Virus record (IMG/VR): IMGVR_UViG_3300032242_001655 | Location: 32,079 to 96,078 of that record | Direction: 5' to 3' (one strand) | DNA from: a virus | DNA: 64,000 nucleotides | Shown: positions 1 to 64,000 of the stretch, in pieces | Layout of the letters: each line of letters opens with the position of its first letter | How positions within the stretch are numbered: position 1 is the stretch's first letter | Notes under the pieces: model-generated | What the model saw: only the letters and a program-made list of their open reading frames with translations | Told to the model about the DNA's origin: nothing | Database searches by the model: none | Program-made: the position numbers and the translations under genes

Positions 1-1
1 A

Positions 2-406
2 ATGGAAGGCATAACTATAAGTCCTTTGAGCTCGCTTGATTTAAGTGCTCTTAATAATTCTATTACTATTCCACCTAGTTCAAGTTATTCAATTAATACC
101 GGGGCGGGGTTGAACGGTACATGGCTTACAGCCGGTGGATTAAATGGATCGGGCCCAGCATACAGCACTATTACATCTTCTGCTACCCCTGGCCTGTCTC
201 TTGATGTAAATGGTGATGCTAATTTTGAAGGCGATATTAAATGGAAGGGTCGAAGTTTAACTAATATGATAGAAACTATTGAAAAGCGTTTGGCTATCCT
301 GACACCAGATCCTAAAAAATTAGAAAAATACGAAGCACTACAAAAGGCCTACGATCACTATAAACTAATGGAAAAACTTTGTCATGACGACTCCACAGAC
401 AAGTGA
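2..406 (+). CDS. hypothetical phage protein (Ser/Thr/Gly-rich N-terminus, coiled C-terminus)
   Basis: ORF track; may extend beyond the window edge. Confidence 0.6.
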   Translation: MEGITISPLSSLDLSALNNSITIPPSSSYSINTGAGLNGTWLTAGGLNGSGPAYSTITSSATPGLSLDVNGDANFEGDIKWKGRSLTNMIETIEKRLAILTPDPKKLEKYEALQKAYDHYKLMEKLCHDDSTDK

Positions 407-545
407 TCCTAAAGTTGCTCAATTAGAAAGATTAGTAGCACAACTAACACAACAGAACCTTGAACTGCACAAACGTGTAAGTTTATTAGAGCGTGAAAAC
501 AACAGACGTAAAAACGAAATTAACCAAGTAGCAAGATCAAAATGA
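384..545 (+). CDS. small coiled-coil hypothetical protein (53 aa)
   Basis: Read by eye: MTTPQTSDPKVAQLERLV...; stop overlaps the thyX start (ATGA). Confidence 0.6.
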   Translation: MTTPQTSDPKVAQLERLVAQLTQQNLELHKRVSLLERENNRRKNEINQVARSK

Positions 546-1240
546 AAGTTAAATTAATATCATCAAGTAAGCCAAGCCGCCAGTTGGCAACTGAAGGAAT
601 TTATGATGCCCAAGAACTCATTGCTTTCTGCGCCCGTGTCAGCAATCCCTCCAACCAATTTAATGTTGAGACTTCAGAAAAACTTATTAGATATCTCATC
701 AAGCACCAACACTGGAGCCCACTTGAAATGGTCTCTGCGTGCCTTGAGATCACAACTACAAGAGATATTGCCCGACAAATTCTCAGACACAGAAGTTTCT
801 CATTCCAAGAGTTCAGCCAGCGTTACGCTGATCCAACTAAGGATCTCAAATTTGTACTTAGAGACGCCCGTAGACAAGACGACAAGAATAGACAGAACAG
901 TATAGACTTAGATATACAGACTAACGATGCTGATCGATTCCTACAGTATCAATGGGAACGGATGCAGGAAAATGTTATTGAACAGGCTCGAAATGCTTAT
1001 GAGTGGGCGATTAAATCAGGTATTGCTAAAGAACAGGCTCGTGCTGTCCTACCTGAAGGACTTATTGAAAGCAGAATCTATATGAACGGAACACTACGCT
1101 CTTGGATACATTTTATTGAACTGCGTTCAGCAAATGGAACACAAAAAGAGCATCAATTGGTTGCCATAGAATGTGCCAAGGTTATTGCTGAAATATTTCC
1201 AATGGCAGAAGAATATGTCCAATCAAGCCAAGGGGCGTAG
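542..1240 (+). CDS. thyX: flavin-dependent thymidylate synthase
   Basis: HWSPLE, RQILRHRSFSFQEFSQRY and KEQARAVLP motifs. Confidence 0.96.
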   Translation: MKVKLISSSKPSRQLATEGIYDAQELIAFCARVSNPSNQFNVETSEKLIRYLIKHQHWSPLEMVSACLEITTTRDIARQILRHRSFSFQEFSQRYADPTKDLKFVLRDARRQDDKNRQNSIDLDIQTNDADRFLQYQWERMQENVIEQARNAYEWAIKSGIAKEQARAVLPEGLIESRIYMNGTLRSWIHFIELRSANGTQKEHQLVAIECAKVIAEIFPMAEEYVQSSQGA

Positions 1241-1691
1241 TAGTTACGACAGTACAGGTACTGGGATTGTTCATTTCTTTAATAGGAATGTAACATCCTA
1301 TCCAACCGAAGCCGGTGGACCAAAGTTTGATCTAATTCCTGTTGCCAAACAAAAAGACATAATGATCAATCATGCTCGGCTATACGCCCAGCAAGAGTAT
1401 GATCGTATAATGGAATTGGTCAGTGTATTACAAAAACAAGCAGATGAAATAAAACGGCGTCTTGATGTTACTGATATGGTCTATTCCGCTGAATACGAAT
1501 TTCAAGTGGTCATGGGACAAAGTTATTGGTTGGTGTGGAGCAAGCGAAAAGAAAAGATGTTGCTAGTGGGCCTCGGACCCGATGATTGGAATACAGGTGC
1601 TCCGGTTGACTACGAATACATAACGAATGTAAAATATATGGGTGACCATACATGGTTAGAAATAAACAAAAAGGATCAAAATGTTACTTAA
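1215..1691 (+). CDS. DUF2452-like hypothetical protein
   Basis: YPTEAGGPKF...coiled coil...GPDDW...DHTW pattern; start chosen at MSNQ. Confidence 0.6.
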   Translation: MSNQAKGRSSYDSTGTGIVHFFNRNVTSYPTEAGGPKFDLIPVAKQKDIMINHARLYAQQEYDRIMELVSVLQKQADEIKRRLDVTDMVYSAEYEFQVVMGQSYWLVWSKRKEKMLLVGLGPDDWNTGAPVDYEYITNVKYMGDHTWLEINKKDQNVT

Positions 1692-1968
1692 AAAACCAAT
1701 TACACAAGGTACTGTTGTAAGCATTAAAATTATCAACGGTGACGAAATTATTGCTCGGTACGAAAGTGAAGACGCAGATACGGTTACAATCAATAAACCA
1801 TTGGCATTGACCATGGGCCAAGGAGGACTTGGGATGATTCCTTGGGTATTCTTAGGTGATGCTGATACTATTACCCTACAAAAACAGCACGTATTCTTTG
1901 TTATTCAAAGCAAAAAAGATGCCGCTGATCAATATATGCAGGGTACTACAGGTATTGCTCTAGTGTAA
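1681..1968 (+). CDS. Sm-like fold phage protein
   Basis: VVSIKIINGDEIIARY...PW pattern typical of T4-like phage Sm-like proteins. Confidence 0.55.
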   Translation: MLLKKPITQGTVVSIKIINGDEIIARYESEDADTVTINKPLALTMGQGGLGMIPWVFLGDADTITLQKQHVFFVIQSKKDAADQYMQGTTGIALV

Positions 1969-1989
1969 ATACTAGTTTAGGAGAACAGT

Positions 1990-3012
1990 ATGCCTGCTGT
2001 GTCTAGGATAGGAGATTCAGTAACAACCAACCACGGGTGTGATGTGTCAACTACAATGGCTGAAGGATCGGGTAATGTATTTGCTAATGGCATAGGTGTT
2101 GTGCGTCAAGGCGATAATGATACTGTTCATGCTTACGGTGGTCGTAATTGTTCTGCTAGACATCAGGTTCCGCTAAGTGCAGGTGCACCTACTGTGTTTG
2201 TAAATGGTAGAGCTCTAGGCAGAATAGGCGATGGTGGTGAGACTCTAGCCTCAGGTAGTCCAAACGTATTTGCTGGTAATGGTAGTGGCGGTGGCTCTCA
2301 CGTAGCACCTATTTCTCCTATCCCTATGGTCAAATTTGGAGATCCAAACTTTGTTGCTAACACTCGACAATTAACTTCAAATTATGTAAGTAATCCTAAT
2401 TCGTATTATAATCCTTCTGCGGCCGCAGACGGTGTAAAGGCTGATTATTCAGGAACTGCTGACGATGCTAGCACCGATCCCGGAATTGTAACCCCGGGAC
2501 AATATAGCGATATTATTTCTTTCTTACAACAAAAATTAAGTGAAGCCGCACAGGGAAAATGGCGAGAAAGTGGACAAGGTGGACATGCAAGTAATCCTAA
2601 TATTATAGGAATTTGGAGTGATTTAGGATTTCCAGGAGCAAATTCTAGTCCGTGGAATACTGACCAAACAGCATGGTGTATGGGGTTTGTTAACTACGCA
2701 TTAAAGGCATCTGGATACAAATGGGTACCTACTGCTAGTGCGCAGGCTATTACACAAAATCCAGGACGTTGGAATGCTACACAAATACCTAAAGAACAAG
2801 CACAACCTGGGGATATTGCATTTTGGAGTTATAGACACGTAAACTTTGTCTATGAGAAAAAAGGTGCTGGTTTTACCTTTGTCGGGGGTAATCAAACTCC
2901 AAAAGGTGGAAGCAACAATCCAGATGACGGGGATATAACAATCAGTTATCCTGGCGGTACATCTTCTAGTAATGCAAATTGGGTAAGTTGTTGGCGGCCA
3001 AACAAAGGTTAA
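1990..3012 (+). CDS. PAAR-repeat spike-tip protein fused to a CHAP/NlpC-P60-type (TIGR02594-like) peptidoglycan amidase
   Basis: PAVSRIGD, VVRQGD, LGRIGD and GSPNVFAG repeats; C-terminal TAWCMGFV...HVNFV...GGNQ; RBS AGGAG. Confidence 0.85.
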   Translation: MPAVSRIGDSVTTNHGCDVSTTMAEGSGNVFANGIGVVRQGDNDTVHAYGGRNCSARHQVPLSAGAPTVFVNGRALGRIGDGGETLASGSPNVFAGNGSGGGSHVAPISPIPMVKFGDPNFVANTRQLTSNYVSNPNSYYNPSAAADGVKADYSGTADDASTDPGIVTPGQYSDIISFLQQKLSEAAQGKWRESGQGGHASNPNIIGIWSDLGFPGANSSPWNTDQTAWCMGFVNYALKASGYKWVPTASAQAITQNPGRWNATQIPKEQAQPGDIAFWSYRHVNFVYEKKGAGFTFVGGNQTPKGGSNNPDDGDITISYPGGTSSSNANWVSCWRPNKG

Positions 3013-3073
3013 ATAAATTGTCTGTTAAGCATCTTGGCATAGCCATGTTAGCAGTAATTGGGCGATGATTCTC

Positions 3074-3102
3074 TTGACAGATTCGTCAACGGTTAGTAAA
3101 AT
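3074..3102 (+). promoter_or_regulatory. sigma70-type promoter of the tmRNA
   Basis: TTGACA-N17-TAAAAT. Confidence 0.8.
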
Positions 3103-3108
3103 GTAAGT

Positions 3109-3360
3109 TATTGCTGTATGAAGCAAAGAGAAAAGTGTTCTGGACGCGAGTTCGAATCTCGCCATCTCCACCTAAATGTATTAAGGTATATTTAGGTGGG
3201 GATGAAAATGGTTTCGACAGGGCAACAAGTAATGGCGTGGACAGCAGAGTAGGCGATGACTCTAAATCAAGCAAAAAACGTAAATGCAAACGACGAACAG
3301 TTCGCTTTAGCCGCCTAAACTCGGCTTAGGGTAGGAAATACCTCGTAACAGAAATAACCA
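3109..3360 (+). ncRNA. ssrA: circularly permuted (two-piece) tmRNA, tag ANDEQFALAA
   Basis: T-arm plus CATCTCC-A-CC (3143-3172) lies upstream of the 5' end GGGGATG...TTTCGAC (3198); G3.U70 pair; tag ORF 3286-3318; outer ends approximate. Confidence 0.93.
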
Positions 3361-3380
3361 GGGGCTACGGCCCCTTTCTT
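3361..3380 (+). terminator. intrinsic terminator after the tmRNA
   Basis: GGGGC-tacg-GCCCC followed by TTTCTT. Confidence 0.75.
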
Positions 3381-3406
3381 ATCAGTTTTAAAAAGGATGA
3401 TTAAAA

Positions 3407-4324
3407 ATGGCAACAACAGTAACAATTGGGCAGACCCCAATTAACGCAACATATTCCCTAGTAGGGGGTGCAACAAATGGTGCAGGCGCTCAGGCAAAAT
3501 TCACTGTACAAAAAACAAATGGTGTATATGTAACCACCCTCGATTCAACTAATGGCGGTACAGGATATGCTCTTGGTGATACAGTTACCATTCCGGGCAC
3601 AAGCCTTGGTGGAACAGCCCCAGCCAATAACGATGTTATTATCGTTACTGGACTTGGTACAAATGGCGCAATTAAAACATTCGCCACAGCAGGTGTAGGT
3701 GCAATTGGTAATGGAACTATTAATACAGTTATTAATGTTACTCCAGATGTAGTTGCTCCAATTAACACATATGTTATGGGCGACAAAAGCGCCAACTTTA
3801 CAGTAGTTAACGATACAGCAAACAATGTTATCAGAGAAACCAGTGCTTTAAATTCTACTGTGAGTTTTAACCTAAATAACTACCAGCGTGTGGTATATAC
3901 AGATAAAGCAACCGCTTTTGATATTTCTGGTAAAGCAGGCGATGTTTATTCATTGCTTAAAGCAAGTTTTGGCGGAACGGTTAATACTACATACGAAGGT
4001 ATCGGTATTAAATTGGAAGATGCTGGCACAACCAGCGCACAAGTTGCTCAAGCAATTGTAACTAGTGCTCCATTCTTAACAGCAAATCCAGATATTCCTA
4101 CTTTTGTGAACAATCTGTATACCAATGTTATGGGAGTGGCTCCAACTCCAACTCAGGCAAGTCCGTATATTACTTCCTTAGTAACAGGTGGAACAACAAT
4201 GGGGGCTTTACTAAATGCGGCCGCTCATCTTACCACATATCAACAAACAATTGGTTTGGTAGGTGTTGCTCCAGCAACAACAGGCGTATTAGCCGGTTCA
4301 GGAATTGACTACATTCCAGCCTAA
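3407..4324 (+). CDS. Thr/Gly-rich surface or S-layer-like protein with a C-terminal DUF4214-like domain
   Basis: AFDISGKAGDVYSLLKASFG...FVNNLYTNVMGVAP pattern; RBS AAGGA. Confidence 0.65.
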   Translation: MATTVTIGQTPINATYSLVGGATNGAGAQAKFTVQKTNGVYVTTLDSTNGGTGYALGDTVTIPGTSLGGTAPANNDVIIVTGLGTNGAIKTFATAGVGAIGNGTINTVINVTPDVVAPINTYVMGDKSANFTVVNDTANNVIRETSALNSTVSFNLNNYQRVVYTDKATAFDISGKAGDVYSLLKASFGGTVNTTYEGIGIKLEDAGTTSAQVAQAIVTSAPFLTANPDIPTFVNNLYTNVMGVAPTPTQASPYITSLVTGGTTMGALLNAAAHLTTYQQTIGLVGVAPATTGVLAGSGIDYIPA

Positions 4325-4346
4325 GTAAATTGGCTAAAATAGTGGT

Positions 4347-4384
4347 AAAACCGGCTTGACAGGCCGGTTTTTTTATTGTATAAT
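4347..4384 (+). promoter_or_regulatory. terminator hairpin overlapping a consensus sigma70 promoter
   Basis: AAAACCGGC-ttgacag-GCCGGTTTT with T tract; TTGACA(4356)-N17-TATAAT(4379). Confidence 0.75.
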
Positions 4385-4419
4385 ATATGTACACACTAAC
4401 TTTTATATAGGAGCCATAA

Positions 4420-4845
4420 ATGGATATCGCTTACAGCATTAGAAGCAAGGGTACACTAGCACTTGTTGAGTCAGTAATTTCGTTTTTTGAACAAGATCTA
4501 AAACTTACAAAATCAAAATGGAGTTTGGACGTTTATACAAGACGCGGTTTGGCAGATAGTGATGGATGTCGTGGTAGCGTTACACGGGTAGGTCCAAAAC
4601 ATCTTATTATGATGTTAGACAGCAAGTTAGATGTAGAGCGCCTGGTGCTAACAATAGCACACGAAATGGTACATGTTAAGCAATTTGCTCGCGGACAGAT
4701 TAAAGATATTCCAGGACGCACACAGGTTCGTTATTGGATGGGCAAAAAAGTTCGTAAATCCTATTATGAACAGCCCTGGGAATTAGAAGCGTTCTCCAAA
4801 GAGCGGATCTTAGCCAACAAGATTTTTAAGATTATCAATGTTTAA
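4420..4845 (+). CDS. zincin-like metallopeptidase domain protein
   Basis: HEMVHVKQ (HExxH) and downstream PWELEA. Confidence 0.7.
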   Translation: MDIAYSIRSKGTLALVESVISFFEQDLKLTKSKWSLDVYTRRGLADSDGCRGSVTRVGPKHLIMMLDSKLDVERLVLTIAHEMVHVKQFARGQIKDIPGRTQVRYWMGKKVRKSYYEQPWELEAFSKERILANKIFKIINV

Positions 4846-4858
4846 TCGGAGTTGAAGA

Positions 4859-4975
4859 ATGAACGAATTTAGTTGGGGACCAATCATTAGCACAGCCCTT
4901 GCTATTGCGGGTATGTTGTTTGCATTAGTGATGGGTTATCTGATTGGCTATAATGATGCTAAGGAGGGCAAATGA
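4859..4975 (+). CDS. small membrane protein (38 aa)
   Basis: Read by eye; GGAG RBS; one hydrophobic helix; ATGA overlap with the next gene. Confidence 0.5.
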   Translation: MNEFSWGPIISTALAIAGMLFALVMGYLIGYNDAKEGK

Positions 4976-5196
4976 ACGAACGAATTAGAGAACTTGCTGA
5001 ACAGGCTGGATCTACACACAAACAGAATCTTGGCGTATATCAATTCTACACAGAAGAATTGGAAAAGTTCGCCGAGTTGATTGTTCGGGAATGTTGTAAC
5101 ATTGTCGTGAATTGCGGTATTCCTGGAAGCAACACAGAAAGAGATTTTGTTGTTGCCTCTAGAGAAATTCGACATTATTTTGGAGTTGAAGAATGA
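4972..5196 (+). CDS. hypothetical phage protein (MNERIRELAEQAG...FAELIVREC...FGVEE type)
   Basis: ORF with AGGAGG RBS. Confidence 0.7.
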   Translation: MNERIRELAEQAGSTHKQNLGVYQFYTEELEKFAELIVRECCNIVVNCGIPGSNTERDFVVASREIRHYFGVEE

Positions 5197-5220
5197 AAGA
5201 GCCTTAGGGCTCTTTTTTTG
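5196..5220 (+). terminator. intrinsic terminator
   Basis: AAAGAGCC-ttag-GGCTCTTT with T tract. Confidence 0.75.
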
Positions 5221-5223
5221 TGG

Positions 5224-5280
5224 TGTTGATTTTCCAACACCAAGACCGTCGATTTTCCAACAGGTGTTGGAAAAATAACA
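5224..5280. repeat. three tandem TGTTG-N6-CAACA-type palindromes (operator-like)
   Basis: TGTTGATTTTCCAACA, CGTCGATTTTCCAACA, TGTTGGAAAAATAACA. Confidence 0.6.
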
Positions 5281-5348
5281 CTATAGTTTTATTTTTTGAT
5301 TTTATCATGTAAATACTTAGGCAAGAAACTATTCTAAGGAGCGACCGG

Positions 5349-5486
5349 ATGATTAAAAAAATTATTGAAAAAATAATATCAACGATGCTACCTCTATCCA
5401 GTTTATTACAGATGATAGAAGAAATTAAATTAGAATTAGCACAGTTAAAAAAAGATATTCATGCAACAAAATCTAAAAAGAATTGA
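5349..5486 (+). CDS. small hypothetical protein (45 aa)
   Basis: AAGGAG RBS; upstream TAAATA. Confidence 0.45.
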   Translation: MIKKIIEKIISTMLPLSSLLQMIEEIKLELAQLKKDIHATKSKKN

Positions 5487-5555
5487 TGGCTTTACAAAAA
5501 GAAACAATTTAACAGTTCTGTAATCTTTGCGTCCATATGCTAAAATAAATATGGT

Positions 5556-6353
5556 ATGAAACCAAAAACTTACCGCTCTATTTTTGTGAGTGATGTACAT
5601 CTGGGTACAAAGGACTGTAAGGCAGAGGCTCTTAACAATTTCCTTAAACACAATAGTTGCGAAACGCTGTATCTTGTAGGGGATATAATAGATGCGTGGA
5701 AAATTCAACAAAATAAACTTAGGTGGAAGCAGAGCCACACTAATGTGGTTAGGCGGGTTCTTGGTCATGCTAAACGTGGTACTAGGGTTGTTTACGTGGC
5801 TGGCAATCACGATGAATTCCTGCGTCCGATGATACCGTATGGTGTGTCATTCGGACAAGTTGAAATCTGTAATCAAATAGAACACATAGGTGCTGACGGC
5901 AAGCACTATCTTGTAACACACGGAGATTTATTTGACGGTATCACTCGATTGGCTCCGTGGCTAAGTTTTTTAGGAGACAAAGCATATGATTTTATCCTTG
6001 GAGTCAATAGTAGGTTTAATTGGATCCGTCATCGTCTTGGTTTTGGCTACTGGAGCCTTAGCAAGTATCTTAAACACAGAGTCAAAAAAGCAATAGATTT
6101 CATGTTCAAGTTTGAAAGAACTATAACAGACTATTGTAAGAAACGAGGATTCGACGGAGTAATCTGCGGACACATCCACCACGCTGAGATTAAATATATA
6201 GATAATATTGTGTATATGAATGACGGCGATTGGGTTGAGTCTATGACGGCTCTTGTAGAGCATCACGACGGTCGCTGGGAAATAGTAACATGGACTCAAG
6301 AAAGTGACCAAAACAATTCTGATAATAACGGACAACCTGCCGGAGCAAATTAA
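5556..6353 (+). CDS. plcP: PlcP-type phospholipase C (metallophosphoesterase, LpxH/YbbF-like family)
   Basis: SDVHLG, LVGDIID, GNHDE, HGDLFD, GHIHH and GDWVES motifs; adjacent to a GT4 gene as in plcP-agt loci. Confidence 0.75.
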   Translation: MKPKTYRSIFVSDVHLGTKDCKAEALNNFLKHNSCETLYLVGDIIDAWKIQQNKLRWKQSHTNVVRRVLGHAKRGTRVVYVAGNHDEFLRPMIPYGVSFGQVEICNQIEHIGADGKHYLVTHGDLFDGITRLAPWLSFLGDKAYDFILGVNSRFNWIRHRLGFGYWSLSKYLKHRVKKAIDFMFKFERTITDYCKKRGFDGVICGHIHHAEIKYIDNIVYMNDGDWVESMTALVEHHDGRWEIVTWTQESDQNNSDNNGQPAGAN

Positions 6354-7302
6354 TGGCGTTGTCACAACTTACAAAAACATTGAGAAATGTGCGCTTCTGG
6401 ACGATTATAATGTTGTGGTGCTTCATCCCGGGTGGTTCCGCTACATTAATTGTCCTGGCTACAACGAAGTCAAGATTGCCTATCCCAGGAACTTGGGCAA
6501 GAAGATTAAGGAGATCAATCCGGATTATATCCACATCGCCACAGAAGGTCCTCTTGGTCTGTGGGCTCGAAAATATCTTTCATTGGCTGGTATTAGGCAC
6601 AATACCGCTTATCACACTAAGTTTCCTGAAGGGCTGAAAAAACTATTTGGCATACCAGAATCATGGACTTGGCGCTTTGTTCGTTGGTTCCATAAACACT
6701 CAGGTAAAGTTTTAACTACAACAGACTCAATGGTACGAGAATTACAAGCACACGGATTTGACGGAGAAGTTATTCCTTGGACACGAGGTGTTGACCGTGA
6801 GATATTTTCTCCCGATTTAAGGCAAGATGTTCCTGCCAAATACCTTCTGTGTGTAAGCCGTGTTAGTAAAGAAAAGAATTTAGAAAAGTTTCTTGAAATG
6901 GACTACCCCGGATATCTTAAAATAATGGTAGGTGATGGTCCTATGTTAGAAAAGTATAAAAAACAATATCCGGATGTATACTTTGCTGGATTTAAAACTG
7001 GGCTATCATTGGCTCGATACTATGCTAACGCAGAAGTATTTGTATTTCCATCACAATGGGAAACATTTGGCATTGTGATGGCAGAAGCCATGGCCTGCGG
7101 CACTCCAGTTGCCGCATACCCTGTACAAGGACCGGAGGATGTTATTGATGAATGCAAGACAGGTTGTATGCGTGATAACTTAAAGGACGCTGTAGATGCT
7201 TGCCTAAAATTAGATAGAACTGAAGTTGAACGGTACAGCCATCGATGGTCGTGGGAACAAGCATGGGAAATTTTTAGGGACAACTTAGTGAGCGCAAAAT
7301 GA
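6304..7302 (+). CDS. agt: GT4 glycosyltransferase, Agt-like glycolipid synthase
   Basis: QINGVV, IHIATEGPLG, YHTKFPE, RWFH, SRVSKEKN and ETFGIVMAEAMACGTPV. Confidence 0.75.
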   Translation: MTKTILIITDNLPEQINGVVTTYKNIEKCALLDDYNVVVLHPGWFRYINCPGYNEVKIAYPRNLGKKIKEINPDYIHIATEGPLGLWARKYLSLAGIRHNTAYHTKFPEGLKKLFGIPESWTWRFVRWFHKHSGKVLTTTDSMVRELQAHGFDGEVIPWTRGVDREIFSPDLRQDVPAKYLLCVSRVSKEKNLEKFLEMDYPGYLKIMVGDGPMLEKYKKQYPDVYFAGFKTGLSLARYYANAEVFVFPSQWETFGIVMAEAMACGTPVAAYPVQGPEDVIDECKTGCMRDNLKDAVDACLKLDRTEVERYSHRWSWEQAWEIFRDNLVSAK

Positions 7303-8192
7303 ATAAGAAGATATGGATATTACATCATGCCACAAATATAAATGGCTATGAAAACACACACCTAAAACAAACACTACTCGATTCGGGATTTGATGTTCAA
7401 GTCCTTGAACCTAAATACTTTGATATTATTGTGAGTCGTAGTAATACACGAAGCATTAGATATAAAGGCGAGCGTATTGACATGCCTAACCTTGTTTTAA
7501 GTAGAACAGGATCGGGCACTAACTACTTTACACTCGCTCTAATGCGTCAAATTGAAAAGTTTAACATACCTGTGATCAATGACGCAGACAGCATATCAAT
7601 TGTTAGTGATAAGTTGATGACCAGTCAGGTACTGACCCGAGAAGGTTTACCTATCCCCAAGACTATATTGGTCAACGGAGATGTTGATACAGATTTAGTC
7701 GAACGTGAAATAGGATTTCCCTGTGTTGTAAAAGCCACATCGGGTAGTAAAGGTAAGACTGTACACTTATGTAAAAGTAAAAAAGAATTTCAGACACTAA
7801 TGGATCTGCTGACTTCTATTGCTCTTAAGAAAGTTTTAATCATACAAGAGTTTATTGATGCGGCGCCGGGCACAGATCTACGTGTGTGGGTCATAGGTGG
7901 CAAAACTGTAGCCGCAATGAAACGTACAGGGCCAGATGGAGACTTCCGTGCTAATATTAGTCAAGGTGGAACAGCGACACAGTTTGAAATTACTGAAGAA
8001 GTAGATTACGTTGCTCGTGAAACTGCTCGTGCTCTTGGCCTACAGATTGCGGGTATAGATTTACTATTTGGCAAAGATGGAGTATTAGTCTGCGAAGCCA
8101 ATTCCAGTCCAGGATTTGAAGGAATGGATAAATTCTGTGGTGCTGATATGAGCCAAAAGATAGCAGAGTATATCAAATTCAAATTAGGGTAA
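7299..8192 (+). CDS. rimK: RimK-family ATP-grasp alpha-L-glutamate ligase
   Basis: DK..T...L, GSKGKTV, IIQEFI, DLRVWVIGG, DFRANISQGG and CEANSSPGFEG. Confidence 0.85.
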   Translation: MNKKIWILHHATNINGYENTHLKQTLLDSGFDVQVLEPKYFDIIVSRSNTRSIRYKGERIDMPNLVLSRTGSGTNYFTLALMRQIEKFNIPVINDADSISIVSDKLMTSQVLTREGLPIPKTILVNGDVDTDLVEREIGFPCVVKATSGSKGKTVHLCKSKKEFQTLMDLLTSIALKKVLIIQEFIDAAPGTDLRVWVIGGKTVAAMKRTGPDGDFRANISQGGTATQFEITEEVDYVARETARALGLQIAGIDLLFGKDGVLVCEANSSPGFEGMDKFCGADMSQKIAEYIKFKLG

Positions 8193-8248
8193 TCTACCTG
8201 TAATCTACAAAAATATAAATAAATGTACCAACTTAATAGGAGTTTCAT

Positions 8249-8305
8249 ATGAACTTATTAGCAGTATACGGACCCGGAGACGACTCCGAGGACGACGAAG
8301 AGTAA
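8249..8305 (+). CDS. 18-aa acidic mini-peptide MNLLAVYGPGDDSEDDEE
   Basis: AGGAG RBS 6 nt upstream; TATAAATA at 8214-8221; not in the ORF track. Confidence 0.55.
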   Translation: MNLLAVYGPGDDSEDDEE

Positions 8306-8350
8306 ACCGGCCACACCGATAGAGTGGATGCTGGAACTCGTAACCAGCAG

Positions 8351-8371
8351 TAGGGCTTAGGCCCTATTTTT
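8351..8371 (+). terminator. intrinsic terminator
   Basis: TAGGGC-ttag-GCCCTA-TTTTT. Confidence 0.75.
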
Positions 8372-8400
8372 ACGACTAAATATTATAAAGTAGGTACATA

Positions 8401-9045
8401 ATGAAAAAGACCAAAATTGCCATTTTCCTCAATCATCCAGAATGTTCCGCACACTGCGCTGTTGGTATGTATGAAGCACTTCATCCAGATTACCATGTAA
8501 AATTTTTCAGTAAAGATCAATTCAAATCCAAAATATTTAGAGAAGCAGATGTTGTTGCCTTTCCAGGCGGCATAGGTGATAGTGATACATTTGACAAACT
8601 GGTAAGACCTAATATGGGATATGTAATAGATCATGTCGATCGTGGTGGAAGATATTTAGGAATCTGTATGGGCGCATATTGGGCAGGGCATCACTACTTT
8701 GATATACTTGATGGCATTAGAGCAGAGCAGTATATCAAACGCCCAGGAGCAGATGTTAGACGTAGTTTTGGAACTGTGTCTAATATAACTTGGAACGGTC
8801 AACAAGAAAACATGTACTTCTACGATGGCTGTAGTCTATTGGGCAACACAAGAAACAGCGAAGTAGTTGCTACCTATCCAAACGGAGATGCTATGGCTGT
8901 AATACAGAATCGTATAGGTGTAATAGGATGTCATCCAGAAGCCCTACCTAGTTGGTATGATAAGAAGCATCTAAAACCTCACTGGCACGAGGCTCGTCAT
9001 CATAAATTACTACACAACTTTGTTGATCAACTCATGCTACAATAA
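8401..9045 (+). CDS. class I glutamine amidotransferase-like protein (BPL_N type)
   Basis: FPGGIGD, YLGICMGAY (nucleophile Cys) and GCHPE. Confidence 0.8.
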   Translation: MKKTKIAIFLNHPECSAHCAVGMYEALHPDYHVKFFSKDQFKSKIFREADVVAFPGGIGDSDTFDKLVRPNMGYVIDHVDRGGRYLGICMGAYWAGHHYFDILDGIRAEQYIKRPGADVRRSFGTVSNITWNGQQENMYFYDGCSLLGNTRNSEVVATYPNGDAMAVIQNRIGVIGCHPEALPSWYDKKHLKPHWHEARHHKLLHNFVDQLMLQ

Positions 9046-9143
9046 ATTTTTCCTATTGTAGTCATAAAAATAATTATTGTAAAAACCTATTGATTTTGAG
9101 TTTTAATAGGATATATAATATATGTACACAGAAAGGAGACATC

Positions 9144-9608
9144 ATGTCCATAACATTAAAAAACTTAGAGGCCGCATTGGCCGGTGAGAGTCAGGCTCAC
9201 ATTAAATATCGCTACTTCGCACGTATTGCTCGTGAAGAAGGTTTTGAAGAAGTTGCCCGTCACTTCGAACATACTGCTGACCAGGAACTTAAACACGCCT
9301 GGGGTCATTTGGAACTACTCATTGGTACTCCAACTACTAAAGAATGTTTACAAAAAGCCATTGAAGGTGAAACTTATGAGTTCACTACAATGTACCCACA
9401 GTTTGAAGCAATTGCTATGAAGGAAGGCGAAGTAAAAGCCGCTGAAGAAGCAAGAGCACAGATCGCAGAATCAAAAGAACATGCCGCTGAATTTGCCGCT
9501 GTTCTTAAGAAAGCAGAAAAGCGTTTTGCCGCTTTGAGTAAGATCGAGCGCCGTCATGCTGAATCGTACCAGGCTAAACTGGATGCGGTGACATTTCCAG
9601 TAATTTAA
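9144..9608 (+). CDS. rbr: rubrerythrin (ferritin-like di-iron protein)
   Basis: NLEAALAGESQA, ELKHA, GETYEFTTMYP and EHA motifs; AAGGAG RBS. Confidence 0.92.
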   Translation: MSITLKNLEAALAGESQAHIKYRYFARIAREEGFEEVARHFEHTADQELKHAWGHLELLIGTPTTKECLQKAIEGETYEFTTMYPQFEAIAMKEGEVKAAEEARAQIAESKEHAAEFAAVLKKAEKRFAALSKIERRHAESYQAKLDAVTFPVI

Positions 9609-9618
9609 GGAGACTATT

Positions 9619-9747
9619 ATGGAATACGTATGTGTAGTTTGTGGACATGTCCACGATGAAGAAACAGAAGGCAAATGGGATGATCTACCAGAAGATTTCC
9701 TTTGCCCAGAATGTGGTTGCGGTAAAGAAGAATACGAAGCAATGTAA
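9619..9747 (+). CDS. rubredoxin (42 aa)
   Basis: MEYVCVVCGHVHDE...WDDLPEDFLCPECG; AAGGAG RBS; not in the ORF track. Confidence 0.9.
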   Translation: MEYVCVVCGHVHDEETEGKWDDLPEDFLCPECGCGKEEYEAM

Positions 9748-9754
9748 AATACGG

Positions 9755-9792
9755 CCCAGCCCTCTATCACTTAGTGATACGGCTGGGTTTTC
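9755..9792 (+). terminator. intrinsic terminator
   Basis: CCCAGC...TATCAC-tta-GTGATA...GCTGGG-TTTT. Confidence 0.6.
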
Positions 9793-9829
9793 TCTTGACT
9801 AATTAGTAATAAGTGTATATACTAAAAAG

Positions 9830-10966
9830 ATGAATAAAGAAGAATTTATAGATAGATTATTTCACTCTCGTGCTGTGTTTGTAGATTGGGACGACACTGA
9901 ATATGTTGTCAGCGACCTAATGAGTCGAGCATGGAAAGAAAGACATGACACAGTCCAGTTAACTGAAACAGTTAACCATGTAGAATACTTTGTTGAATTG
10001 ATGCGAGCAGTATTAGGTGGAGGATATTTGATTCGAGGTACTAAATTGCCTGATTCAAAACCTACAGGTACATATTCATCTTGTACCAGTGGTAGTACAG
10101 GTCGTCCTAAACTAATTTCACACAACTTAGAAAACTTTATTGCTCCTAGTCTAGCAATGAGTTCTACAGAAGCAATGGACGAATCGAGTACATTTTTAGC
10201 ATATCTGCCTACCTCTACTAATGCTGTGTTCAGCGTAGGTATGTTGCCTGCGGCAATAACTGATGGCAGGTGTGTGTTTAAAAAGTTTAACCCATTTCAA
10301 ACAGTAAATGAAATACACAAATATCGCCCAACGCATACTACCTTACCTCCCGGAGTATATACTCCAACAAGCAAAACTAAAGAATGGAAGACAGCGGATC
10401 TTAGCAGTTTAAAATATGTATTAACGGGCAGTAATTTTACTGCTCGTGGCTTCTTTGAAGATATTAAAAGTAAAGGTGGTTGCCCATTTCATGGATACGG
10501 TACAACAGAAATGCCTGCTATTATGAACGCTTACCGAGGCAGTGAGCAACACCTTGGACATATTTGGTATCCAGGAGCAGAATGGAAAGAAGTAGATGGA
10601 GAACTTTGGTGCCGTTGGAATCATATGCCTTGGTGGCAAAGTGGAGACATGATAGAAGTAGATCCTATTCATGGTCCGAGAATCACAGGACGTAAAGATA
10701 ATCAATTTAAATATAGAGATCATAAAATAGTTCCCGAGAGTTATGAACTAACTGCTCGACAACATGAACTAGTAGTTGATGCTATGCTTAAACTAGAAAA
10801 GCATCTAGTGTTATATTATGAAGGAACAGCAAGTCCTGCGGAAGTAGAAGATCTGCTGTTACAACATAATTCTAAAGAAACAATGCCTAAGCAGTTTATT
10901 AAAGTAAATGCCCTACCTCGGTCTAATTTAGGAAAATTAGATCGTAAGGCTAAAATAGAAAGGTAA
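9830..10966 (+). CDS. adenylate-forming (AMP-binding, acyl-CoA synthetase-like) enzyme
   Basis: TSGSTGRPK, GYGTTE, SGD, GRKD and LPRSNLGKLDR. Confidence 0.88.
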   Translation: MNKEEFIDRLFHSRAVFVDWDDTEYVVSDLMSRAWKERHDTVQLTETVNHVEYFVELMRAVLGGGYLIRGTKLPDSKPTGTYSSCTSGSTGRPKLISHNLENFIAPSLAMSSTEAMDESSTFLAYLPTSTNAVFSVGMLPAAITDGRCVFKKFNPFQTVNEIHKYRPTHTTLPPGVYTPTSKTKEWKTADLSSLKYVLTGSNFTARGFFEDIKSKGGCPFHGYGTTEMPAIMNAYRGSEQHLGHIWYPGAEWKEVDGELWCRWNHMPWWQSGDMIEVDPIHGPRITGRKDNQFKYRDHKIVPESYELTARQHELVVDAMLKLEKHLVLYYEGTASPAEVEDLLLQHNSKETMPKQFIKVNALPRSNLGKLDRKAKIER

Positions 10967-10968
10967 TT

Positions 10969-11226
10969 ATGGGAAAAGGATCAAGACCAAGACCGTATAG
11001 TGTTAGCCAAGCACAATTTGGTAATAACTATGACACAATTTTTAGAAAGGAAAAAGAAATGCAAGTAAGAGTACCCGAACCAGGAAAGAAAATTGGAACC
11101 TGCGGCTGTGGCCGTAGCCCAACAGGCGACTGCTGTGGTTGGCATGGCTTGACTGAGGACCAATATAAAGCGACCCTTGAAAAATACATGACCAACGAGC
11201 AAGACACCAAAGGCAAATCGGTTTAA
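10969..11226 (+). CDS. CDGSH-like 2Fe-2S domain protein
   Basis: CGCGRSPTGDCCGWH, a variant of CxCxxS...CDGSH. Confidence 0.6.
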   Translation: MGKGSRPRPYSVSQAQFGNNYDTIFRKEKEMQVRVPEPGKKIGTCGCGRSPTGDCCGWHGLTEDQYKATLEKYMTNEQDTKGKSV

Positions 11227-12197
11227 TGAAACCAATTAAGGAAATCAAGTATTACGGTCCCGTACAAATAACTTGGATCCTTAATCAAGCATGTCCTAGT
11301 CATTGCTGGTATTGTCCTGATCACATACATCGTGGTCGCAATAACAGTTTTGATTGGGACATCTGTTCTAAGTTTTTAGATTTTCTTATAGCCAAATATC
11401 CACATGCAAACATATCGCTCAGTGGTGGTGAGCCCACAACTTGGCCTTACTTTGAACAGTTAATGGACAAAGTATTGGCAGAAGGTCGACGCATTACTGT
11501 ATGTGTAAATTCGAATCTAATTAGAACGAGAGATTGGTGGGGCCGGATGGCTCCTAAGTTGTCAGGTGTGAGTGCCAGTTATCATCCTGATGTTGTAAAG
11601 ACAGATGAAGAACGACAAGACTGGTTTGACAAATTAGACTTTGTTGCCTCACAGGCAGGAACTAATTTACGTATCATGATGGATCCTAAACATTGGGACC
11701 ATTGTGTAGAAGTTATAGAACGTTTAAGAAACAGAACAGATTTACTCTACGGAGTTGAACCTGTTAGATTATTAAACTACTTTGAAGGCTTTCATGTTGT
11801 TAACTATGATATCGACTATACACCTGAGCAGGATCGTAATTTAGGAAACATGAATTTTTTACCTGCTAAGATTAATCCTCCTGCCGCACAAAAGAAACAG
11901 TTTCAAGAACTTGTGGGCATTGTACATGAAGATGGTAGTAGGGCTCGATTAGAACATGTAGGTCCTCTTGTTCTAAACAAGATGAACAAGTTCAAAGGTT
12001 GGAAGTGTAATATAGGAATTGAAAGTCTGTACATTAGTCCAGATGGGCAGATTAAAAGAGGTAATTGTTTTGAAGGTGCTATAATTGGCAATGTGTTAGA
12101 ACCAGAGAAAATCATTTGGGCTAACGAAGCACTTGAATGTTCGTATGATATGTGCCACTGTTTAACTGATATTCGGATATCCAAATGGAGACCTTAA
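11226..12197 (+). CDS. radical SAM protein with a C-terminal SPASM/twitch-like Cys cluster
   Basis: CPSHCWYC (CxxxCxxC), SGGEPT, C..G...YISPDG...C...C..C.C. Confidence 0.9.
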   Translation: MKPIKEIKYYGPVQITWILNQACPSHCWYCPDHIHRGRNNSFDWDICSKFLDFLIAKYPHANISLSGGEPTTWPYFEQLMDKVLAEGRRITVCVNSNLIRTRDWWGRMAPKLSGVSASYHPDVVKTDEERQDWFDKLDFVASQAGTNLRIMMDPKHWDHCVEVIERLRNRTDLLYGVEPVRLLNYFEGFHVVNYDIDYTPEQDRNLGNMNFLPAKINPPAAQKKQFQELVGIVHEDGSRARLEHVGPLVLNKMNKFKGWKCNIGIESLYISPDGQIKRGNCFEGAIIGNVLEPEKIIWANEALECSYDMCHCLTDIRISKWRP

Positions 12198-12261
12198 TTG
12201 GTAAAAAATTCTCTTGCGGTTTTACTGATTTTACCATACAATTAAGTATAGGAGATTTTTT

Positions 12262-12585
12262 ATGAGTTCAGAGCACACAGTCACAGTAATAAAAGAGTAT
12301 TGTAGCCGAGATTCCGGCGACTCGCAAATTTGGAAGAACAAGGATACACAGTATCATTGGAACATTGGACGTTCTACTGCCAATGGTACAATCAATGGTG
12401 TTGTTCGTAAACTAGCAGGTATTGATGCCAGCGGTTATCAAATTTGGGTAGTAGCAGGAAGTCTTAAGATCAATCCAGACGGCAGTATTGCTCGATGGAC
12501 AGGACTTCCACGTGAAACACAAAAGATGGCAGAACGAATGGGCCAACTAAAGATAGAGGCTAAAGAGAAAGTAGAAACAGAATGA
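12262..12585 (+). CDS. hypothetical phage protein
   Basis: ORF with AGGAG RBS. Confidence 0.7.
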   Translation: MSSEHTVTVIKEYCSRDSGDSQIWKNKDTQYHWNIGRSTANGTINGVVRKLAGIDASGYQIWVVAGSLKINPDGSIARWTGLPRETQKMAERMGQLKIEAKEKVETE

Positions 12586-12671
12586 AGTGGTTCTTCGTTC
12601 TACTACTAATATTTCTTGGCCATTGCGGTTGGGCGTTTTTGTTATGTTTTATTTTTATGTTATCGGAGTGA
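12582..12671 (+). CDS. small hydrophobic protein (29 aa)
   Basis: ATGA overlap; fills the gap to the next gene. Confidence 0.4.
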   Translation: MKWFFVLLLIFLGHCGWAFLLCFIFMLSE

Positions 12672-12674
12672 ACT

Positions 12675-13070
12675 ATGAGTATGCATCTTGAAGGACCTTG
12701 GCTTAGTACCACTGGTAAATACAAAGGTAAACGCAAATTCCGTAATGCTGAAGAAGCACGTAAGAGTCGCGAGTTAGACGAGTCGTGGCAGAAAATACTT
12801 AAATCTCAAGGCATTGAAGCAGAAGAGCGTAAACGCAAAAGAGCAATGTCGGCTGAGACATTGACTTATAAATTGTCAGCACCTGAAGGCCGTGGCAATA
12901 CCGCTCATATTAAAAGCCGAGGTGATTACACAGGCAATGCTACAATGCCCGCTCCTAAGGTATATACAGGTACAAAGGTAAAAGGTATTGCTACGATGCA
13001 CAAATCAAATGCTGTTCCTGTTTTTTCTGACGAAGAAGCAGTTGATATTTCAAGAATGCGTCGAGGTTAA
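12675..13070 (+). CDS. conserved T4-like phage hypothetical protein
   Basis: C-terminal YTGT..KGIATMHKSNAVPVF motif. Confidence 0.7.
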   Translation: MSMHLEGPWLSTTGKYKGKRKFRNAEEARKSRELDESWQKILKSQGIEAEERKRKRAMSAETLTYKLSAPEGRGNTAHIKSRGDYTGNATMPAPKVYTGTKVKGIATMHKSNAVPVFSDEEAVDISRMRRG

Positions 13071-13071
13071 T

Positions 13072-13584
13072 ATGCCTAAAAAAATGTCTACATCAGAGCG
13101 ATATAACGAACCGTGGTATTCTAAACGTGTTAAAAACAATCGTATCATTGTAAATTTTTTAATTGAAAAAATTTTTGAACATCGCGAAAAAGATTTTCCG
13201 TGGACTCGAGAAGACCTACGGTATCTTAAGTATGAAGACTTACTTGAAATCGCTGTTGCCGCCGCAAATAAAAAAACACATATTTTGCTAGGAGCAAATA
13301 GAGATTTTAGCAATAATGCAGATAGTAAGTTCTCTATAGTAAGAATTAACGGCAAAGAAAACAAATCATATTCTGCTTTGATAACTGGATGTGAGAAAAA
13401 AGAACATATTTTAGCCTGTGTTTTTGAAGAACATCTTGAAAAGTTTTATTTCTTTTCTTTCCCAGCCCGCCTTAAACAACATACAATACCATTTGATCCT
13501 AACACATATGAACCTAAAACAGATAATTATATGTGGGAATACGAACGCACTACATTCGAATCCATGGCAAGATCTGTCCAATAA
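13072..13584 (+). CDS. hypothetical protein
   Basis: ORF; start at MPKK after GAGG. Confidence 0.6.
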   Translation: MPKKMSTSERYNEPWYSKRVKNNRIIVNFLIEKIFEHREKDFPWTREDLRYLKYEDLLEIAVAAANKKTHILLGANRDFSNNADSKFSIVRINGKENKSYSALITGCEKKEHILACVFEEHLEKFYFFSFPARLKQHTIPFDPNTYEPKTDNYMWEYERTTFESMARSVQ

Positions 13585-13593
13585 ACAACCTCT

Positions 13594-14976
13594 ATGAAAC
13601 CTACACTAAATGAAAAATTTATAGCCTACCTGGCTTTACTAAGTGGCTTATCAATATCAGCAGTAGCAGTCTACTATTCAGTAGCAGGACTTACTGCTAT
13701 TTTCTCTGCGGCAGTTATTCCCATTATTATTATGGGCACTGTTTTAGAATTGAGTAAATTGGTTGCCACAGTTTGGTTAAAACAAAATTGGTCGATAGCA
13801 CCCTTGACAATTAAAGTATATATGACTGTTGCGGTTATTGTACTGATGATGATTACTTCAATGGGTATCTTTGGCTATCTATCAAAAGCACACAATGATC
13901 AAAATCTTGTAAGCGGGGATGTCGCCGCAAAGATAGCAGTATATGATGAAAAGATAAAAACTGAAAAGGACAATATAGATGCTAATCGTAAGATACTCAA
14001 ACAACTTGATGAAGGCGTGGACCAAGTTATGGCACGCTCACAAGATGAAAAAGGTGCGGACAAAGCAGTTGCTATTCGAAAGGCCCAACAGAAAGATCGT
14101 AGTCGAATTAGCCAAGAGATTATTCAATCCCAAAAAACCATTGCTACTCTTAACGATGAGAGAGCGCCTATTGCGGCAGAGGTACGTAAGGTCGAAGCAG
14201 AGGTAGGACCTGTCAAATATATAGCGGCTTTTATATATGGAGCCAATCCAGACTCGTCGATCCTTGAAAGAGCAGTTACTTGGATTATTATTCTTATTGT
14301 GATTGTATTTGATCCATTAGCAGTTATATTATTGTTAGCAAGTCAAATCAGTTTCCAAAGTTTCAGAGAAAAGAGAGATTGGATTGACGATCAAGCAGAA
14401 GAACTAACAGAAGCATTCAACGCTCCAGACCCTTATGTTGCAGAAGTCGGCGAAAAACCCACAGCAGATGAAATCGAGTCTGTAGAGTTAGAATGGAAAG
14501 AAGCAGGACCAGAACCCGCATATGAACAAGATGACGGCCCATTAACTGAACAGCAGATTGAACAACTGGAAGAATCAGTTAAATTGGCAGATCCAGGTGA
14601 GCATCCTAAAGATAATTTACAATACGAATTCCTGGATGAAGAACACGACCCTGAATTTGTAGATGAAGGTCCAAATTTTGAAGGTGTAAAAGTTGATGGA
14701 GAGTGGATTCAGACCGGCCCTACATTTGAAGAGATTACTCCTCCGGAGCCTCCTCAAACTGTAGAACATCCAAGCGGAGAATATGTAACCATTAACGGAG
14801 AGCGTTTCCATAAACGTGCTGTACCAAGAGGCTACGTTCAAAATGAAGAACAACAAGAAGGTGGCAAATGGAAAGAGATAACTAAGGCTACACAAATAAC
14901 AGAACAAGAATATATTGAAAAGGCCAAAGAACAGCGTGAAAAAAATAACCCTAATAACACCACCGGACTTTTATGA
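13594..14976 (+). CDS. membrane protein with a coiled coil and acidic tail
   Basis: Three N-terminal TM segments, TSMGIFGYLSKAH, EAEVGPVKYIA, VFDPLAV. Confidence 0.75.
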   Translation: MKPTLNEKFIAYLALLSGLSISAVAVYYSVAGLTAIFSAAVIPIIIMGTVLELSKLVATVWLKQNWSIAPLTIKVYMTVAVIVLMMITSMGIFGYLSKAHNDQNLVSGDVAAKIAVYDEKIKTEKDNIDANRKILKQLDEGVDQVMARSQDEKGADKAVAIRKAQQKDRSRISQEIIQSQKTIATLNDERAPIAAEVRKVEAEVGPVKYIAAFIYGANPDSSILERAVTWIIILIVIVFDPLAVILLLASQISFQSFREKRDWIDDQAEELTEAFNAPDPYVAEVGEKPTADEIESVELEWKEAGPEPAYEQDDGPLTEQQIEQLEESVKLADPGEHPKDNLQYEFLDEEHDPEFVDEGPNFEGVKVDGEWIQTGPTFEEITPPEPPQTVEHPSGEYVTINGERFHKRAVPRGYVQNEEQQEGGKWKEITKATQITEQEYIEKAKEQREKNNPNNTTGLL

Positions 14977-15328
14977 GAATGACACCTATAGTATTTTATT
15001 AATAGGTATCACTGAGTTAGAGCAAGACCAAATAAGTCATCAATTAGGTCAATTAGAATCAGACATACCGCTTAACATTTATTATTTTCAAGGCGAAAAT
15101 AATATGGAGTGGTTGTTGTTTGCATTAAATAGATGTGACGCTGTATATATAAATGCTGACGCTGGCACAGACTTAGTCAAGTGGTTAGCCAGTTACATGT
15201 TAGGAAAATCAAATGTCTGGTACTCTACTTCTGATAAAGAGTTGAAAGCATTGTTTTCATACATTAATCAGAAGTGGGTACCTGATATTAAAAAGTTTAT
15301 AGAGGTTCAATTTGACAACAAGAAATAA
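14936..15328 (+). CDS. hypothetical protein
   Basis: ORF; GTG start assumed. Confidence 0.6.
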
Positions 15329-16553
15329 AGATCCACATTGCTCGTTTTGTGGTAAAGAAAAGAACACAGTTGAAAAACTTATTGTAGGTGCTGAAGATAT
15401 AGGTATTTGTAATGACTGTGTTGACTTGTGCGTGGATATTCTAAAAGATGAGAAAGTTAAAAAGTTTCCACTTGAAGAAAAGAAACATTACAATCCTGTT
15501 AAGATCAAAGACTATCTTGATCAATACATTATTGGACAAGACGAAGCAAAGATAAGTTTGAGTGTAGCAGTTTGCCAACACTTCAAACGTATCAATCACC
15601 CTGACAAAGACATTGAATTAGAAAAGACCAATGTGCTTGTATTAGGTCCAACTGGTTGTGGTAAAACAATGTTGGCTAAGAAGATCGCAGAATATCTGGA
15701 TATTCCTTTTGCCATCTGTGATGCCACTGGACTAACCGAAGCAGGTTATGTAGGTGATGATGTAGAAAGTGTTCTTACTCGTCTAATCAATATAGCCGAT
15801 GGAGATGTTGAGAAAGCACAGCGTGGTATTATCTATATCGACGAAATTGACAAACTTGCTCGAAAAGGCGAAAGCATGAGCATTACACGAGATGTTTCAG
15901 GTGAAGGTGTACAACAGGCTTTGCTTAAAATGGTTGAAGGGTCTGTGTGTAGGGTTCCTGCTGGAGACAAGCGCAAGCACCCAAAGGGTGATATGCTTGA
16001 AATTGATACCAGCAAGATCTTATTCATCTGCGGCGGCGCTTTTGTCGGTATTGATAAAATCATTCAACGCAGACGAGGTTCAAAAGGCGTAGGCTTTGGT
16101 GCTACAATTAAAACCAAAGAAGAAGAAAACGTAGATGTATTCAAACACCATACTACTAAGGATCTTATCAGTTATGGAATGATTCCGGAATTTGTGGGAC
16201 GTTTTGGTATCACAGTTAGTGTTGAAAAATTAACAGAAGAACAGTTAGTTCAAATTCTAAAAGAACCAAAGAACAGTCTTATCAAACAGTATCAATACAT
16301 CTTTGAATTAGATGGACTTGGACTTACATTTGAAGACTCTGCTCTTAAAGAAATTGCTCATAAGGCTACAGAATTAGATACTAATGCTCGTGGATTAAAA
16401 AGTATATTGGAAAAAATCTTATTGCCTTACCAATTTGATGCTGTAGATTTACGTCAAAACGGTTTAACCAATATAAATATCACATTAGATGCTGTAAATG
16501 AACAACCAGCAGAATTAACATTTGAAACCGAACACAATGAGAAAATCAAATAG
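15312..16553 (+). CDS. clpX: ATP-dependent Clp protease ATP-binding subunit ClpX
   Basis: CSFCGK...CNDC zinc finger, [33 protein letters not shown] and a VGFG ClpP-docking loop. Confidence 0.97.
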
Positions 16554-16767
16554 TCGTGGCCCAACCGTGGAGGTTAGAGATGCCAATATTAATGTTGCCC
16601 TGAGGAAACTCAAAAAGAAAGTTGAAGAGGGCGGAGTTCTACTTGAAGTTTTAGCCAATCAACATTTTGAAAAGCCCACCACAGAGCGTAAGCGTAAAAA
16701 GGGTGCGGCCCGTGCCCGTTGGCTTAAAAAACTACGCGATAACGAATTACCTAAAAAATTGTATTGA
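16537..16767 (+). CDS. rpsU: 30S ribosomal protein bS21
   Basis: [24 protein letters not shown]....[15 protein letters not shown]. Confidence 0.9.
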
Positions 16768-16814
16768 CTTTGGTATAAAAATGTAGTATAATAGTTTTTT
16801 AACGAAAGAAACTA

Positions 16815-17399
16815 ATGAAACAAACCAAAATTGATCAAATTGTAGCAGATATTAAAACATTCGATTGGCAAAAAGTTATCGACTATGCTAACAGTTTGGG
16901 TTCACAATTTAATGATGCCCAGTGGCGATTCCTTAAAGGACTTATCTTAGAAAGGGCCGCCGAAATTCATTCTAATGATTCTACATTCAAATATGTTGGA
17001 GAAACACACTGCGATTTCCGATGGGGGAAATACAAGATTACAGTAGAGCAAAAGAGTAAGACAGCAGGTAAGTTTTATACCAAAAAGAATAAACTCAAAA
17101 AAACAATTAGTTTTATTCTTACTAATAGTTATGGAACCAACAACACAGATAAAATTTCTAGCACTTCTGTTTCGGATGTTCTTATTGGAATTGCAAGTGA
17201 TGGAGTAGTGTTTGCATCAAAAGATACTGTACTCAAATATCTAAAAGAAAATGGTGATGGATTTGTTGTTAATATTCCAGCAACCGAAATTGTTGAAATA
17301 ACCGGCCATACTACTCAAAAAGTAAAATACGAAAGCAAATTGGCTGAAAAGATTATTGAAGCAATTGACGAAGAAATTATTCGCTTGACAAAACAATAA
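16815..17399 (+). CDS. hypothetical protein (possible PD-(D/E)XK nuclease fold)
   Basis: E...D...VEQK spacing; TTGACT...TATAAT promoter upstream. Confidence 0.5.
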   Translation: MKQTKIDQIVADIKTFDWQKVIDYANSLGSQFNDAQWRFLKGLILERAAEIHSNDSTFKYVGETHCDFRWGKYKITVEQKSKTAGKFYTKKNKLKKTISFILTNSYGTNNTDKISSTSVSDVLIGIASDGVVFASKDTVLKYLKENGDGFVVNIPATEIVEITGHTTQKVKYESKLAEKIIEAIDEEIIRLTKQ

Positions 17400-17439
17400 T
17401 TCTATGTTATAATAGTGTTTTATAACACAGAAAGATAAT

Positions 17440-17970
17440 ATGGCTAAGCACATGATGATTGACTTAGAGACTATGGCAGTCTCTCCAAATGCAGTAGTTC
17501 TAACATTAGGTGCAGTACATTTTAATCCCTACGGCAATGGGTATAGTGACAAACTATATCTACGTTTTGATCTCGATGATCAAGATAAGTTAGGACGTGA
17601 AATTGATCCAAATACACTTGAGTGGTGGGCTAAACAAGATCCTAAAGTTATGGAAGAAGCATTTAGTCCAGATGATCGTGTACCATTAGTAGATGCTATG
17701 GATCAGTTCCATAAGTTTGCATGGGGCTGTACAGCCTTTTGGGCTCATGGTAGTTTGTTCGACATTGCTATCTTAGAAAATATATATCGTCAATTGGTAC
17801 GTACTCCACCTTGGCAATATTGGCAGATCCGCGATACACGTACAATCTTTGATTTAGGGTATGATCCAGATATGCCTAAAGCCAGTAAGCACGATGCTCT
17901 ACAGGATGCTATTCGTCAGTCAGTAGGTGTTCAAAATGTATACTCAAAATTGAAGATAAAAGAGCGGTAA
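17440..17970 (+). CDS. DEDDh 3'-5' exonuclease (RNase AS/ExoVIII-like)
   Basis: MIDLET, FDIAILE, RDTRT and HDALQDA. Confidence 0.88.
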   Translation: MAKHMMIDLETMAVSPNAVVLTLGAVHFNPYGNGYSDKLYLRFDLDDQDKLGREIDPNTLEWWAKQDPKVMEEAFSPDDRVPLVDAMDQFHKFAWGCTAFWAHGSLFDIAILENIYRQLVRTPPWQYWQIRDTRTIFDLGYDPDMPKASKHDALQDAIRQSVGVQNVYSKLKIKER

Positions 17971-18036
17971 ATTATCCAAAGATGTAAACTAAATATTAAT
18001 CTAAAGCGTTATAGTATTATAACCGAGGAGAAAATT

Positions 18037-18342
18037 ATGAAGAAACTCTTATTGGCATTATCAATGTTATGTGTTGTAGGTACAGCCGGTGCACAATGGC
18101 ATCATGGTTATCATGGCTGTTGCTATAGAGGTGGTTACGGCGGTGGATGGGTTGCTCCTGCTCTTATTGGCGGAGTAATTGGATATGAACTAAGCAGACC
18201 TCAAACAGTTTATGTTGAACCCCAACCAGTGATTGTACAACCTCCTGTGAGCGTAGTGCAACAACCTCCAATTGGATACCATTGGCAAGAAATGATTGAT
18301 CCTGCAACAAACACAAAGAAAATTGTATTAGTACCAAATTAA
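18037..18342 (+). CDS. secreted Gly/Pro-rich small protein
   Basis: Signal peptide, GGWVAPALIGGVIGY, PxV repeats; GAGGAG RBS. Confidence 0.7.
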   Translation: MKKLLLALSMLCVVGTAGAQWHHGYHGCCYRGGYGGGWVAPALIGGVIGYELSRPQTVYVEPQPVIVQPPVSVVQQPPIGYHWQEMIDPATNTKKIVLVPN

Positions 18343-18343
18343 T

Positions 18344-18475
18344 ATGAAACTAAGAAAACTTCGCAAAAAATTATATCAGGCTATTTTTGAACACAAAGTA
18401 GAAAAAGAGAAAAAAGTTTGGTTCAAGATTCTTAAAAAATCCGTTAAACATAAACATACAGAAGATATAAGGTAA
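18344..18475 (+). CDS. small basic hypothetical protein (43 aa)
   Basis: Read by eye; exactly fills the intergenic gap. Confidence 0.5.
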   Translation: MKLRKLRKKLYQAIFEHKVEKEKKVWFKILKKSVKHKHTEDIR

Positions 18476-18760
18476 ATGGCTTTAAAATTTGAACCCGGTG
18501 AGTCTTACGATAGTTGGGCAGGCCGGGTTGAAAAGTTTGAATTAGAACAAGCCCGCAAACGCATTGCCAAAGGTGATGATCCCAAATTGGTCTTAGAAGC
18601 CATGTCTAAATCAATGACACAAAAATTGATGCACCCTATATTACGAATAATTCGAGATAGTGCCGGTGGAGGATTTGATCCTGAAGCAAACAGAAAATCC
18701 TATAACGAATCCATGAAGGGTAGAGGTGTTGTAGCAGATCATGTAGAAAGGGATACATGA
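18476..18760 (+). CDS. stand-alone glutamyl-tRNA reductase (HemA) dimerisation-like domain
   Basis: ELEQARKRIAKGDDPKLVLEAMSKSMTQKLMHP resembles the HemA C-terminal domain. Confidence 0.6.
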   Translation: MALKFEPGESYDSWAGRVEKFELEQARKRIAKGDDPKLVLEAMSKSMTQKLMHPILRIIRDSAGGGFDPEANRKSYNESMKGRGVVADHVERDT

Positions 18761-19005
18761 AATTAGATCGTAGATATACGGGTTATAGTGATTTCAAATA
18801 TGCTGTGACCTTTAGATACAAAGAAGGTCAAATATTCTGCGAGCGTAGAGAATGGATGTGGGATCAATTTGGCCCAAGTTGTGAGTACGAACATTGGCGA
18901 GACGGCAAGCAGGCCTGTTGGTGTTGGATAAACGACAACTATAGAACTCGTATATTATTTGAAAGCGAAAAAGAATATAATTGGTACAGGTTAAAATGGG
19001 GTTGA
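18757..19005 (+). CDS. hypothetical phage protein
   Basis: ORF with ATGA overlap. Confidence 0.65.
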   Translation: MKLDRRYTGYSDFKYAVTFRYKEGQIFCERREWMWDQFGPSCEYEHWRDGKQACWCWINDNYRTRILFESEKEYNWYRLKWG

Positions 19006-19036
19006 CTTTTTACCAGTTTCATAGTATAATATATGT

Positions 19037-19858
19037 ATGAAAATCCACTATGTTTCCGACCTGCATCTTGAATGCGAATACCAAGAACTTCCCGGCGGAG
19101 AAGTACTGATCCTTGCTGGCGATATTGCCGAAGTTGTAGGAATCAGTAAACAGCATCACAGCACCAAACTCGTTCAGGACACTCCTGATCACGTCTACCG
19201 TTTGAGTGAATTCTTCAAATGGGAATGTGCCAAATACGATAAGGTATTTTATGTGTTAGGAAATCATGAACACTATCACGGACGTTTGGATAAGTCTTAT
19301 CACATTCTAAAATCAATCATGCCTAACAATGTCAGTATGTTAGAGAACGAAGTTGTCGAATACAAGGGTGTTATGTTCATGGGTGCCACCATGTGGACCG
19401 ATATGAACAAGAATGATCCTATTACTCTTTATGCTGTTAAAAATGGTATGAACGATTACAGGGCTATTACTAATCTCTACGAGAACAAAAACGTTTACTA
19501 TAAACTAACTCCAGAACATACTGTTGGCATTTTTAGGAAAACTGTAGAATGTTTTAAACAGATATTAGAAAGTGATGAAAACAAAACTAAACCATTTGTT
19601 GTAATCACACATCACAGTCCAAGTTATCAAAGTATCAACAAAAAGTATAAATCTGAGTATCACATGAATGGTGCTTACTGTAGTGATCTAAGTGATTTTA
19701 TATTAGATCATCCTCAGATCAAATACTGGATACACGGACATCTACATGATCCTGTAGACTACATGATTGGTGATACTCGTATCATTAGCAACCCGCGTGG
19801 ATATATAGGATTTGAAGATACTGATCAATTTGATCCTAACAAGAGTTTTGAAATTTGA
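19037..19858 (+). CDS. calcineurin-like metallophosphoesterase
   Basis: SDLH, LAGD, GNHE, THH and HGHLH. Confidence 0.88.
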   Translation: MKIHYVSDLHLECEYQELPGGEVLILAGDIAEVVGISKQHHSTKLVQDTPDHVYRLSEFFKWECAKYDKVFYVLGNHEHYHGRLDKSYHILKSIMPNNVSMLENEVVEYKGVMFMGATMWTDMNKNDPITLYAVKNGMNDYRAITNLYENKNVYYKLTPEHTVGIFRKTVECFKQILESDENKTKPFVVITHHSPSYQSINKKYKSEYHMNGAYCSDLSDFILDHPQIKYWIHGHLHDPVDYMIGDTRIISNPRGYIGFEDTDQFDPNKSFEI

Positions 19859-20067
19859 TTAAAGTTAGAATCAAATGGAGTAGAGACTTATCTACAGAAG
19901 AAGCGTGGGATAAAGTCTGTATATGGGCCCTCGAGCATTTTGGACTGCCCGGGGGCCGATATTCTACAGAACTTAATATTGACTATATGGATTTTATCTT
20001 TGAAAGCAAACATGATGCGCTCATGTTTGCCCTAGCCCAGAATGGGCAATTACTTGAACCAGCCTAA
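19855..20067 (+). CDS. hypothetical phage protein
   Basis: ORF; similar to 18757..19005. Confidence 0.6.
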   Translation: MIKVRIKWSRDLSTEEAWDKVCIWALEHFGLPGGRYSTELNIDYMDFIFESKHDALMFALAQNGQLLEPA

Positions 20068-20484
20068 CTTTTCGCCGGCTTCTTTGCGTCTTTCTGCTTC
20101 TTCTTTACTACCAGGTAGTCTATATGCCCAGAATAAAATTAGCATAAAGAAGATGCTCATCCACATGCAGGCTTTCCAATTACCTGTAGCAAACCATAGT
20201 ATAATCAAACTGGCATCCATACTAGCAAACATAGCCCACTTAGCCATTGTAGGAAATACACGACCGTTTTTCCAGTTAGCAATAAATGGTCCAAACAGTT
20301 TATGATTTATCATGTAGTTATGAAAACGCTCTGAACTACGAGCAAAGCAGTAGGTAGCAATTAGACTGGGTGTTGACCAAGGAATTCCTGGTACAATAAC
20401 ACCAATGTAGGCAATACCTAAAAACATTATACCTGCGGCAAACCACAATCCTTTTTTAATCTTTTTAATCAATTCCATTGACAC
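20050..20484 (-). CDS. ybaN: YbaN/DUF454 inner-membrane protein
   Basis: GIAYIGVIVPGIPWSTP...CFARSSERFHNY..NHKLFGPFIANW. Confidence 0.85.
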   Translation of the reverse strand: MSMELIKKIKKGLWFAAGIMFLGIAYIGVIVPGIPWSTPSLIATYCFARSSERFHNYMINHKLFGPFIANWKNGRVFPTMAKWAMFASMDASLIILWFATGNWKACMWMSIFFMLILFWAYRLPGSKEEAERRKEAGEKLGWFK

Positions 20485-20592
20485 TCTCCATTCTTTCGTG
20501 TATAAATATAGTTATACAGAAATGCCTATTAGGGTTCTGTATATTGGGCATGGTGCCCACAAAAACGTTCTTGCTTATTAAAGGAGAAAACT
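20478..20592 (+). promoter_or_regulatory. small HSP promoter and ROSE-like RNA thermometer 5' UTR
   Basis: TTGACA-N17-TATAAA(TA); two hairpins, then TTCTTGCTT pairing with the SD AAGGAGAA with a bulged G. Confidence 0.7.
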
Positions 20593-21030
20593 ATGAACGC
20601 AATTACTCGCCTTGACACAAACGCTCTAAGTCAATTAAACAGAGCACTCGTTGGATTTGATCGTATGTTTGACACATTCGAGCACAGATTTGCAAACCAA
20701 ATCCAAAACAACTACCCCCCACATAACGTACTCAAAGTAGATGAAAACAACTACGCAATTGAAATTGCGGTTGCTGGATTCCAGAAGAGTGAAGTCACTG
20801 TGAAGGTAGATCAAGACGAATTAGTAATTACAGGTCAACGCACCGAATCACCCGAAGTAGAGTATCTACATCGTGGATTGAGCAGTCGCGACTTTACCAA
20901 ATCATTTACTCTTGCTGAGTATATGGTTGTTAAAGGTGCTGTAATTAAAGATGGTATTTTGAGAATTGATCTCGAACGCCAACTTCCCGAGGCTTTACAA
21001 CCCCGTCTTATTGACATTGTAGAGGCTTGA
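20593..21030 (+). CDS. ibpA: small heat shock protein (Hsp20/IbpA family)
   Basis: VGFDRMF, NYPPHNV, IEIAVAGF, YLHRGLSSRDF and DGILRIDLER. Confidence 0.93.
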   Translation: MNAITRLDTNALSQLNRALVGFDRMFDTFEHRFANQIQNNYPPHNVLKVDENNYAIEIAVAGFQKSEVTVKVDQDELVITGQRTESPEVEYLHRGLSSRDFTKSFTLAEYMVVKGAVIKDGILRIDLERQLPEALQPRLIDIVEA

Positions 21031-21040
21031 TGCTATAATT

Positions 21041-21068
21041 AAAGCAGGGGGAATTAACTCCCTGCTTT
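21041..21068 (+). terminator. hairpin terminator
   Basis: AAAGCAGGGGG-aattaa-CTCCCTGCTTT. Confidence 0.6.
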
Positions 21069-21093
21069 ATAAATAATACACTCGGGGAACTTA

Positions 21094-21396
21094 ATGGAAC
21101 AAGTTGACGTCAAAGAAATAGAAGAAATAGATATTGAGATTTTGAATCCAGGAAAATATAAAGTTGTGGTTCAAAACGATGATGTCACACCGATGGAGTT
21201 TGTTATTGCCATGCTGATACAGGTATTCAATCACTCCGAAGAACGTGCTAAAGATATAACACTACAAATTCACAACGATGGAGCAGGAGTCGCAGGCATA
21301 TTCAGTTATGAAGTAGCCGAGCAAAAGGGCATTGAGGGTACACTATTAGCCCGCCAACATGGTTGGCCCTTAGCAATTAAAATCGAGGAAGAATGA
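21094..21396 (+). CDS. clpS: ATP-dependent Clp protease adaptor ClpS
   Basis: YKVVVQNDDVTPMEFVI...IHNDGAGVAGIFSYEVAEQK...PL. Confidence 0.93.
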   Translation: MEQVDVKEIEEIDIEILNPGKYKVVVQNDDVTPMEFVIAMLIQVFNHSEERAKDITLQIHNDGAGVAGIFSYEVAEQKGIEGTLLARQHGWPLAIKIEEE

Positions 21397-22625
21397 AATT
21401 TGCAATTACCGGAATAGGAATCCTTAACGGATTAGGCTCCACGCTGGAAGAAAATTGGAGCAATCTATTAGCAGGTAAGTCTGCTATACAGGATATTGAG
21501 TGGCCCGAAGATAATCCTGACGTTCTTCCTTCTACCTGTAAAGGTATACAGATTAAAACTGGATTCCCTAGTCCCACTCCAGAATTTACACGAGACGAGT
21601 ACGATAATGAACACCGTCATTGGTCACGTTCTACCAAAATGACTATATATACTGGCACCCAAGCCTATAAGGATAGTGGCCTTACTTCTAAAAACGTGGG
21701 AGTATTTTTTACAACTACTGTTGGGCAAATGGAAGCCAACAACAAAATTATGAAGGCTATTGACAAAGGCCGTGAAAAATACAGCCCTAAACAAATATTG
21801 AATGGTAGTAATGCGTACGGTAGTGAACAGGTACAGAAATATTTAAAACTAGAAGGTCCTAGTGGATCAATACACACTGCCTGTGCCACAGGAATCTACC
21901 TACTTGATTACGGAATAAAGACACTGATGACAGATCCGGATCTAGATGCTGTAATGATCGGATGCAGTGACAGTTGCTTTCAACCATTTGTCTTTTATTA
22001 TTTTCAAAATCTTAATGCGCTGAGTCGCCAACCTGCGGAAGAGGCATGTAAACCATTTGATGTTAATAGATCCGGATTTGTGTTAGGTGAAGGATCTTGT
22101 GCTTACATTATAGAACCTCTAGAAAAAGCAGTTGCCCGAGGTGCATATATCTACGGACTAGTATTAGGTACAGGTATTTCTGGCTCAGGAGTATTTGACA
22201 CAGAACCCGATCCCACTGGTCATACACAAAGATTAGCAGTGAATAAGGCACTCCGTAATGCCCGTGTAGATCCAGAAGATATCGATTATATTAATGCTCA
22301 TGCTACAGGCACACCAGTTGGTGATGAGTTAGAATACAATCTCATGAATGAAATGTTCCATGGTAAAGTCATGGTAAGTAATAAAGGACAAATAGGACAT
22401 ACATTAGGAGTTTGTTCTGTGATAGAGTTAATCTATACTATAATGGCTCTTAAAGAGCAACGCACACCGCCTAATGTAAATTTAACAACACCAGTAGGTG
22501 CCGGAATGCAGTTGCCCACGACTGAAACCAAGATATACGCAAAGTATGCTCTAAAGAATAGTTTTGCGTTTGGAGGACGTTCAGCCTGTGCTGTATTAGC
22601 AAAATATGATGGAGAAACAAAATGA
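21393..22625 (+). CDS. fabF: beta-ketoacyl-ACP synthase II family protein
   Basis: TACATG, PFD..RSGFVLGEG, NAHATGT, KGQIGHTLG and NSFAFGG. Confidence 0.9.
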   Translation: MKFAITGIGILNGLGSTLEENWSNLLAGKSAIQDIEWPEDNPDVLPSTCKGIQIKTGFPSPTPEFTRDEYDNEHRHWSRSTKMTIYTGTQAYKDSGLTSKNVGVFFTTTVGQMEANNKIMKAIDKGREKYSPKQILNGSNAYGSEQVQKYLKLEGPSGSIHTACATGIYLLDYGIKTLMTDPDLDAVMIGCSDSCFQPFVFYYFQNLNALSRQPAEEACKPFDVNRSGFVLGEGSCAYIIEPLEKAVARGAYIYGLVLGTGISGSGVFDTEPDPTGHTQRLAVNKALRNARVDPEDIDYINAHATGTPVGDELEYNLMNEMFHGKVMVSNKGQIGHTLGVCSVIELIYTIMALKEQRTPPNVNLTTPVGAGMQLPTTETKIYAKYALKNSFAFGGRSACAVLAKYDGETK

Positions 22626-23158
22626 GTTTAAAAGAGTTAACCTGGGATAATCACCAACGAGCAGAAGCCACAGCATTTATGAAGGCTGTGTTTGATAAGT
22701 CTATGCTACAATCAGCATGGGCAGACTTTACATATCAAAAGTCAGTTATTTACGGATCAATTGAAAATGTTGCCCGTGATGCTAAACTTACATTAGACAT
22801 TCTTGAAATTGAACGTGCTCTAAAATTATACTTAGATGCTCAAGATATGTGTGGAGGTGAGTTTCCACGTATTCGTAAAGAAACTGTTGAGTATAGCAGA
22901 TACATCATGAACTTGGTAGGACAACCAGAGCGCATTATGGCACATCTTTATACTTGGCACATGGGTGACCTGTTTGGTGGGCAGATGATCAAGAAGATGA
23001 TGCCCGGACCTCATCGTAACTTAGAGTTTGATGATGTAGATAATCTCAAAGCCAAAGTACGTGCTAAGTTAAAAGATAGTATGGGAGACGAAGCAAATGT
23101 GGCTTTTGAATGGGCAATCAAACTAATGGAGACTTATAATAATGAGCTCAGTGTTTGA
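22622..23158 (+). CDS. hemO: heme oxygenase
   Basis: LKELTWDNHQRAE, AHLYTWHMGDLFGGQMIKK and EANVAF. Confidence 0.92.
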   Translation: MSLKELTWDNHQRAEATAFMKAVFDKSMLQSAWADFTYQKSVIYGSIENVARDAKLTLDILEIERALKLYLDAQDMCGGEFPRIRKETVEYSRYIMNLVGQPERIMAHLYTWHMGDLFGGQMIKKMMPGPHRNLEFDDVDNLKAKVRAKLKDSMGDEANVAFEWAIKLMETYNNELSV

Positions 23159-23810
23159 AAAAAGCATTGCCTGTGCTAAAGAGTTTGAAAGACGTTTTAG
23201 AGAAACAGGAACATTAGAAGTTTCAAATATAGACGAAAGTGTAGGTTTATATGACCTTTCATTTTCATCTATGCGTTATCGGAGGGCACATCTTAGCATA
23301 GTTGATGCTCGAGAAACTAAAAATGTATGGATGCTACATGTAACAGTATTCCCTCACACAAATGACAGTGCTCCTATCTACGGGTTTGATATTGTAGCAG
23401 GTCCTAATAAAGTTAGCGGTGCGTTTCACGATTTCAGTAAAGCAGGTGATGCTGACCATTATATGATGAAGTGGTTTGCTAATTGGACTGACGAGTTAGA
23501 CTGGAATAAACGTAGAGAATTACCTGAGTGGGCAAAAAACATCTTTAGTGATAGCATAGTTGCTATAGGTGCAGTTGATGCAGAAGAACTGGGTTATTTT
23601 ACAGATTTAGGATTGTCTACACTTAATTACTATTTAGATAGGGTAGGAAACACTCAAGAAAGCGGATTTGATTATCATATGGCACAGAATCGCTACTGTT
23701 ATTATCAAAAGCAAAACCCACATACTCCCAAGGTATTGGTTAATTTAGGGTTCACAGAATCAAAGGCCAAAGAATTTATTGCTAACAATTTGTTTCCAGA
23801 ATTAGCATAA
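23142..23810 (+). CDS. ferredoxin-dependent bilin reductase (PcyA/PcyX family)
   Basis: RRAHL, MLHVTVFP...PIYGFD, AFHDFS, RELPEWAKNIFS and QNRYC..QKQNPHT; follows hemO. Confidence 0.88.
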   Translation: MSSVFEKSIACAKEFERRFRETGTLEVSNIDESVGLYDLSFSSMRYRRAHLSIVDARETKNVWMLHVTVFPHTNDSAPIYGFDIVAGPNKVSGAFHDFSKAGDADHYMMKWFANWTDELDWNKRRELPEWAKNIFSDSIVAIGAVDAEELGYFTDLGLSTLNYYLDRVGNTQESGFDYHMAQNRYCYYQKQNPHTPKVLVNLGFTESKAKEFIANNLFPELA

Positions 23811-23818
23811 ATATCGCT

Positions 23819-24871
23819 ATGAGAGCAAAAGAATTTTTGTTAGAAAAAAAGTTATCTCCTGCAGATATATTAAAATATCCAAATTCTCCCAAGGATCGTT
23901 TACCTACCTTCCTTGAAAAAATCATAATGAAATCACCATTTACTCTATCAACTGGTGAAAAAGTTGTTATCGATCCCAATGAATTTGAACGTGTGGCATC
24001 CTGGTTTGACGGTCCAAGAACCACAAATCTCAAAATGAATACTGTTGATGGTCGATCAATTTCTTTTTCAGCATTAGAAAAGACCAAGGAGTTTGGTGGA
24101 GAACAAGCCGGCAAACGCGAAACTGTTGAACAAGGACAAATTGAAGGTATTGCTCAAGAATTAGAAGATGCCAAAGCCGGACGTCCATCAGTTCCGCTTG
24201 CGGTAGGCAATACCACAGTGAATGCCGCTACAGTTAGAAAAACTCCCGAACTGATTAATGGCCGTCAACCCAAAAGCGACATGACTGTGTATGACGAGAA
24301 TGATAATCCTGTAGCATGGGTAAGTCTCAAAGATGTAAAATTTAGATGGGGCGGGTGGAATCATATGATGCATCGTCCTGAAATAGCCGCATGGCTTGCT
24401 CGTATCAAAGCAATCGACGGCGGTGTTTTACAAAGCAAAGAATCATATGGATTACATGCCAGTGATGATATAAAGAATCTAATTGTATTTGGAAAAGATT
24501 TTGATTCTGGAAAATTTGGTATCAGCAATGTAAATGCTGTATTGATAGGGTGGACGCATATCAAGAAATCTGGAAAGAAATATATGTTGGCCGCAGACCA
24601 CATTTATCCAAATGGTGTAACACCTACTGGCGCACACGAACCTTACTTAGTTGTACGATACATGCTAGGTCGTTCAGATGTTGGACTCAAAAATGCTCGT
24701 GCTGAAACAAACACCAAAAGCGAGACTAGAAATGTCAAATGGCTTGACACTGATAAAGAAGTAAAATCTGTTGCCGAACCTAAAGTTAACCCAATAAAAC
24801 AGTCGGGACTCACACCCACGCCTGCTCAACAACAATTAGGCAAGCCGATGGGTGCCCCACCCGGACAATGA
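23819..24871 (+). CDS. hypothetical protein (possible virion-associated or nuclease-like)
   Basis: Long ORF, MRAKEFLLE start, PKSD...WVSLK. Confidence 0.6.
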   Translation: MRAKEFLLEKKLSPADILKYPNSPKDRLPTFLEKIIMKSPFTLSTGEKVVIDPNEFERVASWFDGPRTTNLKMNTVDGRSISFSALEKTKEFGGEQAGKRETVEQGQIEGIAQELEDAKAGRPSVPLAVGNTTVNAATVRKTPELINGRQPKSDMTVYDENDNPVAWVSLKDVKFRWGGWNHMMHRPEIAAWLARIKAIDGGVLQSKESYGLHASDDIKNLIVFGKDFDSGKFGISNVNAVLIGWTHIKKSGKKYMLAADHIYPNGVTPTGAHEPYLVVRYMLGRSDVGLKNARAETNTKSETRNVKWLDTDKEVKSVAEPKVNPIKQSGLTPTPAQQQLGKPMGAPPGQ

Positions 24872-24872
24872 C

Positions 24873-25016
24873 ATGACTCCTGACCAAATGTGGAATTCTC
24901 TTGGATTCCAAGCCTGGCTAAAAAATCCCTGTATAGGTGATTGGTTAGACTATCAAGTTTGGTTAATGCTTAAGATTTATTTCTTACCCTATGAGATTAT
25001 GGGTAGTCAAGCGTAA
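24873..25016 (+). CDS. small hypothetical protein (47 aa)
   Basis: Read by eye; fills the gap. Confidence 0.35.
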   Translation: MTPDQMWNSLGFQAWLKNPCIGDWLDYQVWLMLKIYFLPYEIMGSQA

Positions 25017-25261
25017 GACTCTGGATAGTCGTATGAGGAGGGATTATCATACGACTCGTCTGGATTGTCGTAGACAACAGGTTCAGGAGCAGGTGGCGGA
25101 GCATAACTATGGTGAACTAACTCACCACTTTCATGATATACTTTTGAATCTCCTAATTTTGCTGAAAAACTAATAGCATCTTCAATATCTTGAAATTCTA
25201 GTTCTTCAACGTGTAAAAGTCCTTTGATCCATTTGAAAGATTTGACTTTGTGCTTACCCAT
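25007..25261 (-). CDS. small protein with a Pro linker and Tyr-repeat tail
   Basis: GAGGA RBS; ends YDNPDES-YDNPSS-YDYPES-YA. Confidence 0.65.
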   Translation of the reverse strand: MGKHKVKSFKWIKGLLHVEELEFQDIEDAISFSAKLGDSKVYHESGELVHHSYAPPPAPEPVVYDNPDESYDNPSSYDYPESYA

Positions 25262-25263
25262 TG

Positions 25264-26388
25264 TTATTCCTCAGTGAAATATTTAGTCCAAATCTTAGCG
25301 GTTTTATTTGTATATTTTTTTAACGAACCTTGATGTAGTTTGACATTCATCCAAGACCAATTGTAGGCTGTCTTAAGTTTATTAGCAATTGTATCACTGT
25401 CAACAGGTACAGCAGAATAAGCAGGTATAGCCCATGGTATTTCTTTTTCAGTCCCCACCAATGGTACACCCTGACTGATTAGATCAGCACCTACAATATT
25501 AAATGTCTCACTAAAACTGACCTGAAGTCCTATGTCCATTGTGGCACAGAGTTCTAGAAATTCTTCTCTGGGTCGCCATTGATGGTTAACAAGTTCGTGC
25601 CCAGTGCTATGTAATTGTTGGAATAGGCCTTTAAGATTGTTAATCACTGGACTACCATTCATTTCAATACGTCCTGCATTTACGTGAAAGCGTAATTTTT
25701 TTCCTATACTGTCAGCAAATTCTATTGCGGCAAACGCTTGTAGCAAATGATTCTTTAACGGACGGATAGCACCGAAGCAGGCAATATCAATAGTATCTTT
25801 CTTTTTATCTATCTTTTTAGGTGATTTATAATCTTGTGGATAGTAGTTAGGCAAATAGATTACTTTTTTAGCAGTTGTGTCTGTATCCCACTTGTTGCGT
25901 ATCTTAAAATACATACTGATCTCGTCAAACATTCTTGGAGCATTTATGCCCAAAACAATGTTTTTAAAATCGCTGTAGTCTCCGATCCAGTCCATAGCAT
26001 TACCTTCTCCTGCCATAAATGGCATTTCTGAGTGTATGCGAATGATCCACGTAATATTAGGATGCAGTTTCTGTAAGATATAAAATTTATCTGGAACTAC
26101 CCAAAGAGCTTCTATAATAACGTGTGTAGGACAATGTGTTGTAACGAGCCTATCAATACAGTTATTGTCAATAGCAATTTCTAGATTGCTTTCAATACCT
26201 GCTTCAACAAGCATGTCGTTCATAAATTTAGCACTATTATATAGGCCGGTACTCAATCCAATATGAGAGTGAACTGCGGCGCTGTAGTCTTCGCGACGTT
26301 TGAGGATGAATAAAACTTTTTTCATAGGTGGTGGGGGAGTTGGTATGTCAATATTTAACAGCAACGAGATTACAGGACTATTAATCAC
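25264..26388 (-). CDS. GT-B (GT4-like) glycosyltransferase
   Basis: FGAIRPLKNHL and SETFNIVGAD...GVP. Confidence 0.8.
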   Translation of the reverse strand: MINSPVISLLLNIDIPTPPPPMKKVLFILKRREDYSAAVHSHIGLSTGLYNSAKFMNDMLVEAGIESNLEIAIDNNCIDRLVTTHCPTHVIIEALWVVPDKFYILQKLHPNITWIIRIHSEMPFMAGEGNAMDWIGDYSDFKNIVLGINAPRMFDEISMYFKIRNKWDTDTTAKKVIYLPNYYPQDYKSPKKIDKKKDTIDIACFGAIRPLKNHLLQAFAAIEFADSIGKKLRFHVNAGRIEMNGSPVINNLKGLFQQLHSTGHELVNHQWRPREEFLELCATMDIGLQVSFSETFNIVGADLISQGVPLVGTEKEIPWAIPAYSAVPVDSDTIANKLKTAYNWSWMNVKLHQGSLKKYTNKTAKIWTKYFTEE

Positions 26389-27091
26389 GACGAATTATTT
26401 TTGCCAATCTTAAAAATTCAAATAATTTTAACCACATCCAACCAATATCAATTTCAAACCATTTACGACTAAGTTTAGGACTAGCAGGAGATAGGTGATG
26501 ATTATTGTGCAGTTCTTCCCCGCCAATAATGATACCCCAGGGACTTATATTACGACTTTGATCTTTTGTTTCACCGTTGCGATACCCCCACCAGTGTCCT
26601 ATGCCATTGATTACACCGGCCGCCCAAAATGGAATCCATATCATCTGTATAGCCCAGACCGCAATACCGATTGGACCAAATAACAATAAATCTATAATTA
26701 ACATTAAACTCACACCTAAAAAATTGTATTTGGAATAGATATTTCTTTCTACCCAATCGTTAGGAGTTCCTACCCCGTATTGATTAATCATTTCTGTATC
26801 TTTAGAGGCTCTACTATAAAGTAAAGCACCCTGTGTTAAAAGAGTCCAGATTCCAAATACATGAGGGCTATGTGGGTCTCCTTCTTGATCGCTGAACCTA
26901 TGATGTTTGCGATGTATGGCTACCCATTGTTGTGTAACCATACCAGTTGTTAGCCATAACCAAAAACGCATAAAGTGTTGAAGTACAGGATTAAATGTGA
27001 TACCTCGATGTGCCTGTCCTCTATGCAAAAATAAAGTCACACATACTATGGTAATATGCGTGACTATTAGTGTGTACAAAATGATATTCAT
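26381..27091 (-). CDS. membrane fatty acid desaturase (delta-9, DesA-like)
   Basis: His boxes HRGQAH, HRKHH and HNNHH. Confidence 0.92.
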   Translation of the reverse strand: MNIILYTLIVTHITIVCVTLFLHRGQAHRGITFNPVLQHFMRFWLWLTTGMVTQQWVAIHRKHHRFSDQEGDPHSPHVFGIWTLLTQGALLYSRASKDTEMINQYGVGTPNDWVERNIYSKYNFLGVSLMLIIDLLLFGPIGIAVWAIQMIWIPFWAAGVINGIGHWWGYRNGETKDQSRNISPWGIIIGGEELHNNHHLSPASPKLSRKWFEIDIGWMWLKLFEFLRLAKIIRRD

Positions 27092-27107
27092 CTTGTACTT
27101 ATCTAAA

Positions 27108-28055
27108 TTACCAAATGAAGTTTTTGGTATAGTACTTAACGATTGATTTTAGTTCTTGATCAAACTTTGCTTCAGCAGTCCAGCCTAAATCTTGTAATTT
27201 TGTATCATCTATAGCATAACGAACATCTTGTCCTGCCCGTGTTACACCAAGGTCAAAGTATTGATTTGGGTCACCCTTGAAGCCCATTAATTTTACAATC
27301 TTAGTAGCAACCACAATATTTGCTTCTTCATAATTGCCTGAGATGTTATAAATCTCATTTACAATACCCATATCAATAATACGAATGACTGCGGCGGCTG
27401 TGTCGCTGGCATGTAGCCATGTACGTCTTGGTGTGCCTGCATTGTGTAAAGGAGCAGGTTTACCTAAACTCAGATACTTAATTGTGTGTGGAATAAACTT
27501 TTCTGTGTACTGCCCAATACCATAGTTATTGGTAGGACGAACAATAACATACGGAATGTTATAGGTTCTGGCAAATGCTGTGACCAACATATCAGCCGCG
27601 GCCTTTGTAGCAGAGTAAGGATTACTGGGTTTTAGGAGATCTTGTTCTGTATGAAATCCTTCTACAATATCACCGTAAACTTCATCAGTGGAGAAATGTA
27701 AGAGTGTGGGCATTTTAAACTTATAGTTGTCTTTAATCAACTTTAGCAAATGATGAACACCATCTATATTACTTTTTACAAACACATCGCTTGATGCTAT
27801 AGAATTGTCTACATGAGTTTCTGCGGCTGTATTAATAATGTAATCACATTCGTAGAGAATGTCTAAGTCATTAATGTCTTTTTTCTCAAAAACAAATTTA
27901 TCATATTGTAATAATTCTGGCAAAAGATTTTCATTTGCGGCATAGGTACATTTATCAATACCACGCACATACCAGCCCTGTTCTAAACAGGCTTTGGTTA
28001 CGTGATATCCGATAAATCCTAAACAACCTGTAACATAAACAACTTTTGTACTCAT
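27108..28055 (-). CDS. rfbB: dTDP-glucose 4,6-dehydratase
   Basis: TGCLGFIG, AAETHVDNSI, STDEVYG and NPYSATKAA. Confidence 0.92.
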   Translation of the reverse strand: MSTKVVYVTGCLGFIGYHVTKACLEQGWYVRGIDKCTYAANENLLPELLQYDKFVFEKKDINDLDILYECDYIINTAAETHVDNSIASSDVFVKSNIDGVHHLLKLIKDNYKFKMPTLLHFSTDEVYGDIVEGFHTEQDLLKPSNPYSATKAAADMLVTAFARTYNIPYVIVRPTNNYGIGQYTEKFIPHTIKYLSLGKPAPLHNAGTPRRTWLHASDTAAAVIRIIDMGIVNEIYNISGNYEEANIVVATKIVKLMGFKGDPNQYFDLGVTRAGQDVRYAIDDTKLQDLGWTAEAKFDQELKSIVKYYTKNFIW

Positions 28056-28534
28056 AATGCTCTCTTTAAATTTAGATAAGCAGGCTTATTGCTATTAATC
28101 CATTTTTTAAACTCTACTGTTAGATCTTCTAGGCCTGCAGGACGATGCTGTGAGATATTTGGCAGTGATTGTAATACCGTTCTATCATCATGTGCCCAAT
28201 GGCTCATCCCATCATGACTATAATCATAATCACGTCCTGATCCTAAAAGTTTGACAGGAATATTTTCGTGGTTTACATAATTACGCAAGAACTCAAAAGG
28301 ACGATACAATAAGAAACTACTCATTGAGTAGCAAACTGGAATCAAGCCTTCTTCTGCCATACCAATAGCAACACCGACCATAAGTTGTTCAGCGGCACCT
28401 ACATTGTAAAAACGATCTGGATATGCGTTACGAATGTGGTCTAAAATACCAAATCCTAAATCAGCAGTGACAACACGAACGCGATCATTGACTGACATTT
28501 CTTCTAATAATAATTGAGCGCACTCTTTTCTCAT
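28052..28534 (-). CDS. transketolase-like pyrimidine-binding subunit
   Basis: ADLGFG...PDRFYNVGAAEQLMVGVAIG...G.SH. Confidence 0.85.
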   Translation of the reverse strand: MRKECAQLLLEEMSVNDRVRVVTADLGFGILDHIRNAYPDRFYNVGAAEQLMVGVAIGMAEEGLIPVCYSMSSFLLYRPFEFLRNYVNHENIPVKLLGSGRDYDYSHDGMSHWAHDDRTVLQSLPNISQHRPAGLEDLTVEFKKWINSNKPAYLNLKRAL

Positions 28535-29145
28535 TTTGTTAACTCCTCGTAGTCTGCTGGTTTCAACACATAGTAGTGTGTTAGCAGGTCTTTGGCAAAT
28601 GACCATTTGTATGGGTCACTGGTTCGAATATTGATTCTGGGTAAGAATGCTCGTAGTCTATTGATTAGGTATTCTGTATCAACAGGATCATATGCACTCA
28701 ATCCATTGATGTTAACATACACTTCAAGATTGTCTACAGGATGTTCTTGAATAAAACGTAGGCTTTCCCAAATGCTCCCTTCTGCGGCTTCTCCGTCACT
28801 AATCATGCAGTAGACTTTCTTGTCCGGAGTTGCTAAGGCATGTCCTACCGCAATAGGAAGCCCACTGCCTAAACTGCCTGTTGAACAGTACAAGTGATTG
28901 GGTAAATCTTTGCCTGGGTGGATACCGTGTTTGTGTAGAAGTTCTACAGGATCAACTCCGTAGTATTTTTCTAATACAACATACAGAGCGAGCCCTGCAT
29001 GTCCATTGCTGAGAATAAACACTTCATCGTCTTTGCGTTGAGCATAAATTTCTTCAATGATAGGAAGTGCACTCAGTGTACTACTAAGGTGGCTTAATTT
29101 TTCTTGATATGTAATATCAATGAGTCTTTGTTCTAATGTAGTCAT
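28531..29145 (-). CDS. transketolase-like thiamine-diphosphate-binding subunit
   Basis: ILSNGHAG, STGSLGSGL and SDGEAAEGSIWE. Confidence 0.88.
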   Translation of the reverse strand: MTTLEQRLIDITYQEKLSHLSSTLSALPIIEEIYAQRKDDEVFILSNGHAGLALYVVLEKYYGVDPVELLHKHGIHPGKDLPNHLYCSTGSLGSGLPIAVGHALATPDKKVYCMISDGEAAEGSIWESLRFIQEHPVDNLEVYVNINGLSAYDPVDTEYLINRLRAFLPRINIRTSDPYKWSFAKDLLTHYYVLKPADYEELTK

Positions 29146-29146
29146 A

Positions 29147-29704
29147 TTAATTTTTAAAAATTACCAGCAGGCCTCTTTTACATTGCTCATCGGGTAATGA
29201 ACTCTTATTAAACAGCATATGTGATTTTTTCTGTTCTTTACATTTATCAAGTATCTCAAGAAGATTTTTAAATGCGTTAGCATCAAATACATTTACATCA
29301 TGATAGACTAATATACCACCGTCATTTAACAAGTTGTCATAAACATGTTCAAACCATTCTTGTGTATGATAGTGATCAGCATCGCTCATAATAAAATCAA
29401 ATTTTTTGTCGCAGTTAAGAACATAGTCTTTTTCTTCGCTTTTTACAATTTTAATTTTATCGCCATAGCGTTCGGGAAGTTCATGAGGAATCTCATATTG
29501 GAAATCTAAAAAGTTATCGACTAAGGTGTAGTCATACGGTTGTTGATTATATTCAAGACCTTCTAAGATACCATCTAAACTTCTTCCACCGCCTACTCCC
29601 ATTTCTAAAATAGTTGTAGGTTTTTGTGCTTTAACAAGTCCAGTTAATAACATAGCATGGCACTTGTCTATTTTTATGTTTTCATCTTGCCCAAATGGTA
29701 TCAT
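29147..29704 (-). CDS. class I SAM-dependent methyltransferase
   Basis: ILEMGVGGG, FDFIMSDADH and GGILVYHD. Confidence 0.82.
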   Translation of the reverse strand: MIPFGQDENIKIDKCHAMLLTGLVKAQKPTTILEMGVGGGRSLDGILEGLEYNQQPYDYTLVDNFLDFQYEIPHELPERYGDKIKIVKSEEKDYVLNCDKKFDFIMSDADHYHTQEWFEHVYDNLLNDGGILVYHDVNVFDANAFKNLLEILDKCKEQKKSHMLFNKSSLPDEQCKRGLLVIFKN

Positions 29705-30534
29705 TATGCAGTCCTTTCATATGTTGCGGTATTGAAAAATTCTTTGATTCCTGATTCTATATCATATTGAGTTTCAAACCCGTATTGCTCTTTGGCATAA
29801 GTTGTATCACAAACCCACACTTCACTTTCAAATGATTTGGCCATACCTGATACAAGTTCTACAGGTGCTGTCTTGTCTAATATTTTTTCAATCATAGCAT
29901 GGATAGCCCAATTGGTCCAAGACTTACCAGATCCAAAGTTTACAATGTCACCTAACGGCTTATCATTTTTCTGAACCAATAAATCAATACCTCTAACAAA
30001 ATCATCTATGTATATAAAATCGTGAACACCATGAAACAGTTTCATTGGTTCATTTAAGTTAAATGCTCGCCACAGTCTTGGAAATAGTCTGTGTGGCTTT
30101 TCATACTTGCCATATACACTATATGGTCTTGCTACTGAAATGTCAAGATTGTATGTTCTTGCGTAGCCTTGGCATAAGAGTGTAGCGGCACCTTTAGTTG
30201 CTTGATACATATCAACAGGATTAATGCGATCTGTTTCTTTACTTGCTCTGGGCATAGGACCGTACTCAGCACTACTGCCTATCTGTACCATTTTGGTGTT
30301 GGGAAATTCTTTTGTGTATTCAAGGCAATCCTGTGTCCACAACACATTAGGAATCCACATGTCTTCTGCCTTGTATATCTCAGCCGCACAGTTAATAACT
30401 ACATCTGGTTTGAAATACTCTAGTTTAGCACGAACATCCATGTAGCGTTTGTGTTCAAACACTTCGTGTTCTTCGTAGTATTCCACAAGATTACGGCCCA
30501 CAAAACCCGAGGATCCTGTTATAAAAATTTTCAT
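29704..30534 (-). CDS. NAD-dependent epimerase/dehydratase (nucleotide-sugar reductase)
   Basis: ITGSSGFVG, GSSAEYG, YQATK and HDFIYIDD. Confidence 0.88.
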   Translation of the reverse strand: MKIFITGSSGFVGRNLVEYYEEHEVFEHKRYMDVRAKLEYFKPDVVINCAAEIYKAEDMWIPNVLWTQDCLEYTKEFPNTKMVQIGSSAEYGPMPRASKETDRINPVDMYQATKGAATLLCQGYARTYNLDISVARPYSVYGKYEKPHRLFPRLWRAFNLNEPMKLFHGVHDFIYIDDFVRGIDLLVQKNDKPLGDIVNFGSGKSWTNWAIHAMIEKILDKTAPVELVSGMAKSFESEVWVCDTTYAKEQYGFETQYDIESGIKEFFNTATYERTA

Positions 30535-31181
30535 TTAACTACTCTTTCCAAATAAATTTTGGCAAGTTCTAAACGTTTTTCAAGTGAAGTACCGGGCCAA
30601 TGAATAAGCCAATCACCATGTTGCCATGTGCCGTCTGTACCTAAACAGTCAAACTTGCTTTGATGTGGATATAGACTGTTTTGGTAAGCGTTCAAATATC
30701 GCTGTGGAACAATTTTAATCTTACCCGCATTTTCTTCTAAGAATACAGAGTCGATCATAGCCTGTTGCTCATAAAAGTAATGATTAGCATATTGATCAAC
30801 AACTTCTGTAATGCTTTTCATGTAAGCACGACCCCATTCGGAATTTTTAATTAAGAAACTGTCGTTGTTGATTTCATTACAGTCTGTGGCCAAGATCAAA
30901 TCATATTCTGGAATGATCTTGTCTTCAATTTTAATGGTATGATTTGTAATCATAGCATCTGTACCAGTCCACCAAAACCATTCAATGTCTTGACGTTCTG
31001 TCATTAGATCTAGCATCCAGAAGATTTTTTCAAATCCAATCGGAATGCCACCTTTGAGTTTGTCTGTTTTTAGGATACCTTCGTATCCGTGTCGGTCACA
31101 ATAAATCTGTTTGTTCTGTGTCCAAGTCATATCTGCTAGGGGTTGATACTTTGCATCGTTTAGGCTAATAACTGCGTACAT
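30531..31181 (-). CDS. GT34/GMA12-MNN10-like glycosyltransferase
   Basis: NKQIYCDRHGY, WWTGTDAMITN, YEQQAM and GDWLIHWPG. Confidence 0.8.
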   Translation of the reverse strand: MYAVISLNDAKYQPLADMTWTQNKQIYCDRHGYEGILKTDKLKGGIPIGFEKIFWMLDLMTERQDIEWFWWTGTDAMITNHTIKIEDKIIPEYDLILATDCNEINNDSFLIKNSEWGRAYMKSITEVVDQYANHYFYEQQAMIDSVFLEENAGKIKIVPQRYLNAYQNSLYPHQSKFDCLGTDGTWQHGDWLIHWPGTSLEKRLELAKIYLERVVK

Positions 31182-31238
31182 GAGTTCCTCTTTAATTTGT
31201 TTTATTTACTACGTATATAATGGGTACTAAATATTTTT

Positions 31239-31727
31239 ATGTTCTATAAACTTAATTGTAAGATCGATCCAGAAAAATTCCTATTGTATGAAGAGGAACA
31301 TCGTAAAAATTGGTTCCTTGACTTTGGGTTCGATACTATGCTAATGCCTCAGAAGATTTTAGAAGATCATACTTTAATGGATGTTATCAAAAAATTTCGA
31401 GGACAGGTTGTGATGTTGCGAATGCCCGAATGGCATTTTTACAATTTCCATGTTGATACAAAAAGACGTTGTGCTATAAATTCACTAGTAACAGGATACG
31501 ATAGCAATTCCTATTTTGGTAGTGATGTATACAAAAACGAAAAGTTGATACACGAGTTAGAAAAAATAGAACCGTTAAATTATACCTTAGGCTCTTGTTA
31601 TGTATTCAACACTAAGCATAGACATGGTGTTGTAAATCGAGCAAATATTAGGTTGACACTTAGCATAGGTTTCTATAATAATAGTTACGAAGAGGTGTTA
31701 GCCTACTGTCAACAAAGAGATTTATAA
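31239..31727 (+). CDS. putative 2OG-Fe(II)/cupin-fold protein
   Basis: FHVD...HGV.N...RLTLS (HxD...H...RxS-like). Confidence 0.55.
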   Translation: MFYKLNCKIDPEKFLLYEEEHRKNWFLDFGFDTMLMPQKILEDHTLMDVIKKFRGQVVMLRMPEWHFYNFHVDTKRRCAINSLVTGYDSNSYFGSDVYKNEKLIHELEKIEPLNYTLGSCYVFNTKHRHGVVNRANIRLTLSIGFYNNSYEEVLAYCQQRDL

Positions 31728-31752
31728 TGTGGCAAAAAAGCCACAGATCAGG

Positions 31753-31781
31753 TTGACAACGAGACTAAATAAACGTACAAT
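31753..31781 (+). promoter_or_regulatory. sigma70 promoter of the leader/tRNA operon
   Basis: TTGACA-N17-TACAAT. Confidence 0.8.
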
Positions 31782-31806
31782 AATACTTTAAGGAAAGTAA
31801 ACGCAA

Positions 31807-31935
31807 ATGAAAAACTGTTCGATACATTATTATACAAAGGCCAAACAGGCAGGCTTTATGCCCTCTGTATGGTTTGCGTCAAGTAATGATCGTACACAAG
31901 AGATTTGCCAGGGGTCCAAGGAGACCATAGTGTAA
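31807..31935 (+). CDS. putative attenuator leader peptide (42 aa)
   Basis: MKNCSIHYYTKAKQAGFMPSVWFASSNDRTQEICQGSKETIV; AAGGA upstream; overlaps the antiterminator arm. Confidence 0.6.
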   Translation: MKNCSIHYYTKAKQAGFMPSVWFASSNDRTQEICQGSKETIV

Positions 31936-31990
31936 AGAAACACTAACTAACTCCAAAGGACCCCAGGATTAAAAACCCTGGGGTTTTTTA
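31908..31990 (+). terminator. attenuator with a mutually exclusive antiterminator and terminator
   Basis: Terminator ACCCCAGG(31960)/CCTGGGGT plus T6; antiterminator GGGGTCC..GGAG(31911-23) pairing CTCC..GGACCCC(31951-64). Confidence 0.7.
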
Positions 31991-32005
31991 TTACTTGAAA
32001 GAATT

Positions 32006-32170
32006 ATGAACGAAACAGAAAAGAAATTTAAAAGAGAAGCCGATTGGTTTGCCGCACACTCAATGACCAAGCAAGAAGTTGAAAAACTCATTGCCGAAAA
32101 GATGGCTCGTGCGTTAGCATACCTAGAGGCTCAAAACAAGCAGTCAATGGTTCCTAAAGAGATCCAATAA
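32006..32170 (+). CDS. small hypothetical protein (54 aa)
   Basis: Read by eye; first ORF after the attenuator. Confidence 0.5.
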   Translation: MNETEKKFKREADWFAAHSMTKQEVEKLIAEKMARALAYLEAQNKQSMVPKEIQ

Positions 32171-32174
32171 TCTG

Positions 32175-32392
32175 CGAAGTGCTATAGGAAACGAGGTCCT
32201 TGTATCACTCTAAACTACTAAACGGGCGGCCTACGGGATGAAGTTCCTTTTGTGGAATGAAAAATCGTAGCGTATTAAAGTGTTCTTCATTCACCCTGCA
32301 CAGGTGTCTAAAAGCATAGCGGAGAGCATTTTAATACACACTCTCTACTTCACTCGACTGGAAGGACACGGCACGTAGTGCTGAGAGTGTTA
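32175..32392 (+). ncRNA. candidate structured RNA ahead of the first tRNA
   Basis: Stems 32231-35/32266-70, 32272-86/32323-37 and 32338-45/32383-90. Confidence 0.4.
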
Positions 32393-32400
32393 TCTATTTT

Positions 32401-32490
32401 GGAGCCTGTTCCCTACGGCGGACTGTAAATCCGTTGCCATAATTTTGTAGGGTGGCTGGCAGTTAGGTTCAATTCCTTCAGGCTCCACCA
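32401..32490 (+). tRNA. tRNA-Tyr(GTA), atypical, with no canonical D-arm
   Basis: GGAGCCTG/CAGGCTCC-A-CCA; anticodon loop CTGTAAA; T-loop TTCAATT. Confidence 0.75.
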
Positions 32491-32495
32491 ATTTA

Positions 32496-32570
32496 GGTCT
32501 CAAAGTGTTCATGGACGCACACGAGCCTGTCACGCTCGAAGAAGGGGATCGTTACCCCTTGGGACCGCCA
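32496..32570 (+). tRNA. tRNA-Asp(GTC)
   Basis: Cloverleaf, loop CTGTCAC, non-canonical T-loop ATCGTTA, CCA. Confidence 0.85.
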
Positions 32571-32576
32571 AATTAT

Positions 32577-32651
32577 TCCCTAGTAGATCAGAGGTAGATC
32601 AGCGGACTGTTAATCCGTGTGTCGGTGGTTCGATCCCACCCTGGGGAGCCA
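32577..32651 (+). tRNA. tRNA-Asn(GTT)
   Basis: Cloverleaf, loop CTGTTAA, CCA. Confidence 0.92.
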
Positions 32652-32656
32652 AACAT

Positions 32657-32731
32657 GGGCTGTTAGTGATAATGGGAGCACGGGGGCTTTGCAAGCCTTA
32701 GGTGGGAGTTCGATCCTCCCACGGTCCACCA
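32657..32731 (+). tRNA. tRNA-Ala(TGC)
   Basis: Cloverleaf, G3.U70, CCA. Confidence 0.92.
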
Positions 32732-32736
32732 AGTTT

Positions 32737-32811
32737 GCCGAGGTAGCTCAGAGGAAGAGCAATGTGTTGATAACGCATAGGTCGAGATTTCAAAATTCTC
32801 CCTCGGTACCA
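32737..32811 (+). tRNA. tRNA-Ile(GAT)
   Basis: Cloverleaf, loop TTGATAA, CCA. Confidence 0.88.
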
Positions 32812-32815
32812 GTTT

Positions 32816-32892
32816 GGGACGGTAACTCAGTTGGCTAGAGTATCGGTCTTTTAAACCGAGAGTCGCGGGTTCGAATCCCGCTCGTCCTACCA
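32816..32892 (+). tRNA. tRNA-Lys(TTT)
   Basis: Cloverleaf, loop CTTTTAA, CCA. Confidence 0.93.
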
Positions 32893-32900
32893 ATGTTTGT

Positions 32901-32974
32901 TGGCTTATGGTGAAATGGTATCACAACGGATTTTGATTCCGTCGTTCTTGGTTCGATCCCAAGTAGGCCTGCCA
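32901..32974 (+). tRNA. tRNA-Gln(TTG)
   Basis: Cloverleaf, unpaired 1:72, loop TTTTGAT, CCA. Confidence 0.9.
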
Positions 32975-33118
32975 ATTAGTTAGAGTAAATGTATTTTCTA
33001 CCGTAGGATAAGATTCTAGAAATTCTTTAGAAGTAGTCCAAGAAGTTCTTGGAACATAGGAAGATTTGCTGAGATTATACAACATTTTGTATTCAGTATA
33101 GTCATCTTCAAATTTCAT
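32921..33118 (-). CDS. possible small antisense ORF within the tRNA array
   Basis: TAAATA-N5-ATG at its start; 3' end runs antisense into tRNA-Gln. Confidence 0.35.
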   Translation of the reverse strand: MKFEDDYTEYKMLYNLSKSSYVPRTSWTTSKEFLESYPTVENTFTLTNWQAYLGSNQERRNQNPL

Positions 33119-33130
33119 AATAATATTTAT

Positions 33131-33205
33131 GGTAATGTAGCATAATGGAAGTGCCCCGCCTTCATACGGCGTCCAGTGTAGGTTCGACTCCTACCATTAC
33201 CACCA
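33131..33205 (+). tRNA. tRNA(CAT), either elongator Met or Ile2
   Basis: Cloverleaf, paired 1:72, loop TTCATAC, CCA. Confidence 0.85.
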
Positions 33206-33206
33206 T

Positions 33207-33295
33207 GGAGGGTTATCTGGGCTGGGCCCAGCTCTGTCTTGAAAACAGAAGGTTCGCGAAAGCGGATAGAGTTCGATTCTACTAGCCCTCCTCCA
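33207..33295 (+). tRNA. tRNA-Ser(TGA), atypical 6-bp D-stem
   Basis: Loop CTTGAAA, long variable arm, CCA. Confidence 0.8.
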
Positions 33296-33315
33296 TATAT
33301 ACATTAAATATCCAG

Positions 33316-33927
33316 ATGCAATATTGGTTATTTTTCTGGGGCGGTACAGGTGGTGATGGACTTAGCAATCTGCTAGAACATGCTGACAATCTAGAACCCT
33401 GTGATGGAATAAAACGATGGCGTACTAGAAATACTCCATCAGGTAAGATTGCGTTCCATGGGCCTAGGTTTTCTAACGTACCATCACTGTTTAGAAATCA
33501 TCAAGGATTTGATATGAGCAAAATTCATTTGCTCAAGCACTATGTAGATTTAATAGAACAAGGAAAGAATACAGTTATTCCTGCACATCCGTGGCCTTAT
33601 AATGATTTTCTTTCTAAGTTTCCACAAAGAGATATCATTGAAAAAGATCAACACAAAATTCTGTTATACTCAAATGATATGGATAGAATAGTTACAGACT
33701 TTATAGATAAGAATCCTACTAGTGAAAAGGCCAAACAAGAATTAATTAGATCAATTGCTGGGAAAAATGTCCTTAAGGATTCGCCTAAATTAGGATATCA
33801 AACATACATTGATATGGATAAAGTTTGGAAAGATTGGGATTACCTAAATAACATCCTAACTGGTATAGGAATTAATTTAGATAGAGTGTATTATGAAGAA
33901 TACTTAAATGTATCAAAGAAAAGATAA
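33316..33927 (+). CDS. hypothetical protein (sulfotransferase/P-loop-like N-terminus)
   Basis: FWGGTGGDGLSNLL; ORF between tRNAs. Confidence 0.6.
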   Translation: MQYWLFFWGGTGGDGLSNLLEHADNLEPCDGIKRWRTRNTPSGKIAFHGPRFSNVPSLFRNHQGFDMSKIHLLKHYVDLIEQGKNTVIPAHPWPYNDFLSKFPQRDIIEKDQHKILLYSNDMDRIVTDFIDKNPTSEKAKQELIRSIAGKNVLKDSPKLGYQTYIDMDKVWKDWDYLNNILTGIGINLDRVYYEEYLNVSKKR

Positions 33928-33928
33928 A

Positions 33929-34018
33929 GGAGCGGTGGCCGAACGGTAAGGCAGTAGATTGCTAATCTATACAACGTGTTAAAGCGTTGACTGGGTTCGA
34001 CTCCCAGTCGCTCCGCCA
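33929..34018 (+). tRNA. tRNA-Ser(GCT)
   Basis: Class II cloverleaf, CCA. Confidence 0.92.
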
Positions 34019-34023
34019 AATTA

Positions 34024-34097
34024 GCCCTATTAGTACAATGGCAGTACAGCGGTTTTGTAATCCGTTGATGGCAGTTCGATTCTGTCATGGGGCACCA
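34024..34097 (+). tRNA. tRNA-Thr(TGT)
   Basis: Cloverleaf, loop TTTGTAA, CCA. Confidence 0.9.
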
Positions 34098-34101
34098 ATT
34101 T

Positions 34102-34175
34102 ACCTCGTTCGTCTAATGGTAGGGCCGCGCCTTTACACGGCGCAGACGGCAGTTCGATTCTGTCACGAGGTACCA
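34102..34175 (+). tRNA. tRNA-Val(TAC)
   Basis: Cloverleaf, loop TTTACAC, CCA. Confidence 0.9.
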
Positions 34176-34189
34176 TAGACTGTTTAGGT

Positions 34190-34264
34190 GTGACCTTAGT
34201 GTTAGCGGTTAGCACCACGGATTGTGATTCCGTTAGGATGGATTCGAATTCCATAGGTCACCCC
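34190..34264 (+). tRNA. tRNA-His(GTG)
   Basis: GTGACCT/AGGTCAC, C73, loop TTGTGAT; position -1 is T; CCA not fully encoded. Confidence 0.85.
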
Positions 34265-34289
34265 TGAGCAGTTTTGTAAATAGAATTAA

Positions 34290-34366
34290 CGGTGTGTAGC
34301 TCAGCCTGGTAGAGCTCTTGGTTTGGGACCAAGTGGTCGCATGTTCGAATCGTGTCACACCGACCA
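34290..34366 (+). tRNA. tRNA-Pro(TGG)
   Basis: Cloverleaf, loop TTTGGGA, CCA. Confidence 0.93.
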
Positions 34367-34380
34367 TATAAAGGAATATT

Positions 34381-34653
34381 ATGTCAAAAGTAAGAGCAAG
34401 CCATATTTTAGTCATGTCATTAAATGAAGCAGTTAACATCCATGAACAAATTTCAAATGGTGTTAGTTTTGAAACATTGGCTCAACAAAATAGTAAGTGC
34501 CCTAGCGGACGCAATGGCGGAGACCTAGGCGAGTTTGGACGCGGACAAATGGTTAAGCCATTTGAAGATGCCGCATTTGGGTTAAATGTAGGAAGTCTCA
34601 GTGACCCAATCAAAACACAATTTGGGTATCACCTCATCAAGCGTACTGCCTAA
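34381..34653 (+). CDS. ppiC: parvulin-type peptidyl-prolyl cis-trans isomerase
   Basis: RASHILV, SKCPSGRNGGDLGEFGRGQMVKPFE and TQFGYHLI. Confidence 0.95.
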   Translation: MSKVRASHILVMSLNEAVNIHEQISNGVSFETLAQQNSKCPSGRNGGDLGEFGRGQMVKPFEDAAFGLNVGSLSDPIKTQFGYHLIKRTA

Positions 34654-34654
34654 C

Positions 34655-35659
34655 ATGTTAAACTACACCTTACACGAAAACGGTTGGACGGTGTTGTTAG
34701 GTAACTTTGATTTTAAAAATACTACACAACAAGATGCAGATGAAATTGCTCGACTAGTTTCTACCAATGTAGCAGTTGTAGCACAGGGTAGTAATATTGA
34801 AAATATGACTCCAGAAGATCAGGTTCGGTTCTGCTCAATGATAGGTAACCTTGAAGAATATCATAATGACACAGCATGGGGTCGTGCTATTGCTCTAAGT
34901 ACTGATAACATCGGAAATAAGATCCAACGTGTTACAGGTGCGGCAAATGAAGAAGGACATCCTGGTTTATTTGGACATGACGAAGAATTAGATTGGCACA
35001 ATAATACTCCCTGGGACATGAGACGCAAGCCCGCTGTATTTTTAAAATCAATCAGCGGAGCAGAAGGTAGTAGAACAAGTTGGACTAACACACAGTTGGC
35101 TTACCGTGATCTTAAACTTGAAGACCCTGCATTTGTTCAAGAATTAGAAGAACAGAATTATCGTGTAGTTTGTGGTTGGCACAAAGAAGGTGGTCATACA
35201 ACAATGTATAACTACTGGCATGATCAGGGACATTTTCCAGATGAAGTAGAATCTGAAGAAACTGCTATGCCATTGGTCTTTACTAATGAAACAGGTTGTA
35301 AAGGATTTTTCTTACCATATCTACAAGCACATAGATTATTCGGCTTGACAAGAGAAGAAAGTTTGCCTATACTTAAACGAGTATGGGATTATTGCTTACA
35401 AGAAAAATACATTTATCATCATGATTGGCTACCCGGGGGTAGCGAGATAGTGTTTGCCGAGCAATGGCTATCTACACATAAGCGTTGGGAGTTTGATAAA
35501 ATGAAAACTCGTTTTATGGAAAGATCAGCAGTTGACTATGTAAACACTTCATGGTGGCCAGATGTAAAGAAAACATTTAGAAAACAGATAACAGACATAA
35601 TAAGACAGAATAATGTAGAGATGGCAGAGCGGCAAATGCAACGGATTGCAAATCCGTAA
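34655..35659 (+). CDS. TauD/TfdA-family Fe(II)/2OG dioxygenase-like protein
   Basis: ELDWHNN, GSRTSW, YHHDW...HKRW; 3' end overlaps tRNA-Cys. Confidence 0.7.
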   Translation: MLNYTLHENGWTVLLGNFDFKNTTQQDADEIARLVSTNVAVVAQGSNIENMTPEDQVRFCSMIGNLEEYHNDTAWGRAIALSTDNIGNKIQRVTGAANEEGHPGLFGHDEELDWHNNTPWDMRRKPAVFLKSISGAEGSRTSWTNTQLAYRDLKLEDPAFVQELEEQNYRVVCGWHKEGGHTTMYNYWHDQGHFPDEVESEETAMPLVFTNETGCKGFFLPYLQAHRLFGLTREESLPILKRVWDYCLQEKYIYHHDWLPGGSEIVFAEQWLSTHKRWEFDKMKTRFMERSAVDYVNTSWWPDVKKTFRKQITDIIRQNNVEMAERQMQRIANP

Positions 35660-35691
35660 AACCGTGGGTTCGAGTCCCACTCTCTATTCCA
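35615..35691 (+). tRNA. tRNA-Cys(GCA)
   Basis: GTAGAGA/TCTCTAT, U73, loop TTGCAAA, CCA. Confidence 0.9.
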
Positions 35692-35708
35692 GGTTAAATA
35701 TATGCGAT

Positions 35709-35782
35709 GCGGGATTAGTTTAATGGTAAAACGAGATCCTTCCAAGTTCAAGTCAGCGGTTCGATTCCGCTATCCCGCTCCA
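35709..35782 (+). tRNA. tRNA-Gly(TCC)
   Basis: Cloverleaf, U73, CCA; anticodon stem has two mismatches. Confidence 0.82.
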
Positions 35783-35796
35783 AGTTAAAGGTTATC

Positions 35797-36516
35797 ATGA
35801 ATATTGGATATTTTGGTCATAGTACAGTAGGTGACGATACTAATGGAAAAGAAGGGTCATTTATTATCGATGTTGCTAAGTTTTTTAATGCACAAATTGT
35901 AAATGTAGGAACTGGTCAAGGTTCTGAAGAACGTATTTTATTTGATCTTAAAAAATGCAGACACATAGATGTTGCTGTGATATTTCACAGCAGACCTCAG
36001 AGTTTGTTTATTCCTAATTGTAAAATGGATTTTAATATTTCTGAGGATCCAGATCGCAAAGCAGAGATACTTTGGAGTCAGGAATTGATTTTACAAATGA
36101 CTCCTCCTGCGGAAAACGAAGATCAGATGTATACAGAAAAATATAAAGAAAGTCTTCAATACAGAAAGAACTTTTCGTCTGTGTTCAAAACTCCTCAGGA
36201 TTTTGCCACATGTCTAAAGAATTTTAAAAAATATCTTTATCATCAGGATCTGCAACAAAACAGGTTCGAAGGTGCACTAACATTGATAGATCAATACTGT
36301 GCGGCGAGAGTTCCTATTGTAGTCCATTCAATTGATAAAAAACGACTACCTGCCTGGTGGACTGGGTTTAAGTCTGGAGTACTAGGCGAGGAATTGAATG
36401 TAATTGAAAATCAATATAGACAAACTAGTCAACCAAATTGTCTAAACCCAGAAGGACATAAACGAATGGGTGCTGAGGTAATTAGACTTATTCTTGAACA
36501 GATGGAAAAAAGATAA
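35797..36516 (+). CDS. hypothetical protein (SGNH-like N-terminus)
   Basis: YFGHS...NVGTGQGS...LNPEGH. Confidence 0.6.
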   Translation: MNIGYFGHSTVGDDTNGKEGSFIIDVAKFFNAQIVNVGTGQGSEERILFDLKKCRHIDVAVIFHSRPQSLFIPNCKMDFNISEDPDRKAEILWSQELILQMTPPAENEDQMYTEKYKESLQYRKNFSSVFKTPQDFATCLKNFKKYLYHQDLQQNRFEGALTLIDQYCAARVPIVVHSIDKKRLPAWWTGFKSGVLGEELNVIENQYRQTSQPNCLNPEGHKRMGAEVIRLILEQMEKR

Positions 36517-36525
36517 CTAGTTGAT

Positions 36526-36614
36526 GCAGGTCGTGGCAGAGTGGTCAAATGCGCCCGGTCGTAAATCGGGTGACCTTTAAGGTCTACGGAGGTTCGAATC
36601 CCCCATCTGCTCCA
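36526..36614 (+). tRNA. degenerate class II tRNA, Tyr(GTA)-like
   Basis: Loop TCGTAAA (C33), long variable arm, irregular acceptor/T stems, CCA. Confidence 0.55.
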
Positions 36615-36619
36615 ATTTT

Positions 36620-36694
36620 CGGTCTTTGGTGAAATGGATATCATTCTTGTCTTCGAAACAAGAGGTGTGGGTTCGATTCCTGCAAGACCGGCCA
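36620..36694 (+). tRNA. tRNA-Arg(TCG)
   Basis: Cloverleaf, loop CTTCGAA, CCA. Confidence 0.9.
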
Positions 36695-36695
36695 A

Positions 36696-36998
36696 TTATA
36701 CAGTATAAGTTGTAGAAGTGGTAATAATATTGTTTTCTAAATTATATTGGTACCTCATAATTTGTTCAGGTTGAGATAATCTCCAATTTTTAAAATCATC
36801 TAAAGATGCTTGATCTTCAAAAATACGAGTTTCAATTGCTGTGTTTACATCAGGATTTTCAATATTCCATCCAATGGCTTTAGGCCCATTATAATTCTTA
36901 ATATTAGATATCATAGTTTGCACAACATCAGGGTGTACGTCTCTAAACCAAACAACATTCTCTGGTTTTCGAGAAATAGTTTTTTCAACAATCGCCAT
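36696..36998 (-). CDS. hypothetical protein
   Basis: GGAG RBS and TATAAATA upstream on the minus strand. Confidence 0.65.
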   Translation of the reverse strand: MAIVEKTISRKPENVVWFRDVHPDVVQTMISNIKNYNGPKAIGWNIENPDVNTAIETRIFEDQASLDDFKNWRLSQPEQIMRYQYNLENNIITTSTTYTV

Positions 36999-37040
36999 AC
37001 AGTTCTCCAAGTAATTAATTATTATTTATATACTTTTTTT

Positions 37041-37116
37041 GCCAATTTAGCAAATGTGGTCATTGCGGCGGACTGAAAATCCGTGGAACCTGGTTCGATC
37101 CCGGGAGTTGGCACCA
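37041..37116 (+). tRNA. tRNA-Phe(GAA)
   Basis: Cloverleaf, loop CTGAAAA, CCA. Confidence 0.92.
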
Positions 37117-37138
37117 TGTTGTATTTTTGCTACATGTA

Positions 37139-37167
37139 TTGACACAGGCAATAAATGCCTGTATAAT
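37139..37167 (+). promoter_or_regulatory. consensus sigma70 promoter with a palindromic spacer
   Basis: TTGACA-N17-TATAAT; ACAGGCA-ataaa-TGCCTGT. Confidence 0.85.
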
Positions 37168-37181
37168 TGATATTAAGTTAG

Positions 37182-37255
37182 CGCGGGATAGAGTAGTGGT
37201 TACTCATGGGTCTCATAAGCCCACCAGGTAGGTTCGATTCCTGCTCCCGCAACCA
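37182..37255 (+). tRNA. initiator tRNA-fMet(CAT)
   Basis: C1:A72 mismatch, loop CTCATAA, GGG/CCC in the anticodon stem, CCA. Confidence 0.85.
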
Positions 37256-37258
37256 ACT

Positions 37259-37334
37259 GTCCCGTTCGTCTAGAGGCCTAGGACATCACCCTTTCACGGT
37301 GAGTACACCAGTTCGAATCTGGTACGGGACGCCA
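37259..37334 (+). tRNA. tRNA-Glu(TTC)
   Basis: Cloverleaf, loop CTTTCAC, CCA. Confidence 0.93.
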
Positions 37335-37502
37335 TTAGTTGAGAGCATTCACGAGGTATTGTGTATGGACGCATACACTAGGCGGGCTGGTCGGGCCATC
37401 GATAAGTCCTAATATAACTCGGGCAATGGCTTATGAGAGGATCGCGCCCTCACTCAGAAATACGCTCAGCCTGTAAGGCTGTCGAGTGTTTTCAACTAAT
37501 GG
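37332..37502 (+). ncRNA. candidate structured RNA with a 19-bp closing stem
   Basis: CCATTAGTTGAGAGCATTC pairs GAGTGTTTTCAACTAATGG (with G.U); internal hairpins. Confidence 0.5.
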
Positions 37503-37517
37503 TAAGTAATGTATTAC

Positions 37518-37594
37518 GCCCCGGTGACGGAATTGGTATACGTGTTGGTCTTAGAAGCCAAATTTTAGGAGTTCGAGTCTCCTCTGGGGCACCA
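37518..37594 (+). tRNA. tRNA-Leu(TAG), short variable loop
   Basis: Leu-type D-loop, loop CTTAGAA, A73, CCA. Confidence 0.88.
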
Positions 37595-37595
37595 A

Positions 37596-37669
37596 GTCTC
37601 TTTAGTATAATGGCAGTACTGCGGTCTCCAAAACCGTTAGTGGGGGTTCGAGTCCCTCAGGGGACGCCA
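37596..37669 (+). tRNA. tRNA-Trp(CCA)
   Basis: Cloverleaf, loop CTCCAAA, G73, CCA. Confidence 0.92.
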
Positions 37670-37685
37670 ACAATGAAAGGTCGAT

Positions 37686-38150
37686 ATGCCAAAATGTTAT
37701 CAATTAGTCGGAGTTCCCGGCAGTGGAAAATCTACATGGGCTAATAGTCAAGAATGGTTTCTTGAATGTGACTGCATATCTACAGATAAGTTCGTGGACG
37801 CTTATGCTCATGATACTGGTAGAACTTACTCAGAAGTGTTTGACGAAATTATGCCAAAGGCTGTTGACTTGATGGCAAAAGAAGTTGTTGTTGCACAAAA
37901 AGCAGGACGAGATATAATTTGGGATCAAACATCGACTACAATTGCTAGCCGTAAAAAGAAGTTTAATATGTTGCCCGATTATGAACATATTGCTGTGGTA
38001 TTCAAAACACCAGATCATGAGGAACTAGTGCGTAGATTAAAAGGCCGAATAGGCAAAGTTATTCCTTGGGAAGTCATAGAAAGTATGATTAAGAATTTTG
38101 AAATGCCCACAGAACAAGAAGGGTTTAAGGAGATCTGGTTTACTGGTTGA
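37686..38150 (+). CDS. P-loop kinase (AAA_33, polynucleotide-kinase-like)
   Basis: GVPGSGKSTW, ISTD, IIWDQT and P...EGF. Confidence 0.85.
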   Translation: MPKCYQLVGVPGSGKSTWANSQEWFLECDCISTDKFVDAYAHDTGRTYSEVFDEIMPKAVDLMAKEVVVAQKAGRDIIWDQTSTTIASRKKKFNMLPDYEHIAVVFKTPDHEELVRRLKGRIGKVIPWEVIESMIKNFEMPTEQEGFKEIWFTG

Positions 38151-38201
38151 CAAAGTGGTAAATTTTTGTTATAATAGTATTTTAAATGAAAGGAGCGAAC
38201 T

Positions 38202-38804
38202 ATGCCAAGCGTATTTTTAGTAAGCGACACGCACTTTGGTCATGCTGGTGTATGTCACTTCACACACGAGAACACAGGAGTTAAAATCCGTCCATGGACT
38301 GATCCAGATGAAATGGATGAGGCTATGGTAAAATTGTGGAATGACCGTGTCAAGCCAACTGACAAAGTCTACCATTTAGGAGATGTTGTCATTAACCGTA
38401 AGGCATTAAAAATAATGTCAAGATTAAATGGTGACAAAGTGTTAATTCGTGGCAACCATGATATCTTCAAAGACGAGGACTACAGACAATACTTTCGTGA
38501 ATTACGTGCCTACCACGTTATGAACGGAATGATATTAAGTCATATTCCAGTTCATGCAGATAGTTTAGGTCGCTTTGGAGTTAACATTCACGGTCACTTA
38601 CACACTCGCCGTGTTAAAAAAGCAAGAGGCGTTGATGCTCGTACAGGAGAAGTCTTATACAGCGATGAGCCCGATGTTAGATATCACTGCGTATGTGTAG
38701 AGCAAACAGACTTTGCCCCAATTTTATTCGAAGACGTTATCCGTCGTATCGAAGCAGAAGGTGGTGTAGTTGGATTTCAAAAGGGAAACGGGCCTACAAT
38801 GTAG
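38202..38804 (+). CDS. calcineurin-like phosphoesterase (phage type)
   Basis: SDTHFGH, HLGD, GNHD, SHIP and HGHLH. Confidence 0.9.
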   Translation: MPSVFLVSDTHFGHAGVCHFTHENTGVKIRPWTDPDEMDEAMVKLWNDRVKPTDKVYHLGDVVINRKALKIMSRLNGDKVLIRGNHDIFKDEDYRQYFRELRAYHVMNGMILSHIPVHADSLGRFGVNIHGHLHTRRVKKARGVDARTGEVLYSDEPDVRYHCVCVEQTDFAPILFEDVIRRIEAEGGVVGFQKGNGPTM

Positions 38805-38816
38805 GCTCGTTTTTTT
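38786..38816 (+). terminator. intrinsic terminator overlapping the stop codon
   Basis: AAACGGGCCTAC-aat-GTAGGCTCGTTT with T tract. Confidence 0.7.
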
Positions 38817-39061
38817 AAGTAGGGAACTTAAAACGCAAAAAGTGTGCCGAAAGGGTTTTGGATGCAGGCCGGAAGCCAGTATCTGGATAGTGTTGTAAAC
38901 ACTCGCATCGGTTGAAGCAACGGGTCAACAGACTGGCTGTTGTGGAGTGATCCGTGAGCGTTCCATGTTTCCTGGACAAGAGAGAGCGGGGGCTGTTGTC
39001 TCCGGGCGGGCAAGGATATCACTTTCGTGGACCAAAACTCTCATAAGTTCCCTACTTAAAA
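38813..39061 (+). ncRNA. candidate GC-rich structured RNA bounded by a perfect 18-bp inverted repeat
   Basis: TTTTAAGTAGGGAACTTA ... TAAGTTCCCTACTTAAAA; several nested stems. Confidence 0.55.
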
Positions 39062-39682
39062 TGTATAGTTAATATCAAATTCGTAGCGTTCACGAGGTGA
39101 GGTTTGAGGATCAAGGTATCCGCATTTATCAAATGCCCATGCTCTTTCTTTGCAGTGCCAACATTCGTCACACACCTTATCATCCGGTGTTTCGCATGAA
39201 TATGCAATTTTCATTAGGTCAATAAGATCACAATCAATGGCTTCTTGTACTATATAGTCTTTGGTTAATTCTATCCATGGCTGAGCATATCTAGCCAATT
39301 TCATTGATTGCCGTCTTGGTCCTATTTCTATTTCTTTTGGATTTTTAGTATCGCCTAATACAAATACTTCTATATCATCATCGGAGGCTTCTCTCAATCC
39401 GCTTATTACCTGTAGGGTATGATGGACTTTATCTGTGCCTACTTTATTAATAGTATAACTGATTCCAAACTTGTCATTAATCCAATCCAATATATTCTGT
39501 GTACGAACTAGACTGTTGTTTGGACGATCCACTGTATATACTTTGAATTCATTGTTAGTTTTTAGTTCTTCTCTTAGAGCATGTACTAGATATATTAATA
39601 GGCCGCTATCTAAACCTCCGGAAACAAATAGTCCAATTTTCCTGTTATTTTGTAGTATTTTTTTGATTGGCTCTCTTATCAT
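39056..39682 (-). CDS. QueC-like PP-loop ATPase
   Basis: VSGGLDS and C-terminal SCE.....CDECWHCKER zinc motif. Confidence 0.75.
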   Translation of the reverse strand: MIREPIKKILQNNRKIGLFVSGGLDSGLLIYLVHALREELKTNNEFKVYTVDRPNNSLVRTQNILDWINDKFGISYTINKVGTDKVHHTLQVISGLREASDDDIEVFVLGDTKNPKEIEIGPRRQSMKLARYAQPWIELTKDYIVQEAIDCDLIDLMKIAYSCETPDDKVCDECWHCKERAWAFDKCGYLDPQTSPRERYEFDINYTF

Positions 39683-39702
39683 AAAAATATTTAACCTTCT
39701 AG

Positions 39703-39731
39703 TTGACAGCACTGGTTTTTTCATGTATAAT
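39703..39731 (+). promoter_or_regulatory. consensus sigma70 promoter (probably leaderless transcript)
   Basis: TTGACA-N17-TATAAT; ATG 6 nt downstream. Confidence 0.75.
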
Positions 39732-39737
39732 AAAAAC

Positions 39738-39980
39738 ATGAAGAAATTAGTTGCTGTCATTTTTTTTGGACTGTTGGTCGGATGTTCCACTGTAACCAAT
39801 CAGCGGATACTGACTCCTTACGAAGTTAGTACCATACCAACCGATTGTCTTAATCAACGACAAATTATAAACTATTTAGAAAGCCAGGTGAAATTTGCAA
39901 ATGAAAACAACATCAAAGAAAACTTGGGAGTTGTCAAGTATAAACTTTGGGAAATTCGTACTTTGTGTAATGGCGGCTAG
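39738..39980 (+). CDS. lipoprotein
   Basis: MKKLVAVIFFGLLVGC lipobox. Confidence 0.7.
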   Translation: MKKLVAVIFFGLLVGCSTVTNQRILTPYEVSTIPTDCLNQRQIINYLESQVKFANENNIKENLGVVKYKLWEIRTLCNGG

Positions 39981-40248
39981 TCTTATTGGATGTGCTACTC
40001 AACAGAAAACTAGACCTGATACTATGGCAATACTCGAAATTAAACCGGATTGTCGTATTGCTGAGCAACAATTAGAATGGCTAAGAGGAATGATCCCTAC
40101 GGTTCAAGAACATCAAGATGCTGAAATGCAGATGATATTTGCAAACACAACTACATTTGAAGCAAATAGAAAAATAAGAGAATACACCTACGATCGTATT
40201 ATTAAAACCAAAATCAATGATATATATTACGTATGCGCAAAACAATAA
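39895..40248 (+). CDS. lipoprotein
   Basis: LIGC lipobox; start uncertain. Confidence 0.6.
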   Translation: MQMKTTSKKTWELSSINFGKFVLCVMAASLIGCATQQKTRPDTMAILEIKPDCRIAEQQLEWLRGMIPTVQEHQDAEMQMIFANTTTFEANRKIREYTYDRIIKTKINDIYYVCAKQ

Positions 40249-40802
40249 CAGCCTTAACTATTTTTGGAATCTTTGGGTTGGTGCAAGCACAAGACTGCCA
40301 ACTTCAACAGACTATTCGTTCGACAACTGAAGGTGTAGTCACCGAGGTACGCAACATTTCAACTGATGTTGTTCCCTGGGGCAATGGAGGAACCAAGTGT
40401 ATGGTAAATCTAGATGGCTTAGTCAATGGTGTTTGGCGTAAATCGTTTGGAGAATATACTTGGTATGACCAACGACCAGCCAAAGAAATGTGTTTAATTG
40501 CAGTTGGATTGGCAAAAAAGAACTTGCTTCAATCGGTAAATTCAAGTACAATTAATACTAATAGTGTCGTTATCTGCCGTGACAACTCTAAACCTAAAGT
40601 TAATAATACAGCAATAGGAATGGTTGTTGAGGATATAACACAACTAAGACCTCATCCAGTATTTCAAAAGACTTTTAGGTACAAGGATGAGCAGTGCAGA
40701 TGGTTTGTTGAAGCAGGTTGGACAGGTAATGACTTTCAGAAACTGAATGGCATTGCATGTTTGACTAGCAGTAGGCAATGGGTAGTAGTTGATAAATTTT
40801 AA
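40233..40802 (+). CDS. secreted Cys-containing protein
   Basis: Signal peptide ...VQA; several Cys. Confidence 0.7.
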   Translation: MRKTITALTIFGIFGLVQAQDCQLQQTIRSTTEGVVTEVRNISTDVVPWGNGGTKCMVNLDGLVNGVWRKSFGEYTWYDQRPAKEMCLIAVGLAKKNLLQSVNSSTINTNSVVICRDNSKPKVNNTAIGMVVEDITQLRPHPVFQKTFRYKDEQCRWFVEAGWTGNDFQKLNGIACLTSSRQWVVVDKF

Positions 40803-40820
40803 CACACAGAGAGGATAGTT

Positions 40821-40949
40821 ATGAGATCGTTTATTTTAGGCACAATCTTTGGATTGATCTTAGCAACCGTGGGATTTAGCGGTATTGCTCGTATGCTTGA
40901 CAAAGGTATTAACACAGTTAAAACTCAATCAGAGGAGATGGCAAAATGA
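40821..40949 (+). CDS. small membrane protein (42 aa)
   Basis: GAGGA RBS; one TM helix. Confidence 0.55.
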   Translation: MRSFILGTIFGLILATVGFSGIARMLDKGINTVKTQSEEMAK

Positions 40950-41689
40950 AATTTACCACACTAGCAATGACACTATCGGCTGTAGGTTTGGCCGCTTGTC
41001 AAACTGCACCAACAAAAGTTGCCGAACCTGTAATTCACGAACGTGTTGTTGAAAAGATTGTTTACAAAGAACCTACCAGCATTGTTATGTCTAATGTGCC
41101 AGATTGGATGAGCAAGTTGCCTAAAGAAACTGGACATATGTTTGCATCCGGTACTGCTCGTAGCCAAGACTATAGTATGGCAGTTGAAAAGGCTAAAACT
41201 GTTGCTCAAAGTAAGTTAGCAGAACTGTTAGGTGTCAAGGTAGACAAGCAGACTAAGATTTACCAATCGGATAAGAATGGTGCTTATTACGAAAACTCAA
41301 GTACCGCAATCCGCAAGAGTGTAGAAGAAGTTACCATGGTTGGTGCTGAAGTTGTTGAAACCAAGGTTATCATGGAAGCACCCAATGTATATCGAGCATT
41401 CATCTTAATGACTATTAAAGGTGAGGAACAAAAACAAGTGCAGGCACCTACTCAACCTACGGAGGATGATGAAGAAAAAAGTGCATTTGATCAATTAGGT
41501 AAAAAGAAAGTATCTGCTATTAAAACAGAACCTACTTCTAAAGTTGCCAGTGTAGTTGTTCAGCCCGCTTCTGAAATTGACCAAACCAAAATGGTTGTAA
41601 ATACTATTTCAGATGCGGGTGTTAAGGCTCGAGTTGCAGAGACAATGAAAGATCCTAATGCTGTTGTAATTAATACAACCATTCGATAA
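40946..41689 (+). CDS. lipoprotein (LPP20-like)
   Basis: LAAC lipobox; VPDW...FASGTARS.D..MA..KA...A...LA. Confidence 0.7.
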   Translation: MKFTTLAMTLSAVGLAACQTAPTKVAEPVIHERVVEKIVYKEPTSIVMSNVPDWMSKLPKETGHMFASGTARSQDYSMAVEKAKTVAQSKLAELLGVKVDKQTKIYQSDKNGAYYENSSTAIRKSVEEVTMVGAEVVETKVIMEAPNVYRAFILMTIKGEEQKQVQAPTQPTEDDEEKSAFDQLGKKKVSAIKTEPTSKVASVVVQPASEIDQTKMVVNTISDAGVKARVAETMKDPNAVVINTTIR

Positions 41690-41694
41690 TAACT

Positions 41695-41769
41695 CTGGCC
41701 ATAGTTCAACGGATAGAACAATCGCCTTCTAAGCAATCAATCCAGGTTCGATTCCTGGTGGCTGGACCA
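41695..41769 (+). tRNA. tRNA-Arg(TCT)
   Basis: Cloverleaf, loop CTTCTAA, CCA. Confidence 0.9.
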
Positions 41770-41786
41770 AACATTTAAATACTTCT

Positions 41787-42281
41787 ATGCGAATAGGAAT
41801 AATAGGACATAGAGGATTATTGGGGAGTGCCATTTCGGCAGAATTCTCTGAGGGTAATGAAGTAATTGGGATGAGTCGTAATACAGGATACGATCTTCAA
41901 ACCAATTACAATGATATTATAGATGTGTGTAAGGAATGTGACTTGGTATTCAATAACGCACATTCTTCTACACTACAGGCCAGTGTTATTAGAGACTTAT
42001 CAAACACCAAAATTAAATTAGTAACTTCCGGCAGTATAGCGGCTAACTATGGGTTTTCTGATTACTGTAAACAAAAGAAAATAATAGAAGAAACTTATCA
42101 CTTATATATTAGAAGATACCCAGAAAGATGTTTGCTATTAAAAATGGGTTACCTTGAAGGATTAGAGCCTGGTAAGGCCAGAAACTTTAAAACTATTCCA
42201 TTAACAACTATAACTTCAAGCATTAGACATTGGTTAGCCAATCCAAGAATAACAAAAATGGAATTTGAAAATGTTCTTTGA
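41787..42281 (+). CDS. short NAD(P)-binding Rossmann-fold (SDR-like) protein
   Basis: IIGHRGLLG, FNNA, GS and YCKQK (YxxxK). Confidence 0.75.
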   Translation: MRIGIIGHRGLLGSAISAEFSEGNEVIGMSRNTGYDLQTNYNDIIDVCKECDLVFNNAHSSTLQASVIRDLSNTKIKLVTSGSIAANYGFSDYCKQKKIIEETYHLYIRRYPERCLLLKMGYLEGLEPGKARNFKTIPLTTITSSIRHWLANPRITKMEFENVL

Positions 42282-43476
42282 CAACGACCAAGAAATAACC
42301 AAGCACGGATACTATCAGGTTAATGGTATAAAAACTTTTAGTAAATTCGAAGCATTTAAATTTGCTGGCGGCGATAAGGATAAAATTAAATTTATCTATA
42401 ACGAAGATGTAATGGATCAGCAAGATTGGACCAAAGAACCAGATGAAGATATATACGAATTGTACGCCGAACGTGCTCGACAACTAAGACACAAATATGA
42501 CTATCTTGTGTTATTATATAGCGGTGGTATAGATAGTCACACCGTATTGGAATCTTTTTTAAATAATAGAATTCACTTAGACGAAATATGCACTTTTACA
42601 AATGCTGAGGTAGAATCTAAAACAGGAAAGTTTAATCAGGAAGTATTTAATGCCGCAGTTCCTTTTGTTAATACATTGAATCTTAGTGAACTTAAAACTA
42701 AGTTTAGATTATTTGATATCAGTGATTTGATTATTAATCAATATCAAGATGAGTTTCATTTTGAAAATCATCACTTGTATAATCAAGGTCCTGGTAATAG
42801 TTGGAGTAGTGCAGTACGTTCTCATGTATTAAAATCTAAGATTCAAGATCATTTAAGATTAACAGAGCAAGGTAAAAGTGTTTGTTATATTTGGGGATTC
42901 GATAAGCCTACACTAACCTTTGAAAATAATCAATATTTTATTAGATTTGCCGATAATTCAATTGATCTAAATATGCGTCAATATATTAATAGAAAAACAC
43001 TAATAAGTAAGTTTGCTAATTTTTACGACGAGCCATTTTATATCTGTCGAGAATTTCCTAAGATATCGATCAAACAGGGACATTTACTTTTTAATTTAAT
43101 CAAAACTATAAAAATAATCGATCCTATATTAAAATCTCAAAATGAGATTCCTACTACAGGGCCATTTGTTGTTCATCATCGAGCAGAATATTTTAGATTT
43201 TTACCCAAGAAAGTAGTCGACAGAACTATATATCCAAAAGCAAATCTATTACAATTTGGTGATGATAAAACTAAAGGAAGCATTATACTTACTCCCAAAG
43301 ATGATTGGTTTAACAGATCTAACCATAATAATCAACATCGATGGTTTCAAAATTTAGAAAACCTAATAAAACAAAATCAAGGACTTTATAAATTTAAAAA
43401 CAACAAGGTAATAGGAATAAATTATATCCTCAGCAAACCATACTACATAGGTGAATTTGATGTATTTAAAAATTAA
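42271..43476 (+). CDS. adenine nucleotide alpha-hydrolase (PP-loop) protein, paralog A1
   Basis: LLYSGGIDSHT. Confidence 0.75.
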   Translation: MFFDNDQEITKHGYYQVNGIKTFSKFEAFKFAGGDKDKIKFIYNEDVMDQQDWTKEPDEDIYELYAERARQLRHKYDYLVLLYSGGIDSHTVLESFLNNRIHLDEICTFTNAEVESKTGKFNQEVFNAAVPFVNTLNLSELKTKFRLFDISDLIINQYQDEFHFENHHLYNQGPGNSWSSAVRSHVLKSKIQDHLRLTEQGKSVCYIWGFDKPTLTFENNQYFIRFADNSIDLNMRQYINRKTLISKFANFYDEPFYICREFPKISIKQGHLLFNLIKTIKIIDPILKSQNEIPTTGPFVVHHRAEYFRFLPKKVVDRTIYPKANLLQFGDDKTKGSIILTPKDDWFNRSNHNNQHRWFQNLENLIKQNQGLYKFKNNKVIGINYILSKPYYIGEFDVFKN

Positions 43477-44320
43477 ATATTTTTTAGTCTTATTATTATT
43501 TCCTGTATACTGTTTTCCTGAAATAAACATTGTCGTACCATCTACTCCTGGAGGAGCATACGATCAATTGGCTAGAAAATTTAGCAAGTTTGTAACTAAT
43601 GAAACAGATATGCCAGTCGTTGTTATAAATGTTTCAGGTGCTGGCGGATTAATAGGTATAAGAAAAGTTGAGGCTGATTCTAAAAGCACATTCATGTTAT
43701 CAAGTTCTGCACTATACATTCTACTTAATGAAGAATCTATACCATTAGATCATTTTAAATATGTTTCGATTATTGGGGAAAGTCCTCTGTTCTTAGCCGT
43801 TTCAAAAAGCAGGGGACTAACTTGTGAAGATCTTAGAGATAGAACACAACATTTTTTTGTAGGGACTTCTGGAAAGGGAGGGGTTGCTGGACAACCATTA
43901 GAGATGATTAAAAAGAAATATTCAAATTTTACTGAGATTCCTTATAGGAGTGCATACGCATCAACAGTTGATATCATCTCGGGTCAAATTGATATAACAT
44001 TTATATCCGGGTTATATTCAAATCGTCCCGACTTTGAATTGTTGGCTAATACTTCTAATAGACCATTTAATAATATTCCTACCTTAAAAACTTGTATGGG
44101 GGTAAACGAACCTATATTAACTCAATTTATTCTTTCGGCTAATCAGAACACAAATGACGATCTTGTTAAAAAATTAAATACTTTAGCAATAAAATTTGTT
44201 TCCGATCCCGATACTGACAAGTATCTTAAAGAACAGGGAATTATGCCAAAGGCAAAATCTCTTGAATTAACTAACAAAGAAATTAAATTCGAATACGAAA
44301 AATGGAAATTAACAAGGTAA
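43451..44320 (+). CDS. TctC/Bug-family tripartite tricarboxylate transporter substrate-binding protein
   Basis: IVVPSTPGGAYDQLAR, NVSGAGGLIG and IPYRS....DIISGQID. Confidence 0.85.
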   Translation: MNLMYLKIKYFLVLLLFPVYCFPEINIVVPSTPGGAYDQLARKFSKFVTNETDMPVVVINVSGAGGLIGIRKVEADSKSTFMLSSSALYILLNEESIPLDHFKYVSIIGESPLFLAVSKSRGLTCEDLRDRTQHFFVGTSGKGGVAGQPLEMIKKKYSNFTEIPYRSAYASTVDIISGQIDITFISGLYSNRPDFELLANTSNRPFNNIPTLKTCMGVNEPILTQFILSANQNTNDDLVKKLNTLAIKFVSDPDTDKYLKEQGIMPKAKSLELTNKEIKFEYEKWKLTR

Positions 44321-44323
44321 TTT

Positions 44324-45580
44324 ATGTTTTTTTATGATACTCCCGAACTTACAAAATATGGATATTATCTTGTTAATGATACCATTAAAACATTTAGTAA
44401 ATTTGAAGCATATCAACTTGCAGGAAAAAATTGGAAGAATATAAGATTTATCTTTAATGATGACGAGTTTGAAAAATACGATTGGACAGTCGAGCCTGAA
44501 GAAGATATCTACGAATTATATAGGCAACGAGCACAACAACTAAGAGAAAAATATGATTATGTAGTGTTAATGTATAGCGGTGGGATAGATAGTCATACAA
44601 TATTAGAAACATTTTTGCAAAATAATATTAAATTAGATGAGATCTGTACTTTTTCTGTTTCCGATACTGAAGACAAATTAAAAAGTTTAAACCCGGAGGT
44701 ATTTAGAACAGCCCTTCCATTTATTGAAACTTTAAATTTAAAAAAAATAGGTACAGTTTTTAGAGATGTTGAAGTCGGAAAACTTATTTTAGATTGGTGG
44801 AACGATGATTTTCATGCTGAAAATTTCCAATATTACACAATTCAACAACAATGGTCTGGAGTGGTTAGATCTTATTATTTTAAATCTAAAATAAAAGAAC
44901 ATATGGCGTTAATTGAAAATGGAAAAACAGTATGTTATATATGGGGATCAGATAAACCTTCAATGTGTGTTACTCAAAATCATTACGCATTATACATACC
45001 AGACGGTGCTCTTGATTTAGGAAGTAAACAATACGTTAACAGATTACATTTTAATAAAAAATTTTATAATTTCTATGATGAACCTTTTTATATATGCAGA
45101 GAATTTCCTAAGATATCAATCAAACAATCACATTTATTAGTAAATCTAATGGAAACAATACCTAAAACAGATAGTCGCCTGCTCTTAAAAGGTCAATTAC
45201 CTACCTTTGGTCCATTTGTTAGCCACCATGTAGAAAATAATATTGTAAAATTTTTAGATAAAGCAACTATAGATGGGTGCATATACCCTAATGCTTTATT
45301 AAGTAGATTTAGGAATGACAAAATATATAACGCAAGTCTAATCATTTCTCCAAAAGATAATTGGTTTTTATCTTCAAATCATCCTAACCGATATAAATTT
45401 GAAGAGCAAATAACAAAAATAATTAAAGAGAACCAAAACTATTTTTATTATACAAATGCAAAAAATCACAGATTATTTAAGCAAGAGGAATACAAAGATA
45501 CAATACCTAAAAATGCGGGAGTGACATTTAGTAGATTATATTTTATTAGACCGGTTTCGAATTTAAATAACAACTTATGA
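44324..45580 (+). CDS. PP-loop protein, paralog A2
   Basis: LMYSGGIDSHT; shares long blocks with A1. Confidence 0.75.
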   Translation: MFFYDTPELTKYGYYLVNDTIKTFSKFEAYQLAGKNWKNIRFIFNDDEFEKYDWTVEPEEDIYELYRQRAQQLREKYDYVVLMYSGGIDSHTILETFLQNNIKLDEICTFSVSDTEDKLKSLNPEVFRTALPFIETLNLKKIGTVFRDVEVGKLILDWWNDDFHAENFQYYTIQQQWSGVVRSYYFKSKIKEHMALIENGKTVCYIWGSDKPSMCVTQNHYALYIPDGALDLGSKQYVNRLHFNKKFYNFYDEPFYICREFPKISIKQSHLLVNLMETIPKTDSRLLLKGQLPTFGPFVSHHVENNIVKFLDKATIDGCIYPNALLSRFRNDKIYNASLIISPKDNWFLSSNHPNRYKFEEQITKIIKENQNYFYYTNAKNHRLFKQEEYKDTIPKNAGVTFSRLYFIRPVSNLNNNL

Positions 45581-46446
45581 AAAAAATTATTTCAATTATA
45601 CTATTATTAATAACATTCTCTGTATCAGCAGAAGAAATTAGTATTATTGTTCCATTTCCGCCTGGTGGAGCATATGACATTATGGCAAGAAAATTTGCGC
45701 AATTTATCACAGACGAAACACCTAATCATGCGATTGTTAATAACATTGTAGGGGCTGGCGGATATATCGGGCTGAAAAAATTAGAATCGAGCCCTCCTAA
45801 TACTGTAATATTAGCACAGAGTAGTTCATTCTATGGGGGGTTAATTGAACATCAAATTCCTCTTGAAAACTTTAAACTTGTTGCAGTATTGGCAGAAAGT
45901 CCTTACTTCCTTGTAGTATCTAAAAATAATGGATTAACCTGTGAAAAGTTAAAGAATACACAAAAATATTTTTTTGCGGGAACTGGTGGGAAAAATACCA
46001 GTACTGATGAAATAGTAAAATTTATTAAAGAAAAATATTCTAATTTTCAAGATGTACCTTATAAAGGTGTAATACAAACTTTAACTGATTTAATATCAGG
46101 GCAAATAGATTTAACATTCTTTTCAGGGCTATCTAATTCTCGACCGGAAATAATATTTTTAGCCAATACATCGTCTGTAGTGTTTGATGGTATCCCTACG
46201 TTAAAATCTTGTTTAGGAATAGAAAAAACAATAACAAATGAATTTATTTTAGTTGCAAATAATACCGCAGATATTTCTTTTTTGAAACAAATGAATCAAT
46301 TGGCTTACAAATTTGTCGAGGACTCTAAAACAAAAGAATATTTTAAAACCAATGGTATTAGTTCCAGAGTAGACTCGTTAGAAAAATCTGAAAAAATATT
46401 TAAATTTAATTTTTTACAAATACAAAATGGAACTAATCAAAGATAA
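45577..46446 (+). CDS. TctC/Bug-family substrate-binding protein (second copy)
   Basis: Signal peptide; IVPFPPGGAYDIMAR, GAGGYIG and VPYKG....DLISGQID. Confidence 0.88.
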   Translation: MKKIISIILLLITFSVSAEEISIIVPFPPGGAYDIMARKFAQFITDETPNHAIVNNIVGAGGYIGLKKLESSPPNTVILAQSSSFYGGLIEHQIPLENFKLVAVLAESPYFLVVSKNNGLTCEKLKNTQKYFFAGTGGKNTSTDEIVKFIKEKYSNFQDVPYKGVIQTLTDLISGQIDLTFFSGLSNSRPEIIFLANTSSVVFDGIPTLKSCLGIEKTITNEFILVANNTADISFLKQMNQLAYKFVEDSKTKEYFKTNGISSRVDSLEKSEKIFKFNFLQIQNGTNQR

Positions 46447-47422
46447 TTATCTTCGAGGATTTGGGACTGGCGATACATGGCGAGTCGAAATCGATCCTCC
46501 AACCAGACCAGTAAAATCTTATTTTGAAGAAATGTTAATTTCTTCAGAATATATATACGCAAACAAAACTGGAAAATTATATTTGTTAGTTAGTGGAGGA
46601 TTAGATAGTGAATATGTTTTTAGAATTTTTAAATACCTTAAATTTGATTTCACTCCAGTAATTATTAGATACACAGGAAAATATCATTACCATGACTATA
46701 ATTTGGCTGATACACAATATGCTTTTATGCTCTGCAATAGTATGAATGTTACTCCTTTAGTTATAGAATTTAATATTGATAAATGGATAGAAAGCGGTGA
46801 CATTTTTAAAAAGATGCACTCTATTCGGACAGGATTTCCAGTCACGGCTACCTATTTGCATGTTATTGAATCGTTAGACGGATTCACAGTATTAGGTAAT
46901 GATCCACCGTTTGTTCGATATAATGAAGAAACAGGAGTATGGCAACTTGAAGAAGAAGAATCAGCCCATGCACAATTAAGAAATTATAAACTAAACAATA
47001 TGCAGGGATGCCCTTATACATTATCATATACAGCAGAAATGATGCTATCATTTTTGTTAGAAAAAAGAATAGTTGATTTGGTAAACAATAAGTTGCCAGG
47101 AAAAACAGGCACCAATTCAAGTAAATCCTATGTTTATAATAACGGTTCAGGATTTAATATAGATCATTATGATCCCGATTCAACTTTTAAATTTTTTAAA
47201 AATAATAAGATGATAGAATTTCTTCAACAACCTTCTAAATTGTTAACCCTTCCTCGCATCAAATTTAATGGATGGGAATTAATTCGACGTCTTCCATTTT
47301 ATCGCAATCATCCAGAAAAATTAAAAAATTTCAATTTAGATGCTAATCATCTCTATAGAGGATGTTACTCAGAAAACTACTTTGAATTAGTGTTGCGACT
47401 ATCAATCAATCAACATATATAA
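46427..47422 (+). CDS. PP-loop protein, paralog B1
   Basis: VSGGLDSE; LPGKTGTNSSK. Confidence 0.75.
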   Translation: MELIKDNYLRGFGTGDTWRVEIDPPTRPVKSYFEEMLISSEYIYANKTGKLYLLVSGGLDSEYVFRIFKYLKFDFTPVIIRYTGKYHYHDYNLADTQYAFMLCNSMNVTPLVIEFNIDKWIESGDIFKKMHSIRTGFPVTATYLHVIESLDGFTVLGNDPPFVRYNEETGVWQLEEEESAHAQLRNYKLNNMQGCPYTLSYTAEMMLSFLLEKRIVDLVNNKLPGKTGTNSSKSYVYNNGSGFNIDHYDPDSTFKFFKNNKMIEFLQQPSKLLTLPRIKFNGWELIRRLPFYRNHPEKLKNFNLDANHLYRGCYSENYFELVLRLSINQHI

Positions 47423-47428
47423 TATTAA

Positions 47429-48313
47429 ATGATTCCAAGAATTAAAAATAATTATATGAGGCCAAACGGAGTCCTTTCAGATTTCAAGATAGAACTTGAT
47501 CCGCTACCTACAAAATTTGACAATTACTTTATTGAGACATGTCGGGCCGCTGAAGAGATATATAATCTAAAACAAGGTAAACTTCATTTATTATATAGTG
47601 GCGGTCTCGATAGTGAGTACGCATTAAGTGTGTTTTTACATTTAGGAATGGATATAACTCCTGTTATTATCAAATTAAATCCTGGATATAACGATCACGA
47701 TCTCGAGTACGCATTTAAATTCTGTGACTCTAAAAATATTAAACCTCTAATAATTGATATAGACTTTCCGCATTTTGTTAAATCTGGAAAGTTTTATGAT
47801 ATAATGAAAATTACAGAAGGTAGTGTTTATACTATTAGTACAACTGCATATGCCCTTGGACAAATTAACGGGTCTGTGCTAGTTGCGGCAAACGAACCGT
47901 ACATAGGAAAACATCCAGATACAGGAGAATGGTATTTTGTATTAGAGAGATGGGCCTGGGGATTAGAAAGGTATTGTAATATAAATGGTATAGACGGTAC
48001 TGTATCTTTTAATGCGTATACACCAGAAATGGTTTCATCATGGTTAATGGATCCAAGGATGGCAGAATTAGCAAATAATTTACATCCGGGCAAAAGAGAC
48101 TCTCAATCAAGTAAGCATTACGTCTATAACAGAGATAGTGGGTTTAATTTAGAAATTAGGCCTAAATTCCACGGATGGGAAAAAATTATTCTTGATACAA
48201 TATACCAACATGAAGATTTTGAAAAATGTCATAATGAAATTTATGCAAAATTTAAAGGAAGGTGGAGTATCAAATATTTTGATTTAATCAAAAATATTAT
48301 TGACAAATCTTAA
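47429..48313 (+). CDS. PP-loop protein, paralog C1
   Basis: YSGGLDSE. Confidence 0.75.
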   Translation: MIPRIKNNYMRPNGVLSDFKIELDPLPTKFDNYFIETCRAAEEIYNLKQGKLHLLYSGGLDSEYALSVFLHLGMDITPVIIKLNPGYNDHDLEYAFKFCDSKNIKPLIIDIDFPHFVKSGKFYDIMKITEGSVYTISTTAYALGQINGSVLVAANEPYIGKHPDTGEWYFVLERWAWGLERYCNINGIDGTVSFNAYTPEMVSSWLMDPRMAELANNLHPGKRDSQSSKHYVYNRDSGFNLEIRPKFHGWEKIILDTIYQHEDFEKCHNEIYAKFKGRWSIKYFDLIKNIIDKS

Positions 48314-48357
48314 TTTTAGTATATACTATATAAAGTAACACTTAAATCGGACAAACT

Positions 48358-48723
48358 ATGACAATATATTGGGGATATCATCTAATGCTCGACTGCGGGA
48401 ATTGTGACTTAGTGAAGATGACAGATAAGGATAACATTAAAAATTTTGTTCAAGAGTTGGTAATTGCTATCGATATGGTTGCAATAGGAGACCCGTGGAT
48501 TGAACGTACCGCGATAGGAATACCCGATAAGGAAGGTTTTAGTCTATACCAACTTATTGTTACTAGTAATATTTCTGCACACTTTGTTGATATTCCTAAG
48601 CAAATTTACCTAGATGTTTTTAGTTGTAAAGAATTTAACAGTGATGTTGTAATCGAGATTGTTAAAAAGTATTTTACCCCTTCTAAGATAAATCAAAATT
48701 TTGTAATTAGGGATGCCTCTTAA
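48358..48723 (+). CDS. speD: S-adenosylmethionine decarboxylase-like proenzyme
   Basis: WGYHLMLD, LIVTSNISAHF and YLDVFSCKEF. Confidence 0.8.
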   Translation: MTIYWGYHLMLDCGNCDLVKMTDKDNIKNFVQELVIAIDMVAIGDPWIERTAIGIPDKEGFSLYQLIVTSNISAHFVDIPKQIYLDVFSCKEFNSDVVIEIVKKYFTPSKINQNFVIRDAS

Positions 48724-48725
48724 AT

Positions 48726-49547
48726 ATGAAAACAAAGAATGATTGGTTTACATCTAATATTGCAGAACGGTTTACTGATCCTAGTTCTCCGTTTGATGTT
48801 AATATAAACTTATATCCATTTAAAAAAATTGATTTTAAATCTGCTGTTAAGTTAACAATTAAGGAGATCGCCAATTCTTATTCAAATTTATATGTGGCGC
48901 TAAGTGGAGGACTAGATAGTGAATTTGTTTTAAGAGCATTTAATCAATTAGATATTTCAATAATTCCTATTATTGTATGTTATGGAAATGAACTTGAAAA
49001 CAAGTATGCTTACAAAGTGTGTAAAGAACTTTCAATTAATCCAATCACTATTTCTGTGTCAGATAATGAATATCTTGAATGCTTTACTGAAAGAATCTAT
49101 AAAAAATTTAATGGGGTTGGTATCCACACTACCCAGGTATTGTTTGCGGCAGATTATGTTGAAAAAAACAATGGAGTGTTGATCACCGGCAATCATTTAA
49201 TAGGAGACGGTAACGAAATAATTTCAGAAGAAAATTATGCATCGTCGAATGAGTGGGATTTTTATGTAGAGTATACACATCCTTCTATAGTTCATATTGA
49301 TCTTTTATTATATACTTTAGAAATAGCACATGCATCATTGCCAACATCAAACGGTAATACATGGAAAAATTATAAAAGCGAATTATATAACATTAAACAT
49401 AGAGAAAAGATAAAACCAACTTATTCAAACGATATAATTTTTAAACTTCAAGAACTACATCTTAAAAGACCTGCATTTAGATACAGAACTGAAAAAACTT
49501 GGTCAAGAAGTGAGTTTAATGATATTTTCCAAAAGGTTACCAAATAA
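48726..49547 (+). CDS. PP-loop protein, paralog D
   Basis: ALSGGLDSE. Confidence 0.72.
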   Translation: MKTKNDWFTSNIAERFTDPSSPFDVNINLYPFKKIDFKSAVKLTIKEIANSYSNLYVALSGGLDSEFVLRAFNQLDISIIPIIVCYGNELENKYAYKVCKELSINPITISVSDNEYLECFTERIYKKFNGVGIHTTQVLFAADYVEKNNGVLITGNHLIGDGNEIISEENYASSNEWDFYVEYTHPSIVHIDLLLYTLEIAHASLPTSNGNTWKNYKSELYNIKHREKIKPTYSNDIIFKLQELHLKRPAFRYRTEKTWSRSEFNDIFQKVTK

Positions 49548-50438
49548 ATGTTCAAAAATCCACCAAATATATATGCACATGTGTCTGCATTAAAAAATGG
49601 ACACTTTGTAACAGAAGATGAGATAATTCTTAAAAAAGATGAAAAATATTCTATAAAAAGTAGAGAATGTCCTCATCGTGGATATACTATGCAAGAGCCC
49701 GGGGATGTTGTAAAAAACGTAGTATGCAAACTACATGGATTCGCATGGGACGATGAAGGGAAACCTTTTGAAAATAAAAATGATCTTTGTAGAAATCATT
49801 TTTATAGATTACATCATCATGGTAATTTAGAAATAGGTAAATCTGGATTATTATTTCAAAATTTTAAAGAACAAGAGCAGTCTGAATGGGTTCAAGTATT
49901 GAATAAGATGACCGATCTTGAATTTGTTAAAACCTTAACAGGTGAAAGTTTTGGGAGTCGATTTTGGATGATGGAACAACTAACAGATATATTGCATTTT
50001 AGACAAAACGGAATACACCCAAGACAGACTTTAGAAACTCCACTAGAGTTATTAGAACAAAGGTTAGAAGAAGGATGCTCTATACAAAAAAACACTAATG
50101 TGAGCGGTGTTGTTGGCTATTGGGTTTTTGTATATCCGGGTTTTGGAATAGAGTTTGAGCCTGGAAAGTTATTAATCACTAGAATAATTCCAAAAAATAA
50201 AAAAGAAGAATTCGGGTACATCTGGGAAATGCAATTTTATTACGCACCATGGGTAGATAAAAATGAACAAGAAGAATGGGAAAAATGTAAAGATGTTTAC
50301 ATAGAAGATGTTCTGGCCGTTGAAAAAATAAAACGTCCATACTTTCCTTTAAAGAAAATGGTCAATAAATATGAAGAGCAAATGCACCATTGGGGTAAAT
50401 GGTATTTAAACAATAAAATTAATGATACCAAGGATTAA
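49548..50438 (+). CDS. Rieske 2Fe-2S oxygenase alpha-subunit-like protein
   Basis: CPHRG...CKLHG Rieske motif; D..H.....H and ED mononuclear Fe ligands. Confidence 0.82.
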   Translation: MFKNPPNIYAHVSALKNGHFVTEDEIILKKDEKYSIKSRECPHRGYTMQEPGDVVKNVVCKLHGFAWDDEGKPFENKNDLCRNHFYRLHHHGNLEIGKSGLLFQNFKEQEQSEWVQVLNKMTDLEFVKTLTGESFGSRFWMMEQLTDILHFRQNGIHPRQTLETPLELLEQRLEEGCSIQKNTNVSGVVGYWVFVYPGFGIEFEPGKLLITRIIPKNKKEEFGYIWEMQFYYAPWVDKNEQEEWEKCKDVYIEDVLAVEKIKRPYFPLKKMVNKYEEQMHHWGKWYLNNKINDTKD

Positions 50439-51312
50439 AAACAATTTTATCCGACCAATTGGATCTGGGGAAACATGGACTTTAAACATAGATCCCCTTC
50501 CTAAAAAGTTTGACAATTATTTTGTCGAGTCATGTCGTGCGGCTGAAGAAATATACGATCTTAAAGAAGGTCCATTACACATAATGTATAGCGGCGGCAT
50601 TGATAGTGAATATGCGTTGAATGTATTTTTACATTTAGGAATTGATATTACCCCTGTTATTGTTAGATTAAATCCTAACTTTAATGATTTTGATATCGAA
50701 TATGCTTTTAAATTCTGTCAGAAATATAATTTAACACCGCATGTTATCGATATAGATTTTAAAGAATTTATAACTTCTGGCAAGTATGCACAAACCAAAA
50801 ACATCATAAAATCTTCAGTTATACCAAGAGTAAGTACTTGCTATGCACTTGGGCTAGTGGACGGTAGTATTGTGTGTGGTGAAGGAGATCCGCATATTAG
50901 TAAAGATGAAAATACAGATGTATGGTATTTTGATGCTGTCGAGCATGATTATACATTAGATAATTATATGAATCATAAAAAAATAGACGGCACTTCTTTC
51001 TTCTGTGGATATACTCCTGAGATGGTTTCTGCATTTTTAATAGACCCGCAAATGAAAGATTTAGCAGATAATAAAGTTCCAGGAAAATTAGGTAGCCATT
51101 CTAGCAAATATATAATGTATAATCGGCATAGTAATTTTGAACTAGTCAAACGACCAAAATATCACGGATATGAAAAAATTCTGCAAGATGAAATAGCAAA
51201 ACAATTAAATCTTGCATTAGAAACAGACGAACCGTATAAATTTAAAGATTTTGAATATAACGGTCATTTTCAAATAGAATATTACAAACTAATAAAAGAT
51301 TTGATAGAATAA
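50422..51312 (+). CDS. PP-loop protein, paralog C2
   Basis: YSGGIDSE; N-terminus closely similar to C1. Confidence 0.75.
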   Translation: MIPRIKNNFIRPIGSGETWTLNIDPLPKKFDNYFVESCRAAEEIYDLKEGPLHIMYSGGIDSEYALNVFLHLGIDITPVIVRLNPNFNDFDIEYAFKFCQKYNLTPHVIDIDFKEFITSGKYAQTKNIIKSSVIPRVSTCYALGLVDGSIVCGEGDPHISKDENTDVWYFDAVEHDYTLDNYMNHKKIDGTSFFCGYTPEMVSAFLIDPQMKDLADNKVPGKLGSHSSKYIMYNRHSNFELVKRPKYHGYEKILQDEIAKQLNLALETDEPYKFKDFEYNGHFQIEYYKLIKDLIE

Positions 51313-51332
51313 ATTTACAGACAGATTATTGT

Positions 51333-52214
51333 ATGGAACTAATACACAATAACTATCTTCGAGGATCTGGGCATGGGGCTAACTGGCAGGTAGCAGTAGA
51401 TCCTCCAACACGACCTGTTAAAAGTTATTATGAAGAAGTGTGTATTGCGGCAGAAATGGTATGGGCACAAAAACTAGGAACTATGTATGTTAGCCTCAGT
51501 GGCGGATTAGACAGTGAATTTGTACTAGCAGTATTGTTATCGTTAAAGATGAATGCTGTACCTGTTATCATGCGTACACAGTACAATCATCCCGAAACTG
51601 CCTATGCTTTTAAGTTTTGTGAAAAAAATAATTTAACTCCTGTAGTGTTTGATTTAGACTATGATAATTTTGTTAAATCTGGTAAAGTATTAGAATATTG
51701 CAATTTGATGAAATGCTCTGTACCGTGGCATGCTTCTAATGCTTGGGTAATTCAACAATTAGATGGTACCGTACTAACAGGCAATGATCCTCCCCATATG
51801 AAAAAGAAAGAAGATGGATTATGGTATCTTGACGAAGAAGAACATATCCACTCTCAGTTAAGAGGATTTAGGAAAAATAACATTCACGGTACTCCTTACT
51901 TGCTAAGTTATACTCCAGAAACTATGTACGCATTTTTAACACATCCAACAATGGTAACATTAGCCAATGATAGGCTTCCTGGAAAGACTGGGACTAACTC
52001 TAGTAAAATACGAGTGTTTAATACCAACAAAGGAAAGTTCACTCTAGAACAACGAATTAAAAAAAGCGGATACGAATTAATAGAAAACAGTGATATAAAA
52101 AATCATCCCGATATCCAGACTGTATGGAGTTGGAATCACTGGCGTGGATCTTCTGATCATCAGTATCACGAACTAATTAAAACGCTGTCTGCTGGTAAAA
52201 CATCTATTCAATAA
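51333..52214 (+). CDS. PP-loop protein, paralog B2
   Basis: LSGGLDSE; LPGKTGTNSSK shared with B1. Confidence 0.75.
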   Translation: MELIHNNYLRGSGHGANWQVAVDPPTRPVKSYYEEVCIAAEMVWAQKLGTMYVSLSGGLDSEFVLAVLLSLKMNAVPVIMRTQYNHPETAYAFKFCEKNNLTPVVFDLDYDNFVKSGKVLEYCNLMKCSVPWHASNAWVIQQLDGTVLTGNDPPHMKKKEDGLWYLDEEEHIHSQLRGFRKNNIHGTPYLLSYTPETMYAFLTHPTMVTLANDRLPGKTGTNSSKIRVFNTNKGKFTLEQRIKKSGYELIENSDIKNHPDIQTVWSWNHWRGSSDHQYHELIKTLSAGKTSIQ

Positions 52215-52756
52215 TGGAAGCAATAACATGGGTTCCTGGAACAGATCCAGAATTTGATCAACTATTCGAAGTCTTGCGGCTACAACGCTTTAACGATAAA
52301 TCCCACAGGTTGTGGAAGAACTACGGACCTGATGCATTTGAATCGTGTGTAGCCTTAACTATTTGTTTTGATGATAACAACCAACCAGAAGTATGCTCAA
52401 GTATTAGTTCAAGAGATTGTTGGCCAAAGAATGTTTATCGCATACACAACAGAGTTTGGAAAACATTTAACAAGAAAGAATACTTACGCACAGTAAGTCC
52501 TAGTATGGGTGTATCAGCACAGAGTCAAATAGATTGGTTGCGTGATAACACACTGTCAGAATTATACTTTATTAGCCGACAGACTAATAACTGGAATGAT
52601 TGGATGATAGAACACTTTGGTAAAAACTTTGGAATCAAGTTTAAAACAGATAAGTACACTTATCTAACCTGTCCTAATGAGTGTGATGAAACTTGTTGGC
52701 AGACAATTATATACAACGGCAACGAACAACTATTAGCAGATTGGAAACGTAGATGA
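52214..52756 (+). CDS. hypothetical protein (possible GNAT-like fold)
   Basis: ORF in the operon. Confidence 0.55.
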   Translation: MEAITWVPGTDPEFDQLFEVLRLQRFNDKSHRLWKNYGPDAFESCVALTICFDDNNQPEVCSSISSRDCWPKNVYRIHNRVWKTFNKKEYLRTVSPSMGVSAQSQIDWLRDNTLSELYFISRQTNNWNDWMIEHFGKNFGIKFKTDKYTYLTCPNECDETCWQTIIYNGNEQLLADWKRR

Positions 52757-53541
52757 AAAACTTTATCAAGACTACATTAGCATTACCTCAATTATGGGCG
52801 GTTATTCTCCCAATGCAGATTTTAGGGCTATATACTATCTATAATCTGATCTCTGGAAACGCACCCTGGTGGTGGTGGATTACCTCTATTATAGGCTACG
52901 TCTGTTTTACCATGTTAGGAATCTCAGCAGGATACCATAGATTGTTTAGCCACAAAGGATTTAAGGTTAATAAAATAGTAAAAAGAATATTGTTGTATTT
53001 TGGTATTCTAGGAGGGCAAGGTAGCCCTATTATGTGGATTGGTGTACATAGAGGATATCATCATAGGTATGCAGATACTCCCAAAGATCTACACAGCCCT
53101 AAAGATGGCCTATGGCATAGTTATATGGGATGGATGTTTAAGTACCCAAAAATTAGTATTCGATCTGTTATTGATTTAACTCGAGATCCAGATATGTTAT
53201 TTGCTCACAAATACTATGTTCCTATCATTTACATAACACATATTATTGTTGCTATGATTAGTATAGATCTGTGGATGTATCTGTTGATGCTTCCTATGTT
53301 TATAACACTACACGGATTCCTAACACAAACCTCTCTTACACATTTGCGTAAATTGGGATATAGAAATTATAATGTCAAAGATAATAGTGTTAACGTTCCT
53401 TGGCTATTTCCTTTTATATTAGGAGAAGCATGGCACAACAATCATCACGGTGACGGACGTAATCCTAACTACGGTGGTAGACATTGGTGGGAACTAGATC
53501 CCACCTTCTGGCTTATACAGGCTATACGAACTGATAGTTAG
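52753..53541 (+). CDS. membrane fatty acid desaturase (delta-9 type)
   Basis: His boxes HRLFSH, HRGYHH and HNNHH. Confidence 0.9.
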   Translation: MKNFIKTTLALPQLWAVILPMQILGLYTIYNLISGNAPWWWWITSIIGYVCFTMLGISAGYHRLFSHKGFKVNKIVKRILLYFGILGGQGSPIMWIGVHRGYHHRYADTPKDLHSPKDGLWHSYMGWMFKYPKISIRSVIDLTRDPDMLFAHKYYVPIIYITHIIVAMISIDLWMYLLMLPMFITLHGFLTQTSLTHLRKLGYRNYNVKDNSVNVPWLFPFILGEAWHNNHHGDGRNPNYGGRHWWELDPTFWLIQAIRTDS

Positions 53542-53556
53542 ATGCTATAATGAAAT

Positions 53557-53652
53557 GTGGCTGTGAGTGGAATTGGAAGACCTCTGCCTAGGCAGGATGG
53601 GGCAAAGACATAGTCATTTGCTTTTGTAGGTTCGAAACCTACCAGCCATACC
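53557..53652 (+). ncRNA. tRNA-Leu-like RNA lacking an anticodon loop
   Basis: GTGGCTG/CAGCCAT-A-CC, Leu-type D-loop, perfect T-arm; anticodon arm is the palindrome CTGCCTAGGCAG; TGcTATAAT upstream. Confidence 0.65.
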
Positions 53653-53674
53653 GATATTCAATATAAATTACAGT

Positions 53675-54382
53675 ATGAACTACGAACGAAGAATAGAATT
53701 AATTCACTTACTACTACAAAGAACACAAGGAAAAATATACCAAGGACCTTTCCAGGGTATGAAGATATTGCCTAAATGGTCTTGGGGAGATGGTGATCTT
53801 GGAGGCAAGATTTTAGGCATTTACGAATGCGAACTTGCACCTTATATTGAACAGGTTATTGCTAGTAAACCCGATGTTACTCTAAACATAGGATGTGCCG
53901 AAGGTTATTACGGAATTGGAATGGCTCTTAGAACCGGAGCACTTTCTGCACTATTTGATGTGTCTGATTCTGCAATAAGCATTGCTAGAGAAAATGCTTA
54001 TGTCAACGGAGTAAACAAGATACATTTTAGTAATGACTGTACCGTTGAACATTATAGAAGTTACCTTACTGACGCAAAAAACCCTTTTATCTTTATGGAT
54101 TGTGAGGGTGCTGAAATCGATATATTAGATTTTAATTTAATACCTGAGTTAGCAAAGACCACGGTGTTGGTTGAATCTCATGACTGTATTAGGCATGACA
54201 TCAGTTACAATTTGATCACAAGATTCCAACCCACACACGATTTTAAAATTATTCCGCAAGGTGCTAAGAATCCATACATGGATATCACTGTAGACCTTTC
54301 TGACTGGGACAAAATGTTATTGACATGTGAGTTTAGACCAAGTACAATGAATTGGTTGTTCATGACTCCTAAGACTAATTAA
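53675..54382 (+). CDS. SAM-dependent methyltransferase-like protein
   Basis: LGIYECEL, NIGCAEGYY, MDCEGAE and VESHD. Confidence 0.75.
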   Translation: MNYERRIELIHLLLQRTQGKIYQGPFQGMKILPKWSWGDGDLGGKILGIYECELAPYIEQVIASKPDVTLNIGCAEGYYGIGMALRTGALSALFDVSDSAISIARENAYVNGVNKIHFSNDCTVEHYRSYLTDAKNPFIFMDCEGAEIDILDFNLIPELAKTTVLVESHDCIRHDISYNLITRFQPTHDFKIIPQGAKNPYMDITVDLSDWDKMLLTCEFRPSTMNWLFMTPKTN

Positions 54383-54401
54383 GTACTCAGTTAAATATAC
54401 A

Positions 54402-55025
54402 ATGTTAAAAAATATCTGTGATGTTTTAAAAGAAGCCTACAAAAGAGGTTGGATATCTACCAGAGACGGCAATGCATCTTACTATGATCAAACTAATCTT
54501 TGGATTACTCCAAGTGGATTAAGGAAGTATGATTTACATCCCGACCAACTGGTTCAATTAGAGTTTACTGAAGAGGAAGAAACTCAGATTAAAGGCGATA
54601 TTAGAATGCCCTGGGAACATGTTAACATTGTCAATAGACATGGATACAATCCTAGTAGTGAACTTCCATTTCATTATCTAATACAAAAAGCCGCAACTGC
54701 ACCGCAATGTGTATTGCATCTACATCCAACCTATACTGTGTCTGCTATGTACTCCGGCTTAGATTTACAATATGTAGCACAGGAATTTGCAGAAATAAAT
54801 CGATATACTCGAGTAGGTCCTAGTGTGCATCAACCTCCAGGTAGTGCCGCACTGGCATTAGATGTAGAAACCGCATTTGATTTAAAGTCAGGAAGACTGA
54901 TTTACGATATTATAGGTTTAGATAGGCATGGCGTTATTGCTATTGCTCCAACTATAGAAGAAGCGTTTGAGCATGTTGAAAGGCTCGAACATGTATGTAA
55001 AATTATTTTAGGTGCTAATTTATGA
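54402..55025 (+). CDS. class II aldolase/adducin-family protein
   Basis: DGNAS, ITPSG, PSSELPFH, LHLHP and HGVIA. Confidence 0.88.
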   Translation: MLKNICDVLKEAYKRGWISTRDGNASYYDQTNLWITPSGLRKYDLHPDQLVQLEFTEEEETQIKGDIRMPWEHVNIVNRHGYNPSSELPFHYLIQKAATAPQCVLHLHPTYTVSAMYSGLDLQYVAQEFAEINRYTRVGPSVHQPPGSAALALDVETAFDLKSGRLIYDIIGLDRHGVIAIAPTIEEAFEHVERLEHVCKIILGANL

Positions 55026-55882
55026 GAAAAATTTATGACTGCTTTACGTTCTATAACGAACTTGATTTGTTAGAACTGCGACTTGAAGAACATTATGACT
55101 ATGTTGATTATTTTGTAATTGCCGAGGCAAACAAAACACACCAAGGTAGAGATAAAATCTATTACCTAGAAGAAAATTGGGATAGGTACGCCAAGTATCA
55201 CGACAAGATCATTCACATTAAAGTAGACGATATGCCTACAAATGATAATGCCTGGGTGCTCGAAAACTATCAACGTAATGCCTTGGCCAAAGGTTATGTA
55301 GATGCAGATGAAGATGATATCATTGTTATTTCCGACCTCGATGAAGTTATGCGAGCAGAAACATTCGAATTAATGCGTGAAGACACAGAGCATACAGTAT
55401 TCATTTGTCGTTGTCCATTATTCTACTTTAAGGTAAACTATATCATGGTTAAGCCAAAATCTTATTGGGTTAACGGTATGGCTATGCCTAAGAAGTATAT
55501 GACCAGCCCACAAGACCTTAGAAATTTAACTCACTGGGCATCAGCACAACCAGAAGACCTTGTCACAGATAAGGTAATGACAATTCAACACGCAGGTTGG
55601 CATTTTACCTATTTGGGTAATACAGATCACGCAAAAAATAAAATTGTAAACTTTGCTCATCAAGAATCAAACCATCTTGCCGACACAATGGATGTAGAAG
55701 CATTCATGAAACTTAAAAAAGGTATTGATCCAAACAATCCTAATGAAAGTTTTGAAATTGTTGAATTAGATGATTACTTCCCCGAAACTATTGTTAACAA
55801 TCTAGAACGTTGGAAAGACTACATAGCCACAGGAGAAGGAATGAGTATTAAGAACTTTGTACCAGATTGGGAAACAGCATGA
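55022..55882 (+). CDS. GT17-family glycosyltransferase
   Basis: [30 protein letters not shown] and AGWHFTY. Confidence 0.88.
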
Positions 55883-57036
55883 CACAAAAATTTAGATTTC
55901 ACATATTGGGCTTGCCCCACACCGTTTCAAGCAAAGAGTTCAATGCCTGTGCTTATACCCAAAAGGTAGTTAAGTTTGGAAAGATGATGAAGGCATTAGG
56001 ACACTATGTTATTCATTATGGACACGAGGACAGTGATTTAGAATGTGACGAGCACGTTACAGTATTAACTAACGAAGACTTTCAGATCAGTTACGGTGAT
56101 CACGATTGGCGCAAGAACTTCTTTAAATTTGACATGAACGATCATGCTTATCAAACTTTCTTTGCTAATGCAATTCGCGAAGTAGGAAAGCGTAAGCAAA
56201 AGAATGATTTCATTCTTCCATTCTGGGGATCAGGTGTTCGTCCTATTTGCGATGCTCACCAAGACGATATGATTGTTGTTGAGCCAGGTATTGGCTATGC
56301 AGGTGGTCATTGGGCACGTTGGAAGATTTTTGAATCATATGCTATCTATCATGCCTACTACGGACTTGAAGCAGTAGGATCTTGTAAACAAGATTGGTAT
56401 GATGCTGTTATTCCAAACTACTTTGATCTCGACGATTTTGAATTTAATCCTGCTGAAAAAGAAGACTACTTCCTTTACCTAGGTCGTGTTTATGGCGGTA
56501 AGGGAACCAATGTTGCTATTGAAGTTACCAAGTCTTTGAATGTACCTTTGAAGATTGCAGGGCAGAATAATTTAAAAGAAATGGGATACGACAAGACACC
56601 CGATCATGTGGAGTTCATCGGATATGCCGATGTGCCTACTCGTAAGCGTCTAATGAGTCGTGCCAAAGGTGCGTTTGCTCCTAGTATGTACGTCGAACCA
56701 TTCGGTGGTGTGCAAATTGAAATGTTGTTAAGTGGTACTCCTACTATTACAACAGACTGGGGATCATTCAGCGAAAACAATGTACACGGTGTTACAGGAT
56801 ATCGTTGCCGTACATTTGATCAGTTCCAGTGGGCGGCTCAAAATATCGACAAGATCAATCCACAAGATTGCCGAGACTTTGCTGTTCGCAATTTTAGTTT
56901 AGAACGTGTGGGTAAGATGTACGAAGAATATTTCCAAACTGTCTATGATGTTTATACCGGCAATGGTTGGTATCAGCCTCATCCAGAGCGTGAAAATCTT
57001 GACTGGTTACGCAAATACTACCCACCAATGAACTAA
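55879..57036 (+). CDS. GT4 glycosyltransferase
   Basis: YLGRV...KG and EPFGGVQIE...SGTP. Confidence 0.85.
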
Positions 57037-57037
57037 T

Positions 57038-57982
57038 ATGAAAAGAAAACGCATTGTATTTTACTTTGAACCCAATTGGGCATTTGGTGTAGTTCATTAC
57101 GAACTGTGCAAGTATCTTTGGGAACGAGGTTTTGATTGCCACTTACTTCCCTGGAATAAAAGTTACACCAGAGAAGAGATGTGGGAATTAAATGATTCTA
57201 CAGATTTGTTTGTAACCACACCGCATGGATGGCGTTTCTTAGGCTATGACTATCAAACAGTCAAACCAGAACAATGTGTGATTATCAGTCATGCCAAACT
57301 AGACATGACCGAACTTATCCATTATCACGGTATGGAAGACTTTAACAAGTTTTACAAATACGGTGCTGTAAGTAATTGGTTAATTGATGTGGGTAAAGAA
57401 TTAGGTATTACCCGAGAAGCACAATTATGCCCTGTGGCTATTAATACCAATGCGTTCTATAACGAACCAAGTCAATATCTTAAAAGTGTAGGCTATACAG
57501 GATCATTCCATCAAAAGGATGAGTTTCCTCCAGAAGATGTAGCAGGCCAACTAGCACAGCCTAAGTATCATAAGCGTGGTTGGTTGGTTAAAAAAGCAGT
57601 AGAAGCCGCTGGTTTAGAGTTTAAGGTTGCTCAACCTTACCATAATTCATACATCACAATGCCTGGATTCTATAAAAATATTGATGCAGTTATATCTGCT
57701 AGCACAGAGGAAGGTGCCGGACTACCGGTTTTGGAAGGCGGAGCCGCTGGTAAATTGGTAATCGGTACACCTGTTGGACACTGGAACGAACGGATTGGAA
57801 CACAGGGAGGAGATAGTGTACCTATTCCTGAGGAGGAATTTTTCCAAAAAACGGTAGAATTACTTCTTTATTACAAATATAATCCTGTAAAATATAGAGA
57901 ACGCTGTGCAGAAATACAAGCACATGCCCAAGGATACGATTGGGAACATGTAATAGATAGTTGGGTAAACATACTAACGTAA
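57038..57982 (+). CDS. GT-B glycosyltransferase
   Basis: EGAGLPVLEGGAAGKLVIGTPVG. Confidence 0.78.
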   Translation: MKRKRIVFYFEPNWAFGVVHYELCKYLWERGFDCHLLPWNKSYTREEMWELNDSTDLFVTTPHGWRFLGYDYQTVKPEQCVIISHAKLDMTELIHYHGMEDFNKFYKYGAVSNWLIDVGKELGITREAQLCPVAINTNAFYNEPSQYLKSVGYTGSFHQKDEFPPEDVAGQLAQPKYHKRGWLVKKAVEAAGLEFKVAQPYHNSYITMPGFYKNIDAVISASTEEGAGLPVLEGGAAGKLVIGTPVGHWNERIGTQGGDSVPIPEEEFFQKTVELLLYYKYNPVKYRERCAEIQAHAQGYDWEHVIDSWVNILT

Positions 57983-58042
57983 ATTAAATACCTATATAAC
58001 CATGTTCCGATCACAGTAAATAACATAACACTGAGGTGAAAC

Positions 58043-58774
58043 ATGGTTGGTATAAAAAACTATGATTGGTCTACGTTAGATAGAAGTCTCATTAGAGAAA
58101 TGATAACTGCTTCGGCATCAAATATTGTAAGTTGTCCACTTACTCCTCACTCTTTCACTAAAAAAATACGAGATACTTTTAGGTACTTTGAAGTACCTGT
58201 TAAGGTCATTATGACCAAAAACAAAGAAGTAAAAAAGGATGCTGTATGGGTTGGCGGACTGTACGACAGTATTAAAGATAAGAAGAATAATAAATTCATT
58301 ACTATAGGTCTAAACTACAATCCTAAACAAAAACAAGTTAAACTAAGTAATCGTGGGTTTAACGGATTGGCTATAAATGTTGCCGATACACTACTACATG
58401 AAATTATTCACACACGACAATATCGTCGTAGAAACTTCAAAGATATTCCAGGATACGAAAGTACCGCAGAATTAGGCAAACAACGCAGAGATCAAGTCTA
58501 CTACGGTCATGATGACGAGATAGATGCGTATGCGTTTAATATTGCCTGTTACCTAAATGATCGTTTCAAGGGAGATAAGAAACAAATCGTCCAGTATCTG
58601 AACAGCGATCTCAGAGACCGCCGATTAAAGAAGAATGCCTATAGAACGTATTTGGCCACTTTTGATCACGATCACAATCACAGAGTTATTAAAAAACTCA
58701 AAAAGAAAGTGATATACTATTTGCCATATACCGAAATAGGAAAACCGTATAAGACAGCAGATTGGTTAAAATGA
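58043..58774 (+). CDS. HExxH zincin-like protein
   Basis: HEIIHTRQ...DEIDAYA. Confidence 0.65.
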   Translation: MVGIKNYDWSTLDRSLIREMITASASNIVSCPLTPHSFTKKIRDTFRYFEVPVKVIMTKNKEVKKDAVWVGGLYDSIKDKKNNKFITIGLNYNPKQKQVKLSNRGFNGLAINVADTLLHEIIHTRQYRRRNFKDIPGYESTAELGKQRRDQVYYGHDDEIDAYAFNIACYLNDRFKGDKKQIVQYLNSDLRDRRLKKNAYRTYLATFDHDHNHRVIKKLKKKVIYYLPYTEIGKPYKTADWLK

Positions 58775-59478
58775 AAAGAAAAATAAAAAAATTTAATTGC
58801 TCTCCTAAATTAAACAAGCCGGTAATTGTACCAACTAGAAATGATGTGCTTCCAATTATGGAAGAACTTCGCAAAGACATAGTGAACCAACTTATTCCCA
58901 TTGATGATTTTATTGAACATCTGGGGGTGTTTATCGGCCAGAGATTTAATATCACAGTCAAACACGTTTCAAGTCCACAAGTTGACGAAAATGATTTGGG
59001 CTTCAGCAGTTTCTATGACGGCGGGTTAGATGAAAATAACGAAGTTCCAATCGAAATTTACCTTGTGACCAATCCGGTTAATGAAGTTATGATTATGGAT
59101 ACAGAAACATTTGATCGTATGATTCGAAATCTTGCTGACAATTTAGCACATGAAATGATTCACATGTACCAATATCGTACTAGAGATTTTTGGGAACCAG
59201 GCCCAATTTATGTGCCAGATGATTGTACAGAAGAAGAAGAAAATTTAATTTATCTAAGTGATCCAGATGAGATCGGTGCTTATGCTCACAACATTGCCTG
59301 CGAACTATTGGAGCACGGTGATGTAGATGTTGTTAAAGAAAAACTCAAAGAAGTCAAAAAGATCACAGTTAAAGACAGTGTGAACCTTTGGGCTTATGTA
59401 CAGACATTTCAGGAGTATCCGAACCATCCTGTGATGAAAAAATTATTAAAGAAAGTTTACCAGAATCTATCAAAATAA
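58771..59478 (+). CDS. HExxH zincin-like protein (paralog)
   Basis: HEMIHMYQ...DEIGAYA. Confidence 0.65.
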   Translation: MKRKIKKFNCSPKLNKPVIVPTRNDVLPIMEELRKDIVNQLIPIDDFIEHLGVFIGQRFNITVKHVSSPQVDENDLGFSSFYDGGLDENNEVPIEIYLVTNPVNEVMIMDTETFDRMIRNLADNLAHEMIHMYQYRTRDFWEPGPIYVPDDCTEEEENLIYLSDPDEIGAYAHNIACELLEHGDVDVVKEKLKEVKKITVKDSVNLWAYVQTFQEYPNHPVMKKLLKKVYQNLSK

Positions 59479-59514
59479 CTTGACACAGCAGAGGTAATGT
59501 TATATACTAAGAGT

Positions 59515-59745
59515 ATGAACATTACTTCTTGTCAAAGCCAAATTCGAACTATCAGACCCGGTGATAAAAATTTTACCATCACAGACGGGTTAGTAGTAAC
59601 TAATCGAGCAGGATTTGAAGTTGGAACTAATTGTCCAAAAGAATACAGAAGTGTTTTGACCATGGCATTAAATGCTGGTTGGATTAAACCTATAGCCTAT
59701 GTTACAGAACGAGAAATGTTATTCATGGGCCTAACCAATAATTAA
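59515..59745 (+). CDS. hypothetical protein
   Basis: TTGACA...TATACT promoter directly upstream. Confidence 0.6.
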   Translation: MNITSCQSQIRTIRPGDKNFTITDGLVVTNRAGFEVGTNCPKEYRSVLTMALNAGWIKPIAYVTEREMLFMGLTNN

Positions 59746-59798
59746 TAAACTGATCATATAATTAAGATAATTAAAAGAATAAACTCACAAAGGAAGTT

Positions 59799-60524
59799 AT
59801 GAAAGTCAAACCAAAGTTTAATGTGAAGCCAGCGCAAGCCCGCCCTGCTCAACCAACTACAACACCACAGACCTTTAACCCACAAGCACAAGGTGGTAAG
59901 GCTCCAAGCATCATGATTGCTGTTCCAGCAATGGAAATGGTCAATGCTGAATTTGCTCAACATCTTGCTATGTCGGCGGCTAATATGGTTGCTAATGGTA
60001 TCAAGATCAATTGTGCTTTTAACATTGGATCAGTTATTACAATCGCTCGACGCAATCTTGTTGACATCTTTATGAAGTCAGACTTTGATTACATCTGGTG
60101 GGTTGATAGCGATATGAAATTCCCAATTGATGCTCCACTACGATTGCTGAAACGTGGTAAAGCAATCATCGGTGCTAACTATCGTAGACGTCGTTTTCCT
60201 AATCCTAACTTTACAGGTATGATGGGCAAAGCCGGTACATACTCAGAATTCCAAACAACTGATCAAAGTCCTCCATTGGAATTGATCGATGTTTTACCAC
60301 ACGGAATGGTTCTTTGCCATCGTTCTGTGTATGAAAAGATTCCTCACCCACACTACTTGCAAGAGTACATTCCAGAGTTAAATTTGGAAATCGGTGAAGA
60401 CATATACTTCTGTCAGCAAGCCCAAAAGGCAGGGTTCGAAGTTTGGTGCGATCAAGAACTTAGCAGAGAAGTATCGCACATTGGTATTTTCCACTTTAAT
60501 TACAACTTATCTGTTCCACAGTAA
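59799..60524 (+). CDS. GT-A (GT2-like) glycosyltransferase-fold protein
   Basis: ARRNLV, WVDSDM (DxD), GEDIYFC and HIG. Confidence 0.75.
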   Translation: MKVKPKFNVKPAQARPAQPTTTPQTFNPQAQGGKAPSIMIAVPAMEMVNAEFAQHLAMSAANMVANGIKINCAFNIGSVITIARRNLVDIFMKSDFDYIWWVDSDMKFPIDAPLRLLKRGKAIIGANYRRRRFPNPNFTGMMGKAGTYSEFQTTDQSPPLELIDVLPHGMVLCHRSVYEKIPHPHYLQEYIPELNLEIGEDIYFCQQAQKAGFEVWCDQELSREVSHIGIFHFNYNLSVPQ

Positions 60525-60540
60525 ACACACAGGAGGACCT

Positions 60541-60693
60541 ATGGTCTTTGAAGCAATTGAATTACGTCAAGTAAAAAACGGTATCATTGTAGTGCTACGC
60601 ACTGAAGATGATGAAAGTGAATATGTATTTGACACATCCAGGAAAGCCCTGAAATTTGTCAAAGAATTGCTTGAGGCCAAGACTCCACAATGA
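60541..60693 (+). CDS. small hypothetical protein (50 aa)
   Basis: AGGAGG RBS. Confidence 0.65.
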   Translation: MVFEAIELRQVKNGIIVVLRTEDDESEYVFDTSRKALKFVKELLEAKTPQ

Positions 60694-61694
60694 ACGTGTT
60701 AGTAACCGGCGGCAGTGGCTACGTTGGTAGCCATGTCGCAAAAATGTTGTATGAACAGGGTCATACTCCTGTTGTCTACGACTTACAGGCAAAACTGCGT
60801 CCGTGGGCTAACCTGCATTGGGAAGCCATTTCGGCAGATATCAATAAAAAATATTCCCTAGAAAGAGCATTTGAAGAGCATAAATTCGATGCTGTTATTC
60901 ATCTTGCGGCTTCAAGTGAAGTAGGTGCCAGTGTTAGCGACCCACTTCGATATTATCAAAACAATGTCTCTGGTTCTGCCACTGTTTTAGAAACCTGTGT
61001 CAAATACGGTGTAAATAAGTTTGTGTTTAGTAGCACCAGTAGCGTCTACGGTGAAGTTCATCCTGATAAACTGCCCACACGTGAATACTATCCAAAGGCT
61101 CCCACAACCAGTTATGGTTCCAGCAAGTTAGCAGTAGAAAACATGCTGAGAGATGTGGATGTAGCACACGGTATTCGAAGTGTAAGTCTACGCTACTTTA
61201 ACGCCAGTGGTGCGGCGCCTGATGGCTCAATCGGCGAGTTTAGAAAAAATCCTACACATCTTATTCCCAGTCTTCAAAATATCATAGACGGAAGACAGAG
61301 AGAGTTTGTGATCAACGGAGGAGATTATCCTACAGAAGATGGTACCACAGTTAGAGATTACACACACATTTGGGACATTGCTCGAGCACATATCAAAGCA
61401 CTCAAATACTTAGATGCAGGCGGCACAACTGACTATATCAATATTGGAGCAGGTGAAGGCAAGAGTGTTATCCGTATGATGAGCGAGTTTTTAGATCAGG
61501 CCAAGGTAGGTATGTTTCCTTGGCGAATTGGCCCAAGACGGGCAGGCGATATTCCTATCAATTACGCAGACATCAGTCGTGCCAAGGCTGTGTTAGGATG
61601 GGAACCAGAGATAAGCACAGCGTCTGAGATTGTGAAAGACGCATTGAATTGGTATAGAGGTGATCTATACAAGGAACTAAGAAATGAAGAATGA
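60690..61694 (+). CDS. galE: UDP-glucose 4-epimerase
   Basis: TGGSGYVGSH, YGSSK, LRYFNASGA, DGTTVRDY and RRAGD. Confidence 0.93.
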   Translation: MNVLVTGGSGYVGSHVAKMLYEQGHTPVVYDLQAKLRPWANLHWEAISADINKKYSLERAFEEHKFDAVIHLAASSEVGASVSDPLRYYQNNVSGSATVLETCVKYGVNKFVFSSTSSVYGEVHPDKLPTREYYPKAPTTSYGSSKLAVENMLRDVDVAHGIRSVSLRYFNASGAAPDGSIGEFRKNPTHLIPSLQNIIDGRQREFVINGGDYPTEDGTTVRDYTHIWDIARAHIKALKYLDAGGTTDYINIGAGEGKSVIRMMSEFLDQAKVGMFPWRIGPRRAGDIPINYADISRAKAVLGWEPEISTASEIVKDALNWYRGDLYKELRNEE

Positions 61695-62157
61695 ATACAA
61701 CATAAAAGATCAAGTGTGGATTCACTTGGGCGAGCGCAATCTCGTTGAAGGTAGAGTGGTAGATATTATCACTCTTGAACATCTGAAAGAAGGCCACAAG
61801 ATTCAAGACCTTTACATAATTGAAATCGAAACAGGCATAGACGATATCTATGAAGTCCGAACTTTTGATATGATCAGTCCTGACCCCAGGGGTCCTATCA
61901 TGGCATTCCGCAAGTTGGAAGATGCTGTAGAAAACAATAGGCTGTTGAAGAAGTTAGGAATGCCTATTCCATTAGTAGGAACAACACTTGAAGAAGCCCT
62001 GGCTTCAGATGAAGAAGAAGATGAAGTCAGTCCAGATCAAATACATGCGGCAATGGAACGTAGAATGAAGGACGCAGAAATTCCTGCTATTATGCCTACC
62101 GCAAGTCCTAAACCAAAACGTAAATTTTATAAACGCAAATCAAAGAAGGTAGTATGA
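61684..62157 (+). CDS. hypothetical protein
   Basis: ORF in a coupled run of genes. Confidence 0.65.
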   Translation: MKNEYNIKDQVWIHLGERNLVEGRVVDIITLEHLKEGHKIQDLYIIEIETGIDDIYEVRTFDMISPDPRGPIMAFRKLEDAVENNRLLKKLGMPIPLVGTTLEEALASDEEEDEVSPDQIHAAMERRMKDAEIPAIMPTASPKPKRKFYKRKSKKVV

Positions 62158-62441
62158 CTACACTCAATGATGTAATGAGAACTTGGGCAATGGACCATCC
62201 TGTAGAAACTGTAACACCTCATTTAATCAAACGCAAGAACAATTGGTGTGTTCAATTTGTAGCAGAACGTCCGGATCCTGAAGTCTTTTATAAATCGGCT
62301 CTCGATGAACACATTGCCTGGGTTGAACAAGAAGCACCTAAATGGTTAGGTACAAGACGGTTGGCTTGGGACATGTGGTACTTTGACGACAAGAGAACAG
62401 CCGAAAAGTTTATAACACTTTATCATTTGATCCATGGCTAA
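62154..62441 (+). CDS. hypothetical protein
   Basis: ORF with ATGA overlap. Confidence 0.65.
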   Translation: MTTLNDVMRTWAMDHPVETVTPHLIKRKNNWCVQFVAERPDPEVFYKSALDEHIAWVEQEAPKWLGTRRLAWDMWYFDDKRTAEKFITLYHLIHG

Positions 62442-62733
62442 AGTACAATACGCAGTAGACGACCAACAGTCTGTACGAGAAATACACAAAGTGGTTGTAC
62501 ACACTTTCAGAATGGGAGATGTAGAAGATCCGGATCTGTATGCGGCAGAGCCCATGTGGACATGGCAAGAAAGTGATGCGGGTAAGTTTGTAATGAAACA
62601 TGCCGAGGATCAACCCGAATGGCGTAGACAACCAGATGCGTTGACAATGGGCTATAAGTATGCTATAGTAGCAGAGTTAGAAAAGAAAAAACTTGCAGAA
62701 TTTTACCTACGTTTTGGGAAAGCAGAATTATGA
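62434..62733 (+). CDS. hypothetical protein
   Basis: ORF; GDVEDPDLYAAEP. Confidence 0.65.
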   Translation: MAKVQYAVDDQQSVREIHKVVVHTFRMGDVEDPDLYAAEPMWTWQESDAGKFVMKHAEDQPEWRRQPDALTMGYKYAIVAELEKKKLAEFYLRFGKAEL

Positions 62734-63557
62734 GAAGCACATATTGGTCATGTTCAAAATTTGCAGATTGGGTTCGCGGAACTCCTAAACTCAGTGCAGG
62801 CACCAGCGAACAATGGGATGAATGGCGCCAAAAGGCTCAAGGTTATAATCCCGTACGCTTTTGGATTGCTGAAGAAGCACTCGATGCTGTCCAAAACTTT
62901 ATTCATTATCCTACGGACAAATTAAATGATGTCAGATATTACATTAATAATCGTTGGGTCTCTCGTAGTCATAGCCTTACAGCGCATCCTCAAGATATTA
63001 AACCAGGACAATGGCAAGATGTTGGAAATCGGTTCCTTCCTTGTTTGTTTAATGAGCTTGTGGATTTTGTTGAAATAGAACAAGCCTGGCACTATGTAAT
63101 GTGGAACAGCGAGGAACAAAAGAAGTACAATGTTCCATGGTGGCGTAGTGGCTGGTTGCGTTGGCGCACCTGGCGCTGTCCAGAAGCCGGACTTGCCTAC
63201 TTAGACTGGGCAATGACTCTTACCAATAAAGAATTTATCGAAGAAGGCGAAAAAGAAGAGCCTACATATCAAGCCAAAGCCGCTCGAGAAATTAAAGAAC
63301 TTTACCTTTGGTGGACCACTACATATCGTAATCGTCCTGATCCATATGAAGTAAGTGGTTGGACTGCCTACTGTGAACTTAGCCGTTTACAAAATGGCGG
63401 CAAACTGAGTTGGGATGGTGCTAAGGATAGTAAAGAACTTGAACGAGCCAGCAAGTTGGCTCTTAAGGAACTTCGTAAAATAGAAGCCGCCTATGAGAAG
63501 GAAGATGAGCAAATGATGATTCGTTTAATCAAGATTAGACAATCACTTTGGACCTAA
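62730..63557 (+). CDS. Trp-rich conserved phage hypothetical protein
   Basis: Long ORF ending MMIRLIKIRQSLWT. Confidence 0.7.
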   Translation: MRSTYWSCSKFADWVRGTPKLSAGTSEQWDEWRQKAQGYNPVRFWIAEEALDAVQNFIHYPTDKLNDVRYYINNRWVSRSHSLTAHPQDIKPGQWQDVGNRFLPCLFNELVDFVEIEQAWHYVMWNSEEQKKYNVPWWRSGWLRWRTWRCPEAGLAYLDWAMTLTNKEFIEEGEKEEPTYQAKAAREIKELYLWWTTTYRNRPDPYEVSGWTAYCELSRLQNGGKLSWDGAKDSKELERASKLALKELRKIEAAYEKEDEQMMIRLIKIRQSLWT

Positions 63558-63566
63558 GGAGATCAT

Positions 63567-63791
63567 ATGAAGACAGCAAAAGAAATTGCAGACTCAGCAC
63601 TTGAACGTGCCAGACAATTACAAGAGTTTACTGTTGAACAGGAACTGCCCGAAGGCTTTCAGTTCTACGGTACTGTACCATTTGACATGATGATTCAAGA
63701 TGGTATTCTAAAAGCCAAGGTATATGCTATCAGCGAAGAAGAAGCACAGGGCATGTTGGCCGAATACTTAAAAAACGGCACTTCAATATGA
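63567..63791 (+). CDS. hypothetical protein
   Basis: AAGGAG RBS. Confidence 0.6.
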   Translation: MKTAKEIADSALERARQLQEFTVEQELPEGFQFYGTVPFDMMIQDGILKAKVYAISEEEAQGMLAEYLKNGTSI

Positions 63792-64000
63792 CCGACGATA
63801 TTGCTTCAAGTCCTGATCGGCATACCTTCCAAAAAGAAGGGTATGTCAAACGCTGTGAGAAAGACGGCAAGTTGCCCAATCCAGCATATGTTAAGATGTA
63901 TGAGACTTGGCGAGAAGAAGAAGCAAAAGAAATTATAGATCCAGAATGGCAAAAAGACAATATGGAATACGATCTACGTAGCACCAAATGGATCTGCGAC
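63788..64000 (+). CDS. hypothetical protein, truncated by the window end
   Basis: ATGA overlap; open to the end of the window. Confidence 0.55.
   Translation, partial: MTDDIASSPDRHTFQKEGYVKRCEKDGKLPNPAYVKMYETWREEEAKEIIDPEWQKDNMEYDLRSTKWICD

Follow-up and report, generated by a model that had tools for sequence, protein, structure and literature searches.

Ribosome-mediated attenuation is familiar from Escherichia coli, in which the leaders trpL, hisL and pheL as well as the multivalent thrL and ilvL control amino-acid operons, and in which the pheM leader controls pheST, i. e. Phe-tRNA synthetase. For the leader-peptide attenuators of amino-acid operons, the reader is referred to the literature (PMC3082878). 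A second topic concerns the large phages, for which it is an open question why they carry near-complete tRNA sets and when these are used. Current ideas comprise codon compensation, the replacement of degraded host tRNAs and the escape from tRNA-cleaving defense systems (PMC10264068, PMC11555353, PMC7162821). The locus described here may connect both fields. As judged from its sequence and from that of its relatives, it probably encodes a ribosome-mediated transcription attenuator that heads a phage tRNA operon and whose leader samples the whole aminoacyl-tRNA pool.

The window, i. e. the entire stretch of 64,000 nucleotides that was analyzed, is part of a 96-kb IMG/VR virus contig and contains more than 20 tRNA genes along with a tmRNA gene that scores best with the betaproteobacterial model. 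On its plus strand, positions 31753 to 31781 harbor a near-consensus sigma-70-type promoter (TTGACA-17-TACAAT, 11 of 12 matches), from which transcription would start at about 31788. A Shine–Dalgarno-like AAGGAAAG, read from the sequence (31790 to 31797, plus strand), is situated 9 nt 5′ of the ATG of the leader ORF, which comprises 42 codons plus TAA (31807 to 31935, plus strand). A short ORF with a putative ribosome binding site follows directly behind the promoter, which is the start signal expected of an attenuator. All items listed in an earlier, sequence-only reading of this DNA, including the sigma-70 promoter at 31753 to 31781, the 42-codon ORF at 31807 to 31935, the terminator at 31960 to 31989 and the antiterminator pairings as drawn there, were recovered at exactly these positions. 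The element is compact and measures approximately 240 bp.

Folding of the transcript yields three structures. The 5′ part is occupied by P1 (31803 to 31908, plus strand), a long imperfect hairpin formed between the first and the second half of the ORF, which includes the start codon in its base and carries a conserved apical hairpin at 31838–31875; it may serve as a polymerase pause or synchroniser. The antiterminator follows immediately. Its 5′ strand consists of GGGGUCC (31911–17) and GGAG (31920–23) and lies within the last eight leader codons (31911 to 31923, plus strand), while its 3′ strand is formed by CUCC (31951–54) and GGACCCC (31958–64; 31951 to 31964 in total, plus strand). Accordingly, GGGGUCC pairs with GGACCCC and GGAG with CUCC, and both helices enclose an inner hairpin of UAGUGU (31928–33) and ACACUA (31940–45; plus strand), at the top of which the leader stop codon TAA (31933–35) is found. 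GGACCCC doubles as the 5′ arm of an intrinsic terminator (31955 to 31989, plus strand; −19.2 kcal/mol) with its 5′ arm at 31955–67, its loop at 31968–76 and its 3′ arm plus U-tract at 31977–89. In sequence, this terminator reads GGACCCCAGG (31958–67), a 9-nt loop and CCTGGGG followed by T6 (31977–89); a pattern scanner missed it solely because the loop exceeds the scanner limit of 8 nt.

Both conformers could be folded, as the sequence-only reading had envisaged, and they are of nearly equal energy. The antiterminator is the minimum-energy fold of the isolated domain (−25.8 kcal/mol, z=−5.9), the 3′ domain alone likewise prefers the antiterminator (−31.6 kcal/mol), and a transcript cut before the terminator 3′ arm folds as P1 plus antiterminator (−60 kcal/mol, z=−6.3). 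In the minimum-energy fold of the full-length transcript (~31788 to 31995; −66.2 kcal/mol, z=−6.0), it is the terminator that is formed, and we estimate that the terminator conformer is ahead by roughly 1–2 kcal/mol in the folding model. Such near-equal energies would make the element a balanced two-state switch. An anti-antiterminator, i. e. a 1:2 pairing, was not found in these folds, as P1 stops immediately short of the antiterminator and has no bases in common with it.

The same element is present in more than 100 IMG/VR contigs of freshwater phages, with 79 distinct full-length copies. A degenerate pattern for the core peptide motif retrieved 37 viral contigs, all of them true relatives, and a pattern for a conserved downstream region (element 2, see below) matched more than 120 viral contigs. 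With an nhmmer profile and the degenerate pattern, the leader element was detected in 114 of 155 loci; since 75 of these 114 had been collected through element 2 only, they are unbiased toward the peptide motif. The source contigs of the relatives reach 364 kb, and the sequencing runs with a matching stretch are freshwater or lake metagenomes. Some contigs of relatives from lake metatranscriptomes bridge the terminator, and one also extends 5′ of the promoter, which may reflect DNA carry-over. In one relative (L002), the upstream protein is only 61 % identical, while the leader region differs at few bases. Among cultured phages (50,697 records), near and distant DNA searches as well as tblastn with the peptide recovered no relative of the leader, the sole match being a 63-nt tRNA match to Burkholderia phage FLC9.

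The switch is conserved throughout this family. When folded without the terminator 3′ arm, the terminator 5′ arm pairs with the last leader codons in 79/79 copies, and antiterminator and terminator are mutually exclusive in the window as well as in all of these relatives. When each sequence was anchored at its invariant CCC and counted separately, 33 of the 7-bp helices proved to be GGGGTCC/GGACCCC and 29 AGGGTCC/GGACCCT, with TTC/GAA, TTT/AAA, TCT/AGA and CTT/AAG as further variants; an A in the 5′ strand stands opposite T in 37 cases and opposite C in none. On a tree built from the 5′ domain only, the C/T site changes at least 11 times. The partner base follows in 4.6 of 5 well-supported independent pairs and, for a three-base block, in 3 of 4 independent pairs, with none opposite in either case, although the few independent pairs limit the power of this comparison (p ~0.06 and 0.25, respectively, taken singly). 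The anchored count and the tree-based analysis were used in place of formal pair counts. Both the MAFFT alignment (A2) and the covariance-model alignment (A4) place the antiterminator 5′ strand in two registers, and a slide of +1 scores like 0 on either of them, so that formal pair counts understate the pairing.

The terminator is equally well maintained, with 96 % of cells paired across the relatives and four pairs changed on both sides. Hence, both stems are conserved with compensatory changes, as had been predicted from the window alone. Of the two structures, it is the antiterminator that has the lower energy in 78/79 copies (mean −24.0 vs. −15.1 kcal/mol). A long hairpin of the P1 type was observed in 11 diverse relatives whose folds were inspected; across the 79 copies, the mean z is −2.6 and the longest-range pair spans a median of 105 nt. 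Finally, the stop codon is located 10–28 nt past the start of the 5′ strand and 21–31 nt before the shared strand in 79/79 copies, which is, in terms of geometry alone, the arrangement of an attenuator. From this position, a terminating ribosome would cover the 5′ strand and the inner hairpin, yet not the shared strand. Given the size of a ribosome footprint, such a stop placement represents trp-type geometry.

Several features of the ORF suggest that the leader is translated. An ATG-initiated ORF of 40–55 codons, counted from the ATG nearest to the core where a longer open frame exists, is kept in 79/79 distinct copies, as expected if the ORF recognized in the window is real. It ends with TAA in all of them, compared to a TAA share of 65 % for the long ORFs of the phage. 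One of the other two frames is closed in 79/79 copies and the second in 69/79, and indels and length differences among the leaders preserve the frame. At the equivalent place, 70 of 71 relatives have a promoter with at least 10 of 12 matches, and AAGGA-like words were seen by eye 5′ of the ATG in many leadered relatives. In one subfamily, the ATG is positioned 6–10 nt past the −10 box. These transcripts would be leaderless or nearly so, and their translation would consequently depend on leaderless initiation. The 3′ end of the ORF shows indels and two reading frames across the family, with the last ~10 residues read as …ICQGSxETxV or …VTGVQEDLVA over the same conserved GGGGUCC, which indicates that this part of the leader is constrained as RNA. 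A start–stop mini-ORF, formed by GTG-TAA behind the internal GGAG, was also considered and discarded, since the codon that precedes the stop is, in many relatives, none of the start codons.

What sets this leader apart is its composition. No run of regulatory codons for one amino acid and no enrichment of a single residue was observed in the 79 leaders. The window leader contains 19 kinds of residues, with only Leu missing, and uses 33 distinct codons among 42, including five Ser codons, exactly as counted in the sequence-only reading. Taken alone, this is not significant (P~0.09 for at least 19 kinds in 42 aa), and the diversity is thus decisive only across the relatives. Among the 79 leaders, which are on average 46.7 aa long, the complete set of 20 amino acids is found in 65, whereas 11 lack one and three lack two. 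In windows drawn from the phage's own long ORFs, the chance of finding all 20 is 0.029 for 46 aa (mean of 17.0 kinds) and 0.010 for 40 aa. A further 63 leaders from a database of 5.8 billion proteins, outside the 79, agree with this picture (20 kinds in 32, 19 in 25 and 18 in six), with Cys and Val as the usual missing residues. The expectation that amino-acid diversity would persist in homologous leaders despite sequence divergence has hence been borne out.

The diversity appears to be maintained through positional turnover. His is single-copy in 67 of 70 sequences, absent from none, and spread over eight alignment columns; Cys is spread over 16 columns in 14 mutually exclusive patterns, and an internal Met, read by elongator tRNA, is absent from no leader. 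Thus, the positions of Cys, His, Met and Tyr shift among the leaders, while their presence is kept. When each alignment column was permuted among the sequences, a procedure that keeps both conservation and composition, 90.9±6.5 missing amino acids resulted (minimum of 70 in 2000 shuffles) vs. 17 observed, and leaders with all 20 numbered 15.1±3.1 vs. 56 observed. The conserved columns alone can therefore not account for the diversity. It extends to the level of decoding. With 24 decoding classes (two boxes each for Ser, Arg and Leu, AUY and AUA for Ile, and internal Met), the leaders cover a mean of 23.2 compared to 18.8 by chance, and all 24 are present in 40/79 (chance 0.0014). Likewise, 35.6 distinct codons are used vs. 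32.2±0.2 for the same peptides recoded with the codon usage of the phage.

Not every codon would be equally informative. The stall-sensitive part of the leader, defined as those codons at which stalling would not obstruct the antiterminator, comprises 35.6 codons on average and contains 18–20 kinds in 76/79 copies, compared to a null of ~15.6. This part mostly lacks the Glu of a conserved DRTPE motif, which sits at its boundary. Glu (57/79) and Val (22/79) are found solely in codons near the antiterminator, and a ribosome stalled there might mask the latter. Cys is absent from 9/79 leaders and from many of the further set, and Leu only from the window leader, L002 and one other copy.

The terminator is directly followed by a 54-aa ORF (32006 to 32170, plus strand) that has no promoter of its own, is absent from many relatives and appears to be optional cargo. 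Next comes element 2 (32173 to 32400, plus strand), a conserved structured RNA-like region between the terminator and the first tRNA that features two hairpins with compensatory changes and whose 5′ motif is the one shared by more than 120 contigs. In several relatives, the next conserved element starts ~12 nt past the U-tract. The tRNA array itself, which is presumably the regulated cargo, extends from 32400 to 37669 (plus strand). It begins with a tRNA-Tyr-like gene (32400–87, plus strand) and includes a further 21 tRNAs called by ARAGORN as well as tRNA-Ser(UGA) at 33207–91. The terminator had been described as lying before the tRNA array, which is correct as to the order, but has to be qualified by the intervening 54-aa ORF and the ~230-nt structured region.

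Wherever the downstream DNA suffices, the element is followed by a tRNA array on the same strand (36/36 among the first 38 loci; 71 loci in a second count), in line with the suggestion that homologous leaders would be found upstream of such arrays. In the relatives, the first tRNA is located 218–1095 nt past the terminator, up to 37 tRNAs are present, and zero to two tRNAs lie upstream of the element. For the window, a promoter scan revealed no plus-strand site with at least 9 of 12 matches between 31990 and the first tRNA at 32496. Likewise, 55 of 71 relatives have no sigma-70-like site with at least 10 of 12 matches between terminator and first tRNA; 16 of 71 do have one, and gating would thus not always be exclusive. 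Inside the array of the window, strong promoter-like sites occur at 35345 and 37139 (plus strand). tRNA-Leu at 37518 indeed lies behind the consensus promoter at 37139, as noted from the sequence before. The link that this placement had suggested to the missing Leu of the leader did not hold up, since the Leu gap is peculiar to three copies and does not track the absence of tRNA-Leu. More generally, the idea that residues missing from a leader correspond to tRNAs missing from the array was rejected: the window leader lacks Leu, yet the array has tRNA-Leu, and the same applies to Cys, as leaders without Cys (L013, L137 and L087) are followed by tRNA-Cys.

The following mechanism is proposed for this arrangement, in which both the direction of the switch and the dependence of the tRNAs on read-through are predictions from sequence. 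Host RNA polymerase would start at the sigma-70 promoter, and a ribosome would begin to translate the leader. If this ribosome keeps pace, it would reach the TAA and cover the GGGGUCC..GGAG 5′ strand together with the inner hairpin. GGACCCC would then be free for CCUGGGG, the terminator could form, and transcription would stop at 31989. If, instead, the ribosome lags within the first ~31 codons, or if none has been loaded, the antiterminator would form before the terminator 3′ arm is made, and the polymerase would continue through the small ORF and element 2 to reach the tRNA genes. Since almost all decoding classes are represented, each amino acid by roughly one codon, more phage tRNA would be made whenever any one charged tRNA is lost or elongation slows in general, and read-through would fall again once the supply recovers. 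As the leader has no anti-antiterminator, a complete shut-off of translation should also induce read-through. Conversely, one or few codons per amino acid imply that the leader would respond only weakly if a single amino acid were in mildly short supply. Such a design would suit a phage that replaces a host tRNA pool which is depleted, cleaved by defense nucleases or outpaced, a context treated in the literature (PMC10264068, PMC11555353). We lean toward regarding the element as a universal gauge of aminoacyl-tRNA supply or ribosome speed that turns a near-complete phage tRNA set on and off with supply, an assignment in which we place somewhat less trust than in the attenuator as such. The sequence-only reading had already proposed a general translation-health sensor, and the relatives lend support to this view.

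Other explanations have to be weighed against this model. The element might be a translation-dependent attenuator in which the G…W…DR peptide acts as an arrest/sensor or factor-binding peptide, with its composition being secondary. In fact, W is shared by all and G16, D28 and R29 by at least 90 % of 70 sequences. Within one large clade, even the nucleotides that encode the core AKQAGFMP(T/S)xW hardly vary, and the motif AKQAGFMP(T/S)xW…DRTPE is conserved beyond what a pure composition requirement would need. Yet, the W codon and GAUCG fall within conserved P1 stems, so that the hairpin explains the conservation of G…W…DR in part, albeit not wholly. Moreover, known arrest peptides depend on constant distances to the peptidyl-transferase center, whereas, as read from the peptides of the relatives, W and DR are 5 to 16 residues apart, and the stretch after DRTPE has a length of ~5 to 13 residues. 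Conserved residues at a fixed distance from an arrest or stop codon, as in leaders of the TnaC, SecM or ErmCL type, were not found in these peptides. Since an arrest peptide would also leave unexplained why rare residues move and nevertheless persist, we consider this explanation unlikely.

It is more doubtful still that the ORF is an ordinary small gene, i. e. that it encodes a trans-acting protein of 42 aa from a promoter of its own and is followed by a leaky terminator, while constitutive read-through or other promoters serve the array. The ORF is conserved, shows conservative replacements and is annotated by gene callers as a hypothetical protein in public data; all of the 68 leader relatives in a database of 5.8 billion proteins are unnamed or labeled as hypothetical. 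However, an AlphaFold2 prediction based on a 70-sequence alignment gave neither a confident fold nor secondary structure (pLDDT 63, pTM 0.14), and a Pfam search returned no match for the leader, nor for the 54-aa ORF or the upstream 162-aa protein. A protein would hardly have its C-terminal ~10 residues read in two frames, it has no need for a covarying antiterminator with the stop codon inside, and it would not be expected to retain all 20 amino acids through positional turnover. Least probable in our view is a non-coding RNA, either a small RNA of ~200 nt or a riboswitch-like leader bound by a protein or tRNA, in which the bound factor sets the switch and the ORF is incidental. The transcript is indeed very structured (z=−6.0), P1 is conserved, the nucleotides of the core are conserved even at third codon positions, and leader RNA released at the terminator would build up and might function in trans like rnTrpL (PMC6614838). 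Nevertheless, the amino-acid and decoding-class coverage would be meaningless if the RNA were untranslated, and an incidental ORF agrees poorly with a frame that is open in 79/79 copies while the others are closed in 79/79 and 69/79, with indels that preserve this frame, and with the leaderless subfamily, in which the ATG is close to the predicted transcript start. In addition, Rfam searches at gathering and permissive thresholds (up to E=10) assigned neither the leader nor element 2 to any family, the T-box included.

If the attenuator model is correct, the element would be the first known leader-peptide attenuator on tRNA genes and the first that has been selected to contain every amino acid. 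Leader-peptide attenuation would thereby be extended from one amino acid to all, and a whole-pool sensor that gates the array would mean that phage tRNAs are deployed on demand. The underlying design principle, namely that selection retains one of each kind of codon whereas their positions drift, is not described in the full-text literature searched, in which no all-amino-acid leader was found either. Beyond phage biology, the element may find use as a portable reporter of translational capacity.

Several described systems share individual traits with this element. T-box riboswitches also choose between antiterminator and terminator on translation-related genes in response to tRNA charging. 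They directly bind one specific uncharged tRNA and need no ORF, unlike the phage leader, in which T-box features (Stem I specifier loop, T-box sequence) gave no Rfam match up to E=10. In the pyrBI and pyrE attenuators, it is likewise the distance between the polymerase and the leading ribosome that sets the outcome (see also PMC4824070). In pyrBI and pyrE, however, the sign is opposite, as a close ribosome prevents termination, and it is the UTP-dependent speed of the polymerase that is sensed. In ermC-type leaders, bmrB-bmrCD of Bacillus subtilis and mef/mel (PMC4335068), a downstream block is lifted once the ribosome stalls within a short leader ORF, much as proposed for the phage element. 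They also resemble it in responding to a slowed ribosome rather than to one metabolite, but, in contrast to the phage leader, they do so with drug-bound ribosomes at specific peptide motifs. To our knowledge, neither an all-amino-acid composition nor control over tRNA genes has been reported for any leader of these three kinds. Closer in cargo is pheM, which represents leader-peptide attenuation of a gene of the translation apparatus; unlike the phage element, it senses Phe only and controls a synthetase instead of tRNA genes.

The closest structural counterparts are the leaders of the trpL/hisL/pheL type, as had been recognized from the geometry of the locus. The phage element has the structural hallmarks of a leader-peptide attenuator, while it lacks a codon run and an anti-antiterminator. 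In common with this type are the promoter-proximal short ORF, the intrinsic terminator and an antiterminator that excludes it by using the same 5′ arm, as well as a stop codon placed such that a terminating ribosome masks the 5′ strand of the antiterminator. In place of the codon run, the phage leader has roughly a single codon per amino acid for the whole set of 20 and covers ~23 of the 24 decoding classes. Devoid of an anti-antiterminator, an untranslated phage leader should allow read-through, which is the opposite of trp. Lastly, the cargo differs: while trpL, hisL and pheL precede genes for biosynthetic enzymes, the phage element precedes genes for tRNAs.

The leader element at the head of the tRNA array, which comprises a sigma-70 promoter, the leader ORF, an antiterminator and an intrinsic terminator, varies in several ways among related viral loci from IMG/VR. 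A natural deletion variant is found at L031:7701-8000 (IMGVR_UViG_3300008110_005229), in which the sequence between CCAGGG, in the 5' strand of the antiterminator, and CCTGGGG, the 3' arm of the terminator, has been lost. A short hairpin and the U-tract are retained, and the leader ORF now extends beyond both. The deletion looks like the product of recombination between the two similar G-rich strands. Variation also affects the 5' end of the element. In ten relatives (L010, L012, L014, L018, L021, L025, L027, L028, L033 and L034), the leader ATG lies just 6-10 nt past the -10 box, which implies that the mRNA of this subfamily has no 5' untranslated region or almost none; in other members, a 30-nt insertion directly 3' of the -10 box forms a 5' hairpin. 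Nearly invariant across the leader family, and found at the corresponding place in relatives, is the pentamer GATCG, which contains the word GATC. In the window it occupies positions 31889-31893 within AATGATCG (codons N-D-R) and belongs to the 3' strand of the long imperfect hairpin P1, which pairs the two halves of the leader ORF.

Downstream of the terminator, a 54-aa ORF (32006-32170, beginning MNETEKKFKREADWF) starts 17 nt past the U-tract and lacks its own promoter. Its slot holds other small ORFs in other relatives, for example one beginning MRKIDLKRR, and is empty in some. The interval from the terminator to the first tRNA contains a conserved region resembling a structured RNA, element 2 (32173-32400), which is also present at L003:5390-5650 and in more than 120 viral contigs. 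Its loops AACGAGG and AAACGGGCGG are invariant, two of its hairpins show numerous compensatory changes, and the inserts are variable. A comparison of element 2 with Rfam gave no match. It may serve the tRNA operon as an RNA for processing, as a scaffold or in antitermination.

Two genes of the array escaped ARAGORN. A tRNA-like gene with anticodon GUA (Tyr) and a long extra arm (32400-32487) reaches just 29 bits with the tRNA-Sec model of Rfam; the first gene past element 2 in relatives is often a normally called tRNA-Tyr. The other (33207-33291), which has a long variable arm, was found by Rfam and labelled tRNA-Sec at 48.3 bits, barely above threshold. Its anticodon loop, however, is CUUGAAA, which makes it tRNA-Ser(UGA), the tRNA that decodes the UCN codons of the leader ORF.

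Apart from the array, the window harbors a phage-borne tmRNA gene (3060-3409; tag peptide ANDEQFALAA), which gives this contig a second function in translation rescue. Its best score was obtained with the betaproteobacterial model, which gives only a hint of the host group. In one relative, a GOLLD RNA (Rfam RF02032, 207 bits) is located inside the tRNA array (L107:7302-7765), which connects these phages with the lake-derived carriers of GOLLD.

Follow-up and report, generated by a model that had tools for sequence, protein, structure and literature searches.

Can a gene that lacks a D hairpin encode a working tRNA, and if so, what would hold the core of its product together? The question is raised by a 90-nt gene in the window, the 64,000-nt stretch of DNA analyzed here, which comprises the last 64 kb of the 96-kb uncultured virus record IMGVR_UViG_3300032242_001655 (positions 32,079 to 96,078). 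Public sequencing runs place this virus in lakes and other fresh water. A preliminary description of the locus had read an 8-bp acceptor stem, A73, CCA, and a normal GTA anticodon arm, and had noted that CCCTAC is perfectly complementary to a downstream GTAGGG that is followed by TGG; upon rereading the sequence, we found each of these elements in its place. As had also been claimed, the gene is the first of a tRNA array, with the next tRNA gene (tRNA-Asp, called by ARAGORN) starting at 32496, five bases on. Judging from its sequence and those of its relatives, we propose that its product is probably a functional elongator tRNA-Tyr(GUA) whose core is rewired and does not form a cloverleaf. The parts of the gene are as follows:

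32401 to 32490, + strand: whole gene, a probable non-cloverleaf tRNA-Tyr(GUA) of 90 nt with encoded CCA (110.7 bits with the family model R1)
32401 to 32408, + strand: acceptor stem 5' strand GGAGCCTG, 8 nt, pairing with 32479 to 32486
32409 to 32410, + strand: TT connector, equivalent to positions 8 and 9 (T in 53 and 56 of 63 sequences, respectively)
32411 to 32416, + strand: CCCTAC, 5' strand of the long-range D-type helix, pairing with 32447 to 32452
32417, + strand: single unpaired G between the D-type helix and the anticodon stem, equivalent to position 26 (G in 47 of 63 sequences, always 1 nt)
32418 to 32434, + strand: anticodon arm GCGGA/CTGTAAA/TCCGT with a 5-bp stem and anticodon GTA at 32425 to 32427
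32435 to 32439, + strand: variable-arm stem 5' strand TGCCA, pairing with 32457 to 32461
32440 to 32446, + strand: A/U-rich linker TAATTTT leading back to the core (with the 4-bp model stem as the starting point, 57 of 63 sequences have 7 to 8 nt)
32447 to 32452, + strand: GTAGGG, 3' strand of the long-range D-type helix within the variable-arm loop, from covariation
32453 to 32455, + strand: TGG, candidate equivalent of G18G19 for a putative T-loop contact (GG is conserved after the helix)
32457 to 32461, + strand: variable-arm stem 3' strand TGGCA, from covariation
32464 to 32478, + strand: T arm with U.U plus an AGG/CCT stem and T loop TTCAATT
32479 to 32490, + strand: acceptor 3' strand CAGGCTCC at 32479 to 32486, A73 at 32487, and CCA at 32488 to 32490, from reading the sequence

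The gene as seen by standard tools

Between the acceptor and anticodon stems of the window gene lie 9 nt (TT-CCCTAC-G), with no local D hairpin. GTAGGG is located inside a 17-nt loop closed by TGCCA/TGGCA, and the two D-type strands, 30 nt apart, enclose the anticodon arm. The T stem consists of three Watson-Crick pairs plus an outermost U.U, making four layers. A permuted gene or an intron-containing gene was considered and rejected as a reading of this layout, given that the acceptor ends and CCA are at the ends of the gene; moreover, we know of no bacterial mechanism that could excise a variable-loop strand.

Standard annotation passes over the gene. ARAGORN makes no call at 32401 to 32490, and the Rfam tRNA family (RF00005) gives no match to the gene even at E-values of up to 10. 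The sole Rfam family that aligns is tRNA-Sec, at 29.4 bits, below its threshold of 47, and that alignment skips the D arm. The pseudoknotted tRNA-Tyr fold proposed here is absent from Rfam 15.

Folding of the single sequence carries no weight either way, with a minimum free energy (MFE) of -28.9 kcal/mol that is no better than that of shuffled sequences (z = -1.2). The long-range D-type helix is present in both the MFE and centroid folds of the window gene, while the variable stem is present in neither; each of the two helices is worth about 6 kcal/mol when evaluated as nested.

Two alternatives draw on these results. The first is that the gene is a decayed tRNA-Tyr pseudogene whose D arm was deleted and whose 6-bp complementarity is due to chance, for which one could cite its rejection by gene finders and a single-sequence fold that is not significant. 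The second is that the gene does encode a functional tRNA but one that is nested rather than knotted, in which CCCTAC/GTAGGG lengthens the anticodon arm with a bulge and the variable stem is an alternative or transient structure, giving a hairpin-type molecule like the armless mitochondrial tRNAs. The MFE and centroid folds, which contain the nested helix and lack the variable stem, agree with the second alternative. Relatives of the gene bear on both.

Relatives, covariation, and the shape of the core

To find relatives, IMG/VR was scanned for an anticodon arm and a T loop separated by an over-long gap, which yielded 27 loci with the same layout, and a second scan with a looser pattern yielded at least 120 loci. 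Both patterns fixed the anticodon loop (GUA) and the T loop, and invariance there is therefore no evidence. A covariance model, R1, was then built with the CCCTAC/GTAGGG helix deliberately left unpaired. From the two pattern scans and R1, at least 72 relatives were recovered, of which 63 are distinct, in uncultured phage contigs, the phage Lyrsu02, and bacterial tRNA arrays. R1 scores members at 58 to 111 bits, with one outlier at 43.8, and other tRNAs at no more than 39 bits. Within the window, the next match after the gene itself scores 29.9 bits.

The preliminary description had named covariation of CCCTAC/GTAGGG among homologues as one check, and the pairing passes it. In the R1 alignment of the 63 distinct sequences, which omits the helix, 97.9% of cells are paired, all six pairs change on both sides, and none of 500 shuffles reaches the covariation score, while registers slid along the same strands pair at 29 to 60%. 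A MAFFT alignment to which no structure was fitted gives a similar picture, with the helix paired in 21 of 21 distinct relatives and double-sided changes at five of the six pairs. The 63 sequences hold 27 distinct D-type helices (e.g., CCCAAC/GTTGGG, CTCTAC/GTAGAG, CATCAC/GTGATG, and CCGGTG/CATCGG). In 63 of 63 sequences, a GG dinucleotide lies no more than 4 nt past the relocated strand.

At 4 to 5 bp, the variable-arm stem begins where the anticodon stem ends, and its loop would be anchored in the core. The four inner pairs of the stem are 94.3% paired, and 4 of 4 show double changes, compared with 16 to 44% pairing in slid registers, with the limit that this alignment was fitted to the stem. 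An alignment-free test, which compares the mean helix length formed by a sequence's own strands with that formed across sequences, gives 4.68 versus 4.05; this separation is weak because TGCC/GGCA dominates. The same test finds at least four contiguous pairs in every sequence.

Among the remaining helices, the acceptor stem is 99.4% paired across the 63 sequences, and all eight of its pairs change on both sides; the eighth pair is formed in 63 of 63 (GC in 42, UG in 8, AU in 6, UA in 6, and CG in 1). The anticodon stem is 100% paired, with compensatory changes. In the T stem, two inner pairs are invariant G-C, and the fourth is G-C, G.U, or A-U in 34 of 63 sequences and U.U in the window. All T loops read TTCRANT, as the search patterns imposed. 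Members are 86 to 94 nt long, and the lengths of their linkers are tightly constrained.

In bacteria, the identity set by which tyrosyl-tRNA synthetase (TyrRS) recognizes tRNA-Tyr consists of A73, G34-U35-A36, a long variable arm, and G1-C72. The window gene has A73 and GUA, the latter being required by the search patterns. Among the distinct members, A73 is found in 63 of 63 and G1-C72 in 61 of 63, and at least 50 of 63 encode the complete CCA. Two members (L091, positions 1427 to 1513, and L053, positions 3442 to 3530) have C1-G72 in place of G1-C72, the archaeal and eukaryotic type of first pair in tRNA-Tyr, and do not encode CCA. Amber versions (anticodon CTA) were sought as well: among the matches listed, none of 118 long-gap CTCTAAA candidates has the fold, GUA being the only anticodon found with it, and the strong model matches in the loci of these candidates are further GUA members.

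The helices, their covariation, and the conserved identity marks are thus observations, and they weigh on the two alternatives to different degrees. Decay had been named beforehand as the outcome that would undo the preliminary description, with pairing that is neither conserved nor covarying; covariation excludes it, as far as computation can. Chance complementarity in a pseudogene does not account for 63 distinct relatives with compensatory changes in every helix, nor for a gene that takes the tyrosine slot of tRNA arrays and is found both in bacteria and in phages that differ widely in G+C content. We consider that explanation exceedingly improbable. The nested alternative keeps somewhat more ground, given that the alignment behind the variable stem was itself fitted to that stem and that the alignment-free test separates weakly. 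It sits poorly with a variable stem that shows double changes at every inner pair, far exceeds its slid registers, and retains at least four contiguous pairs in every sequence, and the conserved GG and fixed short linkers would suit a compact core better than a rod. A functional but nested tRNA is therefore improbable in our judgment.

For the knotted reading, the alignments support a D-type helix that would join the connector following the acceptor stem to a strand that lies in the loop of the variable arm and is followed by a GG resembling G18G19. The preliminary description had proposed that the D stem was rebuilt by a pseudoknot with the variable arm and that its 3' strand and loop had been moved there. 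The pseudoknot stands, on the covariation of both helices and the universal GG, but the direction of the move is probably the reverse. Because CCCTAC is continuous, by way of G32417, with the 5' side of the anticodon stem, the part that moved would be the 5' D strand with its loop. CCCTAC would then take the place in space of the canonical 3' D strand plus position 26, and GTAGGG-TGG would be the 5' D strand followed by a D loop reduced to GG.

The resulting fold would be an H-type pseudoknot with the anticodon hairpin in its first loop. Its 6-bp helix is predicted to stack on the anticodon stem by way of the continuous strand CCCTAC-G-GCGGA, and its six pairs would stand in for the usual D stem of 4 bp together with two overlying tertiary layers, an arrangement also found with the 6-bp D stem of tRNA-Sec. 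Beyond the helix, the GG could reach the T loop and close the elbow. The 8 acceptor pairs and 4 T pairs would preserve the usual 12-layer stack that is read by EF-Tu and RNase P.

How this fold relates to known tRNAs can be stated for three groups. Canonical class II tRNA-Tyr(GUA) (RF00005; e.g., E. coli tyrT/tyrU and the tRNA-Tyr of phages T5 and T6) shares with it GUA in a CUGUAAA loop, A73, G1-C72, an encoded CCA, a T loop of the form TTCRANT, and membership in arrays, and the paired variable arm would be a further common feature. The canonical type differs in having a D hairpin, no pseudoknotted D-type helix, and a 7/5 rather than an 8/4 division of acceptor and T pairs.

The second group is that of tRNA-Sec and the (8/4) allo-tRNAs, tRNA-Ser, and tRNA-His (PMC5389517), in which an 8-bp acceptor stem is likewise combined with a T stem of 4 bp, and a very short segment containing GG comes after a 6-bp D-type helix. 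Six D-stem pairs replace the 4-bp D stem and two tertiary layers in tRNA-Sec and in (8/4) allo-tRNAs (PMC5389517, PMC7609411). In this group, however, the 6-bp D stem is a local hairpin and the cloverleaf is kept, whereas here the helix is long range and would be knotted with the variable stem, and the identity would be that of Tyr rather than Ser, Sec, or His. Mukai et al. (2017) describe no such pseudoknotted fold (PMC5389517). The array that starts with the gene at 32401 to 32490 also holds, at 33207 to 33291 (+ strand), a Sec-like tRNA-Ser(UGA) that reads UCA, matches RF01852 at 48.3 bits against a threshold of 47, and is missed by ARAGORN. With its 6-bp D stem, small loop, and long acceptor stem, it looks like the (8/4)-type phage tRNA-Ser of Mukai et al. 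(PMC5389517).

Third, the D-armless mitochondrial tRNAs of nematodes and mites (e.g., Ascaris suum mt-tRNA-Ser; PMC7609411) also lack a D hairpin and are also presumed to be functional. Those organellar tRNAs are miniaturized to 50 to 60 nt, have a connector that is flexible, and rely on partner proteins adapted to them; the present family, in contrast, has 86 to 94 nt, a helix replaced in trans, and a normal T arm, and it would have to work with ordinary bacterial enzymes.

Carriers and the tyrosine slot of tRNA arrays

The phage contigs that carry members have G+C contents of 44 to 73% and sizes between a few kilobases and over 500 kb. One carrier has been cultured: the 47-kb Pseudomonas syringae phage Lyrsu02 (PP179324.1; locus L144) holds an unannotated member at 601 to 688 that scores 70.2 bits. 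It adjoins a tRNA-Pro gene, the only tRNA gene beside it, and the terminase genes, with the small terminase gene next. Lyrsu01 and Lyrsu03 carry a member too. The Lyrsu carriers were found by blastn of a high-G+C member (L068) against GenBank phages, the sole query to find cultured carriers; blastn of the window gene and of another member (L102), as well as megablast of window positions 31000 to 35000, gave no match to GenBank phages.

Among the bacterial loci, the first 100 were searched with the model, and 10 hold members. At least eight of these ten are from metagenome-assembled genomes, assigned to Planctomycetaceae, Planctomycetota, Alphaproteobacteria, and Bacteroidota. All but one of the members adjoin further tRNA genes, with 7 to 34 called at each locus, and ARAGORN calls no tRNA-Tyr gene in any of these loci. 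Four of the arrays hold 20 to 34 genes; these loci (L220, L225, L168, and L172, which include the Planctomycetaceae and Planctomycetota) are dense, with all of the genes in 8 kb or less, and two of them are on contigs of 285 kb and 2.3 Mb. The idea that the fold serves as the only tRNA-Tyr of these bacteria was rejected in five of five genomes checked (including L220, L225, and L168). Because an ordinary tRNA-Tyr gene is located elsewhere in each, the fold belongs to an accessory array in these five genomes.

In 22 of 24 large tRNA arrays, the pseudoknotted gene occupies the Tyr slot. ARAGORN calls none of 73 members. In the 24 loci with at least 15 called tRNAs, a set selected for holding a member, Tyr is called in 2, while each of the other 19 amino acids is called in 18 to 24 loci (75 to 100%). 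Tyr alone is missing from the calls in arrays of 37, 36, and 27 tRNAs. At the other extreme, in about a fifth of the member loci the gene is alone or accompanied by one or two tRNAs.

The two loci in which Tyr is called are the window itself and a near-identical relative, L014, and both carry a second gene with a GUA anticodon:

36526 to 36614, + strand: class II cloverleaf with a GUA anticodon, called tRNA-Tyr by ARAGORN; its tyrosine identity is doubtful

This second gene scores 26.3 bits with the Rfam tRNA model, against a threshold of 29; it carries C33 and U73 and is mismatched in both the acceptor stem and the T stem. In the L014 copy, the loop is different and the anticodon stem carries compensatory changes, which argues that the RNA is maintained. 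By sequence, therefore, the pseudoknotted gene appears to have the better set of tyrosine identity marks of the two genes in the window. With the second GUA gene present, it may not be the sole tyrosine tRNA of the window.

Expression of the window gene was considered from its surroundings and from public RNA data. Upstream of the array is a promoter-like site:

31753 to 31781, + strand: TTGACA-17-TACAAT, agreeing with 11 of 12 consensus positions, a consensus match only

The leader between 32171 and 32400 folds with z = -1.1, which gives no support for a structured element there. In two lake metatranscriptomes, contigs of X16 cover 32396 to 32493, and one contig of X18 covers 32400 to 32430; RNA library X17 has nothing over the gene. 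The X16 and X18 sequences come from relatives (90 to 99% alike), are contigs rather than reads, and could derive from DNA; they are a weak hint that the gene at 32401 to 32490 is transcribed.

Several other features of the window concern tRNA biology. The tRNA-Asp(GTC) called by ARAGORN directly downstream (32496 to 32570, + strand) has no Rfam tRNA match at E-values of up to 10, and its T loop is ATCGTTA instead of TTCRANT. The 96-nt "tRNA-Ala(GGC)" called by ARAGORN at 53557 to 53652 (+ strand) fails to match the Rfam tRNA family at the gathering threshold and may be another aberrant tRNA-like gene. Directly after the array, 37686 to 38804 (+ strand) encodes a P-loop kinase (AAA_33; polynucleotide kinase in PHROG) and a metallophosphoesterase (phrog_547), which may form a tRNA repair pair. 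A PP-loop protein encoded at 39056 to 39799 (- strand) has a weak match, at 26 bits, to QueC of the 7-deazaguanine/queuosine pathway. Queuosine is placed at G34 of the tRNAs for Tyr, His, Asn, and Asp, and phage QueC homologues often serve DNA modification. Finally, at 3060 to 3409 (+ strand), the phage carries a permuted, two-piece tmRNA of the betaproteobacterial type with the tag ANDEQFALAA, and this type hints at a freshwater betaproteobacterial host.

Function, immune nucleases, and wider meaning

If the gene acts as an elongator tRNA, as we favor, host TyrRS would charge its product by way of A73, G1-C72, the GUA anticodon, and the variable arm, and the ribosome would presumably use it in the ordinary manner. 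The main rival to this reading is a role as a tRNA-like decoy or sponge that binds a nuclease aimed at tRNA-Tyr, a modification enzyme, or TyrRS, without serving the ribosome. In favor of a decoy, the fold is unusual, the window has a second GUA gene, and the member loci with no or few other tRNAs, that of Lyrsu02 among them, resemble dedicated anti-defense cargo. Yet a decoy would have no need for an invariant A73, encoded CCA, a 12-pair stack, and canonical anticodon and T loops all together, and near-complete arrays of 27 to 37 tRNAs with no other Tyr gene are hard to explain if the gene does not decode. We therefore regard a decoy as unlikely, though it is the competitor that deserves the most attention, and continue with the functional tRNA.

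Why should tyrosine have acquired such a fold? Known immune systems offer a lead. The PtuAB effector of retron-Eco7 degrades tRNA-Tyr, from which phage T5 escapes by supplying a tRNA-Tyr itself (PMC11555353). In E. coli tRNA-Tyr, the cleavage site of Septu is C48/A49, in the stem of the variable arm; the tRNA-Tyr of T5 is reported to be resistant through its distinctive variable loop, and that of T6 also acts against Septu (PMC13096335). The preliminary description had suggested, in general terms, that a rewired tRNA might evade defenses that target tRNAs, and this suggestion becomes more concrete because the known defenses cut the variable arm of tRNA-Tyr.

The members described here and the T5 and T6 tRNAs are alike in being phage borne and in differing from the host tRNA in the variable arm, where Septu cuts (PMC11555353, PMC13096335). 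They differ in that the T5 and T6 tRNA-Tyr molecules are cloverleaves that act by dosage or by a variant variable loop, whereas here the topology of the whole core would be changed. The selective reason for the fold may have been escape from nucleases that cut the variable arm of tRNA-Tyr, and we hypothesize that a tyrosine-specific fold whose variable loop is tied into the core fits escape from the Septu and retron-Eco7 nucleases. In its fullest form, the idea is that phages and bacterial arrays hold a natural, pseudoknotted, tyrosine-specific fold that works with ordinary TyrRS, EF-Tu, RNase P, and ribosomes and that arose since its buried variable-arm loop could not be cut by Septu/PtuAB and retron-Eco7. 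We offer this complete account tentatively, as a possibility that we are inclined to doubt more than to believe.

Except in animal mitochondria, the cloverleaf is regarded as a universal feature of tRNAs. A 2024 paper describes all known bacterial tRNAs as cloverleaves (PMC11551756), and no description of a pseudoknotted tRNA-Tyr fold was found in the literature searched in full text. A widespread and conserved pseudoknotted tRNA-Tyr would be a natural counterexample, which would indicate that the L shape can be reached by another chain topology. It would expose a blind spot of ARAGORN and Rfam and would account for the large phage and bacterial tRNA arrays in which tyrosine alone appears to be missing. 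It could also serve as a new scaffold for the design of orthogonal tRNAs. The cultured carrier Lyrsu02 opens the fold to experiment, and with a tyrosine-specific fold that would remodel the very arm cut by Septu and retron-Eco7, the family may provide a testable case of immune nucleases driving the evolution of tRNA architecture itself.
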